From the NCBI GenBank assembly GCA_963750165.1, contig CAVVPN010000011.1:1600001-1664000 (forward strand): 64,000 nt of DNA, written 5' to 3'. Source of the stretch: an uncultured Gemmataceae bacterium. GTDB lineage: Bacteria; Planctomycetota; Planctomycetia; Gemmatales; Gemmataceae. The notes under the pieces are model-generated. The model was not told the DNA's origin, ran no database searches, and saw only the letters and a program-made list of their open reading frames with translations. Of the stretch, positions 1-64,000 are shown in pieces (positions within the stretch are counted from its first letter, which is position 1; each line of letters starts with the position of its first letter). The position numbers were made by a program, and so were the translations under genes.

Positions 1-22
1 CCCGGAAGTAGAAGAAAACCGT

Positions 23-1239
23 TCACGACAGCAGCCAGCCGAGGATGCACGCGGCCACGCCCGCCAGGATCGGGATCAACCAGGGCACCCACTGCAAGCC
101 GGCGTCCGCCGTCTGTTCCTCGTGGACGGACGGCTCGGTCTCGGCTGGCGTCGGCTTCGACCGGGGCCTGGCGCGAACCGCTTTGGCCCGCGCGGCGCGG
201 CCGGTTGCCTGGTCAACAGACTGCGAAAGGCCTGCTCGACCTCGGCCATGCCGGCGTAGCGGTCGGATGGCACTTTCTGCATCAGCCGCTCGACAATTGC
301 CACCAACCGCGCCGGCACCTCGGGCGCGACCTCGCGGAGCAGTTCCGGCTCTTCCATCTGGTGGGCCATCATTTTGCGGACCTTGCTCACCACCGGGAAC
401 GGCACCTGGCCCGACAGGGCGTAATAGAGCACGCAGCCCAGGCTGTACTGATCGCTCAACGGCGTGCGGTCGCGCGGGTCCAGCAGGCTCTCGGGGCTGG
501 CCCAGTCCAAACCGCTGGCCAGCTGACCCAGGCTGGTCATCGTGTCCAGGGTCGAGTCTTCGCGGCTGAGCGTGAGCAGGAAACCGATGCCCAGATCCTT
601 GATGACGACCTTGTGGCCGGGCTCGATGTGCAGGTCGGCGGCCTTGAGCAGGCCGTGGCACAGCCCCGCCCGGTGGCAGGCGTCCAGGGCGTACGCCGTC
701 TGAACGGCGTAATGCACCACCTGCCTGGGCGACAGCTTGCCCTTCTCCTGAACCAGTTGTTCCAACGTCTTGCCCTTCGTTGGCTGCGGCCAGACCAGGT
801 AGGCACGCTCGTCCACCGTGTCGGCGCAGGCGATCGGCACCACCGCCGGGTGGCGGAAGTCCGAGAAGCGGCGCATCATTTGCGCCAGGCGCGGCGTGCC
901 GGCCCGGGTGCCGCGCGACAGGATCTTGATCAGGTACGGCCTGCCGTCGCTCTGGCCGCGGGCCTGGAACACCGGGCCGGCGTAGCCGGAGCCGGCGTTG
1001 TCGCGCAGCACGAACGGCGGCAGTCGCAGAATGTTCGCGGTGCCGGCCAGGATGTGCTCGGCCTGGAAGCGCGTCAGGATGTCCTGCTCCAGCGCGAAGT
1101 CGATCAACCGCTGCGGCGCGGCAGCGGGATGCTCCTGAACGAACTGGCGGCACTGCGCCAACTCGCCGGCACTCAGCAGCCGGAAACTGCGCAAACTGTC
1201 AACAAGGTCGGTGGTGCTGGCAAACGCGGAAACGGCCAT
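23..1239 (-). CDS. Ser/Thr protein kinase-like (probable pseudokinase) with C-terminal TM helix; frameshift near 165-210
   Basis: ORF 76-1239 has kinase-fold motifs (GSGYAGPV, IKIL, HGLLKAAD, DLG, SPE, SDQYSLG). The alternative frame ending at 23 gives a TM tail (WVPWLIPILAGVAACILGWLLS). Confidence 0.8.
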
Positions 1240-1632
1240 CGGTTACCTCGGGAACAGCAGGTACAGGTTCGGTCCCAGTCCGGCGCTTGGGTGCGCATGT
1301 CCTTGCGGTCCCCGTCGGGCGGAGGAGCGAAGTCCTACCCTGAGTCATCGCGGTAGTCGGGGCGGTCATTCCTTGAGCAGCGGGAGCGCCAGCAACGTGA
1401 GGCAAGTGGCTCCCCAGCCGAGGGCTAACCCAATCCACCCTTCAATGGTCATTCACCGTAGTGTAGGTCACAAACGCCGCGGGTGCTGGAGCAGGATAGG
1501 AAAAGTGAGCAGACCTTGCGGTCCCCTTCCAGAGCGCCAGGCTCGGAACGCCTGGTCAAGGGGTTGCATGTCCGCCTGCCCTCCGGCGATAATCCACCTG
1601 AATGAACCGGGTGGACAATGTGGGAGGGGTCG

Positions 1633-3924
1633 ATGCACGTGATGCTATTCTCGTGCCTGGTGCTGCTGGCGCCGGCGCAGGACAAGAAAACCGATGACCC
1701 GGTCGTGAACGGCAAGACCGTCGCGCAGTGGATCGCCGAGTTGAAGAACGCCGACGAGAAGCGGCGCGTGACGGCGGTCAGCGCCCTCGGTCGCTTCGGG
1801 CCCGACGCCAAGGCGGCCCTGCCCGCGCTGTGCGACCGGCTCAAGGACACCTCCGCGCGCGTGCGCCTGGCAGCGGTCAACGCCCTGGCCGAGGTCGCCA
1901 CGCCCGCCGACGCCAAGGTAGTGCTGCCGGCCCTGGCCGGGGCGTTCAAGGACGCAAAGGTCGGTGTGCTGGCTGCCGTCCTGCACTACCGGCTGCATCC
2001 CAAAGGTAAGGAAGGGCTTGCGGAACTGGACCGGCTGTTGCAGGACAAGAAAGCCAGCGTTCGCCTGGAAGCTGTGGGCGGCCTGGCCCTCACCGGGCTG
2101 ACCGACCTGGCGACGATGGATCGGATGCTCCGCGCCACCAAGGATCCGGACGTGCGGGTGCGGGCGCGGGCGGCGGAGTCTCTGGGGCAGGTGCCGCTGA
2201 CGCGGGCGGTGGCGGTCGTGCCGGTGCTGCGCGGGTTGCTCAAGGATCCCCGCCCAGAGGTGCGCGAGGCGGCGGTAGGAGCACTGGGGCCGTTCACCCT
2301 GAGCCGCGCGGGCGCCGCGGCAGTGGCGGGTCTGCGGCAGGCACTGGCCGACCCCGAACCCCTCATCCGCCTGGCCGCGGCGCAACGCCTGCTCAACGAA
2401 TTCCCAACGCCCGCCTGGGCGGCCCTGCCCGAACTGCGGAAGCTCCTCGACGACCAATTTCCCCTCGTCCGGCTGGCGGCGGCGCAGGCCCTCTGGCAAA
2501 TCGATCTGGACCCGGCGGCGCTGCCGGTGCTGCATGCATCCCTGGCCGCCAGCAACGCGCAGGTGCGGGCGGCAGCCGTGCAGATGGTTGGCGAACTCGA
2601 CCTGGACGCCCTGTCGTTCGTGCCGCTACTGGCGAAACTGGTGGCTGGCAAGGATGAACTGATGCGGCGGGCGGCGCTGAGCACGGTCGCGGACCTGGGC
2701 AGCGTGGCCGGGGACGCGCTGCCCGCCCTGCGGCCGTTGCTCAAGAACAAGGACGCCGCCACGCGCCTTCTGGCAGTCCGGGCCGTGGCCGCCCTGGGGC
2801 CGGAGGCGGCGCCCACGCTGGAGGACGTGCGGCCGTTGCTCGAGGACAATGATTCCCGCGTGCGCGGCTATGCCCTGCTGACGCTGTGGCGCGTCACCCG
2901 CAAGGTAGCGGAGGTGCGGCCCTTCCTGACGGCTGCGATGAAGGACGACCCTGCGCTGGTCCTGACGGTTGTTGGGGAGATGGGGTCGCAGGGCAAGGAG
3001 TTCGCGCCGCTGCTGCGGCCGCTGTTGAAGCACGAGCCGGCGTCGCTGCGGCTGGCGGTGGCGGGCCTACTGTGGCGGCTGGAGAAGGACGCAGGCCCGC
3101 TGCTGGCGCAGTGCCGGGAGCTGTTTCCGAAGGACGATCTGGCGAGCAACCGGGGTCTGTTGCGCACGGCGGTCGGCCTGCTCCGCGACCTGGGGCCGCA
3201 GGCCAGGGAGGCGCTGCCGCTGCTGCGGGCCGCCGTCCGCGACGCGGACGCATCGGTGCGGCTGCGGGCGGTGTACGCGCTCGGTGCTGACCCGAAAGCG
3301 CCGGCGGCGGTGGTCGCGGACCTGATGCGCGTGGCCGAGCAGGACGAGCTTGATTTCCTCCGCGAGGAGGCCGTGGTCATGCTGGGTCGGCTGGGCAAAG
3401 GCGCCGCCGCTGCCGTGCCCTTGCTGCAGAAGGCGCTGAAGGACGAAAACGCCCGCGTACGCTGCAACGCGGCCTTCGCGTTGTGGGAGGTCACCGGCAC
3501 AGCGAAGGAGCCGCTGCCGGTGCTGCAAGGGCTGCTCCAGCATCCGGACCGGGCGGTGCGCTCCGGGGCGGTCACGGCGCTGGGCAACATGGGCACGACG
3601 GCCAAACCCGCGGCGGGGGCCCTGCGCGAACGGCTGAAGGACGAACGGTTATACATCCGCCTGGAGGCGGCGTACAGTCTGGCGCGGGTCGATGCCGGGG
3701 CGTTGCCGGCGGCGCTGAAGGTGTTGACCGACGGGCTGCGGGCCGAGGCGGCTGGCGACCGCATCCTGGCGGCGCGGCTGCTGGGCGAACTGGGCCCCGC
3801 GGCCCGGACGGCGGCGACCGCGCTGCGCAAACTGACGGAGGATGAGGTGCGCTTCGTGCGGGAGGCGGCCCGGGCGGCATTGGCGAAGGTCGAGGCCGAG
3901 ACGAAGAAGCCGCCGAAGCAATAA
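1633..3924 (+). CDS. Exported HEAT/PBS-lyase repeat protein
   Basis: Signal peptide followed by many 'D.D..VR..AA.ALG..GP.A..ALP.L' repeats; GGGAGGGG RBS precedes ATG 1633. Confidence 0.9.
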   Translation: MHVMLFSCLVLLAPAQDKKTDDPVVNGKTVAQWIAELKNADEKRRVTAVSALGRFGPDAKAALPALCDRLKDTSARVRLAAVNALAEVATPADAKVVLPALAGAFKDAKVGVLAAVLHYRLHPKGKEGLAELDRLLQDKKASVRLEAVGGLALTGLTDLATMDRMLRATKDPDVRVRARAAESLGQVPLTRAVAVVPVLRGLLKDPRPEVREAAVGALGPFTLSRAGAAAVAGLRQALADPEPLIRLAAAQRLLNEFPTPAWAALPELRKLLDDQFPLVRLAAAQALWQIDLDPAALPVLHASLAASNAQVRAAAVQMVGELDLDALSFVPLLAKLVAGKDELMRRAALSTVADLGSVAGDALPALRPLLKNKDAATRLLAVRAVAALGPEAAPTLEDVRPLLEDNDSRVRGYALLTLWRVTRKVAEVRPFLTAAMKDDPALVLTVVGEMGSQGKEFAPLLRPLLKHEPASLRLAVAGLLWRLEKDAGPLLAQCRELFPKDDLASNRGLLRTAVGLLRDLGPQAREALPLLRAAVRDADASVRLRAVYALGADPKAPAAVVADLMRVAEQDELDFLREEAVVMLGRLGKGAAAAVPLLQKALKDENARVRCNAAFALWEVTGTAKEPLPVLQGLLQHPDRAVRSGAVTALGNMGTTAKPAAGALRERLKDERLYIRLEAAYSLARVDAGALPAALKVLTDGLRAEAAGDRILAARLLGELGPAARTAATALRKLTEDEVRFVREAARAALAKVEAETKKPPKQ

Positions 3925-3942
3925 CAAGTCCTGACGGAACGA

Positions 3943-4010
3943 GGCGCGCGGCGCGGCGCCAGCCCGCCGGTCCAGCCCAGCACCGGCGGGCTGACGCCGC
4001 GGCGCTCGCC
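3943..4010. repeat. Intergenic imperfect palindrome (REP-like / bidirectional terminator)
   Basis: cgcggcgccagcccgccggt...accggcgggctgacgccgcgg between convergent genes. Confidence 0.6.
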
Positions 4011-4066
4011 AAACGCCTCCTTCCGCCACCATTCCTGACGACCGGAGCTTGCCAGAATCATTCCCG

Positions 4067-5825
4067 CTACCGTGGCGGGCACGGCCCCAGCTGATCCAGC
4101 GCCGGGATCGGTGCCACTGGAAACTCCTCGCCCGAGGCGAACAGGTCCGGCGTCTGCAACAGGTTGGCGATGTCCGTTGCCGCTTGCCACTGGTCGCGCA
4201 GCACGCCCAGGTACGTCTGCACCGCCGTCACCAGCGTCTGCTCCGTCGTCACCAGATCGTTGTAGTTGATGTTCGCCCTGGCCAGGTCCGCCTCACCGGA
4301 GGCGAGGTAAACCTGGCCCAAACCGCGGAACGCCAGCACCTGATTCGGCAGCACATCGTCGCGGTACAGCGCCAGCAACCGGAGGTTGTTGTTGTAGCGC
4401 TCGAAGGCGTTCGCCAGCTGGATGGCCAGGTCGTTGCGCACCCGCTGCTCCTCCTGGTACGCCCGGGCCAGCTGCCTGCGCCTGCAGGATGTTGCCCTGG
4501 TTGCGATCCCAGATGGGCAGGGGGCCACCCACCACGACGCTCGTAATGGCGTGGTACGGCGGCGTCGTGAAGTCCTTTTGCACCAGGACGCGCACATCCA
4601 CGTCCGGGATCGGCTGCACCTGCGCCAGCTGCAAGCTCTTCTGCGCCTGCAGGACCAGCAGGCGCGCGTTGAGGATGTCCGAGTGCTGGGCGAACACCCG
4701 GGCCAGCACTTCCTCGTAACGGAACACCGGCACCGGCCGGTCAATCTGGCCGGCGACCTGCGACAGCGGCATCGTCGGCTGGCTGAGCGCCGCGGCCAGC
4801 TGCTGCCAGGCCGCGATGTGACGGTTCTGTGCCTGGATCACCAGCCCGCGCGTCTGCAGCGCCACCACGCGCAACTGCATCGTTTGATAGGGCGGCGTGA
4901 TCCCGGTCAGCGTCATTTGCAGCAGCACGTTGAACAGGTTGTCCGTCAGCCGCGCCACGCCGTTGGCCACCTGCACATTCTCCCGCGCCCACAGGTAACT
5001 GAAGTAATACTGCCGCACCTGCTTTTGTACTTCCGCCTGGGCCTTGCGCAGGCTCTGCTCCTTCATGCGGATGTCGAAGAACGCCGCCTCCTGCGCCAGC
5101 CGCAGCTTGCCCATCGTCTTGATAACCTGGGAAATGTAAGCGCCCTGGATGCCGGCCGAGGCGTTCTGGTTGGCGGCGTCGCCCTCGTAGGCGAAGGTCA
5201 GGTTGGGAGGCAGGCCGACCTGGAGGGCTTTGCCACGGGCGCTCTCGATGTCCGCGACCGCCAGCCGCAGCAGCGGACTTTTCTCCGCGGCGATTTTTTG
5301 CAGGTCGGCCAGGGTGAGCGGTCGGCCGTCCGGCCCGGGCACGCCGAGGGCGACGGGCATTAGCGGCGGCAGTGGCGGGAAGAATTTCTTGAGGGCCGCC
5401 ACGCGCTCCGGCCCTGCGGGGGGCAGTTTGAGGTCGGGCGTCGCGGCCCCGGGGAGCACCGGCGGCATGATTAAATACTTTTCGATCTGCGACACCTTCT
5501 TCGGCTGCGGCCCCTCCGGTATCGGCTGCAGCGCCGCGGCTGGCACCACACCGCCGGCGTCGGTCGCGGCCGCCGGCGTGATCTCCGCGGCATCAACCGG
5601 AGCAGCCGCCTTGCCGGCGTCGGCGGCCAGGTCCGGCGTGGCCGGCTTCGTCAGGTAGGTCGCGTTCGGCGGCAGCTGGAAGCGGCCGGCGTCAATGTCG
5701 ATGTCCCTGGAACTGCGAATGTCCAGCGGCCGGCTCAGTTCCTCCGCCATCGGTGAGCAGCAGCCGCTGAGCAACAGCAACCCGAACACGCCGAGCAACC
5801 GTGAGCAGCGAGTGCGCAGGGACAT
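4067..5825 (-). CDS. TolC/OEP family outer-membrane efflux lipoprotein; frameshift near 4475
   Basis: Lipobox LLLSGC; LTLADLQKIA..SPLL; P.WDRNQGNILQAQ continues in ORF 4067-4744 as QLARAYQEE. Confidence 0.8.
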
Positions 5826-6041
5826 ATGGCCGCCTTTCGTCCAGCACCGATGGTCTGCGGGCCGTCTGGCGCATGGCATCTTTGTTATCGGCAGAACCGG
5901 CACAGGCGGTACAGTTTTCCTGCGCGGGCGGCTCTCTTTTGAGAGTGGACGATTTTCGCTATAGTGCCGAAGCGGGCGACGTGCGCCGGCGGCGCAGCTT
6001 GAGGCCTTTTCTGCCGCTTGCGGCAAACCAGACGAGCGGCC

Positions 6042-7547
6042 ATGAAGCGATACCATCCCACCCCTGACGAGTTCGCGGCGCTGGCCCAGCAGCACAGCCT
6101 GGTGCCGGTCTACCGCCAGTTGACCGGCGACACGCTGACGCCCGTCAGCGCCTTCTGCAAGATCCAGGAGGGCGACTGGGCGTTCCTGTTCGAGAGCGTC
6201 GTCGGCGGCGAACGCCACGGCCGCTACAGTTTCCTCGGCGCCGGGCCGTTCCTGCGCTTCCAGGCGTATGGCCCGCGCGTCCGCCTGGAACGGCCGCGGC
6301 CCGACCGCCCCGGCGTCGCGGTCGAGGAGTTCGATCACCCCGACCCGTTGCGCTTCCTCGAAGAACAGCTGGCCGCCCTGCGCACCCCGAACCTGCCTGG
6401 GTTGCCGCGCTTCTCCGGCGGCGCCGTCGGCTACGCCGCCTATGACGCCGTGCGCTACGTCGAGCGTCTGCCGCACGCGCCGCCGGACGACCGCCACCTG
6501 CCGGACCTGTGCTTCGCCTTCTACGACCGCATGGTCATCTTCGACCACATCAACAAGACCATCGCCGCGGTAGCGCACGCCCACATCGATCCGCGCGACC
6601 CACACGCCAGCTACCGCGACGCCTGCCAGCGCGTTGATCGGCTCGTGGAGCGGTTGCAGCAGGGCGTCGCCGATCTGCAACTGACGGACATCGAATGGGT
6701 GGGCGAGCCGACGCTGCCTTACGAGTCGAATTTCGGGCCGGGCCAGTTCGAGGCGGCGGTGGAGAAGTGCAAGGAGTACATCCGGGCCGGCGACATTTTT
6801 CAGGTGGTGCTCAGTCAGCGACTGGTGGCGGAGACCTCGGCGCGGCCGTTCGACGTGTATCGGACACTGCGGGTGGTGAACCCGAGCCCGTTTATGTTCT
6901 ACCTGAAGGCGGGGCCGCTGTGCCTGGTCGGGGCGTCGCCGGAGATCATGGTGCGCGTCGAGGGGGACCGCGTGACGCTGCGACCGCTGGCGGGGACGCG
7001 GCCGCGCGGCCGGACAGAGGAGGAAGACGACCGCCTCGCCGCCGAACTGCTGGCCGACCCGAAGGAGCGCGCCGAGCACATCATGCTGGTGGACCTGGGC
7101 CGCAACGATATGGGCCGCGTGGCCCGTTTCGGCACGGTGCAACTGAGCGACGTGATGAGCGTGGAGCGCTACAGCCACGTGATGCACCTGTGCAGCAACG
7201 TGACGGGCCGGCTGCAACCGGGCAAGACGGCCTTTGACGCCCTGCGCGCGGGGCTGCCGGCGGGCACGCTGAGCGGGGCGCCGAAGGTGCGGGCGATGGA
7301 GATCATTGACGAACTGGAGCCGCACCGGCGTGGACCGTACGGCGGAGCAGTCGGCTACATTGATTACAGCGGCAACATGGACACGTGCATCGCCCTGCGG
7401 ACGCTGGTGTTGCACGGCCAGAAGGTGTACTTGCAGGCGGGCGCCGGCATCGTCGCCGACAGCGATCCGGCGGCGGAGCGAGAGGAGACGTTGAGCAAGG
7501 CCAAGGGGCTGCTGCGGGCGCTGGAGATCGCCGAGACACAGCTGTGA
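6042..7547 (+). CDS. trpE: Anthranilate synthase component I
   Basis: FLFESV, GDIFQVVLSQR, NPSPFMFY, GASPE, EHIMLVDLGRND, PAGTLSGAPKVRAM, QAGAGIVADS. Confidence 0.95.
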   Translation: MKRYHPTPDEFAALAQQHSLVPVYRQLTGDTLTPVSAFCKIQEGDWAFLFESVVGGERHGRYSFLGAGPFLRFQAYGPRVRLERPRPDRPGVAVEEFDHPDPLRFLEEQLAALRTPNLPGLPRFSGGAVGYAAYDAVRYVERLPHAPPDDRHLPDLCFAFYDRMVIFDHINKTIAAVAHAHIDPRDPHASYRDACQRVDRLVERLQQGVADLQLTDIEWVGEPTLPYESNFGPGQFEAAVEKCKEYIRAGDIFQVVLSQRLVAETSARPFDVYRTLRVVNPSPFMFYLKAGPLCLVGASPEIMVRVEGDRVTLRPLAGTRPRGRTEEEDDRLAAELLADPKERAEHIMLVDLGRNDMGRVARFGTVQLSDVMSVERYSHVMHLCSNVTGRLQPGKTAFDALRAGLPAGTLSGAPKVRAMEIIDELEPHRRGPYGGAVGYIDYSGNMDTCIALRTLVLHGQKVYLQAGAGIVADSDPAAEREETLSKAKGLLRALEIAETQL

Positions 7548-7548
7548 G

Positions 7549-7621
7549 GATGAAGGGGTGAAGGGGGTGAAAGACGGTCTTCTTTCACCCCCTCACCCCT
7601 TCACCCACTCACCCCCTCACT
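7549..7621. repeat. GGGGTGA/TCACCCC tandem-unit inverted repeat
   Basis: tgaaggggtgaagggggtgaaag...ctttcaccccctcaccccttcacccactcacccc; related element at 17665-17725. Confidence 0.7.
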
Positions 7622-7622
7622 C

Positions 7623-8498
7623 CTACTCCAGCCAGTCCGACGGCGTAGCGGTGGTGCTCTTGGGGTTGGTGACGATCATCCAGGTGGCGGGCGAGACGCC
7701 GGAACTGACGGTGCGGACGCTACGGTCGCCCATGCAGACCACGGCGCCAGTGGCGTTGAACGCCTGCGAGTAGGTCAGGGTGCAGGTGGTCGAGTTGCTG
7801 GGCTGGTACGCCGGGCCGGTGTAGGCCGTGCCGCCGGTGAAGAGGGTGAACGCCGTGGCGAAGTTCGCCGCGGCGCCGGTCCCGTCCGACCACCGCACCA
7901 GGGTCGCGGGACAGGTGCCCCAGCGGCTGGCGAACGTGATGACGTTGGAGGTGCCGGCCGGGTAGAACGACCTGGGGAGGCTGAACGGCAGCGCTGCGGC
8001 CGAGTTCACGCTGACCACGGTGCTGATCGCCGTGGGTCCGCCCGCGGCGTTACTCACCGGGCTCGTGCCGAAGATCAGACTGTTGCCGGCGAAGTTGGTG
8101 ACCGGGTTGCCGGTCGTGGTCGTAGTATCCAGCGGTGACAGGTAGGCCGGGACGACGTTGCCGTAGCCGGCCGAGCCCTGGTTGTAGGTAGTCTCCTGCT
8201 CGACGTACGGCAGCATCTGGAAGAAGATGCTGCGGGTGAGCGTTTCGGTCGTGCCGGCCGTGGTGGTGATGGTGATGCTCTTGGCGTGCTGCGGGATGCG
8301 CGTGTTGTAGGTGCTGGCGAAGTTGTGCATCGCCGTGCCGGTCTGGGCCAGGTTGTTGGTGGTCGTCGTCAGGGCGGCGGCCTCGCGGACCTTCTGGACA
8401 GCGGGCAGAAGCAACCCAATCAAGATGGCGATGATCGCAATCACCACCAGCAGTTCGATCAGCGTGAAGCCAATCCGTTTCGGACTGCGCAGCGTCAT
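7623..8498 (-). CDS. DUF1559 (prepilin N-terminal methylation) protein
   Basis: [32 protein letters not shown]; degenerate C-terminal H-X9-DG-like motif. Confidence 0.9.
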
Positions 8499-8700
8499 GG
8501 TAACCCCCCTTGAGTGAGAAAGCGAAAAGCGGACGAATGACGCGATACTATACCGCGACATCGTGGTAAGGATTAACAACCGGGTAGCCGGGCGGCCTGC
8601 GACCCACACAATTTGGGAGAGTGATATGAGATTACGGCGTAGGCAGCGGTCCCGTCAACTGAAAAAACAATTAAAATATCGGACGGGTCAAGTCACTCCT

Positions 8701-8750
8701 GTGAGGTCCGCAACGTCTCGAATTCCAGTGAGATCCGCAACGTCTCGAAT
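8701..8750. repeat. Two 23-bp direct repeats (27-bp period) in a divergent promoter region
   Basis: gtgaggtccgcaacgtctcgaat / gtgagatccgcaacgtctcgaat. Confidence 0.8.
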
Positions 8751-8808
8751 GGCGGCCGGGGTGTGCCTTCCGTATACTGGCGCACGAGGTTTTAATCAGG
8801 AGATAACC

Positions 8809-9165
8809 ATGCCAACGACTGACCCCGGCTACCTGATCCGCCGCCTGCAGGACGCCCCGACGGTGCCGTGCCCCTGCGGTCAGAGCACGCGGCCGCTGAC
8901 CCGCGCCGACACGCCGGTCTGCAACCTGCACGTCACCAGCATCACCGATTCGCAGCGCCACTACCACAAGGAATGCACCGAGGTGTATTACGTGCTGGAG
9001 GGCCGCGGTCACATGGAGCTGAACGGCGAGGTCGTGGATGTGGAGCCGGGCACGGTCATCTACATCGAGCCGTACACGCGGCACCGGCTCTGGAGCGCCG
9101 AGGGGGTGCGCATCGTCCTGGTCGGCATGCCGGCCCTGCGGCCGGACGACGAGTATTTCGATTGA
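8809..9165 (+). CDS. Cupin domain protein
   Basis: HYHKECTEVYYVLEG...IEPYTRH cupin motif; CPCG; AGGAG RBS. Confidence 0.85.
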   Translation: MPTTDPGYLIRRLQDAPTVPCPCGQSTRPLTRADTPVCNLHVTSITDSQRHYHKECTEVYYVLEGRGHMELNGEVVDVEPGTVIYIEPYTRHRLWSAEGVRIVLVGMPALRPDDEYFD

Positions 9166-9338
9166 CCGGGCACCGGAGGCCCCCTTCCCCGTGCCGGAAA
9201 CCTATCGCTGGCTCTGGCTGTATCCCGAGGGTGGCGGTACGCTGGCTGGTGATCGCCGTCGGCTTCGGCAGGGCGGGCGACTACTTTTGGCCCCGCCTGG
9301 CCGGCCCGTAAGGTACTTCGCCCGGCGGAGGACGCCAC

Positions 9339-12300
9339 ATGAACGCGGGCAACTGGGACGTGGTCGTCGTGGGGGCAGGGGCGGCAGGACTGGCGGCGGC
9401 CATCGGCCTGGCGCGACAGGGGTTGGCCGTGGCCGTACTTGAGGCGGCCGCGTTCCCCGGCGCCGAGAACTGGTCCGGCTGCGTCTACTTCGCCGAGAAT
9501 TTGGCCGACGAGCGGCTGCTGGGCCGCGCAGGCGTCGAGGCGCTGGCGTGGGAGCGGCGGTTGGTGGAGCGCGGCTTCTTCGCCACCGACGGCCACGGTT
9601 TGCTGGGGATGACCTACCGCGACGCGGCCGCCTTCCGCCACTGCTACACCGTCCTGCGACCCGTCTACGACCACCACCTCGCCCAGGCCGCCGTCAAGCA
9701 CGGGGCGGCGCTGCTGACGGCGACGACCGCCGAGAGCCTGATCCGCGACCACGGCCGCGTCGTTGGCGTCTGCACCAACCGCGGCCCGCTGTACGCCAAT
9801 TTGATCTTTCTCGCCGAGGGCGACGCCTCGCATCTGGTGACGCGCGAGGGCTACGAGCGCTCCGCCGACCCGAAAGAGGCGCCAAAATTTTTGCAGGGCA
9901 TCAAGCAGGTGCTGGAACTGCCACCGCGGGCGGTGGAGCAGCGCTTCGGCGTCGGCCCGGAGGAGGGAATCGCTTACGAGATACTGCTGCGCAACGGCAC
10001 GCTGCGCGGCCGGCCGGTCCACCTGAACATGGGCGGCTTTTTGTATGCGAACCGGCAAAGCCTGTCGATCGGCCTGGTGCTGCCGGCGGATCATCTGGCC
10101 GAGCACTTCGACGGCGACCCGAACTTGCTGATGGAGTGGTTCGAGGGCCTGCCGGCGCTGCGGCCGTGGTTCGCGGAGGGCCGCCGCGGCGCGTTCGGGG
10201 CCAAGCTGATCCGCGGCGGCGGCGCGAAGGACGTGCCCACGCTGATCGACGACGGCCTGGCCATCGGCGGCGCCGCCAGCGCCATCGGCATTGACTTCCC
10301 GTACCCGAACTTCACCGGCCCGGCGACGGCGATGGGCCTGCTGCTCGCCGAGGCCGTCCGCACGATTCGCGACGCGGGCGGCAGCTTCAGCCGCGAGGAA
10401 CTGCGCCGCCATTACCTGACGCCGCTGCAACAGACGCACTACTGGCGCGACGTGGAGTTCCTGCGGCGCTGGCCGGCTTATGTCAAGAAGACGCAGGTGT
10501 TTTTCGGCCGCAATATCGACCTGTCGCTGGGCAGCGCCTACGTCTGGACGCGCTCGGACCGTGGCACGCTGCAACGCTGGGCGGATTGGCTGCGCCTGGT
10601 GCGCGGCGCGGCAGACCCGGAGATGCAGCGCGACGCGGCCGAGTTGCAGCAGGCGCTGAACGTGCGCGACGTGGTGCGGCGGCCGCCGTGGCTGCGGTTG
10701 CTGCTGGATGGGACGCTGAACGCCTTTCGTGACGTGCTGGGCCGGCCGCGCGACGTGCCGCAGGCGGGCGACGTGCAGCTGCACTACAGCGTCGGCGGAG
10801 GTGCGGAGCCGGGCGGACTGCCGCCGGCGGCGCTGCGCGGCTGGTTCGCGCGCTTCGCCCCGGCGCTGGCGGCCGCGGCGCGGGTCGTTTACGCGAACGA
10901 TGACACCCCCCTGTCACAGAAACTGCCGCGGGCGGTCGAGCTGCTGACGCGGCAGGTGAGCCTTATCGACCTTTTCCAGCTAATGGGGTTCGGTCTGCCG
11001 GGGGCATTCATGGCCGCCCTGGAGCGTTGGCGGGGCCGGGGCGCTGCTACCGACGGGCCGCACGCTGACTACGCGCTAGCCGCCGCGAAAGCGAGCGACC
11101 TGACGCCGGCGCTGGGGCCGGCCGCCCAGCACTGGGAGGCGCGGCTGGCGCAGCTGGGCTACGACACGGCGCGGCAGTCGCACATCCACGTGCTGTGGCC
11201 GCAGGCGCTGGAGAACACCCAGGACGTGACGCGTGCCGGCCTGTGGCACGTCTGCCCGGCGCACGTCTATGAGGCGCGCGTCAGTCCGACCGGCCAGCTG
11301 CAAATCGTCGTCAACTTCGAGAACTGCATCAAGTGCGAGACGTGCTGGCGGACCAGTGACATCGTCGATTGGGGCCGTGACGGCAAGCAGCGTTTCGTCT
11401 ACGCGGTGCGGACGCCGGTGGTGCGCCAGGTGATCGCCGCCCAGGACGAGGCGGGGTTGGCCGTCGCCCACGCGCCGCGCGCCGGCGACCGCTGGGAGCA
11501 GGAAATCGCGGCCCTGGCGGAGCAACCCGAGGCGAAAGCGGGCGCGTCGGTGCGCGCCGAGCAGGTCGCGCTGGCCGAGGCGGCGGAACTGGTGGAGCGG
11601 TTGGAGCGCAAATTGATTGACTTCGACGAGGCGCTGGCGCGAGAGCCGCGCATCATCGACCGCGCCCGCACCGAGTACCTGGTGCTGCTCGCCAACCACG
11701 CTCAGCAGCAGGCGGCCCGGTTGGTCGCGGTCGTGGAGGGCTGCAAGCTGGGCACCGCGGTGCGCGAGCGGCTGCTGGACCTGGCACGCGGGACGCTGAT
11801 CCGGGCCGAGCGGCGCACGCGTGAGGCGGCGCGGCAGCGCTTTGCCTGGGCCGCCGCGGACGGCCGGCAGCTGCGGCAGCATCACTTGATGGGACTGCGG
11901 CGTTACCTGGAATGGTTGCGGCAGGGTCACGCGGCGGACGCGGCGGATGACCCGCTGCAACCGTGGCTGGCCGCCGAGGCGAACGCGGATCGAGCCGGGC
12001 AACTCGCGGAGTTGCGGCGGCGCCTGGACGCGGTGTTTCCCGCCGGCGTCTGGCGCGACCTGGAGCAGCAGAAGCCGTTGACCGACGAACAGGACGCGCT
12101 ACTGCGGCAGTTGCTGGCCGAAGTGCCGGCCCCGGAGTCGAGTGATCCGATGGCGCGGCACCTGTTGCTCGCGGAACTCGGCTGCCGGAACCCGTCCCTG
12201 GCGTACCGGGTAGCCTCCCATTTGTGGGCGCGTGACCTGGCGCTGTTGCTAGGCGGGCCGGCGCTGGCGGCGGCGGCCGACCGCTGGGCGCGCGGCGAGG

Positions 12301-15300
12301 AATGGGCGTGCTTCGTGCCGCTGGCCGCGAACGCCGGTCAGCAAGAAGCGCTGCTGGTGCCGGCCCGCGCTGCCGACCACCTGTTGCTTTGGTCCGGTCT
12401 GCGGCTGCTGCTGACCGCGGCGGACGGGGCGGCCGTTCGCGTGGAACCGCTGCCTTCGCTGGGACTGCGCGGCGCCGACCTGGCGCGGGTGGCGCTCCGC
12501 GACGCCACCGCCGTGGAAGCCGCGACCGTCGTGGCCCCGAATCGGATCGAGTTGCTGTTCGCCGCCGTCAGCAGCGCGGACCTGATCGCCATTGCGGCCG
12601 GCATGGCGGACGTGCTTTGCGAGCGCTCGATCGCGCACGCCACCAGTCGCGTGCAGTTCCCCGGCCTGTTCCACGACGAGGACGCCCGCGACGCCATCGG
12701 CAAGTTCGGCGCGGTCAAGAAGATGATCGCGGACATGACGGCCGGGCGCTACGTGCTGGAGACGTTCTGTCGCGCCCCGCCCCCGACGCGAATCAGGAGG
12801 TGGAGGCGGCGGCGCGGTGGGACTTGCTCAAGGCGGTGGCCGCGGAGGTGCTGGGCACGGCGCCCGGCAGCGTCAGCTACAACGCCGGCCAGGTCTTCGG
12901 CGGCACCGGCTATTCCGAGGACGACATCCTGAGCAAGTATTACCGCGACGCCGCGGCCTGGCGCTTCCTGGGCAGCGACAACGGGACCGTCTGGCGTGAG
13001 CACGGCCGTTTCCTGCTCGAAACCTGGGCGCATGTCGGACAGCCCCTGAGCCAGCTGGAGGACGAGGCCCGCCTGTTCGAGGCGGTCGCCCAGCGACAGA
13101 CGCTGCAGGCGGAACTGGACGCGCTGCACCTCGGCACCGCGCGCGTCCGCGACCTCGTTACCACGTGGCTCGGGGCCGCGGCGCGGCCGGACGACGCCGA
13201 CACCGCGGAGTTCCGCACCGCCCTCGGTCGTGCAGACGCTCTGTTGCTGTCCGCGAAAATGCTGCTGGTGCGGACGCACGCACGCCTGGAGCGCGGCGGC
13301 GACAACGCGGCGGCGGTCGCCCTGCTGCGCGTCTGGGTGGAGAAGGTGACCGCGGCGCTCGATGACTTCGAGGCGACGGTGCGCCGCCACCTCGACCGCC
13401 GCGGCTTCGACCTGCGGCAACCGCTGCCCGTCAACGGCGCCGCCGTCGTCGCGCACTACGACCAACTGCTGCAGCAGCCCAACCCCTACGACTCCGGCGA
13501 CTTCCTCACGAAGCCCGTCAACCTGCACGCGCCGCGCTTCGTGCCGGACCTGATCGCGACCGACCCCGTTCTAACGCAATGGCACGAGGAACTGCGGACG
13601 CTGTTTCAGCGGCAGTTCGGCCAGCCGCGCGACGGGATGATCTATGAGCGCTACCTGGAGGAGCGGCACCGGCCGGACGCGGACGACCTGGAATTTCTGC
13701 GGCGGCACGGCTTCTTCCGTATGCCGATTCCGCGCGCTCTCGGCGGCGAGGGCCGCGGCAAGGCCGACTACTACCTGCTGACGACGACCGCGCACCGCCT
13801 CGCCGACGGGGCCATTTCGCTGACGATCCAGGTCAACAGCAGCCTCGGCACCACGCCCGTGCTGCTGCCGCGCGACAAGGACTTGCCGAAAGCGCAGCAG
13901 GATGTGGCCGCGTTTGCCGCCGACGCCGCGCTGCAGAGCGACGTGCGACTCGGTCTGGAACAGCTGGCCCGGCAGGCGGAGGCCGGCCCATCGCCGCTGC
14001 TGGCGCCGGCCGTGCAGGCGCTGCAAAAACGGCTGGACGAGGGCGGCACCAACAAGCCGGCCCTGCGTGTGCTCTGCCACCGCTTCACTGCATCGTGGCA
14101 GGAGGCCGGCCGCGCTCTCAAGGCGCTCGACGGCCCCACCCTGACGGCCCGGTTGCGCAAAGCGCTGGACGGCTGGCGGCAGGCGTGCGAGCGGGCCGCG
14201 GCGTATCAGCAGGAACTCGGCCTGCGCCTGGAGGCGGCGGACCTGTTCCTGCGCTGGGTCGCCAGCGGCCAGATTTCCGCGTTCGCGCTGACGGAGCCGA
14301 CCGCCGGCTCTGATACCGCCCGCGTCGCCACACGCGCCCGGCCGCGCTCCGTGCCGCTGGAACGCGACTCCGAAGGCGTCTACCGCTTCATGCCCGCCAG
14401 CGGTAAGGAATCGCGTATCCTGCTGGACGCCCGCCGCCTCGACTTCCGCACCGGCGCCGACGGGGAGTACCGCGCCCACTATCGCTGGTCCGACGCCGCC
14501 GAGCCGGCACTCATTCACTTTGACGAATATGATTATGAGACCGACGATCCGCACAAACTCCGCTATTTCGAGCGCAACGGCGAGCGCGTCTACTTCCACG
14601 ACATCGCCATCCTGCGCGACCGCGGCGGCCGGCTGTGGTACGACTACTGGGAGCTGACCGGCGCCAAGATGTGGATCACCAACGGCCGCGTCTGCGGCAT
14701 CATGTGCCTGTACGCCAAGACCGACGACGGCGTGACCGGCTTCATCGTGGACCGTCACGCCGAGGGCCTGGTCGTCGGCAAGGACGAGGCCAAGATGGGC
14801 CAGTTCGGTTCGCCGACCAATGAACTGGCGCTGATGGCAGTGCGCGTGCCGCTGGAGAACGTCATCGGTCTGGAGGGCCGCGGTCAGGTCAACGCCCTGG
14901 AGACGCTGAACGTCGGCCGCACCGGCATCGCCATGTCCGCGATGTCGCAGATGAGCCGGCTGCTGGAGTTTTGCAGGGATTTCCTGGACGAGCGCGGCCG
15001 TGAGGTGCCGGACTGGGCGGCGTGGCGGCTGCAGGAAATGGAGGAGGCACGCTTCATCGCCGAGGCGGTGTCGTGGGGCCTGGTCGGCCGGCTGGAGCAC
15101 AAGCAGACGAAGTCCGTGCGTGTCGAGTCGGCTGCGGCGAAGATGCTGGTGAGCGAGCTGTACCACAAGGCGATCGAGACGGCTGAGGAGATTTTCGGCC
15201 TGGCGGGCCAGACACAGGAGCACCTGATTGAGAAGCGCAAGCGCGACGCCCGCATCCTCAATATTTACGAGGGCACCAACGAGATTCAGCGCTTCCTGAT

Positions 15301-17683
15301 CCTGCGCGACCTCGTGGGCGACCTGGTGGCGCGCTGGCAGGGCGTCGCTCCGACGGCAACGCTGACGCCGGGCGAGCAGGCGCTGGAAACGCTCAAGGCG
15401 GAAGTGCGACAGCGCGTCGAGGCGGCCCTGGCGCTCTTCGGACAGCAGCTGTGGCAGAATCCAAACCTGCAGGCGAGCTGTTTCCTACTCTCCGAGGCAG
15501 TGGCGTGGGTCGCCGCCCAGGACGCCACGCTGGCGCGCGTGACCTGGCTCAGCGGCCGCGCCGCCCAGGACGCCATGCTGCTGCCAGGTATCGAAACGGG
15601 CCGGCGGGCGCTGACGCGCTGTGCCCTGGAAGCCCGCAATCGCCTGCGCCGCTTCGACGGCCGACTGGCGCTGCTGCGCCGCGGCATCTACGACCCGGCC
15701 GTCCGCGCCGCTAGTGTGCTCTTCCAGGACGCGGCCGAACCCAAGGCGGCGATCGCGCCCGTGGGGAGCATGATTGACAGACCGCTGTCACTGCTGGTCG
15801 TACTGGACGCGCCGGAGGCCGGGGCACCACAGCCGCACGTCGCCGACGGCCAGTTGCTCGAAGCGTACCGCGTGTTCACCGAGGCGGATCGGGCGGCGCT
15901 GGAGACGGCTCTGCGATTGCGCGACCGGACGGACGTGGCGGTATCTATCCAGGCCGCCACGGTGGCGCCGCGGGCCGCCGGGTTGCTGTTGCGTGAGGTG
16001 CTGAGCCTGGGCGTGGAGCGCGTCCTGCTGGTCGAGGCACCCGGGCCAGTGCCGCCGGACCAGGCCGCAGTGGCGCTGGCGGCGGTGCTGCGTGGGGGGC
16101 CGGCGTTTGACCTGATCCTGAGCGGCAACGGCGGCCAGGGTGACGAGGGCTTGCTCGGCCGACTCACCGCGGAGGCGCTGGGCGTGCCCTGCTGTGGTGG
16201 CGTCGCCCAGGTGGCGGTGCAGGCGGACGCGCAACAGGCAGTCGCACTGCTCGTCAGCGCCGACGGTCGCCAGCGCCGCCAGCGCACTTGCCGGCTGCCG
16301 TCGCGGTCGAGTCGGGGACGCCGCTACGGCCGTTCACAGCGGCCCAGTTTCAGAGCAACCTGGAACGCGGCGTCGAGGCGCGCCCGTGGCCGGCGGCAGT
16401 CCCGGCGACGCCAGTCGTCTTCGAGCCGGAGGAACGCCAGACGGCCGCCGCTGCGGAGCAGCCAGCCCAGCTGCTGCCGCACGAGGCCGGCCATTTCCTG
16501 CTGCAAGCGCTCGGCGTGCGCACCGCCAGTGCGCACGCCAACGGCAGCGCCGCCCCGGCCGCGGTGACCGTGCGCGACGTGGACCGGCCGGCGTTCACCG
16601 GCGACGCGGCCGGCGTGGTGGCGGTGCTGGCGACGGATGCCGCGGGCAACCTGCGACCGAGCGCGGCGCGGACGCTGGAGGCAGCGCATTTCGTCGGCGG
16701 TTTCGTGCCGGCTGACGCTCGCCGAACCGCCCTGCTGCTGGCTGGCGGCGACGCGGCGGCACAACAACGGGCGCTGGCGGAGTTGGCGAAACAATGGCCG
16801 TATGACCTGTGCCTGGTGCCGGCCGCGGAGGCGGGGGCTTCCGACGAGGTGCTGGCCCGGCTGCTGGCGGACGCGTGGGCCGGCCTGGGTGCCCGCCCCG
16901 CCGCGGTGGTCGGCGAGCCGTGGGCGGAGGCGGCGCTAGCCCGGCTGGCGGCCCCGGCCGGCGACAACGCCGCGCTGCGCGTCCGCGCCCTGGGCCGTCA
17001 CGAAGGCCAGTTAGTGGCCGAGACGAGCCGGCAGCGGGGCAAGTACCGCGCCCGCCGGACGCTGACGCCCACCGCCGGCCATACATGCTGGATCGGTCTG
17101 GCGGCCGAGGCGGACGTGGGCGCGGCCAGCCCCCCGGCGGCACCGGCGGCGCGGCGCGTCGAGCGCCGGGCGCCGCAGCCTGGTGCGCACTTTCTTCGGC
17201 AAGGCGGACGTGCGGCGGCTGCTGGAGGAGCTGAAGCAGGACACCGGCCTGGCGCGGCTGACGGACGCGGAGTTCATCATCGACGTGGGCTTCGGCGTCG
17301 GCAACCGCGACGGCTATGAAGAAGTGATCGAGCCGCTGGAGCGGGCACTGCGGCGGCTGGGCGTGCGCGGCCTGGTGGTCGGCGGCTCGCGCAAGGTGAC
17401 GGAGGAACTGCATCTGTTACCGCTGGACCGGCAGATCGGCCAGTCCGGCGTCAGCGTCAATCCGGGCGTGCTGCTGGCGGTCGGCGTCAGCGGGGCGCCG
17501 CAGCACCTCAACTACATCGGGCCGCGGGCAACGGTGATCGCCTTCAACCGCGACCCGGACGCGCCGTTGATGACGCTCAACCAGCGCCAGCCGCGGCCGC
17601 GCGTCTATCCGGTGCTCGGCGACCTGTTCGAGACGGTGCCGGCGTTTGTCGCGGCGCTGGAGGATGAAGGGGTGAGAGGATGA
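9339..17683 (+). CDS. Giant fusion: FixC-like FAD oxidoreductase + FixX-like ferredoxin + two acyl-CoA dehydrogenase modules + ETF beta + ETF alpha; three frameshifts (~12780, ~16285, ~17190)
   Basis: DVVVVGAGAAG; VCPAHVYE..NFENCIKCETC; SRVQF..AVKKMIADM; GQVFGGTGY; AFALTEPTAGSD; GAKMWITNG; IYEGTNEIQR; DRAALETALRLR; DAEFIIDVGFG..QIGQSG..VGVSGAPQH. Pieces are ORFs 9339-12932, 12302-16567, 16288-17319 and 17183-17683. Confidence 0.8.
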
Positions 17684-17725
17684 GGGGGTGACAGCAGTTG
17701 TCTCGTCACCCCCTCACCCCCTCAC
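17665..17725. repeat. GGGGTGA/TCACCCC inverted repeat, likely terminator
   Basis: tgagggggtgac...gtcaccccctcaccccctcacc; same family as 7549-7621. Confidence 0.6.
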
Positions 17726-17837
17726 CGTCCCGCCGCCCAACTCCTAAAACGAACCTCGTGGCAGAAACCCCCGGCCACGGTTAGCCTGAATGGGCTGGCT
17801 CGTCGTACTGGGTCCGGGGCCGCGGATACCGTAGCAA

Positions 17838-18931
17838 ATGAATGTGAGGACTCTGATGCCGCACCGTGTTTCGTGGATCTGCACCAGCCTGGCCGGCTTG
17901 CTGACGGCCGTGGTGGTGCTGGGAACGCTGCCGTTCGCCGCGGCCCAGCCCGACAAACCCAAGACGCCCCTGTGGACGCACGCCTTCAACCTGAAGTGCC
18001 GCAACAGCAAGGAGACCGGCGGCTTCTCTGACAAGACGCGCGTCTACGGCATGGAGGTCTTCAAGGACGAGAACACGAACCTGGGTATTTACCTGCTGGA
18101 GACCGGCTCGCTCGGCGTCACCTCTGGCGGCTTCGGCGACATCAAGGTGGCTATCAAGGACAGCAAGGCGCTGACCTGGATGCACGCCATGGACGTCAAG
18201 GTACGCAAGACCGGTGAGGACAAGTTCACCGAAAACACGCAGGTGCTGACCATCGAGGTCTACAGGGACGACAACACCGGCAACTGGGTGTACATCTCCG
18301 AGAAGGGCTACATCGCCATCGTGCCAGGCGCCTCGAAGACCGGCACCGCGCCGACGCCGGGGCGCGCGGCCCGGTGTGGATGCACGGCCTCGATCTCAAG
18401 TGTCGCAAGGGCGGCGTCAAGACCTGGGACAACGACACCAAGAACTGGAGCATGGAAATCTTCCGGGACGAGAACACCGGCTTCCTGATCTACATCGTCG
18501 AGAACGGCGCCCTCTCCGTGGTGCCTGGCTTCGACACCGCGCCGTCGCCGACGCCCAAGAGCCAGGCTCCGCAGTGGATGCACGGCCTCGATCTCAAGTG
18601 CCGCAAGGGCGGCGTCAAGAACTTTGAGAAGACGACGCAGGTCTTCGGCCTGGAGCTGTTCCGCGACGCCAACAACGCCAACTACATTTACCTCTCGGAG
18701 GTTGGCTCCATTGCGGTGGTGCGCGGCGACAAGGATGTCAAGGCGCCGACAGCCAAGCCGGCCGAGCCCGAGTGGAAGCACGGCCTGGACCTGAAGTGCC
18801 GCAAGTTCGACGAACCGGCCTTCTCCGAACGCACGCACATCTACGGCGTCGAGGTGTTCAGCGACCCGAACACGCGCGCGCTCCTGTACATCGACGACCT
18901 GGGCTACATCGCGGCCGTCGCGGCGAAGTGA
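17838..18931 (+). CDS. Exported protein with five ~65-aa tandem repeats; frameshift near 18365
   Basis: Signal peptide; repeat W.H.(L)DLKCRK....F...T..(Y)G.E.F.D.NT...IY..E.G spans ORFs 17838-18488 and 18374-18931. Confidence 0.8.
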
Positions 18932-18937
18932 AGAAGA

Positions 18938-19008
18938 TGACCAGGGGACCGGTTGACTCGGTGAACGACCCAGCGCTCTTTCACCAGGTCAACCGGTCAT
19001 CTGGTCAA
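18938..19008. terminator. Long imperfect hairpin downstream of the repeat-protein gene
   Basis: tgaccaggggaccggttgac...gtcaaccggtcatctggtca. Confidence 0.5.
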
Positions 19009-19167
19009 GGTGTGCCTCCCGAGACCTCCCCTTCTCAAGTCGCGGTCCATTTGTTACCTTGACACCAACGTAACCGAGGGCGCGGCCCTCCGCGGGAGGT
19101 CTGCCGTGGCGTCGATTCACGGTCATCGACCGCCTGAATAACCAGAACACAGGAGTGAGAACGAACC

Positions 19168-19737
19168 GTGGCCTCGATCAACTACAGCCAGGTCCGCAAA
19201 GGCATGGTCATCCTCGAAGCGGATGGCCAGCTGTACTACGTGATTGACCGTGAACTGAAGACGCCGGGCAACCTGCCGTCCAAGCTCACGCTCACCACCA
19301 AGAACCTGAAAACCGGCTTCGTCAACAAGGGACGCGTCCACCCCGAAGACAAGGTGGAGCAGGCCTACCTCGACACCCGGGCCATGCAGTATCTCTACCA
19401 GGACGGCGACGGCTACGTCTTCATGGACAAGGAGTCCTACGACCAGATCACGCTCGGCAAGGAGTGGGTCGGCGACATGATCCTCTACCTCAAGGAAAAC
19501 GACGACGCCAAGGTGACCTTCCACGACGGCAAACCGATCAGCCTGGAGTTGCCGGCCACCGTTGAGTTGAAGGTCACCGAGACCGACCCGGCCCTCAAGG
19601 GCGCCACCGCCGCGGCCCAGTACAAACCGGCGACGCTGGAAACCGGCCTCAAAATCACCGTGCCGCCGTTCATCGCCACCGGCGAGGTGGTGCAGGTCGA
19701 TACGCGCACCGGCGAGTACCTCAGCCGCGTCAAGTGA
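19168..19737 (+). CDS. efp: Elongation factor P
   Basis: KTPGN loop, YLYQDGD.YVFMD.ESYDQ, KPATLETG..ITVPPFI..GE...VDTRTGEYLSR. Confidence 0.95.
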   Translation: MASINYSQVRKGMVILEADGQLYYVIDRELKTPGNLPSKLTLTTKNLKTGFVNKGRVHPEDKVEQAYLDTRAMQYLYQDGDGYVFMDKESYDQITLGKEWVGDMILYLKENDDAKVTFHDGKPISLELPATVELKVTETDPALKGATAAAQYKPATLETGLKITVPPFIATGEVVQVDTRTGEYLSRVK

Positions 19738-19800
19738 GCGGCCGACCGTCTTCCCGCGAGCACACCTCAAGACCCGACCCGCAGGTTGCGCTGTCTTCGC

Positions 19801-19857
19801 GTAGGACAGGCGGCCCGCCTGTCCATTTCCGAAGGACAGGCGAGCCCCCTGTCCTAC
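19801..19857. repeat. GTAG-footed REP-like doublet
   Basis: GTAGgacaggcggcccgcctgtcc...ggacaggcgagccccctgtcCTAC. Confidence 0.7.
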
Positions 19858-19881
19858 GACCCAGGAAACCCAGGGGGTGCC

Positions 19882-20142
19882 ATGCCCTACCGCGACGACG
19901 ACCACGCCGACCTGGACGAGCGCGAATTCCCCGAGCCGGACGACGAGGAAGAGCAGGACGTGGCCTCGCTGGTGGAGTGCCCGTACTGCCGCAAGTTCGT
20001 CCACGAGGAAGCGCCGCGCTGTCACCACTGCGGCAACTATCCCTCGGCGGAAGACGCCCCATCGCGCAAGCCGTGGTGGCTGATCCTCGGCGTGCTGGTC
20101 TGCCTGCTCCTGATCCTGCTCGGCATCCGCTGGGGGTGGTGA
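19882..20142 (+). CDS. Small zinc-ribbon membrane protein
   Basis: Acidic N-terminus, CPYC..CHHC, C-terminal TM helix. Confidence 0.75.
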   Translation: MPYRDDDHADLDEREFPEPDDEEEQDVASLVECPYCRKFVHEEAPRCHHCGNYPSAEDAPSRKPWWLILGVLVCLLLILLGIRWGW

Positions 20143-20145
20143 GTC

Positions 20146-20961
20146 GTGAACGTGCCGCTGGTGACGCTGACGACCGACTTCGGCCGCGACTCCGCCTACG
20201 TCGCGGCGCTGAAGGGGGTGCTGCTCTCGGTCAATCCGCAGGCCCGGTTGCTCGACCTCACCCACGACATCGGCCCCCAGGACCTGCAACACGCCAGCTT
20301 CTTCCTGCGCGGCTGCGTCCTATACTTTCCGCCGGGCACGCTGCACGTCGTCGTCGTGGATCCCGGCGTCGGCACCGACCGGGTCATCCTCTACGTTGAA
20401 ACGCGCGGTCAGCGGCTGCTGGTGCCGGACAACGGCTGCTGGACCGCCCTGGTGGACCCGGCGCAACCGCTCACGGTGTTGCGCGTGACCGAGCCGCGCT
20501 ACTGGCGGCAACCGGTCAGCGCCACCTTCCACGGCCGTGACATCTTCGCGCCAGTCGCGGGCCACCTGACGCTCGGCCTCGACCCGCGGCAGCTGGGTCC
20601 GCGTGCCCACGACTGGGCCAGGCTGCCGACGGCGGTGCCGGTGCGAACCGAGCATGGCATCGTCGGCGAGGTGGTGTTCATCGACCGCTTCGGCAACCTC
20701 ATCACCAACATCCCCGAGGCGTGGCTGCCGCGCGGGTCGGATCGTGACTTCCAGGTTAGTGTGGACGGCCAGGCGGTCACGAACCGCGTTCGCACCTACG
20801 GCGAGGCGCCGGCCGGCACCCTGGTGGCGCTGATCTCCAGCGTGGACACCCTGGAGGTGGCGGTCACGCAGGGCAGCGCTGCCGAGCGGTTGAAGGCCAG
20901 GGTCGGCAGCGCCGTGCAGGTGCAAACGGTCGTGACTGCGGCGGTGCCGGCGCAGCCGTGA
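20146..20961 (+). CDS. SAM-dependent chlorinase/fluorinase / SAM hydrolase (DUF62) family
   Basis: TLTTDFG, VVDPGVGT.R, PDNG, TFHGRDIFAP, IDRFGNLITN. Confidence 0.9.
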   Translation: MNVPLVTLTTDFGRDSAYVAALKGVLLSVNPQARLLDLTHDIGPQDLQHASFFLRGCVLYFPPGTLHVVVVDPGVGTDRVILYVETRGQRLLVPDNGCWTALVDPAQPLTVLRVTEPRYWRQPVSATFHGRDIFAPVAGHLTLGLDPRQLGPRAHDWARLPTAVPVRTEHGIVGEVVFIDRFGNLITNIPEAWLPRGSDRDFQVSVDGQAVTNRVRTYGEAPAGTLVALISSVDTLEVAVTQGSAAERLKARVGSAVQVQTVVTAAVPAQP

Positions 20962-21036
20962 TTGGACGGCGCCGGGGGGACGCTTTACAATGGGCTGCAA
21001 AGTCCGCCCCGCAACCCACCCGGAGTACGCCGGCCG

Positions 21037-22227
21037 ATGGCAACGGTGAATTTCCTGTGCGCCTTCTGCAACCAGATGATCGCGGTCGGCCGTGACCACC
21101 TCGGCCAACACGTCGAGTGCCCCCACTGCCAGCAGGTCATCCAGGTGCCAGCCGATGCGCCGCCGGCCGACGACATCCCCGCCGCGGCCGTCCTTTCCCC
21201 ACCGGCCGTTGAAGAGAAGGAAGACCTTGCTCACGAGAGCCTCGCGGATCACGGCGACGACATTTTCGGATCCCCGACCGTGGTGATACCGCCAGTCCCC
21301 GAACTGACTTCCCAGGGACCGCCTCCCGATCCAGTGCCGCCGTTGTCCCTGGAACTGCCGCCCCACATTCACGAGCCGGCCCCCGCGCCGCTGGACTTCG
21401 CCGCCGACAGGACCAGCGAGGCCGCGTCGCACGCCACGGATGCCGCCGTGATGGCCGCCCACTCTCTGGACACCACCACCGCTCCGACGGACGCCATGTC
21501 CGAGTTGCCCCGGCCGACCGTCCGCGCGCCGGCCGCACGAGGCGGCTCCCTGGGGGCGTTGCTGCTGATCTTCCTGATCCCGTACGCCGTGGTGAGCAGC
21601 GGCACCATTGTCTACCTGATTTATCTGGTGAACCAGGAACGGAACCGTCCCGCGCCGTTCGACCCGCTGGAGCTGCTGCGGGATCCGGAAAAGGCCGGTC
21701 CGAAGCAGCGCGTCGCCCATGACGAACCGCTGCCGTACAAGCTCACGACGCAGCTGAACAAGGCGCTGACCGTCGGCGAGGTGGAAGTGAAACCGCTGGC
21801 GATCCGGCACAAGGAAGGCCGGCTGCTACTCACGCTCCAACTCCGCAACACTTCCACCGCGAGCGCGTTCAACCCGCTGTCCCCTGTCTTCGTCGAGTTC
21901 GGCGGCCCCGGGAGCAAAAAGCCGTACACCTTTTTGCAGGTCGGTGACGACATCGCCTACGGCGGCACGCTCAGCCTCGAAAAGGAGCCGCCGCGGCCCG
22001 CCGGCAAGCTGTTCGACGGCGTGCTCAAGCCGGGCGAAAGCTGTGTCCTGGTGCTGGAGACGCTGGAGCCGTTCAGGAAGGTCGTGGACCGGGCCGTGCG
22101 CTACCCGGAACCGATGTTGTGGCGCGTGCAGGTGCGGCGCGGGTTTGTTGAGGTGAACAGCCAGGAGGTGCCGGCGACCGCGGTCGTCGGCGTCGAGTTC
22201 AGGAAGAAAGACATCGAGGAGGAGTAG
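21037..22227 (+). CDS. Hypothetical membrane-anchored protein with N-terminal zinc ribbon
   Basis: CAFC..CPHC, Pro-rich linker, TM helix, beta-rich C-terminal domain. Confidence 0.75.
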   Translation: MATVNFLCAFCNQMIAVGRDHLGQHVECPHCQQVIQVPADAPPADDIPAAAVLSPPAVEEKEDLAHESLADHGDDIFGSPTVVIPPVPELTSQGPPPDPVPPLSLELPPHIHEPAPAPLDFAADRTSEAASHATDAAVMAAHSLDTTTAPTDAMSELPRPTVRAPAARGGSLGALLLIFLIPYAVVSSGTIVYLIYLVNQERNRPAPFDPLELLRDPEKAGPKQRVAHDEPLPYKLTTQLNKALTVGEVEVKPLAIRHKEGRLLLTLQLRNTSTASAFNPLSPVFVEFGGPGSKKPYTFLQVGDDIAYGGTLSLEKEPPRPAGKLFDGVLKPGESCVLVLETLEPFRKVVDRAVRYPEPMLWRVQVRRGFVEVNSQEVPATAVVGVEFRKKDIEEE

Positions 22228-22233
22228 GATTCG

Positions 22234-22297
22234 GGTCGGAGCCCGAGCCGCCAGCGCGGGGTAGACTCTGCCCCGCGCTGGCGCTCGGGCTCCGACC
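22234..22297. terminator. Long hairpin between convergent genes
   Basis: ggtcggagcccgagc..ccagcgcgggg..ccccgcgctgg..gctcgggctccgacc. Confidence 0.65.
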
Positions 22298-22300
22298 GGG

Positions 22301-25300
22301 TTACCGCTCCGCCACCGTCTCCGTCACCGCCCCATACGGCCGGAATTTCTCCAGCCGGCCCTGCTCCTCGTTGTAATAGAAGGCCCGGTGCAGCCCGAGC
22401 CGGCTCGCCAGCGGCGAGTCGATCAGCGTGCTGGAGTCGGCGGCGCTCATCTGGAAGAGGACGCGCATTTCCAGTTCGCGCATGGCCTGGCGGTCGAGGC
22501 AGCGCTGCAGGTTGTTCAGCGTGTCGCACCAGACGACCGTGAACACGCCAACCGGCGGCCCTTCGCGCAACAGCGTCACGAACTGCCTGGCGGGGTTCGG
22601 CTTCTCCTCGCCGCGGCGCGAGAAGCCGAAGTCGTCCTCCGCCTTGCGCAGGTCGCGGAAGCGCTGCAGGCCGTTGATGAACAGGAATTGAGGCGGCGCG
22701 TTCATCTCCCCATTCTTGTGCCGCCGGTCCACCTCGGCCGCCAGTTCGCCGATGACCGTGGGCAACTCGCGTGCCCCAGCCAGGAGCACGGGCAGCCCGT
22801 GCAACAGCCGCTCCTCCGCCCCATCGGTCCCGACGTCCGCGGTCAGACCGCCCAGGACATGGAAGCGCAGGCCGCTCTCCGGGGTGCCGTTCGCCAGCAG
22901 CGGCTGGTGCGCGGCCAGACTGAGCAGGGCGCTGGTGAGCAGGTTGGCCGCCGCCTCCGCGTGTTGACCGATCAGCAGCAGGTTGGCCCCGCTCTGGCGG
23001 CGAAACACCGCGGCGGTCGGATCCTTGATGGCGATGGCCTCGCCGAGCCAGGCGACCAGCTCGCCCGGGCGCCGGGCCAGGAATGCCGTTCGCGCAGCTG
23101 CGCCAGCAGCGGATTGTTGGCCAGCTCCGCGGGGGCCGTGCCCTCAAAAACGATCTGCGGCCGGGACGGCGTGTAGCCGCGTTCCCGGGCCAGGTCGCGC
23201 ACATCGCGCAGCGCCTGCTCGTGCTGCGTGTCGGACAGCCAGACGGTCTGGAACAGATGGTTGCCCTCGACCCGGCCGTTGGCGTCGTTGTAAATGGCCT
23301 CACCGGGTCGCTCCAGCAGCCGGGCCGCTCCGTTTTCCTTGCTCAGAATCAGGTGGCCGTCCGTTTCGCTGCACTGCAGGGCGATGCGCACCGCCATCTG
23401 GTCGATGGTGCTGCGGGCCAGGCTGTAGGCGCCGCCCAGCGTCTGCGAGCCCAGCAAGATGTGGATGCCGAACGCCCGACCCTGCCGCACCAGGCGATCC
23501 AGCAGCAGCGCCGCCTCCTGGGCGATCTTGTCGTCCTCGACGAAGAACTCCTGGAACTCGTCCACAACCAGCAGGACGCGCGGCATCGGCGTCGTCGGCT
23601 GCTCGTGTCGATAGGAGCTAAGGTCGTTCACGCCGAGGCCGCGAAACAGTTCGCCGCGCCGCTTTAGCTCGGCGTCGAGCCGTTGCAGCACGCTCAGGCC
23701 GAACTCGCGTTCGCTCTCCACGGCGATGACGCGGGCGTGCGGCAGTGCGTGGACCGCATAGGTCTTGAACTCGACGCCCTTCTTGAAGTCCACCAGATAC
23801 AGCTCGACTTCTTCCGGGCTGTAGTACAGCGCCAGCTGAGTGATGAGCGCGTGCAGCAGCGTGGATTTTCCGGAGCCGGTCTTGCCGGCAATGAGCACGT
23901 GCTGTGAGGTGCCCTGGCCGAGTTGCAAGTATTGCTGCTTGACGGCCCCCGCACGGCCGAGCGGCACACGGAGGCCGTCGCGGCTGTCGGCCGTCCAGCG
24001 CTTCTCCAGCGGCGGCGCCAGCAGATCGAACGGCACCTCCACGCGGCCCGCCGCCTTGGCCTTCTCGCCGACCACGCGCAGCAGGTCCGTCGTGAACTCG
24101 TCCGTGGCCGGCTTTTCCAGCTGCAACGGGAAGCGGCGGTAGTCGTCATCCTCCCAGGCGAAGGCGCCGTTGCGCCAGACCAGCGTCGTGGCCGCTTGCT
24201 CCAGGTCGGCCAGTTGAAAGCCCTGCGGCAGCGGCTGCTTCAGGTCCACCGAGATCAGTGTGTGGATACCGCAGCGGGCGCCGCTCGACGCAATGCTGAC
24301 CAGTCGCCGCGCCGCCTCGGGGCTGAAGTTCACCGGGAAGTTGGCCACAACCACAACACGGTACGGCTCGGCCACCTCGCCGGCCTGCTCGTTGTACTCG
24401 CGCAGCGACTGGAACTGGTTCCGCAGAAATTGCTGGATGACGTTCTCGATGTGGGCCGTCAGGTCGGCCAGGCGCTGCTCAATGTGGGCCGTCTCGGTCC
24501 AGACGCGGCTGGTCACCAGCGACTCGACGTAATCCGCCAGGTGGCCGAAGGCGGCGAAATTCTCGCCGAGGCCAACGGGGTCGAAGATGGTGAAGCGCAC
24601 CTTGCCGGGCGGCAGGGCGGTCAGGTAGCGGAGCATGACCGCTTGCAGCGTCTGCACCGCGACGGCCCGGCCCTCGTCGCAGCCCTTGAGCAGCAGTGAG
24701 CCGTGATCGGGGAAGCCCAGCAGCGCTGACAGCGGCCTGTCCGGAAACTCGATTTTGCGCAGCCGGGGATCGCGCGGCACGCCGTCGGGGATGCGCTCCA
24801 GGCCGGCGCGGATTTCGCCGAAGCGGATGCCCAGCGGCACGGTTTCGGGCGGCTTCCAGGTCTGCCACACGGGATCCGACCAGGCGGGGAACAGGCGTCC
24901 GCAGTCGCGCTCGACCTCCTGCATGACGGCCAGGAACGACGCCAGCCCCGTCTCCCAGCGCAACGTCAACTGCTGCCAGTCGCGCTCGTGCCGGCGGCGG
25001 CTGTCCTCCAGCAGGCGGTCGCGCCGCTGCGTTGCCTGGGCCAGGTGCTCGTCGCGGCGGGTGGTCGCCTTGTCGCGCGTCTGCTGCAACTTCTCCTCCG
25101 TCTGGCGCAGTTCCTGATCGCGACGCTGGACCAGATCGTACAGGCACGGCGGGTATTTTTCCTCCGCCTGGCCCAGATCGCGGTCGCGGCGCTGGGTGCA
25201 ATCCTGGACGCGGCCCTTGTACTTGCGCGTCGCCGTCGCCAGCGCCTCGTCGCGCTTCTCCTTTGCCTCCACCAGTTGGGCGTACTGCCGGGCGGTCGCC

Positions 25301-26178
25301 TGCTCCAGACACTTCGGCTGATACGCCAGCGCGTCCGCCACGACCTGGCGCAGCGGTCGGTAGCGCTCGGTCACTTCGCGCCGGGCCTTGCGGCGCAGCC
25401 AGACGTGCAGCCCGAACGCTGTCAGCGGCACCAGCACGGTCGCCCCGGCCGCCCAGTAATACCACCAGTCAATTCCCCCCTGCAGGAGCAAGAACGCGGG
25501 CCCCGTCAACACCAGCCATGCCAGCACGGACAGGGGCAGATAGCGGCTCTTCTTCACGTACCCCGGCAGGCGGAGTTCGTTCAGCAATTCCAGCTGTTCC
25601 CCGGCGGTCGTGGCGCACTGCTGGATGGCCTTCAACCAGTCCCGCGCCGGCGGCGGCTCGGTCGGTTCGATCTCCGCCAACTCCGACAGGTGCCAGCGGG
25701 CCAGCAAGCGGCCGGCCGACTCGCGGATGGTTTCCAGCTCCTGCAGGGCGGTGCCGACCGCGCGCTGCACCGCGACCAGGCCATCCTTCGCCACCTTCTT
25801 GCCGGCCTCGTAGACGGCGCCAATCGTCCATTTCGCATCCTTGAACTCCGCCTCCGTTTTCTCCTTTTCCCGGTCGAACAACTCCTCGGCCTTCTGGCGG
25901 ACGGCGGCGTACTCGCGGCTCAGGGCGGCGTGCTCCTGCTCGAAGCGCCGCGTGGTCGCCTGCGTGGTTTCCTGGTGCTCCTTCTGGGCGGCGGTCGTCT
26001 CGGCGGCGAACAGCGACTGGATGCGGCGCTGCCCGTCCTGGAACTCGCGCTCGACGGCCTGGGTACGGGCCTGCACGGCCTCCTCGGCGGCGGCCTCGGC
26101 GCGGACACGCTCCGCCACCCACTGCGTCAGCTCCTTGAGGGCGGTGCGCTGGCGATCACTGTAGAGGTGTTTGGACAT
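22301..26178 (-). CDS. FtsK/SpoIIIE-domain ATPase (EssC/EccC-like) with coiled coils and 2 TM; frameshift near 23070
   Basis: HVLIAGKTGSGKS (Walker A), VDFKKGVEF, LLVVDEFQE (Walker B), RQGRAFGIH; degenerate flanking ATPase-like domains; continues in ORF 22301-23008. Confidence 0.85.
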
Positions 26179-26231
26179 GAACTCCTGACCTGCTGAATGC
26201 GCTGTCTCCGCGGCGGCTGTCTTAAAGCGAT

Positions 26232-26312
26232 TGGCCCTCCGGGGTAGCGGAAGTCTGGCGACTTCCGAAGCGACTTCGGAAGTCTGGCGACTTCCGCTAC
26301 CCCGGAGGGCCA
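26232..26312. repeat. GTAG-footed REP doublet, family A copy 1
   Basis: GTAGcggaagtctggcgacttccg...cggaagtctggcgacttccgCTAC inside a longer inverted repeat. Confidence 0.85.
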
Positions 26313-26318
26313 CGCTCT

Positions 26319-26546
26319 CTAATACTCGCCGCCCCCCTGACACTCCTGCCGCAGCCTGCCGATCACCTGCGCCAGCTTCTCCAGCGCCGACAGCGCCTGC
26401 ATCACCCCAGGCTCCAGCTGGTTCCAGTAATCGGCCTCGAACTCGCGGCGCACCGGGTCGTTCCACAGCCGACAGGTTTCGTCCCAGTGCAGCAGCACGG
26501 TCTTCAGGGTGGAGTGCAGCTGGTAACGGCTGGTTTCGAGGCTCAC
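26319..26546 (-). CDS. Small WXG100-like helical protein (W-x-D)
   Basis: 75 aa, central LWNDPVRREF; GTG start overlaps the upstream TGA. Confidence 0.7.
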   Translation of the reverse strand: MSLETSRYQLHSTLKTVLLHWDETCRLWNDPVRREFEADYWNQLEPGVMQALSALEKLAQVIGRLRQECQGGGEY

Positions 26547-27037
26547 GGCTTCGGCCCCTGGTTGCGGGACAGGTACGAATCCAACGACGCCAGTTTCCGC
26601 TCCAGGAACGCGCACGCCCGCGGCAGCGTGCCTTCGAGCATCCCCTTCAACTGCCCGACCGGCCCCTGGTAGTCGAGCACCGCCTGCGGCCACTGTCGCA
26701 ACCAGCGCCGCGTGATCTCCACCTGCTCCTCGGCGTGCTCCAGCCGGGCGACGGCGCGGCGCAGCGCCTTCTCCTGCTCGGTCGTGTCCACCGGCCGGTC
26801 GTCGAAGCTGAGCATCTTGCGGCGCGTCAGCTCCTGTTTGGCCTGGAACACCGCGTCCTCGGCGCGGCGCACCTCCTGCTGCCAGGACTTCAACTGCTCC
26901 TCAAGAAACTCCTCGGTGCGGCGGACCTCGGCGTCGGCGGCGCACAGCGCGTCCGCGGCCTCCTCACCAAAGACAACGAGGGCCGCCCGGAAATCGTTGA
27001 TGGCGTCCACCGCCGTGACACGTGCCGCGTCGCTCAT
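26543..27037 (-). CDS. Coiled-coil protein of the WXG100 cluster
   Basis: 164 aa, heptad-rich; C-terminus FLERKLASLDSYL resembles the WXG100 tail FLLRKAERVEEYL. Confidence 0.75.
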   Translation of the reverse strand: MSDAARVTAVDAINDFRAALVVFGEEAADALCAADAEVRRTEEFLEEQLKSWQQEVRRAEDAVFQAKQELTRRKMLSFDDRPVDTTEQEKALRRAVARLEHAEEQVEITRRWLRQWPQAVLDYQGPVGQLKGMLEGTLPRACAFLERKLASLDSYLSRNQGPKP

Positions 27038-27044
27038 GATGGGC

Positions 27045-27317
27045 CTACCGTTGTTGCAGGTACTCCTCGACCCGTTCGGCCTTGCGGAGCAGGAAGGGGA
27101 TGTGCTGGTCAGCGTTCTCGACGAAGGCCGCCAAAACGTGCATGGTTTCTTCAAAGTCCTGGGCGAATTTCGTGTGCTCCTGGTCGCGCCAGGTGTCGCC
27201 CAGGCCGAGCATCTGGCCGTGCAGCATCGCCATGCGGTCGCGCAGTTCGTTGTTGAACTGCTTCAGCGCCAGCGCGAAGCGCCGCAGTTCGGCCGGATCG
27301 ACTACCGCTTGTGCCAT
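27045..27317 (-). CDS. WXG100/ESAT-6 family protein
   Basis: 90 aa, VDPAELRRFA..L, central GDTWRD motif, helix-turn-helix pattern. Confidence 0.85.
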   Translation of the reverse strand: MAQAVVDPAELRRFALALKQFNNELRDRMAMLHGQMLGLGDTWRDQEHTKFAQDFEETMHVLAAFVENADQHIPFLLRKAERVEEYLQQR

Positions 27318-27494
27318 GAACCCCTCGCTGTGCCGTGAGCCCTGGTTGCCGGGGCGACTACCCCTCCATTGTTGCGACCGGGGCCGATGGCTTCAAGGAC
27401 AAAGGGCGGCCGGGCCCTCTCCCGCGCCGTATCGTGACGGACGGCCCCAGGAACCGTTACCCGGATCGGCAGCGCTCCCACCGAGACCAAGCGC

Positions 27495-30014
27495 ATGAAC
27501 TACACGCAGCAAATGGCCTGGATCAAGTTGCGCGAAACGCAGCGGCAGCGCGACCGGCTGCAACAACAGTATGACGCCATCGAGCAGCGCGTGGCCCGTG
27601 CCGACTCCACGCTGGACCGGCTGCGGGCACTGTACCAGGGGCTGCGCGAGGTGACCTTCGCCCAGAAGGCGCTGCACCCGGAGGTCCGCCAGCTCGACGC
27701 GCTGTACCTGGCCGACGAACTGGGCGAAGTGCCGCCGGAACTCGTCGCCGACCGGACCCGGTTTCTGGAGCGCGAGCTGGCGCAGGGCCGCATGCGCGCC
27801 GAATTCACCTACGCCTTCGGCCGCATCCTCAGCGAATGGACCGGCCGCGGCGCCGGCGAAGCCGCGGCGCTGGCGGAGCCGGCGGAGGACCCGTTTGCCC
27901 CGATGTGGGGGCCGCCGCCCGCCCTCGACCACACCTGGCTGCGACTCGCGTTCGAGGCACTGGGCGAAGTCCTCCGGCCGATCACCGCCGCGGTCGAAAC
28001 CTTCGCGCGGACCGACGCCCTCGCCCCCGTGCGGACTGACGAGATCCCGCCGGTCCTGGCCCGGCTGGCCGCCGACCCGTACCTCACACCGGCGCTCCGC
28101 CGCCAGGCCGCCGAGGCGCAACGCAGCGGCACCCAGCTCACCGAACTGACCGGCGTCGCCACCATCCTGCTCAACAGCCTCGACGAGTGGGACTGGCCCG
28201 AACCGGGCCCGGCGCTGCGCGCGGTCTGGGTCCGCGTCAAGCACCGGCCGTACCTCGATGAGGATTTGCTCACCGCCCTGTTCCTGGAGATCGTCGGACT
28301 GCGCTGGGCCCGGAAGTTCGAGGAGCTGCTCTGCTGGAAGGACCTCCGCGAAGGCCGCGAACCGTTCTTCCGGCCGGAGCCGGCGGGTTCGCTCACGGCG
28401 GAGATCGCGGCCGAGCGACTGCGGCAGCAGGCCGAGCGCTTCCTGGCCAGCCTGCCCACCGCCCAGGACCCGCACGCCAACTACAACGCTTACACCCTGC
28501 TGGACCTGCTCCTGACGGTCGAAAAAGAAATCCGCTTCGCCCAGGCGGCCTACCCCGACCGGCCGTTGTTCGTGGCCCAGGCGGACCTGCGCGACTATTA
28601 CCCCTCGCTGTCCCACGAACTGATTCTGGAGGTGCTGCGCCGGCTCGGCGTCCCCGAGCGCTGGCGGTCGTTCTTCGGCAAGTTCCTGCGCCTGCGCGTG
28701 CGCTACCGCGGTGAGACGCGGCCACTCCGCCACGGTCTGCCGCTGGACCACGCCTTGACCGACCTGTTCGGCGATTGCGTGTTGTGGGTTCTCGACCTGC
28801 ACGTCTACCGGCAAACGGGCGTGCAGCTCCTGCGCACCGTCGATGACATGTTCTTCCTCACCGACTCCGCGGAGCAGGTACGGGCCGTGTGGGACACGAT
28901 TCAGGCGTTTTGCCGGGCGTGCGGCCTCGCGGTCAACGAAGCGAAATCCGGGGCGGTTCACCTGGGCGGTCGGCCGGGGGAAGGGATCGCGGGGCTGCCG
29001 CCGGGCGGGCCGCGCTGGGGGCTGCTACGTCTGCAGCCGGACGGCTCCTGGGAGGTGGACGAGGCGGCCCTGGGGCAACTGGAGGAGACGCTCCGCCGCG
29101 AGGCGGCCGCGAGCCGGTCCGTGCTGTCGCTGGTGGCGCGTTACAACAGTTACCTGCAATACATCCTCGGCCAACTGGCTCTGCCGGTGACGCTGCGCGG
29201 CGATCACCTGCGCCGCGTCGGCCGCCGGCTCAACCGAATGCACGAGGGGCTGTTCGGGCCGCGGGACGGGCTGGTTGAGGAGGTGGGCCGTCGGCTGCGC
29301 GACTGCTTCGCCGACGCCCGGCTCAAGGAGCGCGGCCTGCCGCACGCGCTGCTGTACTGGCCGATCACCGCCGGTGGCCTGGCGCTGGCGCACCCGCTAC
29401 TGCACGTCGCCTCGTACCTCAACGGCCACAAACAGTGGCAGGGGCCGCGACCGCCGCGGCGTGAGGAAGTCGCCGCCTACCTGTGGGGCCGCCAGGCGGA
29501 CGCGCGCAAATCGCCGCTGGCGGGACCGGAACGGGCCAGGTTGACTGCCCCCGACGACGAGGCGCACGTCGCCTACTGGCGCAGGGTGGTGGAGCAGTAC
29601 CAGCGTGCCCGGCTCCAGGGGACCGACCGGGACCTGCCGGAACAGGAGGAAGTGGACGTGGCCCTGGCGTGGGCGTGGGCCTGGTACTACGCGATCGCCG
29701 TGGGCGTGACCAATCCCACCGGGCCGCCAACGCTGGACGCGATGGAACAGCTCGTCAAGGACTTCATCGAGCGCGGCAGCGAGGTGTCCGGCCGCGGCCA
29801 GGTCAGCCTCAGCTCGTACTGGCGCTGGGTGGTCTACACCTACGGGCCGTCACTGCTGGAGGCACTGGGCACGTTCCGCTTCCTGCTCACCGAACTGGTG
29901 CCGCTGCAGCTCATCTTGGAGAATCGTGGCCTGGCGGCGCCGGCGGAATCGGTGGAGCCCGAACCGCCGTCAGTGCCTTCCCCGGGAGTGCAACCTGGCG
30001 AAATCCCGTTCTGA
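27495..30014 (+). CDS. rvt: rvt-class (cellular, non-mobile) reverse transcriptase
   Basis: RT motifs QADLRDYYPSLSH, HGLPLDHALTDLFG, LRTVDDMFF, GLAVNEAKSG; rvt-type extensions FGRILSEW, WDW, LDEDLLTALFL..VG.RW, RWGLL.L, YWPITAGGL.L..P, YWRWVVYTY. Confidence 0.85.
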   Translation: MNYTQQMAWIKLRETQRQRDRLQQQYDAIEQRVARADSTLDRLRALYQGLREVTFAQKALHPEVRQLDALYLADELGEVPPELVADRTRFLERELAQGRMRAEFTYAFGRILSEWTGRGAGEAAALAEPAEDPFAPMWGPPPALDHTWLRLAFEALGEVLRPITAAVETFARTDALAPVRTDEIPPVLARLAADPYLTPALRRQAAEAQRSGTQLTELTGVATILLNSLDEWDWPEPGPALRAVWVRVKHRPYLDEDLLTALFLEIVGLRWARKFEELLCWKDLREGREPFFRPEPAGSLTAEIAAERLRQQAERFLASLPTAQDPHANYNAYTLLDLLLTVEKEIRFAQAAYPDRPLFVAQADLRDYYPSLSHELILEVLRRLGVPERWRSFFGKFLRLRVRYRGETRPLRHGLPLDHALTDLFGDCVLWVLDLHVYRQTGVQLLRTVDDMFFLTDSAEQVRAVWDTIQAFCRACGLAVNEAKSGAVHLGGRPGEGIAGLPPGGPRWGLLRLQPDGSWEVDEAALGQLEETLRREAAASRSVLSLVARYNSYLQYILGQLALPVTLRGDHLRRVGRRLNRMHEGLFGPRDGLVEEVGRRLRDCFADARLKERGLPHALLYWPITAGGLALAHPLLHVASYLNGHKQWQGPRPPRREEVAAYLWGRQADARKSPLAGPERARLTAPDDEAHVAYWRRVVEQYQRARLQGTDRDLPEQEEVDVALAWAWAWYYAIAVGVTNPTGPPTLDAMEQLVKDFIERGSEVSGRGQVSLSSYWRWVVYTYGPSLLEALGTFRFLLTELVPLQLILENRGLAAPAESVEPEPPSVPSPGVQPGEIPF

Positions 30015-30025
30015 TGGCGTCTCTC

Positions 30026-30847
30026 TCACGGCACTCGCGTCGGCCGGACTCCCGCTTTCTGGAACACGGGTTCCAGGCGCTTCGACAACTCGGCGAGGTG
30101 ATGGCTCGGCACGCCCGGGTAGAGGTGATGTTCGAGGTGGTACGTCAGCTCCAGGAACAGCGCGGGAATGATCCATCCCCGGAGGGTGCCGGTCTGGTGC
30201 AACGGATGGTCCCCGTAGCCGTGGTGTGGCAGGTAAACCGTCAACAGCGGATAGACCCAGCTGCCGACCAGGACCAGCCCCGCATACGCGCCGACTGCCT
30301 TTGTCCACGGCCAGCACAGGGCGCCGGCTACCATCACCCCCAGACACCAGCCCGCCTCCAGCAGCAGCCAGCACTGTTGCGGCCGGTTGCCGCGCTGCCG
30401 GCGATACGCCCAGACCCACAAACGCGGCAGAAAAACCACGCCGTAAAGCACTGCCTGACCAAAACGCATCCGGGCCGGGGCGCCCTCGGGGTCGTCCGCG
30501 CCGGGGAAAACCTGATGATGGCGGAGGTGCGTGCAGCGGTAAGCATGGCCACTTTCCAGCAGCACCGCGCCCAAAACGAACAGCCACCAGTCGGTCGCCC
30601 GCGCCCCCAGTCCCAGGCTGCCGTGAACCACGTCATGCGTCGCCGTCACCACGGCCACGAAAAGCAAAAACACCACCAACGGCGTCAGCCACCACAATTC
30701 CCAGTACGCAACCGCCGCGTAAACCGCCAACAGCACTAACGGTCGGGTCAGGGCCAGCCGCCGCTGTCGGGCACTGGTCGTGAGCAGATCGGTTCCCAGA
30801 GCGGCCAGGGGCGGCAATGCCGGGTCAACGCTGTTCGGCCGCGTCAT
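30026..30847 (-). CDS. Membrane fatty-acid-desaturase family di-iron enzyme (possibly carotenoid hydroxylase)
   Basis: His boxes HDVVH, HLRHH, HLEHH; TM segments. Confidence 0.85.
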   Translation of the reverse strand: MTRPNSVDPALPPLAALGTDLLTTSARQRRLALTRPLVLLAVYAAVAYWELWWLTPLVVFLLFVAVVTATHDVVHGSLGLGARATDWWLFVLGAVLLESGHAYRCTHLRHHQVFPGADDPEGAPARMRFGQAVLYGVVFLPRLWVWAYRRQRGNRPQQCWLLLEAGWCLGVMVAGALCWPWTKAVGAYAGLVLVGSWVYPLLTVYLPHHGYGDHPLHQTGTLRGWIIPALFLELTYHLEHHLYPGVPSHHLAELSKRLEPVFQKAGVRPTRVP

Positions 30848-32392
30848 GGCAGACCTCCTGAGTCGGCAGCGGAGCCGCGGACGCCCCGTGGAATCGGCTC
30901 CGCCGCGCTCCGCCGCGACGGGCCCGGTTGAGCACCAGTTCGGCGACGATGCGGCTGCCCAGCACACAGGCAACGGTCCCCAGCCCCGGCCAGGTCGAAT
31001 CGCCGACCAGGTAAAAGCCGGGAATGCCCAGGTCATGCGACAGGGCGTTCTGATTGGTGTTGGCCAGCGTTTGCCGCACCCCGCCGACCGCCCCGCCGGG
31101 CCGGGAAGTGAAGCGCTCGTAAGTGCGCGGCGTGCCCACCTGCCAGATCGCCACATGCCGGCCCAGTTCGGGATACACCCGACGCGCGTACTCCACCAGT
31201 TGCCGCCCGACGGTTTCCTTGCGCCGCTGATATTCCTCCTCCGGGAGTCCTTGCCACTCCTCCAGGTCGCAGTGTGTCGAAATCATGACGGCACGCCAAC
31301 CCGCCGGCGCGCTCTCGGTGTCACCGGGAGCGGACACCGACACGAACATGTTGTTGCCGTTTCCCAGGGGCTGCTCGTAACTCTGGAGCAGCTGGTGGTG
31401 CGTGAGGGCCTGGCCCGCGACCTCTGCTTCGGGCACGCCCAGGAACACGACGACGGCCCCGCCCAGGCTGCCGGCGTCTCGGCGCAAGACTGGACGCAGC
31501 GCCTCGCCGACGGCGGGCGGTCCGAGTTGCGCTGCCAGGGACGCCGGCAGCGCACAGACTACCTGGTGGGCGGGAAAGCAGCCGCGCCGCGTATCAACCA
31601 GATAATTGCCATCGGTTGTCGATTTAATACCGAGTACCCGGCAGCCGACGCGCAGGACGCCGCCGAGCCGGCGATAATGAGCCGCGAAGCGCTTCCAGAA
31701 CCCGTACATGCCGCCCCGGGGCCGCGTCAGGCCCGCCCCGCGAATGGTGATGCCGAGCGCTCCGTTGATCAGCGGGGCCTGGTCGAGCCGGCCGTGGACG
31801 GTGTCTTCCAGCAGCATCGCGAGCAATCCGCAGAGCGGGCGGTCGCCGCGCAACCCGAACCGCCGTAGCGTGTCGCCCACGGTGCGATTCAAAAAGCGCA
31901 CCAGGGGCCAGTGACGCGGGGCCAACGTCCGCGCCGCGCGCAGGAAATCGCTCCACGTTCGGCACGGCAGCTTGACGCCGGCTCGACTGCTTTTCCAGAA
32001 CACGTCCGCCAGGTGATCGAGCAACGCCCAGAAGGCGCGGTGCGCCGCCGTGTCGCCCAGCGTGCGCAACCGTTCGACCGACCAGGCGTCCGGTTGGCGG
32101 TACAGGGTGACGCAGCGGTCGGGCAACCAGGCACGATAACCGGGCAAGGTTTCGCCGTCGAAGGGAGGCATGCCGCTGCGCGCAGGAGTTCGCCGCCCAC
32201 GCCGTCGGGTTCGAAATCAACCAGGGTGGTCGCGCCCACGTCAAAGGCAAAGCCGTTGCGCCGAAAGAAGCCCGCACAACCGCCGGGCTGGCCGTGGGCC
32301 TCGAACACAATGGTATCGAGGCCATGCGCCTGCAAGCGGGCGGCGGTCGCCATGCCGGCAATGCCGCCACCCACGATCGCGACATCGTGCAT
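30825..32392 (-). CDS. Phytoene desaturase / CrtD-like FAD oxidoreductase; frameshift near 32175
   Basis: DVAIVGGGIAG, PGGCAGFFRR.GF.FDVGAT, GGM, TPRTYERFT, YLVGDSTWPGLG. Confidence 0.85.
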
Positions 32393-32468
32393 GGCCGGGT
32401 TTCCTGGGAAGGAGGGGATCGGGTTGTCAAGAAGCAGACCGCAGGAAGACACGAGGAGTTAACTGAAG

Positions 32469-33260
32469 ATGGGTGATTTTAGCACGATGTCCCTTCGCGA
32501 CCTTTCGCTACAGCAGCAACTGCTCGACGTGCTGATCGTGCGCCGCGGCCGCGGTCGCTTCACCGGACGGCTGCCCGATGGCCTCGAGAATCTGCGACCG
32601 CATAACCTCGTCACCTTCAAGTCACACCACGAGGCGCTGACGCCGTGGGCCATGAAGGAGTTGACCGGCCTGGACGTGGCCTACCGCAAGTACGTCAGTC
32701 CCTCGCCGTCCGACCTGCTCCCCGACGACCACTTCGGGCTCTACGCGGTGGCGGCGCGCTTCCCGCACAACCTGGCGGCGCTAATCCCCTGGCAACAGCG
32801 GCAGCCGGGGGTGTATGATTGCCGGTGGGGGACGGACACGATCCGCGTGCTGGTGGCGGGCGAACTGCCGCGCGAACCCCACAACGCACCGCTGCACCTG
32901 TTCAGCGCCTCGCCGGAGTTGGTGGCGTTCGGCAGTGGCGCCTACCGGCGGCGCTCGCAGGACACCAGCGCGCTGCTGCGGCAGCTGCTCGAGCGGTTCC
33001 AGGGGGAGGGCCTGACCATGACCTATACGATGGAAGATTTCATGCGCCAGTACGCCAAGGAGCACTTCCACGAGTTGACGCCCGAGGAGCAAGCGGAGGC
33101 GTTACAAGCGCTGCCGCCGGAGAAACAACAGGAAGTGTTCCGGGCGTTTCCGCCGGAGAGTCGCCTGGCTGGGTTATCGCCAGAGCAGATTCGGGAGTAC
33201 CTGGACCGGCTCACCGCCGGCAAGCCTGCCGTGCCGCGCAAGCCGCGCCGCAGGAAGTGA
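32469..33260 (+). CDS. Hypothetical protein (Rpn/PD-(D/E)XK-like planctomycete family), probably N-terminally truncated
   Basis: DLSLQQQLLDVLI..HNLVTFKS; C-terminal L.PE..L.GL repeats and basic tail. Confidence 0.5.
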   Translation: MGDFSTMSLRDLSLQQQLLDVLIVRRGRGRFTGRLPDGLENLRPHNLVTFKSHHEALTPWAMKELTGLDVAYRKYVSPSPSDLLPDDHFGLYAVAARFPHNLAALIPWQQRQPGVYDCRWGTDTIRVLVAGELPREPHNAPLHLFSASPELVAFGSGAYRRRSQDTSALLRQLLERFQGEGLTMTYTMEDFMRQYAKEHFHELTPEEQAEALQALPPEKQQEVFRAFPPESRLAGLSPEQIREYLDRLTAGKPAVPRKPRRRK

Positions 33261-33475
33261 CGGGCGTCGGTTGTGGCATTGCCGCGGTCGGGGAGCGATC
33301 AATGTTGGCCGACCAACCCTCCTCCCGACCGGAGGAAAATGCGGAGACATTCAAACTCAGTAAAATCTTGAATATCCTTTTTCAGCAGCCCCCGAGTAAA
33401 ATGCGAGAAAGTGACGCGGCCGCAACTGGCCTGATCAGTAAGCACTATCACCTATGTGACCACTTGGGCAGAAGC

Positions 33476-34237
33476 ATGAACACCTCAAGAGAGAATCCGC
33501 AGCCAGCAGGTTCCGCTTGGCAGCTTGAATTTGCCCGCCTTATTGCCTTCCCAGCTGAACCACCACTCTTTCTCGAACAAGAGTGGTGGAAAGAGTTGGC
33601 ATCCGAGGTGCCGGAAGACTACGTCTCAACTCGAAAGAAGCATGCCCATGAGGACCACGGAAGTTTGCAAGGCTGCGTCCTTACTTTGAAAGTCGATCTT
33701 GGCCGGATTGTTTGGCTGGCACAACCCCCTGGTGATTTTGATGATTTGTCAGGCAAGTTACCTACTCTTGGCGCGTTCCGTGAAAAAATTGATTGGTTCG
33801 TCGGTTTGCTAACCCCGTGGCTCGCAAATTCATGTCCACCGCTCAAGCGGCTTGCTTTTGCAAGCAAATTGCTTCAACCTGCTTCTACTCAGCAAGAAGC
33901 ATTTCGGGTGCTGGCTGCCCACCTGCCACTTATGAATTTTGAACAGGATCCGAACGACTTTGTCTTACAAATCAATCGCCGAAGAGATTCGAGAGTTGTC
34001 GGCGGACTGCCGATTAACCGTGTGTCAACTTGGTCCAAGCTTAATGTTACGTTTTCAATAGAAGCCCAGGGAGGGATTCCGTTTAAGTGGCCAGAGAATT
34101 GCTACAGTGCCGTGGAACTAGACATCAACACCGCACCGGAGAGGGTTGAAATTTTGCCCCGCGAATTGCTGCCTCAGCTTTTCATGGAGTTGGCGTCCCT
34201 CGGTGAGGAGATTGCCGAACGTGGAGATACACCCTGA
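33476..34237 (+). CDS. Hypothetical protein, low-GC island gene 1 (TIGR04255-like pattern, tentative)
   Basis: 253 aa, AT-richer codons, RLAF...DFVLQINR...ELDINT pattern. Confidence 0.65.
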   Translation: MNTSRENPQPAGSAWQLEFARLIAFPAEPPLFLEQEWWKELASEVPEDYVSTRKKHAHEDHGSLQGCVLTLKVDLGRIVWLAQPPGDFDDLSGKLPTLGAFREKIDWFVGLLTPWLANSCPPLKRLAFASKLLQPASTQQEAFRVLAAHLPLMNFEQDPNDFVLQINRRRDSRVVGGLPINRVSTWSKLNVTFSIEAQGGIPFKWPENCYSAVELDINTAPERVEILPRELLPQLFMELASLGEEIAERGDTP

Positions 34238-34701
34238 TGACTACTACGATGATAAAGAAACAATTCAGCAACAGTTCTACCTGTGGCGAGACCGAGTCGC
34301 GAATTTCGCGAGTGATTTGGTGTGTACAAGCCGCATCCATGGAAGACCCCTTCCGGGTGCCTCAGATGAATACGACAATGGCTGATGAAGATCGCTTCGT
34401 CATCTTTGCAAAAACCCTGTATGCTCTCTGTAAAGCAGGCCGGATTCGTGAAGCTGTAGCCGAAGCCATAGACTACTTTGATGACGGACTGCTCGCTGGG
34501 GAATTCCGTGAGTGCGATCGTGCTTTACGTCAACTAGAAATCACTCGCCTTGCGCCATCTGTAATGGTGTCTATCCTTGGCATCACAATTCGCGCGAGGA
34601 AGTTGAAAGGGCGAGCGATCTTCTTTCAAAGGTCTAATGAGGCAATTGCAAAACAAAAAGGAAAGCGATACGCCAGTGAGTTATTAACGAAATACCGATG
34701 A
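34237..34701 (+). CDS. Hypothetical protein, low-GC island gene 2 (helical C-terminal domain)
   Basis: TGATG overlap with gene 1 and ATGA overlap with gene 3. Confidence 0.65.
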   Translation: MTTTMIKKQFSNSSTCGETESRISRVIWCVQAASMEDPFRVPQMNTTMADEDRFVIFAKTLYALCKAGRIREAVAEAIDYFDDGLLAGEFRECDRALRQLEITRLAPSVMVSILGITIRARKLKGRAIFFQRSNEAIAKQKGKRYASELLTKYR

Positions 34702-35450
34702 TTACATCCCCTATGATCCGAATGCTGGTAAGCGCGTACGATTGGTTACTATGCCAACTCGGCTTTACTGGTGATTTTATCCGTCTTACGTTTGACGAGA
34801 ACAGTGTCGGTCTCTTGGCAGTTACCCTCCAGCGCACCTCTGAATGTACGACCCACGCGGGCGTCGCCTATCGGTCAACCGATGGGACGATTCGTTTTCT
34901 TCATTTCGCGAATCATGAATCTTTAAGGGACGAAACGAATTTGGGTTCGTGCGCGTTTGCAATTCCTCTCATGAAAGAAGAGGACTTGGAGTATTTGGCA
35001 GGATTCTGTGCACGGGTTTACCGAGCGAACCAAAAAGGAAAGCTCCCGTACAGTTTTCAATTCGACATGAATCTTGGGTTCAATCCCGAGTCAGGCTTGA
35101 TTGTCATTAATTACAATAGCGGGCTTACCTGCTCAACCTTCGTGGTTGCGCTATTCCGTTCAGCAGGCAATCCATTGGTCATACCCATAACATGGCCCCG
35201 CCGGGCAGACGCGGCTGGTATCGCCGCGCGGCGATACCTATTAAACTACTGGAGGCAAACTGGCAAACAGAAGTATATCACCAGAGCTGATGTGATCGAG
35301 CCAACAATTCAAACAATGCGGATTAGTCCAGAAGAGGTCGCAGGGGCTTGTCTCCAGAAGAAACTCCCCACCGGGTATTTCCGGGCCTGGGAAAATGGCA
35401 GAGTTATTTTGAAACGAATAGACGCAGCACTTGGACCTCCGCCTTCCTAA
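34698..35450 (+). CDS. Low-GC island gene 3: permuted papain-like (NlpC/P60, YiiX-type) protein
   Basis: THAGVAY (His) ... LPYSF ... GLTCSTFV (Cys) ... ISPEEV, the permuted His-before-Cys order. Confidence 0.6.
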   Translation: MITSPMIRMLVSAYDWLLCQLGFTGDFIRLTFDENSVGLLAVTLQRTSECTTHAGVAYRSTDGTIRFLHFANHESLRDETNLGSCAFAIPLMKEEDLEYLAGFCARVYRANQKGKLPYSFQFDMNLGFNPESGLIVINYNSGLTCSTFVVALFRSAGNPLVIPITWPRRADAAGIAARRYLLNYWRQTGKQKYITRADVIEPTIQTMRISPEEVAGACLQKKLPTGYFRAWENGRVILKRIDAALGPPPS

Positions 35451-35510
35451 ATCCGTCGCCCTTCGTGTCGCATAATCTAGACTTCTCGCCACCGGGCACA
35501 GTGGCCACGG

Positions 35511-35862
35511 CTACCGCTGCCGGTTCAGCATCTTCATGAACTCGCGCATCCAGGCATGGTTGTCGTGCCAGGTCCGCGCCGTCACCAGGTTGCCGCTGAC
35601 CACCACCTCCTGATCGACGTAGGTCGCGCCGCACACCTCCGCGTCGAAGCGGCACTTCTTGACCGTCGTCACCGTGCGGCCGCGGATCACGTCCGCCGTC
35701 GCCACGATCTCGATGCCGTGACAGACCGACGCCACCGGCAGGTTCTTCTCGAAGAAATACCTGGTCACGCGCATCAGGTCGGGGTCGTAGCGCAGGTACT
35801 CCGGGGTGCGGCCGCCGGACAGCACCAGGCCGACGTACTCTGACAGCACCACGTCGCGGAAC
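35511..35862 (-). pseudogene. Duplicated 3' portion of the DJ-1/PfpI gene
   Basis: Near-identical to 37531-37880; lacks the N-terminal third. Confidence 0.85.
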
Positions 35863-35984
35863 TTGCCGACCGCAAGCCGAATCGAGTGGTACGATGCACG
35901 GCGCCAGGGTAGAATCCCGCTGTGTTCCCCCCTGGTCATGGGCCGGTGGCACTCACTCGGTGGCCCGGCACAGGAGTGCATCCC

Positions 35985-37448
35985 ATGGCGGAATGTTGGC
36001 GGATCAGCGTGAGCGTGTGTCTGCTGGCGGGCTTGTTAGGCTGCCAGTCGTCGGCCTGGGCGCAGGGCGGCAAGCCAGTGCCGGTCAAGGAGCCTGCCCA
36101 GAGCGTGATCGCCACCTGGAAGAAAGCCGGCGGCTTCTACGGGGGCATGGCGGTGTCGTCTTACGGAATTACCAATTTCACCTCCCGTGAGCGCCCGGCG
36201 TCCGGGGAATTGCCGGCCTTTCATTTTGACGCCCCGCCTACAAAGCCGTTCTGGCAACTGCCGATGATCGACATCCCCTTCGGGTTGGACTTGTCGCACG
36301 GCCCGGTGACGGACGCGGGGCTGAGGGAACTGGCCGCGCTGCGGCACCTGCAAGCGCTGGACCTGACCGGCACGAAGGTGACGGATGCGGGGCTGAAGGA
36401 ACTGGCCGCCCACAAGCAACTACGTTCCCTGAACCTGATTAGAACGAAGGTGACGGACGCGGGGCTGAAGGAACTGACCGCCCACGAGCAACTACGGGCG
36501 TTGAGCCTGTCCGTTACCGAGGTGACGGACGCGGGGCTGAAGGAACTGGCGGGCCTGAAACAACTGCAAGCGCTGAACCTGATGCGTACGAAGGTGACGG
36601 GCGCGGGGTTAAGGGGATTGGCCCCGCTGAAGCAACTGCACGCGTTGCATCTCGGCGCAACCGGGTTGACGGACGCGGGGGTGAAAGAACTGGCCGCGCT
36701 GAAGCAACTTCGCCTGCTGGGTCTGAGGTCTACCGGTGTGACCGACGCGGGGGTGAAGGAATTGGCCGGCCTGAAACAACTGCACAAGTTGGACCTGAGC
36801 GCCACCAAGGTGACGGACGCCGGGCTGAAGGAACTGGCCGCGCTCCAGCAACTGCAGTCGCTGTTCCTCGACAGCACCCAGGTAACGGACGCGGGTTTGA
36901 AGGGACTGGCCTCCCTGAAACAACTGCGTGACTTGGACCTGAGCCTCACCAAGGTGACGGACGCCGGGCTGAAGGGACTGGCCACGCTGAAACGATTGCA
37001 GTCGCTGTGGTTGAGCGACACCCCGGTAACGGACGCCGGGCTGAAGGAACTGGCCGCGCTGAAGCAGTTGCAAGAACTGGACCTGACCGGCACCGCGGTG
37101 ACGGACGCCGGGCTGAAGGAACTGGCCGCGCTGAAGCAACTTCAGACGTTGAGCCTTGACCGCACTCGGGTGACGGACGCCGGGCTGAAGGAACTGGCCG
37201 CGCTGAAGCAGTTGCAATCACTGGCTCTCGGTGTCACGGGCGTAACGGACGCCGGGCTGAAGGAATTGGCCGCGATAAAGCAGTTGCAATCTCTATACCT
37301 GAATAGCGTCGAGGTGACAGACACGGGCCTGAAAGAACTGGCAAAGCTGAAGCAACTGCAATATCTGAACCTGCTTGGTGCCCCTGTTACGGACGCGGGA
37401 GTGAACGAACTGCGGAAGGCCCTGCCGCAACTCACGGTTTTCCGCTGA
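35985..37448 (+). CDS. Exported leucine-rich repeat protein (16 x 24-aa repeats)
   Basis: Signal peptide / LLGC; repeat L..L.L..T.VTDAGLKELA.LKQ; AGGAG RBS. Confidence 0.95.
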   Translation: MAECWRISVSVCLLAGLLGCQSSAWAQGGKPVPVKEPAQSVIATWKKAGGFYGGMAVSSYGITNFTSRERPASGELPAFHFDAPPTKPFWQLPMIDIPFGLDLSHGPVTDAGLRELAALRHLQALDLTGTKVTDAGLKELAAHKQLRSLNLIRTKVTDAGLKELTAHEQLRALSLSVTEVTDAGLKELAGLKQLQALNLMRTKVTGAGLRGLAPLKQLHALHLGATGLTDAGVKELAALKQLRLLGLRSTGVTDAGVKELAGLKQLHKLDLSATKVTDAGLKELAALQQLQSLFLDSTQVTDAGLKGLASLKQLRDLDLSLTKVTDAGLKGLATLKRLQSLWLSDTPVTDAGLKELAALKQLQELDLTGTAVTDAGLKELAALKQLQTLSLDRTRVTDAGLKELAALKQLQSLALGVTGVTDAGLKELAAIKQLQSLYLNSVEVTDTGLKELAKLKQLQYLNLLGAPVTDAGVNELRKALPQLTVFR

Positions 37449-37530
37449 TGGCTGCGGTTGGCTTGCGGCGACCCGAAGCGATTGCTTGAAGGTGAAGGCA
37501 TTTCTGCGGCTTGCCGCTGGGCGCAGGCGG

Positions 37531-38085
37531 CTACCGCTGCCGGTTCAGCATCTTCATGTACTCGCGCATCCACGCATGGTTGTCGTGCCAGGTCCGCGCC
37601 GTCACCAGGTTGCCGCTGACCACCACCTCCTGATCGACGTAGGTCGCGCCGCACACCTCCGCGTCGAAGCGGCACTTCTTGACCGTCGTCACCGTGCGGC
37701 CGCGGATCACGTCCGCCGTCGCCACGATCTCGATGCCGTGACAGACCGACGCCACCGGCAGGTTCTTCTCGAAGAAATATCGGGTCACGCGCATCAGGTC
37801 GGGGTCGTAGCGCAGGTACTCCGGGGCGCGGCCGCCGGACAGCACCAGGCCGACGTATTCGGCAGGGACGATGTCGCGGAAGGCGATGTCCGACGCCAGC
37901 CGGTAGCCGGGCGACTCCACGGTGATATCCCAGTCCGGGTGCCCGTCGTGCTGCACCAGATGGTAGACGCGCTTCTCCGGCGCGGCGACCAGCACCTGAT
38001 AGCCGTCCTCGCGGATGCGGTACAGCGGATACAGGGTGTCGAAGACCTCGGCGGCGTCGCCGATGACGAGCAGCACTTTTTGCAT
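37531..38085 (-). CDS. DJ-1/PfpI family protein
   Basis: GDAAE, LSGGRAPEYLR, ASVCHG nucleophile elbow, VVSGNLVTARTW.D. Confidence 0.9.
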   Translation of the reverse strand: MQKVLLVIGDAAEVFDTLYPLYRIREDGYQVLVAAPEKRVYHLVQHDGHPDWDITVESPGYRLASDIAFRDIVPAEYVGLVLSGGRAPEYLRYDPDLMRVTRYFFEKNLPVASVCHGIEIVATADVIRGRTVTTVKKCRFDAEVCGATYVDQEVVVSGNLVTARTWHDNHAWMREYMKMLNRQR

Positions 38086-38185
38086 GGCGGGTTCCTCGCG
38101 GGCCGGCACGTTGGTGATCCTTCGGGAGAACGGGTATTATAGAAACGGCGGCGCCAATTCGCTGAGACCTGGGACGGAGGCGGAC

Positions 38186-38464
38186 GTGCGACCCGTGGAC
38201 GACACGGTGACGGTGGAGTTTTTCGGCGTGCCGCGCCACTGCGCCGGTCGGGCGGAACTGCGCGTCGCGGCGGCGACGGTGGCGGAGTTGCTGACGGCGG
38301 TGGAGCGGGCGTGTCCCGGGTTGGCGGGACTGCGGCGGGCGGACGGCCGGCTGGCGCCGCATTATTTGCTGTCCATCGACGGCCGGCGCTTCATCGGCGA
38401 CATGGGCGAGGCGCTGCGGCCGGGCGAGCGTGTGCTGCTGCTGTCGGCGGACGCTGGCGGCTAG
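38186..38464 (+). CDS. MoaD/ThiS sulfur carrier
   Basis: VEFFG..R, TVAELL, C-terminal AGG. Confidence 0.85.
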   Translation: MRPVDDTVTVEFFGVPRHCAGRAELRVAAATVAELLTAVERACPGLAGLRRADGRLAPHYLLSIDGRRFIGDMGEALRPGERVLLLSADAGG

Positions 38465-38618
38465 AGCGGTTGACGGATGGGTGAAGCGGTGCCGGTTGCT
38501 GCCGATCCGGGACGGGGAACACGTCATGGGATACGTGTAAAGTGGCAATGTGGCAAAGTGGCAAACTGATCCACCCTTCGCTACACCCCACCGCCTGCCG
38601 CGCGAAACGGGGAAAACG

Positions 38619-40397
38619 ATGTTCGGCTACCACGGCCGCTACCTCCGCGTCGATCTGAGCCGCGGCGCCGCCGACTGGGTGCCGCTGTCGGAGGACGTGT
38701 TGCGCCGTTTCATCGGCGGCGTCGGCCTCGGCGTGTACCTGCTGCACCGCGAAGCGCCGGCCGGCATCGATCCGCTCGCCCCGGAGGCGCCGCTTATCTT
38801 CAGCCTGAGCCCGCTGGTCGGCACACCGCTGACCACCTCCGCCAAGTTCGCGGTCGTCGCCAAATCGCCGCTCACCAACCGCCTCAACGACGCGCTCTCG
38901 TCGTCGCATTTCGCCATCGCCGCCAGGCGCGCCGGCTTCGACGCCCTGGTGCTCGTCGGCGCCTGTGCCGCCCCGACCGTTCTGGTCATTGATGACGGCA
39001 ACGTCCGCCTGCAACCCGCCGCGGACCTGTGGGGCCTGACCGCCCAGGAGGCGAACCGCCGGCTGATGGAGCAACTCGGCCCGCACTTCCACAGCGCTAG
39101 CATCGGCCCCGCCGGCGAAAAGCTGGTGCGTTACGCGACCATCAGCCACGACAACCGTCACGCCGGCCGTGGCGGTCTCGGCGCCGTGATGGGCGGCAAG
39201 CGATTAAAAGCGGTGGCTGTCGCCGGTTCGCAGCGCGTGGAGGTGGCGGACGCCGCGGCGGTGGTGGACGCGGCCCGCGACCTGTCGCGGCGCTCCTTCG
39301 GCCCGGCGACGGCGAAGTATCGCGAACTCGGCACCGTCGCCAACCTGCTGACGTTCAACCGCTTCGCGGCGCTGCCGACGCGCAACTTTCAGCAGGGCAC
39401 CTTCGAGCAGGCGGCGGCACTGTCCGGCGAGGAGTTGAACGCCGTCCGCCGCGTGGCCCGCAAGTCGTGCGCCGCCTGTACCATCGGTTGCGAACACCTC
39501 TACGCCGCCGCGGACGGCCCCCCCGTGCGCCTGGAGTACGAGAGCCTGTTCGCGCTCGGCCCGCTGTGCGGCGTCGGCGATCAGGAGGCGGTGTTGCAGG
39601 CCGCGCGGCGCTGCGACCAGTTGGGCCTCGACACCATCTCGACCGGCGCCAGCATCGCCTTCGCGATGGAGTGCGCCGAGCGCGGCCTGCTCGACGCGCC
39701 GGGGCTGCGCTTCGGCGCCGCGGATCGGCTGCTGGAACTGGTGGACGCGATCGGCCGTCGCGAAGGGCTGGGCGATCTGCTGGCGGAGGGCACGCGGCGG
39801 GCGGCGCAGGTGATCGGCGGCGACGCGCCAGACTTCGCGCCGCACGTCAAGGGGCTGGAAATCCCGGGATACGAGCCGCGGGCGCTGCAGACGATGGCGC
39901 TGGGCTTCGCGGTCGGCAGCCGTGGCGCGGACCACAACCGCTCCGGGGCGTACGAGGTCGATTTCTCGGCGCGGGCGGATCGGCTGCACGGCTCGCCGGA
40001 GGCGGCGCGACTGGCGGTGGAGACGGAAGACCGCGCCGCGCTGCTCGACGTGCTGATCCTGTGCAAGTTCCTGCGCGGCGTGTTCACGGACCTGTTCGCG
40101 GAGACCGCCGACCTGCTGCGGCGTATCACCGGCTGGGACGTGACCGCCGACGAACTGCGCGGCGTCGCCCGGCGCGTGGTGACGGCGAAAAAGCTGTACA
40201 ACCTCCGTGAAGGCTGGACGCCGGCGGAGGACACGCTGCCGCGCCGTTTTCTGACGGAGGGATTGGCCGCCGGCGGCGATGCGCAGGTGCTGCTGCCGCG
40301 CGAACGGTTGCAGGCGATGGTGCAGGCGTATTACGCCGCCCGCGGCTGGGACACGCTGGGGCGGGTGCCGGCCGAACTGGTCAGCGATTGTCGGTGA
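38619..40397 (+). CDS. aor: Aldehyde:ferredoxin oxidoreductase (W/Mo-pterin)
   Basis: YLRVDLS, AKSPLT, IGPAGEKLV, GRGGLGAVMG.K.LKA, CAACTIGC, EYE, GLDTIS, RGADH, EDTLP.RF. Confidence 0.9.
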   Translation: MFGYHGRYLRVDLSRGAADWVPLSEDVLRRFIGGVGLGVYLLHREAPAGIDPLAPEAPLIFSLSPLVGTPLTTSAKFAVVAKSPLTNRLNDALSSSHFAIAARRAGFDALVLVGACAAPTVLVIDDGNVRLQPAADLWGLTAQEANRRLMEQLGPHFHSASIGPAGEKLVRYATISHDNRHAGRGGLGAVMGGKRLKAVAVAGSQRVEVADAAAVVDAARDLSRRSFGPATAKYRELGTVANLLTFNRFAALPTRNFQQGTFEQAAALSGEELNAVRRVARKSCAACTIGCEHLYAAADGPPVRLEYESLFALGPLCGVGDQEAVLQAARRCDQLGLDTISTGASIAFAMECAERGLLDAPGLRFGAADRLLELVDAIGRREGLGDLLAEGTRRAAQVIGGDAPDFAPHVKGLEIPGYEPRALQTMALGFAVGSRGADHNRSGAYEVDFSARADRLHGSPEAARLAVETEDRAALLDVLILCKFLRGVFTDLFAETADLLRRITGWDVTADELRGVARRVVTAKKLYNLREGWTPAEDTLPRRFLTEGLAAGGDAQVLLPRERLQAMVQAYYAARGWDTLGRVPAELVSDCR

Positions 40398-40524
40398 ATG
40401 TGCATCCCCTCGTGCCCACGCTCCGCGTGGGGACAAGGGCCCAATGGTTCGTGCTTTGACAACCGCCCAAAAGTGACCTAATGTTGGTCGGGCTGTTTCC
40501 ACCTCTTTTTCAAAGGAAGTCGCA

Positions 40525-40644
40525 ATGGAACTGGAACTGGGCGTTGTCGTCGGTCTCATCGGCCTGCTGGGCGTCGTCGCGGTGTACTTCTGGATCGTCC
40601 GCCGAGCGCAGAACGAAGCCGTGCAAGAGCCGCAAAAACAGTAA
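40525..40644 (+). CDS. Small single-TM protein (39 aa, below the ORF-track cutoff)
   Basis: AAAGGAAG RBS, then MELELGVVVGLIGLLGVVAVYFWIVRRAQNEAVQEPQKQ*. Confidence 0.55.
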   Translation: MELELGVVVGLIGLLGVVAVYFWIVRRAQNEAVQEPQKQ

Positions 40645-40725
40645 AATGCCAGGGCATTGTCGGCAGGGCGCGGCTCCACGTCGGAGTTCCCGCCCGTGAC
40701 CTGCCGCGGCCCCGGTCAGTGACGT

Positions 40726-41868
40726 ATGGACCCCATCTACCTCGACGCCAACGCGACCACCCCCGTCCTGCCGGCCGTCCTCGACGCCATGGCGCCGTAC
40801 TTCACGGCCGTGGCCGGCAACCCCGCCAGCAGCCACGCCGTCGGTCGCCGCGCCCGTCAGGCGCTTGAAGACGCCCGCGATCGCACCGCTGCGCTCCTCG
40901 GCGCCGACGCTGATGAGGTCATCTTCACCAGCGGCGCCACCGAGGCCAACAACCTCGCCGTCTTCGGCCTTGCCGGCCCGGCCCCTGGCCACCTGATCGC
41001 CAGTCCACTCGAACACCCCTGCGTGACTGAACCGCTGCGCCACCTGGCCGGCACCGGGTTCGCACTGGATTGGTTACCGGTCGATGCCGACGGCCGGGTC
41101 CGCGCGGAGGCGCTGCCGGGACTGCTGCGGCCCGACACGCGGCTGGTGAGCGTCTTGCTGGCCAACCACGAAACGGGAGCCGTGCAGCCGGTCGCGGAGG
41201 TGGCGGCGCTGGCGGCCCGTGCCGCGGTCCACTGCGATGCCGCCGCTGCCGCCGGCAAGTTACCGGTGCGCTTCCACCACCTCGGCGTGACCGCCCTGAC
41301 CGTGAGCGGGCATAAATTCCACGCACCCAAGGGCATCGGGGCGCTGCTGCTGCGCCGGCACACGTCGCTGCGGCCGCAGCTGTTCGGCGGCCACCAGCAG
41401 CAGGGCCGGCGGCCCGGCACCGAGCCGGTGGCACTGGTGGTCGGCCTGGCCGCGGCGCTCGAACTGGCGGAGCGCGACCGGGAACACCGCACCGCCCACG
41501 TGCTAGGCTTGCGGCGTCGCTTCCTGGAGCGCTTGCGGACTGAGGCGGCCCCGGTGGTGCTGAACGGGCCGGCCGAGGGCGGGGTGCCGCACACCTTGAA
41601 CCTGTCGTTCCCGGGCTGCCGGGCGGACCTGCTGTTGATGAGCCTGGACCTGGCGGGCGTGGCGTGCTCGACCGGCTCGGCGTGTTCGAGCGGTTCGCTG
41701 CTGCCCTCGCCGGTATTGCAAGCGATGGCGGTGCCGCCGGAGCGCCTGCACACCGCCCTACGCTTCAGCCTGAGTTTTTTGCTGAGCGCCACGGAAATCG
41801 ACGAGGCGGCGGCCCGGGTGGCGGTGGTGGTGCGGCGACTCCGTGAAGGGCAGGGCTCCGGCGCTTGA
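40726..41868 (+). CDS. Cysteine desulfurase (IscS/NifS family)
   Basis: IYLDANATTP, FTSGATEANN, SGHKFHAPKGIG, STGSACSSG. Confidence 0.95.
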   Translation: MDPIYLDANATTPVLPAVLDAMAPYFTAVAGNPASSHAVGRRARQALEDARDRTAALLGADADEVIFTSGATEANNLAVFGLAGPAPGHLIASPLEHPCVTEPLRHLAGTGFALDWLPVDADGRVRAEALPGLLRPDTRLVSVLLANHETGAVQPVAEVAALAARAAVHCDAAAAAGKLPVRFHHLGVTALTVSGHKFHAPKGIGALLLRRHTSLRPQLFGGHQQQGRRPGTEPVALVVGLAAALELAERDREHRTAHVLGLRRRFLERLRTEAAPVVLNGPAEGGVPHTLNLSFPGCRADLLLMSLDLAGVACSTGSACSSGSLLPSPVLQAMAVPPERLHTALRFSLSFLLSATEIDEAAARVAVVVRRLREGQGSGA

Positions 41869-42061
41869 TGGTGGCGGGGCCGGGTTCGCCCTGGGAAAAA
41901 AATGGATTGGGGAATTTTTTCCTTTTGCTTTTATGAGAAATGGCTTAGAATTTCCATAATCATCATTTTTCGTGCAGTAGGCAAGCACCGGACATTGCCG
42001 CATTTAACACATATTCCGAGAAGCTCCTGTGCTCTCACCTTTTCCCTCAGGAGGTCTTGTC

Positions 42062-43030
<969 letters not shown>

Positions 43031-43099
43031 CCCCCGCCGCGGGCGGGGCCGATTTTGGCCCCGCCCGCTCGCGCCAGCGATCCGCAGGAGTTTTTGTCC

Positions 43100-43528
43100 A
43101 TGACCTCTCCCACTTCCCTGCCCCGGTTCCTGGCCGTGGCCGCCGCCGTCGCCCTGGCCCTGGTGGCCGGCTGCGACACGGGCCCCCGCTCCGCCGTGGA
43201 AGGCACCGTCACTTACGACGGCCAACCAGTGGACGTCGGCGGCATCGCGTTCATCCCCATCGGCAGCGATGCCGAGGGACGTGTCCGCGCCACCGGACCG
43301 ATCAAGGACGGCCATTACGAACTGGACAGTCGCAAAGGCCCACTCCCTGGCAACTATCGGGTCGAGATCACCTGGCAGAAAAAGACCGGCAAAAAGGTCA
43401 CCATCGAGTTCGGGCACAAGAAGGACGAGACCGTCCAGGTCATCCCGGACAAGTACAACACGAAATCGGAGTTGACCGTCGAGATCAAGCCGGGCCGCAA
43501 CACGCTTCCGTTCGACCTCAATAAGTAA
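43100..43528 (+). CDS. Carboxypeptidase-regulatory-like lipoprotein (usual DUF1559 partner)
   Basis: LVAGC lipobox, VEGTVTYDG.PV, PGNYRVEI, IPDKYN..SELTVEI. Confidence 0.85.
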   Translation: MTSPTSLPRFLAVAAAVALALVAGCDTGPRSAVEGTVTYDGQPVDVGGIAFIPIGSDAEGRVRATGPIKDGHYELDSRKGPLPGNYRVEITWQKKTGKKVTIEFGHKKDETVQVIPDKYNTKSELTVEIKPGRNTLPFDLNK

Positions 43529-43553
43529 TGCCGCCTCCGGTCGCGCGGCGCAG

Positions 43554-44405
43554 TCAAGGCAGCTTGCCCTCGTCGCGCAGCCGATACCACGTCCCGTGCA
43601 GCCGGCACAGTTCCTTCGGCCCCAACTCCTTGCCGTAATAGGCCGACAGGTCTGGTTCCTGTTTGCCCGCCTCGAAGTCAGCGACGTAGCGCTGCACCGT
43701 CGGCCGGGGACAGTTCGTCTCCTGCTGAATCTGTTCGGCGCCGGCGCCCTGGGCGTGCCGCGCCAGCACGAGCAGCAGTTTGCCCTTGGCAATGCGGCGC
43801 GGCTCGCTCAGGAAGCGGTACGTCCGCAGCAGATAACGCGGCGGCTCCGGGGCTTTCGGGTTCGCCTTCTTCAGCGTCAGGCCGACGCGGGCCGAGCGGC
43901 ACAGTTCCCTGTGCGGCAGGTCCGAGGCCAGCTCCAGTCGCAGCGGGTTGCCCACCTCCCAGGCGAGCCGTTCGGCGATCACCTTGTCCAGCGCCGAAAC
44001 CGTCGCGGCGCCGGTCGCGTCCAGCAGGTGATCGACCAGCAGCGACGGGCCATCGACCAGGGTGCCGTCGGGCTTTTCCAGACCGCGGAACAAAATGCCG
44101 GCGTGCGCCTGGGCGGTGCCGAAGGTCAGGTCCACGCCCTTGAAACTGCCGCTGCGGTAGACGCCGCCGGTGCGGTGGAAGTACCAGCGGCCGGTATGCA
44201 CCTGCATGGGATCGCGGTGCGCAAAACGGTCGGGGTGCTCGGGGCCGTGGTAGTAAAACTCGATCTCGGTGAGGCGGTATGGCACGCCGCCCGCCACCAG
44301 CCGCGTGCCGTTCAGCAGCACGTCGGCGCTGTCCGCGAACCAGTCCTCGAAGCCCGCGTCCTGCAACCTGTCCGGTTTGCGTAGCACGTCCAGCCAGTCC
44401 GCCAT
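43554..44405 (-). CDS. Hypothetical protein, distant alkyladenine DNA glycosylase (AAG/MPG)-like
   Basis: RLTEIEFY..H.D, WYFH, GILFRGL, GPSLLVD, RVGL follow the AAG motif order. Confidence 0.6.
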   Translation of the reverse strand: MADWLDVLRKPDRLQDAGFEDWFADSADVLLNGTRLVAGGVPYRLTEIEFYYHGPEHPDRFAHRDPMQVHTGRWYFHRTGGVYRSGSFKGVDLTFGTAQAHAGILFRGLEKPDGTLVDGPSLLVDHLLDATGAATVSALDKVIAERLAWEVGNPLRLELASDLPHRELCRSARVGLTLKKANPKAPEPPRYLLRTYRFLSEPRRIAKGKLLLVLARHAQGAGAEQIQQETNCPRPTVQRYVADFEAGKQEPDLSAYYGKELGPKELCRLHGTWYRLRDEGKLP

Positions 44406-44407
44406 GC

Positions 44408-44896
44408 TCAGCCCTCCGCTGGTTGGCCGCCGTGGTTGGCGACGCCCGCCCCGGTCTGCAACAATCCCCGCCGCTCCACCGCGTCCTTGAGCGCCGCCAG
44501 ACGCCGGCGCGTGTCGCGGGCGAATACCCAGCCCAGCAGCGGCGTCAGCCAGCGCGGCCGCCCCTGCAAATGGTAGCGAAAATCGACGCGCGTGCGGCCG
44601 TCGGGCTGTTCCTCGAAGCGCCAGGAGCCGGCGAACGCCGCCAGGAACCACGGCCCGCGCGTCATCTTGACGGCGGTGACCGTCGGCGGCACAAACGAGA
44701 CATACTCGGTTTCCATCGCGAAGCCGCTGCGGGCGACACAGTTGGCCCGGACACCGACGCCCGGCCCGGTCGCGCCGCCGAGCAGGTTGGCGGCCTTCAG
44801 GAACGGATCCCACTCCAGGCGGCGGCCGTAGTCCTGCGTCAGCGCGAACAGCTCCGCGGCGGGGGCGGCGATCAGCACATGATGCTCGAAGGTCAT
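44408..44896 (-). CDS. SRPBCC / polyketide cyclase family protein
   Basis: IAAPAAELFALTQDY..RLEWDPF, FAGSWRFE, TRVDFRY. Confidence 0.85.
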   Translation of the reverse strand: MTFEHHVLIAAPAAELFALTQDYGRRLEWDPFLKAANLLGGATGPGVGVRANCVARSGFAMETEYVSFVPPTVTAVKMTRGPWFLAAFAGSWRFEEQPDGRTRVDFRYHLQGRPRWLTPLLGWVFARDTRRRLAALKDAVERRGLLQTGAGVANHGGQPAEG

Positions 44897-44919
44897 GGGA
44901 GTACCCCCACCAGAAAACG

Positions 44920-45828
44920 TCAGGATTTCTTCCGCCGCGGGCTGCGTCGCGGCGGCCCAAGCAGTTCCTGCCAGCTGCTCGCGGTCAGCAGGCGTTCGCC
45001 CAGGTCCTCCAGTTGCTTCAGGTCAGTCACGGCTTCCAGGGCGGCGGTCGTTTGCGCGTCGGGCAAGCCGAAGCGTCTGCTGCCCAGTCGGAGCAACATT
45101 TTTTGGGCTTCCTCCACGGCGCCCTCGATTTTGCCCTCGATTTTGCCCTCGTCCTTACCCTTCTGCAGGATAAATTGGTACGACGCCGAATCTTCCAGCC
45201 AGTCCAGTTGCTCGAACATTTTTTGGTACACCTCCAACGAGAAACGGATGCCGGCCAGCAAGTACGCGGCCGCCCACAACTTTGGCGCCACGTCCCGCAA
45301 GGACCTGTGACTCAACCTCTCTCGAATCCGCGCGACGACGGCGGGGAACTCCGCCTCGGTCGTCGCGCTAATCACGGCGAGCGGCAGGGTGGCCGCGCCG
45401 CCCGCCAGGATCTGGGCCGGCGGCACCTGCCAGACGCGCACGACGCTGTAGCCGAACACCAGGTACGGCTGCTCCCCCTGAAAACCGAACCGCCACTCTC
45501 CACTTAACCCGGGCGAGTCGGCCGCGGGTCGTATCAGCACCGCCACGCTGCGCACCGGCAGCCGGTGCCGGTGGACGAGCAGGGCGTTGTGCGCGTGCAG
45601 CAGTGCAGGCAATTGGGCCGCGTCGTGCCCGGCGACGAACTCCAGGTGCAGCAAGTACGTCTCGGCGCCCTGGACGCGCAACCCCTTGTCGGCGGCGCCG
45701 CTCACGGTGGCCACGTCCGCGTCGATGACCTCGGTCGGTGCCGCCGGCAAGCCGAGAAACACCGGCCAATCCGCGGGCCTGACCTCCACCAAGTCCTTCA
45801 AAGCGGCATCGAACTGCTGGGAGGGCAC
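44920..45828 (-). CDS. Rpn / DUF4351-like PD-(D/E)XK family protein
   Basis: FDAALKDL, AD..L.V..LHLEF, GKDEGKIEGKIEG, RRFG, L..LEDLGERLL. Confidence 0.75.
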   Translation of the reverse strand: MPSQQFDAALKDLVEVRPADWPVFLGLPAAPTEVIDADVATVSGAADKGLRVQGAETYLLHLEFVAGHDAAQLPALLHAHNALLVHRHRLPVRSVAVLIRPAADSPGLSGEWRFGFQGEQPYLVFGYSVVRVWQVPPAQILAGGAATLPLAVISATTEAEFPAVVARIRERLSHRSLRDVAPKLWAAAYLLAGIRFSLEVYQKMFEQLDWLEDSASYQFILQKGKDEGKIEGKIEGAVEEAQKMLLRLGSRRFGLPDAQTTAALEAVTDLKQLEDLGERLLTASSWQELLGPPRRSPRRKKS

Positions 45829-45831
45829 TCG

Positions 45832-47832
45832 TCACTTCCTCAGGTTGAATGCGCGCAGTTTGCCGCCGTCCCGCGCGAACAACAGCCCGTGCGCCAGCGC
45901 GATCTGCGCCCGGCACGGTGGCGCGTCGAACACCGCTGCCCGTGCCGTCTCGCGATACGCCGTCGGCGTCGCCTCGAACGCCACCAGTTCGCCCTTCTCC
46001 GTCAGGACAATCACGCGGCCGTCCACCAAAATCATCGAACCGCAGCCGAAATCCTCCTTCGTCCAGCGTACCTTACCGGTTCGCAGCTCAATGCAGCGCA
46101 GCCGCGGCCCCGCCTCCTGGCGACCGTCGAAGCCGTACAGGAAGCCATCGTGCAGCATGCAGGTGTTGTAATGGTTCGACATGATGTCCTCGCCCGACCA
46201 GACTGTTTCGACCTTGCCACCGGCCACGCGCAGCGCCAGCGCCCCCGTCTCGTAGCTGGCGGAGAAGAACAGCAGGTCACCGGCCGTCAGCGGCGTCGCG
46301 GCGTTGACGCTGGCGGCGTAGCGTGCCCGCCAGCGCTGCCGGTGCAGCACCTTGCCGTCCTGCGGGTCGAGGATGACCACGCCCTCGCGCGTCAGGAACA
46401 CCGCCCGCCGCCGGCCGTCCAGCGTGACCGCGACCGGCGACGAATAGCTGGCCCCGTCCTGCGTGGCCCGCCACACCTCCTTGCCGCTCTTGCGGTCGAA
46501 GGCCACGATGCCCGCGTCCTTCGCCCCAACGTTGACCAGCACCCGGTCGCCCTCGACCAGCGGCGACGTGCCGACGCCGAAGAAGCTCGGCGGCACCTTG
46601 TATTCCTTGTGCAGTGCCCGGCCCCAGACCTTCTTGCCGGTCGCCAGGTCCAGGCAGTGCAGCGTGCCGGCGGCGCCCAGCGTGTAGACGTGGCCGCCGA
46701 CGATCACCGGTGTGGACCGTGGGCCGTTGCCCTTGCCGTAACTGTCCTCGTAAGCGGTCGGGTACGCGAACTTCCACAGCGCCCCCCCGGTGCGCGCGTT
46801 GACGGCCTCGACAACCTCCTCGTTGCCGACGCGGTGGAACAGGATCAGCCGGTCGCCCTGCACCACTGGACCGCTGTAGCCGGCGCCAACGTCGCGCTGC
46901 CACAGCAGCGGCGGTCCCTTGGCGGGCCACGTCAATTGCAGTCCCTTGGTCGGCGAGACGCCATCGCGGTTCGGGCCCAGGAACTGCGGCCAGTCGGCGC
47001 TCACCGGCTGGGCCGGCTGTGGCGCAGGCATCGGCTTCGCCTTCGCCTTGACGCAGCGGAAGCCCACGCCATCGTCGGCGCTGTCCGCCGGGGCGCGGCG
47101 GCGCGCGGCGCTGGCGCAGTCGTCCGCCCGGTCCTTCCACGAGCCGCCGCGGATGACGCGCTCGTTGGTCTTGCCCAGGCGCGGGCTGCCGTCGGTGGGC
47201 GTGCCCTTGAGGTCGGTGTGCCAGGCGTCGGCGCACCACTCCCAGACGTAGCCGTGCATGTCATACAGGCCCCACGGGTTCGGCTTCTTGGCACCGACCG
47301 GCGGGTCATTGCCCTTGGCGTTGCCGGTGAACCAGGCATAGCCGCCCAGGTCCGCAGCGGCGTCGCCGAAGCTGTATTTGGTTGTGGTGCCGGCACGGCA
47401 AGCGTATTCCCACTCCGCCTCACTCGGCAGGCGAATCTCCTCGCCGTCGCGCAGCAATTCGAGCCGGCGCAGTTCCGCGGTGACCTTGCGGCAGAACTCG
47501 TTGGCGTCGTCCCAGGTGATTTTCTCGACGGAGTTGCGCGGCCCCTTCCAGCGGCTGGGGTTGACGCCCATGATGGCCTGGTAGAGTTCCTGCGTCACCT
47601 CGTATTTGCCGATGGCGAAGGGGGACTTGAACGTCACCCGAACGGACGCCCCGGGCGTGCCCATCTTGAAGGTCGCGGGGAATTTGTCCGTGCCGGGTGT
47701 CAGCGGCACGAACTCGTCGTGGAAGCGCTTGAGGATGGCGTCCTTGGTTTTTTCCTGGCCGCCAGCCGGCGGCGCGGCGGCGCCGAGCGCCAGCAGGGTC
47801 ACGGCGATGAGGGTCAGCCTGGGTGCGTGCAT
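45832..47832 (-). CDS. Exported FGE-sulfatase domain + PQQ-like beta-propeller fusion
   Basis: KYEVTQ, RLPSEAEWEYACRAG, PNPWGLYDMHG.VWEW, RGGSW, then DWPQFLGPNRDG and WQ/YSSP propeller blades. Confidence 0.9.
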   Translation of the reverse strand: MHAPRLTLIAVTLLALGAAAPPAGGQEKTKDAILKRFHDEFVPLTPGTDKFPATFKMGTPGASVRVTFKSPFAIGKYEVTQELYQAIMGVNPSRWKGPRNSVEKITWDDANEFCRKVTAELRRLELLRDGEEIRLPSEAEWEYACRAGTTTKYSFGDAAADLGGYAWFTGNAKGNDPPVGAKKPNPWGLYDMHGYVWEWCADAWHTDLKGTPTDGSPRLGKTNERVIRGGSWKDRADDCASAARRRAPADSADDGVGFRCVKAKAKPMPAPQPAQPVSADWPQFLGPNRDGVSPTKGLQLTWPAKGPPLLWQRDVGAGYSGPVVQGDRLILFHRVGNEEVVEAVNARTGGALWKFAYPTAYEDSYGKGNGPRSTPVIVGGHVYTLGAAGTLHCLDLATGKKVWGRALHKEYKVPPSFFGVGTSPLVEGDRVLVNVGAKDAGIVAFDRKSGKEVWRATQDGASYSSPVAVTLDGRRRAVFLTREGVVILDPQDGKVLHRQRWRARYAASVNAATPLTAGDLLFFSASYETGALALRVAGGKVETVWSGEDIMSNHYNTCMLHDGFLYGFDGRQEAGPRLRCIELRTGKVRWTKEDFGCGSMILVDGRVIVLTEKGELVAFEATPTAYRETARAAVFDAPPCRAQIALAHGLLFARDGGKLRAFNLRK

Positions 47833-47996
47833 TGGCTGTCTCCGACAGGGTGTGGGGTCGCTCCCTGGCCATTTTACCCGCCCCTGTCGGGAATGCCACG
47901 CTCCTCCAGGCCGGCGGACGTGATTGCTAGCGCGGTTCGCAGGCGGAGCGCGCACGGGTGGGGCGGCGGGCACGGCTTGACCACCAGCGGCCTGCA

Positions 47997-48176
47997 TTGC
48001 CACAGCAAGGGGGCCAAGGAGGCCAAGGGGGCCAACTTTTTCATACGTCGAGAATCGGCGCCCTGGCTCCGTATGGGTGGCACGGCGCGACAGCCATCGG
48101 CGGCGGTTGCCACAGCAAGGACGCCAAGAACGCCAAGGACGCCAACTTTTTCATACGTCGAGATGCGGCGCCTGGC
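47997..48176. repeat. Two ~70-bp direct repeats (110-bp period) with internal 9-bp units
   Basis: ttgccacagcaagg-(nnGCCAAGn)x3-ctttttcatacgtcgaga at 47997 and 48107. Confidence 0.85.
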
Positions 48177-48247
48177 AGCGCGGGCTTGCCGTTCGTGGTC
48201 CTTACGACGGCAAACTGCTCCAATCCCGTGCGCTTTACCCGCGCGGG

Positions 48248-48293
48248 GCCGATTTATCGGTTCGCGCACGCCAGCGCGAACCGATAAATCGGC
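48248..48293. repeat. Perfect ~20-bp-arm hairpin (family B)
   Basis: gccgatttatcggttcgcgc / gcgcgaaccgataaatcggc. Confidence 0.75.
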
Positions 48294-48331
48294 AGCGGGG
48301 GCGAACGCGCCAGGCAACTCCGTCCGGGCGC

Positions 48332-48634
48332 CTAGCCCCGGCAGCCCGGCCCTTTCTTCGGCTCCTGCTGCTCCGTGATATGCCCGCCGGTCTCCTTGAG
48401 CGCAGCCGCGCGCTCGGCGTTGAGCTGGAGGAAGGACGCCCACTGGCCCGGCACGTCGGCCTCCGCGAAGATCGCCTCAACCGGGCACTCCGGCACACAG
48501 GCCCCGCAATCGATGCACTCAACGGGGTCAATGAACAGCATGCGCTCGTCCTGGTAAAAGCATTCGCACGGACAGATCGCCACACAGTCGGTGTACTTGC
48601 AGTCCAGGCACGGCTCGCAAACAACGTAAGTCAT
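48332..48634 (-). CDS. fdxA: 7Fe-type ferredoxin (FdxA family)
   Basis: MTYVVCEPCLDCKYTDCVAICPCECF..IDPVECIDCGACVPECPVEAI. Confidence 0.9.
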   Translation of the reverse strand: MTYVVCEPCLDCKYTDCVAICPCECFYQDERMLFIDPVECIDCGACVPECPVEAIFAEADVPGQWASFLQLNAERAAALKETGGHITEQQEPKKGPGCRG

Positions 48635-48683
48635 GGCACGGCTCCTTTCACCTGGGCGAATCGCAAAACCCGGCCGTGCTGAT

Positions 48684-48699
48684 AGCGAGTGCCGTGCCG
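48684..48699 (-). promoter_or_regulatory. Putative sigma54 -24/-12 promoter for the ferredoxin gene
   Basis: Minus strand cGGCACGgcactcGCT, exact GG-N10-GC spacing, 50 bp upstream of ATG, next to a bEBP gene. Confidence 0.6.
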
Positions 48700-48841
48700 G
48701 GCGCGGTCCGAGCCTTGCGCATTGGGCCGAAGATCAGCCTGACAGGTCAGTTGCGGCCGTCGAGCGCCGGCCCGGTCGCCCGGCACGGCAACGCCGGACG
48801 ACGCGATTTGGTTGGAACAACCGGGGCGCGTCGTCGCGCGG

Positions 48842-49918
48842 TCACGGGGAAGGCGGGCGCCGGGGGATGTGGTGCTTTCGCATCTTGCCGTACAGCGTGG
48901 TCGGCTTGAGCCCAAGAGAAGCCGCGGCGCCGTCCGGGCCGTAGACCTTCCCCCGACAGCGGGCCAGCGCCTCCACGATGGCGCGCCGCTCCAGTTCTGC
49001 CAGCGTCGGCCGCTCCCCGGCGTCGGTCGTGGCCCGCACCGGTTGCAGCCAGTGCGGGTCGAACGCCAGCATCTCGCCCTCGGTGACGATCATGGCACGC
49101 TCGATGAGGTTTTCCAGTTCGCGCACGTTGCCCGGCCACGGATAAGCCGTCAGCGCCTCCAGCGTGGGGGTGCTGACAGAGACCGCTTTGTTCAGGCGCC
49201 GGCCGAAGGTGTGCAGGAAATGACTGACCAGGTCCGGAATGTCCTCGCGGCGCTGGCGCAGCGGCGGGACGTGAATGGGAAAGACGTTCAGCCGGTAAAA
49301 CAGGTCCTCCCGGAAGCGACCAGCGCCGACGGCGGCGCCGAGGTCGCGGTGCGTGGCGGCGATGGCGCGGACATCCACGGGGATTGGTTCGCTGCCGCCG
49401 ACGCGCTCGATGATCCGCTCCTGCAGCACGCGCAGCAGCAGCACCTGCGTCTCTGCGGGCAGTTCGCCGACCTCGTCGAGGAAGATGGTGCCGCTGTGGG
49501 CCAACTCGAAGCGGCCGAGGCGGCGGCGGCTGGCGCCGGTGAAAGCGCCGGCCTCGTGGCCGAACAACTCACTGGCGATCAGGCCCGGCGCCAGGGCGGC
49601 GCAATGGACCGGCACCAGCAGGCGGTCGCGGCGCGGGCTGAGTTGGTGGATGGCGCGGACGACCAGTTCCTTGCCGGTGCCGGACTCGCCGAGGACCAGC
49701 ACGGTACTGTCGGTGTGGGCGACCTGTTGAATGGCGCGCCGCACCGTCTTCATCGCGGCGCTCCGGCCGGTGAGCGGCCGCAGGTCGCGCTCCGCCCGGA
49801 CCTCGTCGCGCAGGAAGGCCGTCTCGCGGCGATAGCGCTCCAGCTCCAACAGGCGCGCCTCCAGGTCGGCGACGCGGGCAACACGTTCGCGGCAGTGGGG
49901 GCATTCGGCGTCAGTCAT
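48842..49918 (-). CDS. Sigma54-dependent enhancer-binding protein (FhlA-like core, minimal N-terminus)
   Basis: [41 protein letters not shown]-terminal HTH. Confidence 0.95.
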
Positions 49919-50004
49919 TTTTCTCGGAGATTGTTTCCCTTCCCGGCACGGCGACGAGGGTCAGCCTGGAACTGCTCATGTCGGAACTCCGGCGGGTAAC
50001 AGCG

Positions 50005-50083
50005 TCACGTGGCACGGCTCTCCAGAGCCGTGTTTCCGCAGCATTTGGCTTGCTGCACGGCTCTGGAGAGCCGTGCCACGTGA
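50005..50083. repeat. GTGG-footed REP-like doublet
   Basis: tcacGTGGcacggctctccagagccgtg...cacggctctggagagccgtgCCACgtga. Confidence 0.75.
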
Positions 50084-50350
50084 GCATCTTGGCCGCCGGG
50101 GGAATAAGTGCATGGCTCCCCCAGGTGCTTCCAGAAATCAATTCTGATGCAGCGGGGAAAGCCGCAACGCATCCTCCCCTCTTGAAGGCCATTCTACCTC
50201 ACCAGGGGTGGGATGCCACGACTGATTCGGTCCACCAGCCGTGAGATCGGCGACACCGATTTACTGCATGGCATTCCACAGGCTGAGTCCGGTAGAATAC
50301 AAGAAGCAAGCGCCCTTGGGGTGCTGCTCCTACCTACCGGGGATTCTGTC

Positions 50351-52168
50351 ATGTCCACACACCACACCTCAACCACCTCCCGCCTCATCCTCACCGCGTT
50401 TGCCTGGCTCGGGATCGCCGTCCTGGCCGGGCCAGCGCCCGCCGCCCAGCCGCAACCGGACCTCGACGCCAAACTTCGCCAGCTCGAAAAACAGATTGCC
50501 GCGGTGCGCGGCCTGGCGTTCAAGAAGCCCGTCGAAGCCAAAATCATTCCGCGCCCCGCCGGCACCGACAAAAGCTTGCAGGGCTACTACAGCCCGAAGG
50601 AAAAGCGCCTGTACCTGTACGACGACCTGAGCGGCGCCTACGCACAGGGCGTGCTCATCCACGAAATGGTCCACGCGCTGCAGGACCAGCACTTCGGACT
50701 GGAACGGCTGCACCAGGCCGCCTTCGGCAGCGACGCCGAGCTGGCTCTGGCGGCGCTCGTGGAGGGCGACGCCACCTACACCATGATCGAGTTGCTGAAA
50801 AAGGAGCAGCCCAAAGCGGCGGCCATGCTCGACGTGCCGCTGGCGAAGACCAGGCGTTTGCAGAACGCCTTTCTGTACGCTCAGGGGGCGCGCTACGTCA
50901 AGGCACTGAAGGATCGCGGCGGCTGGGCGGCGGTCAACACGGCGTACAAGTTCAGGCCGCGGACGACCGCCGTCGTGCTGCACCCGGAGGGCGCCGCGAC
51001 CGTCAACCTTGGGCCGGGCAAGTCGGTCGGCGAATATGGCCTCATCAAGCTGTTCTGGGAGCAGGCGGCGACGAAGCCGCTGGCGGTGCAGACGGCGGCC
51101 GGCTGGAAGGGCGACCGCCTCACCGACAAGGACGGCGTCAAGACGTGGACCGTCGTCTTCCGCACGAAGGAGCAGGCGCTGCAATTTCAATCGGCCCTGG
51201 TCAAGCTGCGGTTCGCGCGCGAGCCGGGGCTGAAGGGGCTGGACACGGCCGGGTCGCACGTCTGGCAGACGACCCGGGGCGGCGTCCTCGCGGTGCTGGC
51301 CCGCGGCGACCGCGTGTTCGTGCTGGAGACGCCCAGCCTGGCCGCCCACCGCAAGGCCCTCGACTCCCTGGAGGCGGGGCCGGTCGTGAAGGTTTACGAC
51401 CGCCTGATGAACCGCGAGGTGCCCTTCGGCTTCCTGGTGGATCGGCTGCTCAAGGCGGACCTGATCTGCGTCGGCGAGACGCACGACAGTGAGCCGCACC
51501 ACCAAATCCAGCTGAAGATCATCAAGGCGCTGTACTCGCACGACGAGCGGTTGGGCGTCGGCCTGGAGATGTTCCAACGGCCGTTCCAACCGCATCTCGA
51601 CCGCTATGTCCGCGGTGAGAGCAGCGAGGAAACCTTCCTGAAGGACACGGAGTACCGCCAGCGCTGGGGCCATGACTGGGCGCTGTACCGGCCCATCGTC
51701 GAGTTCTGCCGCCGCAACGGCGTGCTGCTGGCGGCTTTGAACGCGCCGCGCAAACTGACAAAGCGCGTCTCGAAAGTCGGCTTCGCCGGCCTGACCGCCG
51801 ACGAGAAAAAACAACTCGGGCCGATTGACTTCAACCACAAGGACCACCGCGCCCATTGGTACGAGCGCCTCGGCAAGATGCACGGCAACAGCAAGACGAC
51901 ACCGGAGCAGAAGGAGCGGTCGTACCAGGTGATGACGGTGTGGGACGACTACATGGCCCAGAGCGCCGCCGCGTTCCAGCAGGGCCGGCAGTTGCGGCGG
52001 TTGGTGGTGCTGGCGGGCAGCGGTCACGTCGAGCGCGGCTTCGGCATCCCGGAGCGGGCGGTGCGCCGCACCGGCGGCGTCGTGGCCACGGTCGGCATCC
52101 ACTTCGCGCACGACAACGCCAGCCCGCTGGCGGAGCCGCTGACGGATTTCGTCATTGTGATTGAGTGA
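50351..52168 (+). CDS. Exported fusion: zincin-like metallopeptidase + ChaN/EreA-like domain
   Basis: HEMVHALQDQHF..EGDA; VGETHD..HH, GLEMFQ, LAGSGHV. Confidence 0.8.
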   Translation: MSTHHTSTTSRLILTAFAWLGIAVLAGPAPAAQPQPDLDAKLRQLEKQIAAVRGLAFKKPVEAKIIPRPAGTDKSLQGYYSPKEKRLYLYDDLSGAYAQGVLIHEMVHALQDQHFGLERLHQAAFGSDAELALAALVEGDATYTMIELLKKEQPKAAAMLDVPLAKTRRLQNAFLYAQGARYVKALKDRGGWAAVNTAYKFRPRTTAVVLHPEGAATVNLGPGKSVGEYGLIKLFWEQAATKPLAVQTAAGWKGDRLTDKDGVKTWTVVFRTKEQALQFQSALVKLRFAREPGLKGLDTAGSHVWQTTRGGVLAVLARGDRVFVLETPSLAAHRKALDSLEAGPVVKVYDRLMNREVPFGFLVDRLLKADLICVGETHDSEPHHQIQLKIIKALYSHDERLGVGLEMFQRPFQPHLDRYVRGESSEETFLKDTEYRQRWGHDWALYRPIVEFCRRNGVLLAALNAPRKLTKRVSKVGFAGLTADEKKQLGPIDFNHKDHRAHWYERLGKMHGNSKTTPEQKERSYQVMTVWDDYMAQSAAAFQQGRQLRRLVVLAGSGHVERGFGIPERAVRRTGGVVATVGIHFAHDNASPLAEPLTDFVIVIE

Positions 52169-52178
52169 GTGATCCCTC

Positions 52179-52230
52179 GATCCGTTTACGGTTCGCGTGA
52201 ACCTCCGCCCGCGCGAACCGTAAACGGATC
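52179..52230. repeat. Hairpin (family B)
   Basis: gatccgtttacggttcgcg / cgcgaaccgtaaacggatc; related to 48248-48293. Confidence 0.75.
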
Positions 52231-52250
52231 AACATGGGTTAAAGCAGTTT

Positions 52251-52330
52251 GCGGCTGGGTGTAGCGGAAGTCGCCAGACTTCCGTCCGGTGTTGCTCGGA
52301 AGTCTGGCGACTTCCGCTACACCCAGTCGC
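52251..52330. repeat. GTAG-footed REP doublet, family A copy 2
   Basis: GTAGcggaagtcgccagacttccg...cggaagtctggcgacttccgCTAC. Confidence 0.85.
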
Positions 52331-52338
52331 GATGCGCG

Positions 52339-52614
52339 CTAAACGTGCTCGAAGATGACGAAGTGTGCCGTCTGCGCCAGCGGCCGATACTGGCTCAGGT
52401 CCGCCGGCTGGGCGCACTGCTGCAGGCAGCCGGGGAACAGTCCGGTGACGGCGGTCGGCGTCCCGGGGTTGCGGAACCAGTCCTCATCCTCAAAACGGCC
52501 CTGGGTGTCGGCCTCGGCAAGGTCGTTGTGCGTCCACAACACGTTCGTGTCCTTCTCCACGACGGTCCAGCCCTGCTCGGCGGCGTTCAGCAGAAGTTGA
52601 ATTTCACGGGCCAT
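52339..52614 (-). CDS. Hypothetical protein (91 aa)
   Basis: Strong RBS GAGAGGAGG before ATG; protein-like composition. Confidence 0.65.
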   Translation of the reverse strand: MAREIQLLLNAAEQGWTVVEKDTNVLWTHNDLAEADTQGRFEDEDWFRNPGTPTAVTGLFPGCLQQCAQPADLSQYRPLAQTAHFVIFEHV

Positions 52615-52772
52615 GTGGCACCTCCTCTCAGGCAGATGAACGGGTATCGCCAGGGACAGAAGCAAAGCCGGTGCCGCGCGCGTTTCCAGTGAAAAGGGCC
52701 GGTTTTTCGCGGATTGTTGAGTGGCATGGTGTGCGGTCTGCTGTCCCAGGTGATCCAGAACCGCACACCGGA

Positions 52773-55430
52773 TCAGCGCGGCTGGCCGGCGGCCTCCGCG
52801 AGCAGGCGCTGCAGCACGTCCAGGTCCACCGGCTTGACGAGGTGCGCATCGAAACCCGCCGCGCACGACTGGCGACGGTCCTCGTCCTGGCCCCAGCCGC
52901 TGATCGCCACCACCAGCGCGCGCGCGAACTGTGGCTGTTGTCGCAACCGCCGCGCCACCTCATAGCCATCCAGCCCCGGCAGCCCCAGGTCGAGCAGCAC
53001 CACCTCCGGCGCGAACGCCGTCGCCGCGGCCAGCGCCCCCGGGCCGTCATGGGCCGTGCGCACCTCGTCGCCCAGCAGTCGCAACAGCAGGGCCAGGCTG
53101 TCCGCGGCATCGCGGTTGTCGTCCACCACCAGCACGCGCCGACCATGACCCGCGCCGACCCGGCCGTTGTCGGCAGGCCGCCCCAGCCCCGCCCCGGGGC
53201 CGACCGCGGCCGGCAGGCGCACGACAAACTCACTCCCCCGACCCGGCCCCGCGCTGTGCGCCTCAACGCTGCCGCCGTGCTGATCCACCAGCGTCTTGAC
53301 CAGCGTCAGGCCGATACCCAGGCCGCCCTGCGCCCGCTCCGAACCGCGGTGCGCCTGGGTAAACAGCTCGAAGACATGCGGCAGCGCCTCGGCCGGGATG
53401 CCGACGCCGTCGTCGCGCACGCGCAGCACCACCTCGCCGCCGGCGCACGCGGCGCTCAGTCCGACGTGGCCGCCCGGCGGCGTATAGCGGGCGCTGTTGT
53501 TCAGCAGGTTGGCGATCACCTGCGCCAGCCGGGTCGGGTCCACGTTCAGGTACACCGGCTCAGGCGGCAGATCGATGGTCAGCGTGTGGCCGGCTGCGTC
53601 CAGCGCCGGCCGGCTGGTCTCCACCGCGTCGCGCACGGCCGCCGCCAGTTCGATGCGCTGTTTTCGCAGCTCGATCTTGCCCTGGGTGATGCGGGCCATG
53701 TCGAGCAGGTCGTCCACGAGCCGTACCATGTGTCGCATCTGCCGCTCCAGCATGGTGCGGGCCGGGGCCAGTTCCTCCGCGCTGGCGTCGTCACGCTTGA
53801 GAATCTCGACGGCGTTGCCAATCGGCGCCAGCGGGTTGCGCAGCTCGTGGGCCAGCGTCGCCAAAAACTCGTCCTTGCGGCGGTCCAGTTCGCGCAGACT
53901 GGCCTCGGCCTCCTTCTGGTCGTGGATGTCGGTGCAGGTGCCGAACCAGTAGACGATGCGGCCCTCGGCGTCGCGCACCGGCACGCCGCGCGTCTTGAAC
54001 CAGCGATACATGCCGTCGGCCCGGCGGATGCGGTACTCCAGGTCGTAGACGCCGCGGTCCTCGACGGCGGCACGCCAGCACGCCAGGGTGCGGTCGCGGT
54101 CGTCGGGGTGCAGGACACTCAGCCAGTTCAGGCCGAGCAGCTCGCGCTCGGGAATGCCGGTGTAACGGCCCCACTGACTGCTGAGGTAGTCGCACTGGCC
54201 GTCGGGCAGATCGGTCCAGACCAGGTTCGGCAGCGCCTCGGCCAGGGTGCGGTAGCGGCGTTCGCTCTCGCGCAGGGCCTCCTCGGCCCGCCGCCGCTCG
54301 CTCACGTCGAGCAGGATGCCGCTCGCCCCCAGCAGGTCGCCGGCCGCGTCGCGCAGGATGCTGCCGCGATCCTCGACCCAGACCACGGCGCCGTTGTCCG
54401 GCCGCACGAAGCGGAACTGACAGAGGTAGCTGCTGCGCTGCTGTAGCGCCTCGATGAGCAGAGCCTGGTAGGCGGGCTGGTCATCGGGGTGGACCAGGTC
54501 CAGGGCGCGGTTGGCGGGACAGAGTTCGCGCGTCCCCGGCGGCAGGCCGAGCACGTCGGCGGCGTTGTCGGACAGCAGCAGGCGGTGGCGGAGGTGGTCG
54601 TGTTCCCAGGCGACCATGCGGGCGGCGCGCAGGGCCAGGGCCAGGCGCTCCTCGGCCCGGTGGGCGGCACGCTCGGCGCGGCGCAGTTCGGTCGTCTCCA
54701 GGACGACACAGGCGGCGCCGAGCAGGCCGCCATCCGGCGTCTGCACCGGGTAGTAGCTGGTCAGCCAGTGCCGCCGTTCGCCGGGGGCGCGTGGCGTCTC
54801 ACCGGCTTCCTCCTGGTTGAGCAGTGGCTTGCCGGTGTCGAGGACCTGGCGCAGTTTCTGGCTCACCGCCGCTGGCAGACCGGGCAGCAGTTGCGCGACG
54901 GTCTTGCCCAGGTGCTCGTCGGCGGGCAGGCCGTTGATGTCCGCCAGGGCGGGGTTGACGCGGGCGAAGCGCAGTTCGAGATCGAAGAAGCCGACGCCAA
55001 CCGGGGCGTTGGTGACCAGGGCGTCGAGCAGGGCCAGGGCCTCGGTGGACTGGCGCTGACGGACCTCGGCCTCGGCGGAGAGGTTCTGGGCGCGCTGTCG
55101 GGCGCGGCGCAGGGCCGTGCCGAACGCCAGGACGACGGCACAGGCGAGGAAGTACGTGGCCACGCCGAGGGAGCCGGCCCGCTCCTTCAGAGCGAACACG
55201 CCGCGCGGCTCGATCAGCAGCCAGCTGACGCCGTACAGGCCGAGCAGCGCCGTCAGCACCCCCGGCCCCAGGCCGCCGTACCAGACGGCGACGGTTATGG
55301 CCGCGAAGACCAGGGCGAAGGGGAAGCCGCGGCCCACGAGTGGGTCGAGCGCCAGGCGGACCAGAACGGCCAGGGCAGCACAGCCGGCAGCGACGCCGTA
55401 GCGCGTCAGGAAAGAGCGGGGAGCCTGCAT
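52773..55430 (-). CDS. Hybrid sensor histidine kinase (DUF4118-like TM, 3 PAS, HisKA, HATPase, receiver)
   Basis: FLATLAHELRNPL, NLLNN, DDGVGI, GGLGIGL, VLVVDDN..LLDLGLP..KP. Confidence 0.95.
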   Translation of the reverse strand: MQAPRSFLTRYGVAAGCAALAVLVRLALDPLVGRGFPFALVFAAITVAVWYGGLGPGVLTALLGLYGVSWLLIEPRGVFALKERAGSLGVATYFLACAVVLAFGTALRRARQRAQNLSAEAEVRQRQSTEALALLDALVTNAPVGVGFFDLELRFARVNPALADINGLPADEHLGKTVAQLLPGLPAAVSQKLRQVLDTGKPLLNQEEAGETPRAPGERRHWLTSYYPVQTPDGGLLGAACVVLETTELRRAERAAHRAEERLALALRAARMVAWEHDHLRHRLLLSDNAADVLGLPPGTRELCPANRALDLVHPDDQPAYQALLIEALQQRSSYLCQFRFVRPDNGAVVWVEDRGSILRDAAGDLLGASGILLDVSERRRAEEALRESERRYRTLAEALPNLVWTDLPDGQCDYLSSQWGRYTGIPERELLGLNWLSVLHPDDRDRTLACWRAAVEDRGVYDLEYRIRRADGMYRWFKTRGVPVRDAEGRIVYWFGTCTDIHDQKEAEASLRELDRRKDEFLATLAHELRNPLAPIGNAVEILKRDDASAEELAPARTMLERQMRHMVRLVDDLLDMARITQGKIELRKQRIELAAAVRDAVETSRPALDAAGHTLTIDLPPEPVYLNVDPTRLAQVIANLLNNSARYTPPGGHVGLSAACAGGEVVLRVRDDGVGIPAEALPHVFELFTQAHRGSERAQGGLGIGLTLVKTLVDQHGGSVEAHSAGPGRGSEFVVRLPAAVGPGAGLGRPADNGRVGAGHGRRVLVVDDNRDAADSLALLLRLLGDEVRTAHDGPGALAAATAFAPEVVLLDLGLPGLDGYEVARRLRQQPQFARALVVAISGWGQDEDRRQSCAAGFDAHLVKPVDLDVLQRLLAEAAGQPR

Positions 55431-55656
55431 GCGGACGCCTCGTGGTGTCGTCTCGGAGAAGTTCCGACGTGGGGCAAAACGGCCCGGGTGCCGGCGAACT
55501 GCGAGTCCCGGTTCCCTCCAGTGTACTTATAGCGCTCGGGGAAAGCACGTCCAGGAGAAACAGTCATTTTGACTGGATCCCTGCCAACGTTCCCTTTTCC
55601 CTGGCGTTCGCGGCACCGATCAGCTAAAGAATAACTGGAGCGGTTGGCGTTTGGGG

Positions 55657-55713
55657 GTAGCGGAAGTCGCCAGACTTCCGAAGCCGCCACGGAAGTCTGG
55701 CGACTTCCGCTAC
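55657..55713. repeat. GTAG-footed REP doublet, family A copy 3
   Basis: GTAGcggaagtcgccagacttccgaagccgccacggaagtctggcgacttccgCTAC. Confidence 0.85.
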
Positions 55714-55765
55714 GAACAGACCGCTACACCCGACCGCGATGCGCACTAGCGGGCGCCGGTTTGTC

Positions 55766-55934
55766 CGCTTCGCCGACGCGGCTACCGGGCGTCCGCTTCG
55801 GCAGCCACTTCCCGCGCCTGGCCCAGGCCGCCGACCGCCTCAGTGTGATCCGCTCGCTGGTCCACGGCGACGGCGACCACACGGCGGCGGCCGCGCTCTT
55901 GCAGGCGTTGGAGGAGGAGAAGCGCCAGCCATGA
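55766..55934 (+). pseudogene. DUF1501-like internal fragment
   Basis: PTRLPGVRFGSHFPRLAQAADRLSVIRSLVH..GDH with no flanking parts of the gene. Confidence 0.55.
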
Positions 55935-55988
55935 CCGTATCAGCAGAGCAGTCGCCTGCACCACGGAAGCGAACCCCCAGGTGTACAA

Positions 55989-57245
55989 ATGCGTGACAAT
56001 ACGTGCTGCCTCTTTCTGATCGGTCTGACCGTCACAGTACTGGCGGGGGCCCCCGCCGTGGCCGTCCAGGAAAAATCAGACGACACGCCATCTGCCAGGG
56101 CTGACCTGGGCAGCCTGTTCCCGCAGGTGCAGAAACTCGCGGAAGCGCGGCGCTACGAATGGTCTTTCCTGAGCGGCAAGTTCAAAACCTTCCCGGAATT
56201 CCAGGCCGCCGCGCGGGCCAGGGTGTTCGAACTGTTGCAGTACCGCCCCGAACAGGTCGCGCCGCAGGCGGAGGTGCTGGAGCGCGTGGACTGCGGCGAC
56301 CACCTCCGCGAAACAGTCGTTTTCAACACGTCGCCGATCTTCCGCGTGCCGGCTTACGTGCTGATTCCCAAGGGCCTCAAGGGCAAGGCTCCGGCCGTGG
56401 TCGATCTGCACTCGCACGGCGGCATGTACGTCTTCGGCAAGGAAAAGGTCGTGGACCTGGGCAAGAACCATCCGGCCATGACCGCGTATCACCAGCAGAA
56501 CTACGACGGTCGGCCGACCGCCACCGCCCTGGTGCGCCGCGGTTACGTCGTCATCACCATTGACGCCTTCGGCTTCGGCGACCGCCGCGTGCTGCTCGAC
56601 GCCGACCGCAAGAAGTACGGCACCGATCGCTCCAAATACACCCTGGACGATGTGAAAACCCTCAATCAGCAGTGCCGCGTCAAGGAAGCGACGCTGGTCA
56701 AGGGCCTGACCTTCGCGGGCGCCACCTGGACGGGCGTCGTCGCCTGGGACGACCTGCGCACCGTGGATTACCTGGCGAGCCGGCCCGAGGTCGATGCGAA
56801 ACGCATTGGCTGCCTGGGCATCTCGATGGGCGGCTATCGCGCCCTGTACCTGTCGGCCCTGGACGAGCGCATCCGGGCCGGTTGTGTCGTCGGCTTCATG
56901 TCGTCGGTGCGGCCGATGATCCGCGGTCACCTGGACACGCACTCGTTCGTGCATTTTCTGCCGGGGCTGCACCAGTCGCTGGACCTGCCGGACGTGGCCT
57001 CGCTGACGGCGCCGCGGGCGCTGCTGGTGCAGCAATGCGCCCAGGACCGCCTGTTCCCGCTGGAGGGCATGAAGTCGTCGGTGGACACCATCGCCCGGGT
57101 CTACGAGAAGGCGGGCGCGAAGGACCAGTTTACGGGCCGCTTCTACGACGTGCCGCACCGCTTCACGCTGGCCATGCAGGACGACGCCTTCGCCTGGCTG
57201 GACCGGCAGCTGGGGCACCGGCCGCCGAAGAAAAAAGCTCCCTGA
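55989..57245 (+). CDS. Exported alpha/beta hydrolase (dienelactone hydrolase / acetyl xylan esterase-like)
   Basis: VPAYVLIP, LHSHGG, GISMGG nucleophile, D.LFP, PHRF. Confidence 0.9.
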   Translation: MRDNTCCLFLIGLTVTVLAGAPAVAVQEKSDDTPSARADLGSLFPQVQKLAEARRYEWSFLSGKFKTFPEFQAAARARVFELLQYRPEQVAPQAEVLERVDCGDHLRETVVFNTSPIFRVPAYVLIPKGLKGKAPAVVDLHSHGGMYVFGKEKVVDLGKNHPAMTAYHQQNYDGRPTATALVRRGYVVITIDAFGFGDRRVLLDADRKKYGTDRSKYTLDDVKTLNQQCRVKEATLVKGLTFAGATWTGVVAWDDLRTVDYLASRPEVDAKRIGCLGISMGGYRALYLSALDERIRAGCVVGFMSSVRPMIRGHLDTHSFVHFLPGLHQSLDLPDVASLTAPRALLVQQCAQDRLFPLEGMKSSVDTIARVYEKAGAKDQFTGRFYDVPHRFTLAMQDDAFAWLDRQLGHRPPKKKAP

Positions 57246-57289
57246 CGCCCAACCGCGCCAGCTTTCAACCATCCCGCGGAGCGCGAGCG

Positions 57290-58591
57290 ATGCAAGTCAA
57301 ACTCATCACCCTGGACCCCGGCCATTTTCACGCGGCGCTGGTGCAAAAGGAAATGTACGCCAACGTCAATCCCCGCGTCCACGTCTACGCGCCGCTGGCC
57401 GCCGACCTGGTGGCGCACCTGAACCGCATCGCCGGCTTCAACACCCGCCGCGAGCAGCCGACCACCTGGGAGCTGGAGGTCCACGCCGGGCCGGATGCGT
57501 TGCCGCGGTTGCTGGCGGAGCGGCCCGGCAACGTCGTCGTGCTCTCCGGCCGCAACCGCCACAAGATCGACTACCTTCACGCCGCTGTCAACGCCGGCCT
57601 GCACGTCCTGGCTGACAAGCCCTGGGTCATCACGCCCGACGACTTGCCGAAACTGCAAGCCGCCCTCAACACCGCCGACGCCAACGGCCTCATCGCCTAC
57701 GACATCATGACGGAGCGTTACGAGGTCACGTCCATCCTGCAAAAAGCGCTGGTCAACGACGAGGCCACCTTCGGTACGCCGCTACCCGGGACCGCGGACG
57801 AGCCCGGCGTTTACATGGAGAGCGTCCACTTCCTGATGAAGACCGTCGCGGGCGTGCCGCTGCGGCGGCCGGCGTGGTTCTTCGACACCACGCAGCAGGG
57901 CGAGGGCCTCACCGACGTGGGCACGCACCTCGTCGATCTCGTGGCGTGGATGCTCTTCGCCGGCCAACCGCTGGACGCCGGCCGCGACGTGCAGATCGAC
58001 GCCGCGAAGCGCTGGCCGACGGTGTTGACGGCGGCGGACTTTCAGCGCGTGACCGGCGAGGCGGAGTTTCCGGCGGGGCTGGCGGCGAATGTGCGCGACG
58101 GCAAATTGGATTATTTCTGCAACACGCAGGTGGCGTATCGGCTGCGCGGCGTCCATGTGAAGCTGGACGTGCTCTGGGACTACGAGGCGGCGCCCGGCGC
58201 CGGCGATACCCACCTGGCCGTCTTCCGTGGCAGCCGGGCGCGCGTTGAGGTGCGGCAGGGCAAGGACGAAAACTATCGGCCGGAGTTGTTCGTGGTGCCG
58301 AACGGCGCCGGCGACCTGGCCGCGGTGGAGACGGCGCTCGGGCGCAAGGTGCAGCAGTTGCAGGCGGACTTCCCGGGCGTCGCGGTGCAGCGGCAGCAGG
58401 GCCGGTGCTGGGTGACGATCCCGGAGCGCTACCGCGTCGGCCACGAGGCGCACTTCGGCGACGTGACGCGGCAGTTCCTGCGCTACCTGGAGAACCCGAA
58501 GGCGCTGCCGGCGTGGGAGAAGTCGAACATGCTGGCGAAATACACGGTCACGACGCGCGGCGTGCAGCGCAGCCAGCAGACGGGTGGTTGA
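57290..58591 (+). CDS. Gfo/Idh/MocA-like oxidoreductase
   Basis: LITLDPGHFHAALVQK, HVLADKP, DIMTERYE, DVGTHLVD, GHEAHF. Confidence 0.85.
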   Translation: MQVKLITLDPGHFHAALVQKEMYANVNPRVHVYAPLAADLVAHLNRIAGFNTRREQPTTWELEVHAGPDALPRLLAERPGNVVVLSGRNRHKIDYLHAAVNAGLHVLADKPWVITPDDLPKLQAALNTADANGLIAYDIMTERYEVTSILQKALVNDEATFGTPLPGTADEPGVYMESVHFLMKTVAGVPLRRPAWFFDTTQQGEGLTDVGTHLVDLVAWMLFAGQPLDAGRDVQIDAAKRWPTVLTAADFQRVTGEAEFPAGLAANVRDGKLDYFCNTQVAYRLRGVHVKLDVLWDYEAAPGAGDTHLAVFRGSRARVEVRQGKDENYRPELFVVPNGAGDLAAVETALGRKVQQLQADFPGVAVQRQQGRCWVTIPERYRVGHEAHFGDVTRQFLRYLENPKALPAWEKSNMLAKYTVTTRGVQRSQQTGG

Positions 58592-58652
58592 GCACCCCAC
58601 TTGTCGTTTCGCGCGGGCTGCCGGTCTCCGGAACCCCGCTCGTCAAACATCG

Positions 58653-59686
58653 TCACCTGCCCATCAGCCGTTGCAGGATGTACATTTCCAGCCCCTCGTA
58701 GTCGCGCCGGCTGCGGAATTCCTCGACCGTATCCATCTCGACAGTGCGGACGACATCGAGTATGTGCAGGAACATCGCCCGGCTGTTGGCCAGGTGGCGG
58801 GTCTGCTCCTCGACGCGCGTGGTGCGCATCGCCTTGACATCCAGGCCGATGCAGCCCTGGTAGCCGGCGCGGTCCAGCACCCAGACGGTGTTGAACGCCC
58901 GCCGCAGATCCACCGAGCCGAACACCTTGTCCTGGTCGTATTTCAACCCGTTCTGGTCGTTCAGGTGGACGCTCCACAATTTACCGTGCCACAGCGCGGT
59001 GGCCATGTCCTCTGACGGGTCCAGGCCCGCCAGGATCGAGTGCGCCGACTCGATCAACACACCCGACCGGCTCGGGTCCACCGTGCGGTAGCACAGCGCC
59101 AGGAAGTGGCCCGGCGTCGGCAGATAGGACTGGTCCATCGGCTCGTTCGGCTTCATCTCGCCCAGAATGCGGACATTGCGGTCGTACTCCAGCAGCACGT
59201 TGACCGCGCTGACAATGCGGTCGATGGCCGTCAGCGGGCATTTCGCCTCGCGGATGTACGTCCCCTCGCGCGCAGCCAGAGCACCAGGTCGCGCGTGCTC
59301 ATCTGGTTGGCGATGTCGATGGCGCGTTTGGAACGGTCGAGGGCGTAGGTGCGGTGGGCGGCGCTGTTGGCGGTGAAGGCGCCGTCGATGGTGTTGGGGT
59401 GCTCCCACAGCCGCGGCGCGATGAACTCACAGAACAGCCCCTCGTCGTCCAGGATTTTCTTGACCTCGGCCACGCCGCGCTGTGTCGCCGGCGCGTCCAG
59501 GTCAGCCGGCACCACGTCGTCGTCGTGGAACTGCACGCCGTCGAAGCCCAGTTTCTTGTACTCGCGCAGTTTCAGCGCGAAGGCGATGTCCGGGCGCACC
59601 GGCGGGCCGAACGGATCGGCTCCGGTGCTGATGTTCCACGGGCCGAAGGTAAACCGGTACGGGGTCAGTCGTGTGGAAAGCGCCAT
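58653..59686 (-). CDS. xylA: Xylose isomerase-like TIM barrel; frameshift near 59270
   Basis: FTFGPW, FHDDD, W..REG, E.KPNEP, E.AH, HLNDQ..KYDQD across ORFs 59231-59686 and 58653-59408. Confidence 0.75.
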
Positions 59687-59798
59687 TCAAGTTTTCTCCG
59701 CAGAAGGCCGATAATTGTTGTTAAAGTTTTTCCGGAATGGCCGTGCCGGGTCGCCCAGGGAACCCCCCGGCGGCGGCGTTCCTCAACTCAGGTGCGTT

Positions 59799-60002
59799 GT
59801 GAACCGCTGGACCATTTCGTGTGAGAGTTGCGACTGCCAGTGGACGGTGGCGCGTCCGTATTCGCTCTACGAGCAGCAGTCGTTGGAGTCGCGCCCATGC
59901 CCGGCGTGCGGGGCCTGCACCCTCAGTTGCCCCGAACCGGGGCCGGCGCTGTCGCAGCGTCCCGTGCCCCACTGGCCGCCGCGGCTGGCGCGGGCGGGCT
60001 GA
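59799..60002 (+). CDS. Small Cys-rich zinc-ribbon protein
   Basis: CESCDC..CPACGAC; AGGT RBS-like element before GTG. Confidence 0.55.
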   Translation: MNRWTISCESCDCQWTVARPYSLYEQQSLESRPCPACGACTLSCPEPGPALSQRPVPHWPPRLARAG

Positions 60003-60145
60003 GGGATATTGTAGTGTCCGTTACAACATTGGCAGCGAAGAAAACGACCCCCAGATCCCACGCAATGCCGAAACCGTTCGCTCAGGTTTTGCTCGTTTCA
60101 GCCGTGCAATTAAAAGGGCAATAGCGTGATAAAAGGGAGTGGGGG

Positions 60146-63100
60146 TCACTTCTCCTTGTTGACAAAATGCCGGACGGTCAGGGTATAAGCACCGCTGCCG
60201 CGCTGCTGGAAGGACGTGGCCACCAGGCGGTAGGTGCCGTCCGCCGGCGCCGTGAAGAACAGCCGGGAGTTCAGGTTGACGCCGGGTGTGATGTCGTCGT
60301 TCTCGGCCAGCACTTTCCCCTTGGCGTCTTGCACCTTCAGGAAGGTGTCGAATTGCGCACTCTCCAGGTCGATGAGGTATGCCTGGCCGGTTCGTAACTT
60401 CACCTCCTGCACGCGCTCCCGATCCCTGGCCGTCAAGTTGCCGGGGAAGCATTCCGTGCGGACCTTGGCCATCAAATCCTCGGCGAGCTGCTTCACGTCG
60501 GCCCACAACTTGGCCCAGGATTGCCGCTCTTCTGCCGACAGGTTGGCCCGCTCTTTGGCGTCACGGAAGGCTGCAAACGCTGGCTCCTGTTGCCAGGCGG
60601 CCGGGATGGTCAGCAACCCGAGCAATGCCTTGTGGTCGCGGGCCTGGAAGCGTTTGGCCCACTGTTGCAGGTCGGCTTGCAGCCAGGCGCGGGCCTGGGC
60701 GCGAAGTTTGGCCCGATTCTCATCCGTGAGCTGGCCGGGGTCGCGGCCCTTGCCGGATGCGGCCAGTGCGGCGGCGCGGGCGGCCTGATTGCGGTGGCCC
60801 TGGTTCAGGTCTTCTGCCAGTGTCGGATGGGCGGTAAAGGCGATGGCGTAGAGCCTGGAGGCGGTGGCATGGTACTGCTTGAGACGGCACAGGAGGATCA
60901 GTTGCAGCAGTTCCTGGGACTTGCCAGGGGGCTTGCCCTGTGCGAGGTAGAGGTTGAGCTTGCCTTCGAGCGCCAGGAGCTGGTCGCAGAATTGTAGTTG
61001 CTGCTGAGCGAGTTTCTGAGAGGGATGCCCAGGAGGGAGCAATTTCAGGTACTGATGGGACGCTTCGCGCGCTTCGGCGAACTGCCCGAGCTGAAGGAGG
61101 GCGATCCCCAGGCCCTGGTGAGGTTGGGCGTAGTTGGGGTCGAGGCGGATGGCCTCCCGGTAGGCGGTGATGGCGCCGACCAGGTCGTTTTTGTCGCGCA
61201 GGGCGTTCCCCAGGCCGTTGCGGGGCAGGGCGTAGTTGGGGTCGAGGCGGATGGCTTCCTGGTAGGCGGCGATGGCGCCGTCCAGGTCTTTCTTGTCGTG
61301 CAGGGCGTTCCCCAGGCCGTTGTGGGGGAAGGCGAATTTGGGGTCGAGGCGGATGGCCTCCCGGTAGGTGGCGATGGCGGCGTTCAGGTACTTCTTGTCG
61401 CGCAGGGCGTTCCCCAGGTTGTTGTGGACTTCGGCGTCTTTGGGGTCGAGGCGGATGGCTTCCCGGTAAGCGGCAATGGCGCCGTCCAGGTCTTTCTTGT
61501 CGCGCAAGGCATTCCCCAGGCCGTGGTAGGGGAAGGCCTCGCTGGGGTCGAGGCGGGTAGCATCTTTGAAGGCGGCGATGGCGCCGCCCACGTCCCCCTT
61601 GTCGCGCAGGGCAACGCCGAGGTTGTTGTGGGCCTTGGCAAACCTGGGGTCGAGGCGGATGGCCTCCCGGTAGGCGGCGATGGCGGCGTTCAGGTTCTTC
61701 TTCTCGCGCAGGGCGTTCCCCAGGTTGTAGAAGGCCAGGGAATTTTCGGGGTCGAGGCGGATGGCCTCCCGGTCGGCGGCAATGGCCCCGTCCAGGTCTT
61801 TCTTGTCGCGCAGGACGTTCCCCAGATTGAAGTGGGCCAGAGCGTACTTGGGGTCGAGGCGGATGGCCTTCCGGTAGGCGGCAATGGCCCCATCCAGGTC
61901 TTTCTTGTCGCGCAGAGCGTTCCCCAGGCCGTTGTGGGGGAGGGCATACTTGGAGTCAAGGCGGATGGCCTCCCGGTAAGCGGCAATGGCCCCGTCCAGG
62001 TCTTTCTTGTCGCGCAGGGCGTTCCCCAGGTTGTTGTGGGCGTAAGCGTAGTTGGGGTCGAGGCGGATGGCTTCCTGGTAGGCGGCAATGGCCCCGTCCA
62101 GGTCTTTCTTGTCGCGCAGGGCGTTCCCCAGGTCGTTATGGGCAAGGACGAAGCTGCGGTCGAGGCGGATGGCCTCCCGATAGGCGGCGATGGCCCCGTC
62201 CAGGTCCTGCTTGTTGCGTAAAACGTTTCCCAGGAAGAAGTGGGGTAAAGCCAATTTGGGGTCGATCTTGATGGCCCCGCGGAAAGCGGCGAAGGCGCCA
62301 GCCTGGTCCCCCTTGTCGCGCAAGGCATACCCCAGGCCGATGTGGGACGGGACGAATTTGGGGTCTCGGCGGATGGATTCCCGGAAGACGGCAATGGCGC
62401 CGTCCAGGTCTTTCTTGCTATGCAGGGCAACCCCCAATCCGCAAAGGCTAATGGCATTTTTGGGCTCAAGGTGGATGGCATCCTGGAAGGCGGCAATGGC
62501 CCCCTCCAGGTCCTTCTTTTGGTGCAAAGCAATTCCCAGGTCAAATCGCGCCGCAACATTGAGCGGACGAATCGCGACCGCCGCCTGAAACCACCGCACC
62601 CCGTCCTCCGCACCCTCCCGCTGGGTGATCGAGTAGTGTGAAATGCCCAGCTCCATGTTCAGCGTCAAGTCCCTCGGGTGGGCCCGTTGCGCGGCCTGTA
62701 GCACCGCCCGCCGCCGCAATGCGGGAATCTGCCGGTCCTGACCCAGGGCGGCCGCGAAGCGCGGGGGCTGGGCCAACGCCTCGGGGCGTCCGGCCAACTC
62801 CACCAACCGCTTCCCATCCCTGGCCGCCAGCGCATCGCGCACGGATTCCCGGTACGGATTCGGGTCGGCCTCCCGCAGCACCGCGCGCACCCACGCCGTC
62901 GGTTCGGCCAGCAGCCACAGGTCCAGCACCAGCAACAGCCGGTCCCGCAGCACGGACCCGTCAATTCGGGCGGCAGCTTCTCTCCCCGACTCCTGCCCGG
63001 CCGCCAACCCGTAGTCCGCCAGTGCCGCCCGCCAGCGCGACGCCACCGCCTTCGGCTCGGGTAACTTGTTCTCGACGAACGTCCAGCGGAACGTGTCGAT

Positions 63101-64000
63101 GAGGTCCAGTTCTCGCTGTAGCGCCAGAGCGGCCCGGCAGCGTTCGGCCCGCGCGTGCAGCCCCTCGCTGCCCGCCTCCTTCAGCCGCCGTTCCGCCGGC
63201 CCCGGCGCCGCCGCCGCCAGTTCCGTGTCGTTGTCCCGCAGTGCTGTCTCGCAGCGGCCCAGCAAATCCGTTATCGCTTCACCGTTGCGCTCCCGCCGTT
63301 CCCACTCCGCCTGCCACCAGAAGGCCGCGGCGCCACAGCCCAGCACCAGCACCAGCAGCGCCGCCACCAGCGCCGCCTGCGCGGGGCGACGGCGGCACCA
63401 GCGCCACGTCTTCTCCAGCGCTCCCGCCGGCCGCGCCAGGATCGTCTTGCCATCCAGGAACCGTTGCAAGTCCTCCGCCAACGCCAGCGCACTGCCGTAG
63501 CGCTTGCCCGGCTGCTTGTGCAGGCACTTCAGGCAGATCGTCTCCAGGTCGCGCGGCGTCCTCGGCTGCAAGCGCCGCAGCGGCACCGGGTCGTCGGCCA
63601 CCACCTGCGCCAGCGTTTCCAGCGCCGTGGCGGCGATGAACGGCGGCCGGCCCGTCAGGCACTCGTACAGCACCGCTCCCAGCGCGTACACGTCCGCCAG
63701 CGGCCCAACCGCCTTCAGGTCGCCGCGCGCCTGCTCCGGGGCCATGTAACTCGGCGTGCCGACGACGGCCCCGCTCTGCGTCTGCTGCGCCCCGGAGTCT
63801 AGCTGCTTTGCCAGGCCGAAGTCGCTGACCTTGGGCGTGCCATCCTCCGTCAGCAGGACGTTCTGCGGCTTCAGATCGCGGTGGACGATGTGCTTCTCAT
63901 GGGCCGCCGCCAGCGCCCGGGCCAGCGTCTCCACCAGGCGGGCGGCGTCGCGCGGCGGCAACGGCGTGCCGTCCAGCTTGCGGGCCAGGCTGCCGCCGGC
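60146..64000 (-). CDS. Ser/Thr kinase + ~15 TPR repeats + C-terminal PPC-like domain (5' end outside the window)
   Basis: HRDLKPQN, DFG, YMAPEQ, TM, 34-aa TPR array, FDTFLKV.D..G..LAENDD. Confidence 0.95.
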   Translation of the reverse strand, partial: AGGSLARKLDGTPLPPRDAARLVETLARALAAAHEKHIVHRDLKPQNVLLTEDGTPKVSDFGLAKQLDSGAQQTQSGAVVGTPSYMAPEQARGDLKAVGPLADVYALGAVLYECLTGRPPFIAATALETLAQVVADDPVPLRRLQPRTPRDLETICLKCLHKQPGKRYGSALALAEDLQRFLDGKTILARPAGALEKTWRWCRRRPAQAALVAALLVLVLGCGAAAFWWQAEWERRERNGEAITDLLGRCETALRDNDTELAAAAPGPAERRLKEAGSEGLHARAERCRAALALQRELDLIDTFRWTFVENKLPEPKAVASRWRAALADYGLAAGQESGREAAARIDGSVLRDRLLLVLDLWLLAEPTAWVRAVLREADPNPYRESVRDALAARDGKRLVELAGRPEALAQPPRFAAALGQDRQIPALRRRAVLQAAQRAHPRDLTLNMELGISHYSITQREGAEDGVRWFQAAVAIRPLNVAARFDLGIALHQKKDLEGAIAAFQDAIHLEPKNAISLCGLGVALHSKKDLDGAIAVFRESIRRDPKFVPSHIGLGYALRDKGDQAGAFAAFRGAIKIDPKLALPHFFLGNVLRNKQDLDGAIAAYREAIRLDRSFVLAHNDLGNALRDKKDLDGAIAAYQEAIRLDPNYAYAHNNLGNALRDKKDLDGAIAAYREAIRLDSKYALPHNGLGNALRDKKDLDGAIAAYRKAIRLDPKYALAHFNLGNVLRDKKDLDGAIAADREAIRLDPENSLAFYNLGNALREKKNLNAAIAAYREAIRLDPRFAKAHNNLGVALRDKGDVGGAIAAFKDATRLDPSEAFPYHGLGNALRDKKDLDGAIAAYREAIRLDPKDAEVHNNLGNALRDKKYLNAAIATYREAIRLDPKFAFPHNGLGNALHDKKDLDGAIAAYQEAIRLDPNYALPRNGLGNALRDKNDLVGAITAYREAIRLDPNYAQPHQGLGIALLQLGQFAEAREASHQYLKLLPPGHPSQKLAQQQLQFCDQLLALEGKLNLYLAQGKPPGKSQELLQLILLCRLKQYHATASRLYAIAFTAHPTLAEDLNQGHRNQAARAAALAASGKGRDPGQLTDENRAKLRAQARAWLQADLQQWAKRFQARDHKALLGLLTIPAAWQQEPAFAAFRDAKERANLSAEERQSWAKLWADVKQLAEDLMAKVRTECFPGNLTARDRERVQEVKLRTGQAYLIDLESAQFDTFLKVQDAKGKVLAENDDITPGVNLNSRLFFTAPADGTYRLVATSFQQRGSGAYTLTVRHFVNKEK

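Follow-up and report, generated by a model that had tools for sequence, protein, structure and literature searches.

Dehydrogenase (ACAD), ETF, and quinone reductase are normally separate proteins, and to our knowledge the ACAD-ETF-quinone reductase chain is known solely as transient complexes of separate proteins. Heteromeric α2β2 ACADs have one FAD per pair, and FadE34 is a tandem ACAD. In the heteromeric enzymes ChsE1-ChsE2 and ChsE4-ChsE5, two unlike ACAD folds make one working unit, as described in the available text of PMC6678751. Thermotoga maritima Fix/EtfABCX (PDB 7koe) combines ETF and ferredoxin with a menaquinone reductase in a single assembly; the available part of its description gives four subunits, NADH entry at the bifurcating FAD, two clusters, and no ACAD (PMC13158604). 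Sulfolobus acidocaldarius has a fused EtfB-EtfA, EtfB then EtfA in one chain, which the excerpt cited here presents as bifurcating and without a donor or acceptor enzyme (PMC12042025). Mycobacterial EtfD serves a route from beta-oxidation to menaquinone via ETF; the cited sections describe it as non-homologous to ETF-QO, with heme b and several clusters, in a system of separate proteins (PMC13083937).

Here we describe a fused gene from an uncultured Gemmataceae bacterium, found in a window of 64,000 nucleotides (the whole stretch of DNA that we analyzed). Its product has the same folds and cofactor ligands as the canonical ACAD-to-ETF-to-ETF:QO chain (VLCAD 2uxw, MCAD:ETF 2a1t/1t9g, ETF 1efv, ETF-QO 2gmh), with one four-Cys cluster and a Glu base at the MCAD/SCAD position. 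It differs in being a single polypeptide, in a dehydrogenase that would be a one-site pseudo-dimer with two insertions in its second ACAD, in a quinone module that is FixC-like in sequence, and in an EtfB without the AMP-loop signature. Of the solved structures, T. maritima Fix/EtfABCX comes closest to the N-terminal FAD domain; in contrast to it, the fusion has one chain, ACAD entry, and one cluster, and the bifurcating signature is absent. Like the heteromeric ACADs, the fusion would form one functional unit from two differing ACAD folds; unlike them and FadE34, it has VLCAD-type C-terminal domains, has no steroid context, and is joined to ETF and FixCX. The order of its EtfB and EtfA is that of the S. 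acidocaldarius protein. The chemistry is known and the architecture is undescribed; we found no description of the fusion in the openly available literature. We predict, with a probability of about 0.72, that the protein is a non-bifurcating acyl-CoA:menaquinone oxidoreductase that wires the first beta-oxidation step to the respiratory chain.

RESULTS

Four reading frames make up one fused gene

We found that the four frames at 9339-17683 give one 2,781-residue protein of ~303 kDa with 0 in-frame stops after read-through. The domain order is FixC, FixX, a predicted dead VLCAD-type ACAD (ACAD1), a predicted active ACAD (ACAD2), EtfB, and EtfA. To place the breaks, we scored candidate switch points with a profile built from 120 relatives.

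9339..17683, +: entire fusion, 2,781 aa once three single-base breaks are bridged; residue numbering follows the read-through
9339..10523, +: FixC/EtfC-type FAD domain, residues 1-395, predicted quinone reductase (7koe_C, E 5.6e-33; ETF-QO 2gmh, E 1.9e-07)
10524..11138, +: basic, Trp-rich, amphipathic extension, residues 396-600, predicted membrane-surface anchor (net charge +6.7; 3.7 Trp/100 aa)
11139..11438, +: FixX/ETF-QO-type ferredoxin, with Cys 639, 663, 666, and 669 as ligands of one [4Fe-4S] (PF05187)
11439..11948, +: helical linker, residues 701-870, weakly conserved (helicity predicted from the sequence)
11949..13402, +: ACAD1 and VLCAD-type C-terminal helical domain, residues 871-1355 (hhalign 99.7% over 342 columns)
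12780..12797, +: frame break 1, one base short; C4 run at 12775, C5 run at 12780 (profile switch-point scoring)
13475..15322, +: ACAD2, catalytic dehydrogenase, residues 1380-1995, Glu1978 (sequence profiles; model)
15323..15727, +: second helical C-terminal domain, likely VLCAD-type, residues 1996-2130 (helical in model; Foldseek to VLCAD-type chains; assignment in part conjectural)
15770..16386, +: EtfB (domain III), fold retained, nucleotide-binding loop variable (PF01012; model)
~16280-16288, +: frame break 2, one base short, late EtfB (profile switch-point scoring)
16579..17181, +: EtfA domain I, the least conserved domain (conservation; model)
17182..17222, +: frame break 3, one base extra, linker before EtfA domain II (profile switch-point scoring)
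17186..17683, +: EtfA domain II, electron-transfer FAD site Arg2685, Gln2699, Ser2718, His2723, and Asn2737, then stop (PF00766, E 7e-16)

The open reading frames of an earlier, sequence-only reading (9339-12932, 12236/12302-16567, 16144-17319, and 17066-17683) were borne out, as was its claim that the breaks fall inside domains (the ACAD1 C-terminal helices, late EtfB, and the EtfA domain I-II linker) and not at gene-like boundaries. Pfam detected FAD-oxidoreductase and Fer4_ETF_QO in the first ORF, three ACAD domains in the second, and ETF_alpha in the last, with a PF01012 match at 15872-16231. Third-position GC shifts frame near 12780, 16260-16380, and 17200. No sigma-70-type promoter or terminator was found in 8500-9400.

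The fused chain is encoded by one intact gene family

Among 7,982 scored candidates, 449 relatives were longer than 2,009 aa. The best 120 of the 449 are single chains of 2,633-2,957 aa with 52-63% identity, and 119 of these cover all four frame segments in order. Of 32 distant representatives (≥2,250 aa, 24-46% identity), 30 have the whole FixC-to-EtfA series in this order, and 2 begin after FixC. The residue counts below took in these best 120 and 32 of 150 listed representatives. One intact gene family encodes the fused chain, and both the single-chain dehydrogenase-ETF-quinone-reductase architecture and the ~2,780-aa length first proposed for this locus are backed by its intact members. 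Every listed NCBIfam match (FixC, FadE, and EtfA/B equivalogs; 5 proteins) was under the curated cut-off. A metagenome scan with generic patterns returned 80 ordinary ACAD loci and 0 of the fusion family.

A search for split forms gave 93 FixC-FixX matches among proteins of 385-1,227 aa, many of them labeled partial or on short contigs and some on long contigs; true split forms may exist among them. Other, shortened relatives retain FixC-FixX and the helical linker and have lost the ACAD core and ETF. These derived proteins of 1,330-1,390 aa form a clade under purifying selection and come from a genus without ETF.

The frame breaks are likely assembly indels

At least 15 of 131 control genes are broken in the same way, and the three breaks are therefore likely assembly indels. 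Programmed frameshifting was considered and rejected: the relatives are in one frame, and the breaks in two other assemblies (L023 and L179) lie at other places. A rival reading, in which the family is real and works as proposed but this copy has recently decayed, with the three frameshifts as true mutations, is unlikely. Consistent with decay, the assembly rate predicts 0.84 breaks where three are seen (P about 0.053), the copy has a deviating residue at 22 of 742 near-invariant columns when the median is 10.5 (6/120 relatives are equally high), and the fad operon is dispersed, with fadB broken and no close fadA. The rate of broken control genes argues against it, as do 2,781 codons without an in-frame stop, the finding that none of the 22 deviating residues is a listed cofactor ligand, a terminal branch of 0.24 versus 0.28 for the sister (FixC-FixX tree), and a downstream neighbor gene that is likewise split.

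ACAD1 and ACAD2 likely share one active site

ACAD1 has the full fold (model with its C-terminal domain versus VLCAD 2uxw: Z 25.7, rmsd 3.4, 449 residues) without its own FAD motif and catalytic Glu. ACAD2 models onto SCAD 2vig (Z 24.4, rmsd 2.2, 366 residues) and carries a helical insertion at residues ~1511-1635 and a beta-rich one at ~1671-1765; an atlas search with the insertion region returned generic ACAD clusters alone, at 0.90. In human SCAD, as given in the available text of PMC13027082, R297, Q365, and G369 come from the adjacent monomer, while F152, L154, S155, G160, S161, E396, and the base E392 come from the same monomer. To transfer these residues to the fusion, we used motif spacing together with a profile built from 78 ORFs of the ordinary ACAD loci in the metagenome scan. 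The own-subunit set in ACAD2 (Phe1649, Leu1651, Thr1652, Gly1657, Ser1658, and Glu1978) is kept in 152/152 relatives, and Glu1982 in 150/152. The neighbor-subunit FAD residues (Arg, Gln, Gly-Gly) are deleted or replaced in ACAD2 and retained in ACAD1, where Arg1104, Gln1185, and Gly1189 are kept in 152/152 relatives beside a conserved 9-residue loop insertion.

This complementary loss of FAD-site halves suggests that ACAD1 and ACAD2 likely share one active site. The mutual placement of the two is predicted with confidence, since the model of a relative's ACAD1-ACAD2 (1,197 residues) reached pLDDT 90.6 and pTM 0.91. The "ACAD-like module" of the sequence-only reading does have the ACAD fold; by the residue counts it is no spare copy and is likely the partner half that completes a single active site.

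Gene neighborhoods point toward beta-oxidation

Of the 19 full-length Gemmatales loci for which upstream DNA is available, 10 have fadB directly upstream, in many cases accompanied by fadA and fadD; at locus L025, one ORF separates it from the fusion. fadB is non-adjacent in 9/19 Gemmatales loci, this one among them, and in all 7 distant planctomycete loci for which upstream DNA is available. The present genome carries its orthologues of fadD and fadB on a different contig; its fadB is itself frameshifted, and the search for fadA gave no close orthologue (best match 41%). The substrate had been called unknown; it can be narrowed toward beta-oxidation, whose genes immediately precede the fusion in roughly half of the Gemmatales loci.

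It is quite improbable that the same wiring serves another use, with a branched, cyclic, or carrier-bound acyl substrate or with reverse flow from quinol to enoyl-CoA. Menaquinol-to-enoyl-CoA electron flow is roughly thermoneutral or downhill, which counts for such a use, as do the loci without fad neighbors and the two large family-specific ACAD2 insertions. In addition, steroid side chains are substrates of heteromeric ACADs in the available account (PMC6678751). Weighing against it, the fadD-fadA-fadB operons provide the remaining three beta-oxidation steps and miss just an ACAD, the fold is VLCAD-type, and the best NCBIfam ACAD match is Bacillus-type FadE, though far under the cut-off.

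The only ETF match in this genome is the fusion; three futalosine-pathway and five heme-copper oxidase matches were also found. Of 41 related genomes, 16 contain a single ETF-alpha match; in 14 it scores as the fusion, and in 2, which are fusion-free, it is a stand-alone gene. Outside Gemmatales, 10/12 fusion-bearing genomes have at least two ETF-alpha matches, and the fusion is therefore not always a replacement of the ordinary ETF.

The ETF signature and cluster count argue against bifurcation

The N-terminal region has the features of ETF-QO/FixCX, a FAD Rossmann domain and a four-Cys cluster domain, and each of the four FixX-type Cys is kept in 152/152 relatives. It scored 131 bits with the NCBIfam FixC model (cut-off 610). 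The most hydrophobic 19-mer of the whole chain (residues 542-560, mean 1.83) lies in the basic extension.

The three-domain ETF fold is present (model pLDDT 88, pTM 0.72). EtfB chains superpose on the model at an rmsd of about 3 Å and EtfA chains at 17-22 Å, with domain II placed differently. The electron-transfer FAD site of canonical (group 1) ETFs is present in EtfA domain II: Gln2699, Gly2701, Ser2718, Gly2719, and Asn2737 are kept in 119/120 close and 31-32/32 distant relatives, and Arg2685 and His2723 in 11/11 loci. In the distant set, columns with ≥90% identity make up 1% of EtfB, 0% of EtfA domain I, 19% of domain II, and 28% of the ACAD2 core.

In 216 bifurcating ETFs, the DGDTAQ motif has Thr in 100% and Gln/His in 100%, according to the available text of PMC8958531. 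Among our 120 close relatives, the Thr position is Glu in 86, Asp in 17, and Gln in 7, and the Gln position is Leu in 82, Val in 18, and Gln in 8, with gaps in up to 15/32 distant members. Across the 120 close and 32 distant relatives, the EtfB loop has neither the bifurcating DGDTAQ nor the canonical AMP-loop DDDSNQ signature. Arg2565 (88/120, 12/32) is a candidate for the EtfA domain I Arg (R. palustris Arg165), by a provisional mapping, as domain I was unaligned in the search that gave the EtfB matches; this conserved Arg is common to canonical ETFs too.

The locus had been read as possibly electron-bifurcating. This is unsupported, because EtfB is without the published signature: that stretch is variable, and conservation in EtfB and EtfA domain I is among the lowest in the chain. 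We regard as very unlikely a FixABCX-like bifurcation in which NADH reduces a second FAD in EtfB, from where one electron branch leads to ferredoxin and the other to quinone or enoyl-CoA. In its favor, the FixC part matches Thermotoga EtfC (7koe_C, E 5.6e-33) far better than it does ETF-QO (E 1.9e-07), and the best EtfB sequence matches are the bifurcating ETFs 4kpu_B and 6fah_B. The replaced Thr and Gln positions and the near absence of identical columns in EtfB and EtfA domain I speak against it, as do the heme-copper oxidases encoded by the host and the cluster count, with just four conserved Cys here versus two clusters in T. maritima EtfX (available text of PMC13158604).

DISCUSSION

Every frame ends in a stop in this assembly, yet four separate genes joined only by frame corrections have next to no chance as an explanation and are refuted for the family by its intact single-chain relatives, since the breaks cut domains, 119/120 relatives span all four parts, and past each switch the old frame continues for 117-279 bases without homology.

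In the acyl-CoA:menaquinone oxidoreductase that we favor, ACAD1 and ACAD2 would pack as a VLCAD-like pseudo-dimer with a single FAD held between them. Glu1978 would remove the alpha proton, and the beta hydride would go to the FAD. ETF domain II, on its tether, would then shuttle single electrons by swinging from the ACAD FAD to the [4Fe-4S] cluster, and the cluster would pass electrons to the FixC FAD and on to menaquinone at the membrane surface. The predicted content per chain is 3 FAD and 1 [4Fe-4S], with no NADH site. One point against this proposal is that menaquinone is a poor acceptor of electrons from acyl-CoA oxidation.

More tentatively, the protein may be a self-contained, membrane-surface 300-kDa "complex II of beta-oxidation," an idea we think doubtful as a whole. 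Here, the ETF base would be without nucleotide, tethers would replace AMP and the partner-recognition loop, the dehydrogenase would be a one-site pseudo-dimer, and the FixC-FixX-helical platform, freed in the 1,330-1,390-aa proteins, would give an ETF-independent route to the quinone pool.

With a natural single-chain version, one cryo-EM/stopped-flow experiment could track how the flavin domain of ETF moves between its donor and its acceptor. It could also test the need of ETF for AMP and the coupling of acyl-CoA oxidation to low-potential menaquinone. Annotation is affected as well: the fusion is the sole ETF found in many Gemmatales genomes, and databases label it by one domain.

A single chain from acyl-CoA dehydrogenase to a predicted quinone reductase

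The window comes from a 2.35-Mb contig, part of a genome of 9.6 Mb whose relatives carry Gemmataceae or Gemmatales names. At 9339-17683 we found four overlapping frames. The encoded domains run from a FixC-type FAD domain through an ETF-QO-type ferredoxin, two acyl-CoA dehydrogenase folds (ACAD1 and ACAD2), and EtfB to EtfA. Read through across three single-base breaks, the frames give 2,781 aa without a stop; our residue numbering follows this joined reading. The sequence-only reading had proposed one fused chain of ~2,780 aa and a search for homologues of the same architecture. Searching proteins of >2,009 aa, we found 449 relatives; the best 120 of these (2,633 to 2,957 aa, 52 to 63% identity) include 119 that cover all four frames. 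Eight related genomes hold the fusion in open frames of 2,784 to 2,930 codons. In a distant set (32 of 150 listed representatives, chosen at ≥2,250 aa), identity falls as low as 24%, and the entire domain order is present in 30 of 32. We concluded that the fusion is real.

Labels on full-length or long members include Planctomycetota, Armatimonadota, a cluster with Gemmatimonas sp. SM23_52, and Acidiferrobacteraceae (a 2,075-aa protein). Partial N-terminal pieces are labeled Acidobacteriota, Nitrospirota, Lentisphaeraceae, and Firestonebacteria. Among 400 further Planctomycetota genomes, we found the fusion in 12; within the same order, a search that started from a shortened member hit 25 of 201 genomes, shortened forms included. 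Our literature searches found no published description of an ACAD-ETF-FixCX fusion.

Origin of the frame breaks

Frame breaks in the fused gene
about 12780-12797, + strand, break 1, single base
about 16280-16288, + strand, break 2, single base
17182-17222, + strand, break 3, single base

As a control for assembly error, we took proteins that a relative encodes over 400 kb and matched them to 131 genes of this genome, 15 of which changed frame. At the resulting rate of 0.30 breaks per 1,000 aa, 0.84 breaks are expected in the fused gene (P about 0.053 for three or more). The alternative is recent decay of this copy. We found that it departs at 22 of 742 near-invariant columns (median, 10.5), a count reached by 6 of 120 relatives. 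These departures leave the cofactor ligands untouched (SCAD-type FAD residues, catalytic Glu, cluster Cys, and ETF domain II FAD residues), and the branch length of this copy is ordinary. Sequence error is the likelier cause of the three breaks, and decay is improbable.

Downstream, at 17838-18931, a signal-peptide-like start precedes about five repeats of 65 to 70 residues, broken into two frames near 18370. A Pfam search of this region gave nothing above chance; it is probably one gene with a further indel.

ACAD1 and ACAD2 have complementary motifs

PMC13027082 places the FAD of human SCAD between two subunits, one giving F152, L154, S155, G160, S161, and E396 plus the base E392, and the other giving R297, Q365, and G369. 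A profile built on 78 ordinary ACADs served as the reference for both ACAD domains. The alignment of ACAD1 spanned the complete fold (342 columns, 99.7%), but relative to this profile ACAD1 has lost the own-subunit FAD motifs and catalytic Glu and kept the neighbor-subunit motifs; ACAD2 is the reverse. With correspondence to SCAD set by spacing, Arg1104, Gln1185, and Gly1189 of ACAD1 and Phe1649, Leu1651, Thr1652, Gly1657, Ser1658, and Glu1978 of ACAD2 are conserved without exception (152 of 152 relatives, close and distant sets together). In a structure model of ACAD1 plus ACAD2 from a relative (locus L021; pLDDT, 90.6; pTM, 0.91), the first half matched an entire VLCAD monomer (449 residues; Z, 25.7), and the second half matched SCAD (Z, 24.4; rmsd, 2.2). 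The complementary motifs and these alignments suggest that the region is likely a pseudo-dimer with a single site, formed by fusion of a VLCAD-like dimer. Alternatively, the halves may pair between two chains. Next to Arg1104, ACAD1 carries a conserved insertion of 9 residues. The model gives this loop low confidence, as it does one other spot, yet its sequence is invariant, which suggests that the loop contacts the flavin or another domain. The genome encodes at least three other ACADs.

The quinone and ETF ends

The nearest match to the N-terminal domain is Thermotoga EtfC, a menaquinone reductase according to PMC13158604. Four invariant Cys are the ligands for a predicted single cluster, as in ETF-QO and unlike the two clusters of the EtfX type. 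Residues 396 to 600 are basic and Trp rich and hold the most hydrophobic stretch of the chain, consistent with a membrane-surface anchor. The genome has matches for the futalosine pathway and heme-copper oxidase.

The electron-transfer FAD residues are intact in EtfA domain II, and EtfB and EtfA domain I keep their folds; in the distant set, 19%, 1%, and 0% of the columns of these three domains, respectively, are invariant. PMC8958531 assigns DGDTAQ to bifurcating and DDDSNQ to canonical ETFs. We found neither at the aligned, often gapped EtfB stretch of the family. Thus, the earlier suggestion of possible electron bifurcation is unsupported and AMP binding is doubtful; assignment by signature to FixABCX or canonical ETFs was likewise rejected. 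The fusion likely works like the canonical ACAD-ETF-ETF:quinone oxidoreductase chain.

Gene context and ETF content

We compared 19 full-length Gemmatales loci for which upstream DNA was available. In 10 of them fadB, which encodes a hydratase plus 3-hydroxyacyl-CoA dehydrogenase, lies directly upstream of the fusion, often accompanied by thiolase and acyl-CoA ligase. It does not hold this position in this window, L023, L026, L031-L035, and L177, nor in 7 of 7 distant loci (duplicates L036, L175, L176, and L180 and loci that lack upstream DNA excluded).

Loci of relatives
Upstream fadB: L016, L017, L018, L021, L025, L028, L029, L030, L178, L179
Downstream alpha/beta-hydrolase gene: L017:15085-16764; also L020, L021, L025, L169, L170, L171, L174, L179

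This conserved ~560-aa hydrolase, downstream of the fusion or short form in several genomes, is possibly a lipase feeding the pathway. Elsewhere in this genome (contig C12, L136:7898-13851), a DUF1559-like pair lies between fadD and fadB orthologues, where relatives have fadA; this fadB is frameshifted. A small cupin gene (8809-9165) directly precedes the fusion on the same strand, an arrangement not seen in relatives.

We found no ETF in this genome other than the fusion. Of 41 related genomes, 16 have a single ETF-alpha match; in 14 it is of the fusion type, and in 2, which lack the fusion, it stands alone. The other 25 of the 41 have none, though 39 of the 41 have ACAD matches; ACADs of the ETF-alpha-free genomes may use another acceptor. 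Outside the order, 10 of 12 carriers of the fusion have at least two ETF-alpha matches.

Shortened relatives

Proteins of 1,661 to 1,713 aa keep FixC, FixX, the linker, the helical domains, and EtfB and have lost the ACAD core and EtfA; those of 1,329 to 1,459 aa lack EtfB as well.

Shortened derivatives
Loci: L169:7471-11640, L170:7220-11242, L171:6916-10902, L172:1482-5486, L173:3-2915
Proteins: P0212, P0221, P0226, P0260, P0228, P0229

The short form occurs in five genomes of one genus (91 to 97% complete), with fadB upstream in three of five and an ETF-alpha match in none. The Rossmann motif and the four Cys are kept, but only 75 to 85 of 103 invariant FixC positions. With dN/dS at 0.11 to 0.26, the sequences point to purifying selection. 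In a FastTree tree of 74 sequences, rooted on the shortest distant members, 11 of 11 shortened sequences group in a single clade (support, 1.0), which falls within the full-length members from Gemmatales. The retained parts and single clade suggest that FixC, FixX, the linker, and the helical domains are one structural platform, for which these bacteria may have found a use without ETF.
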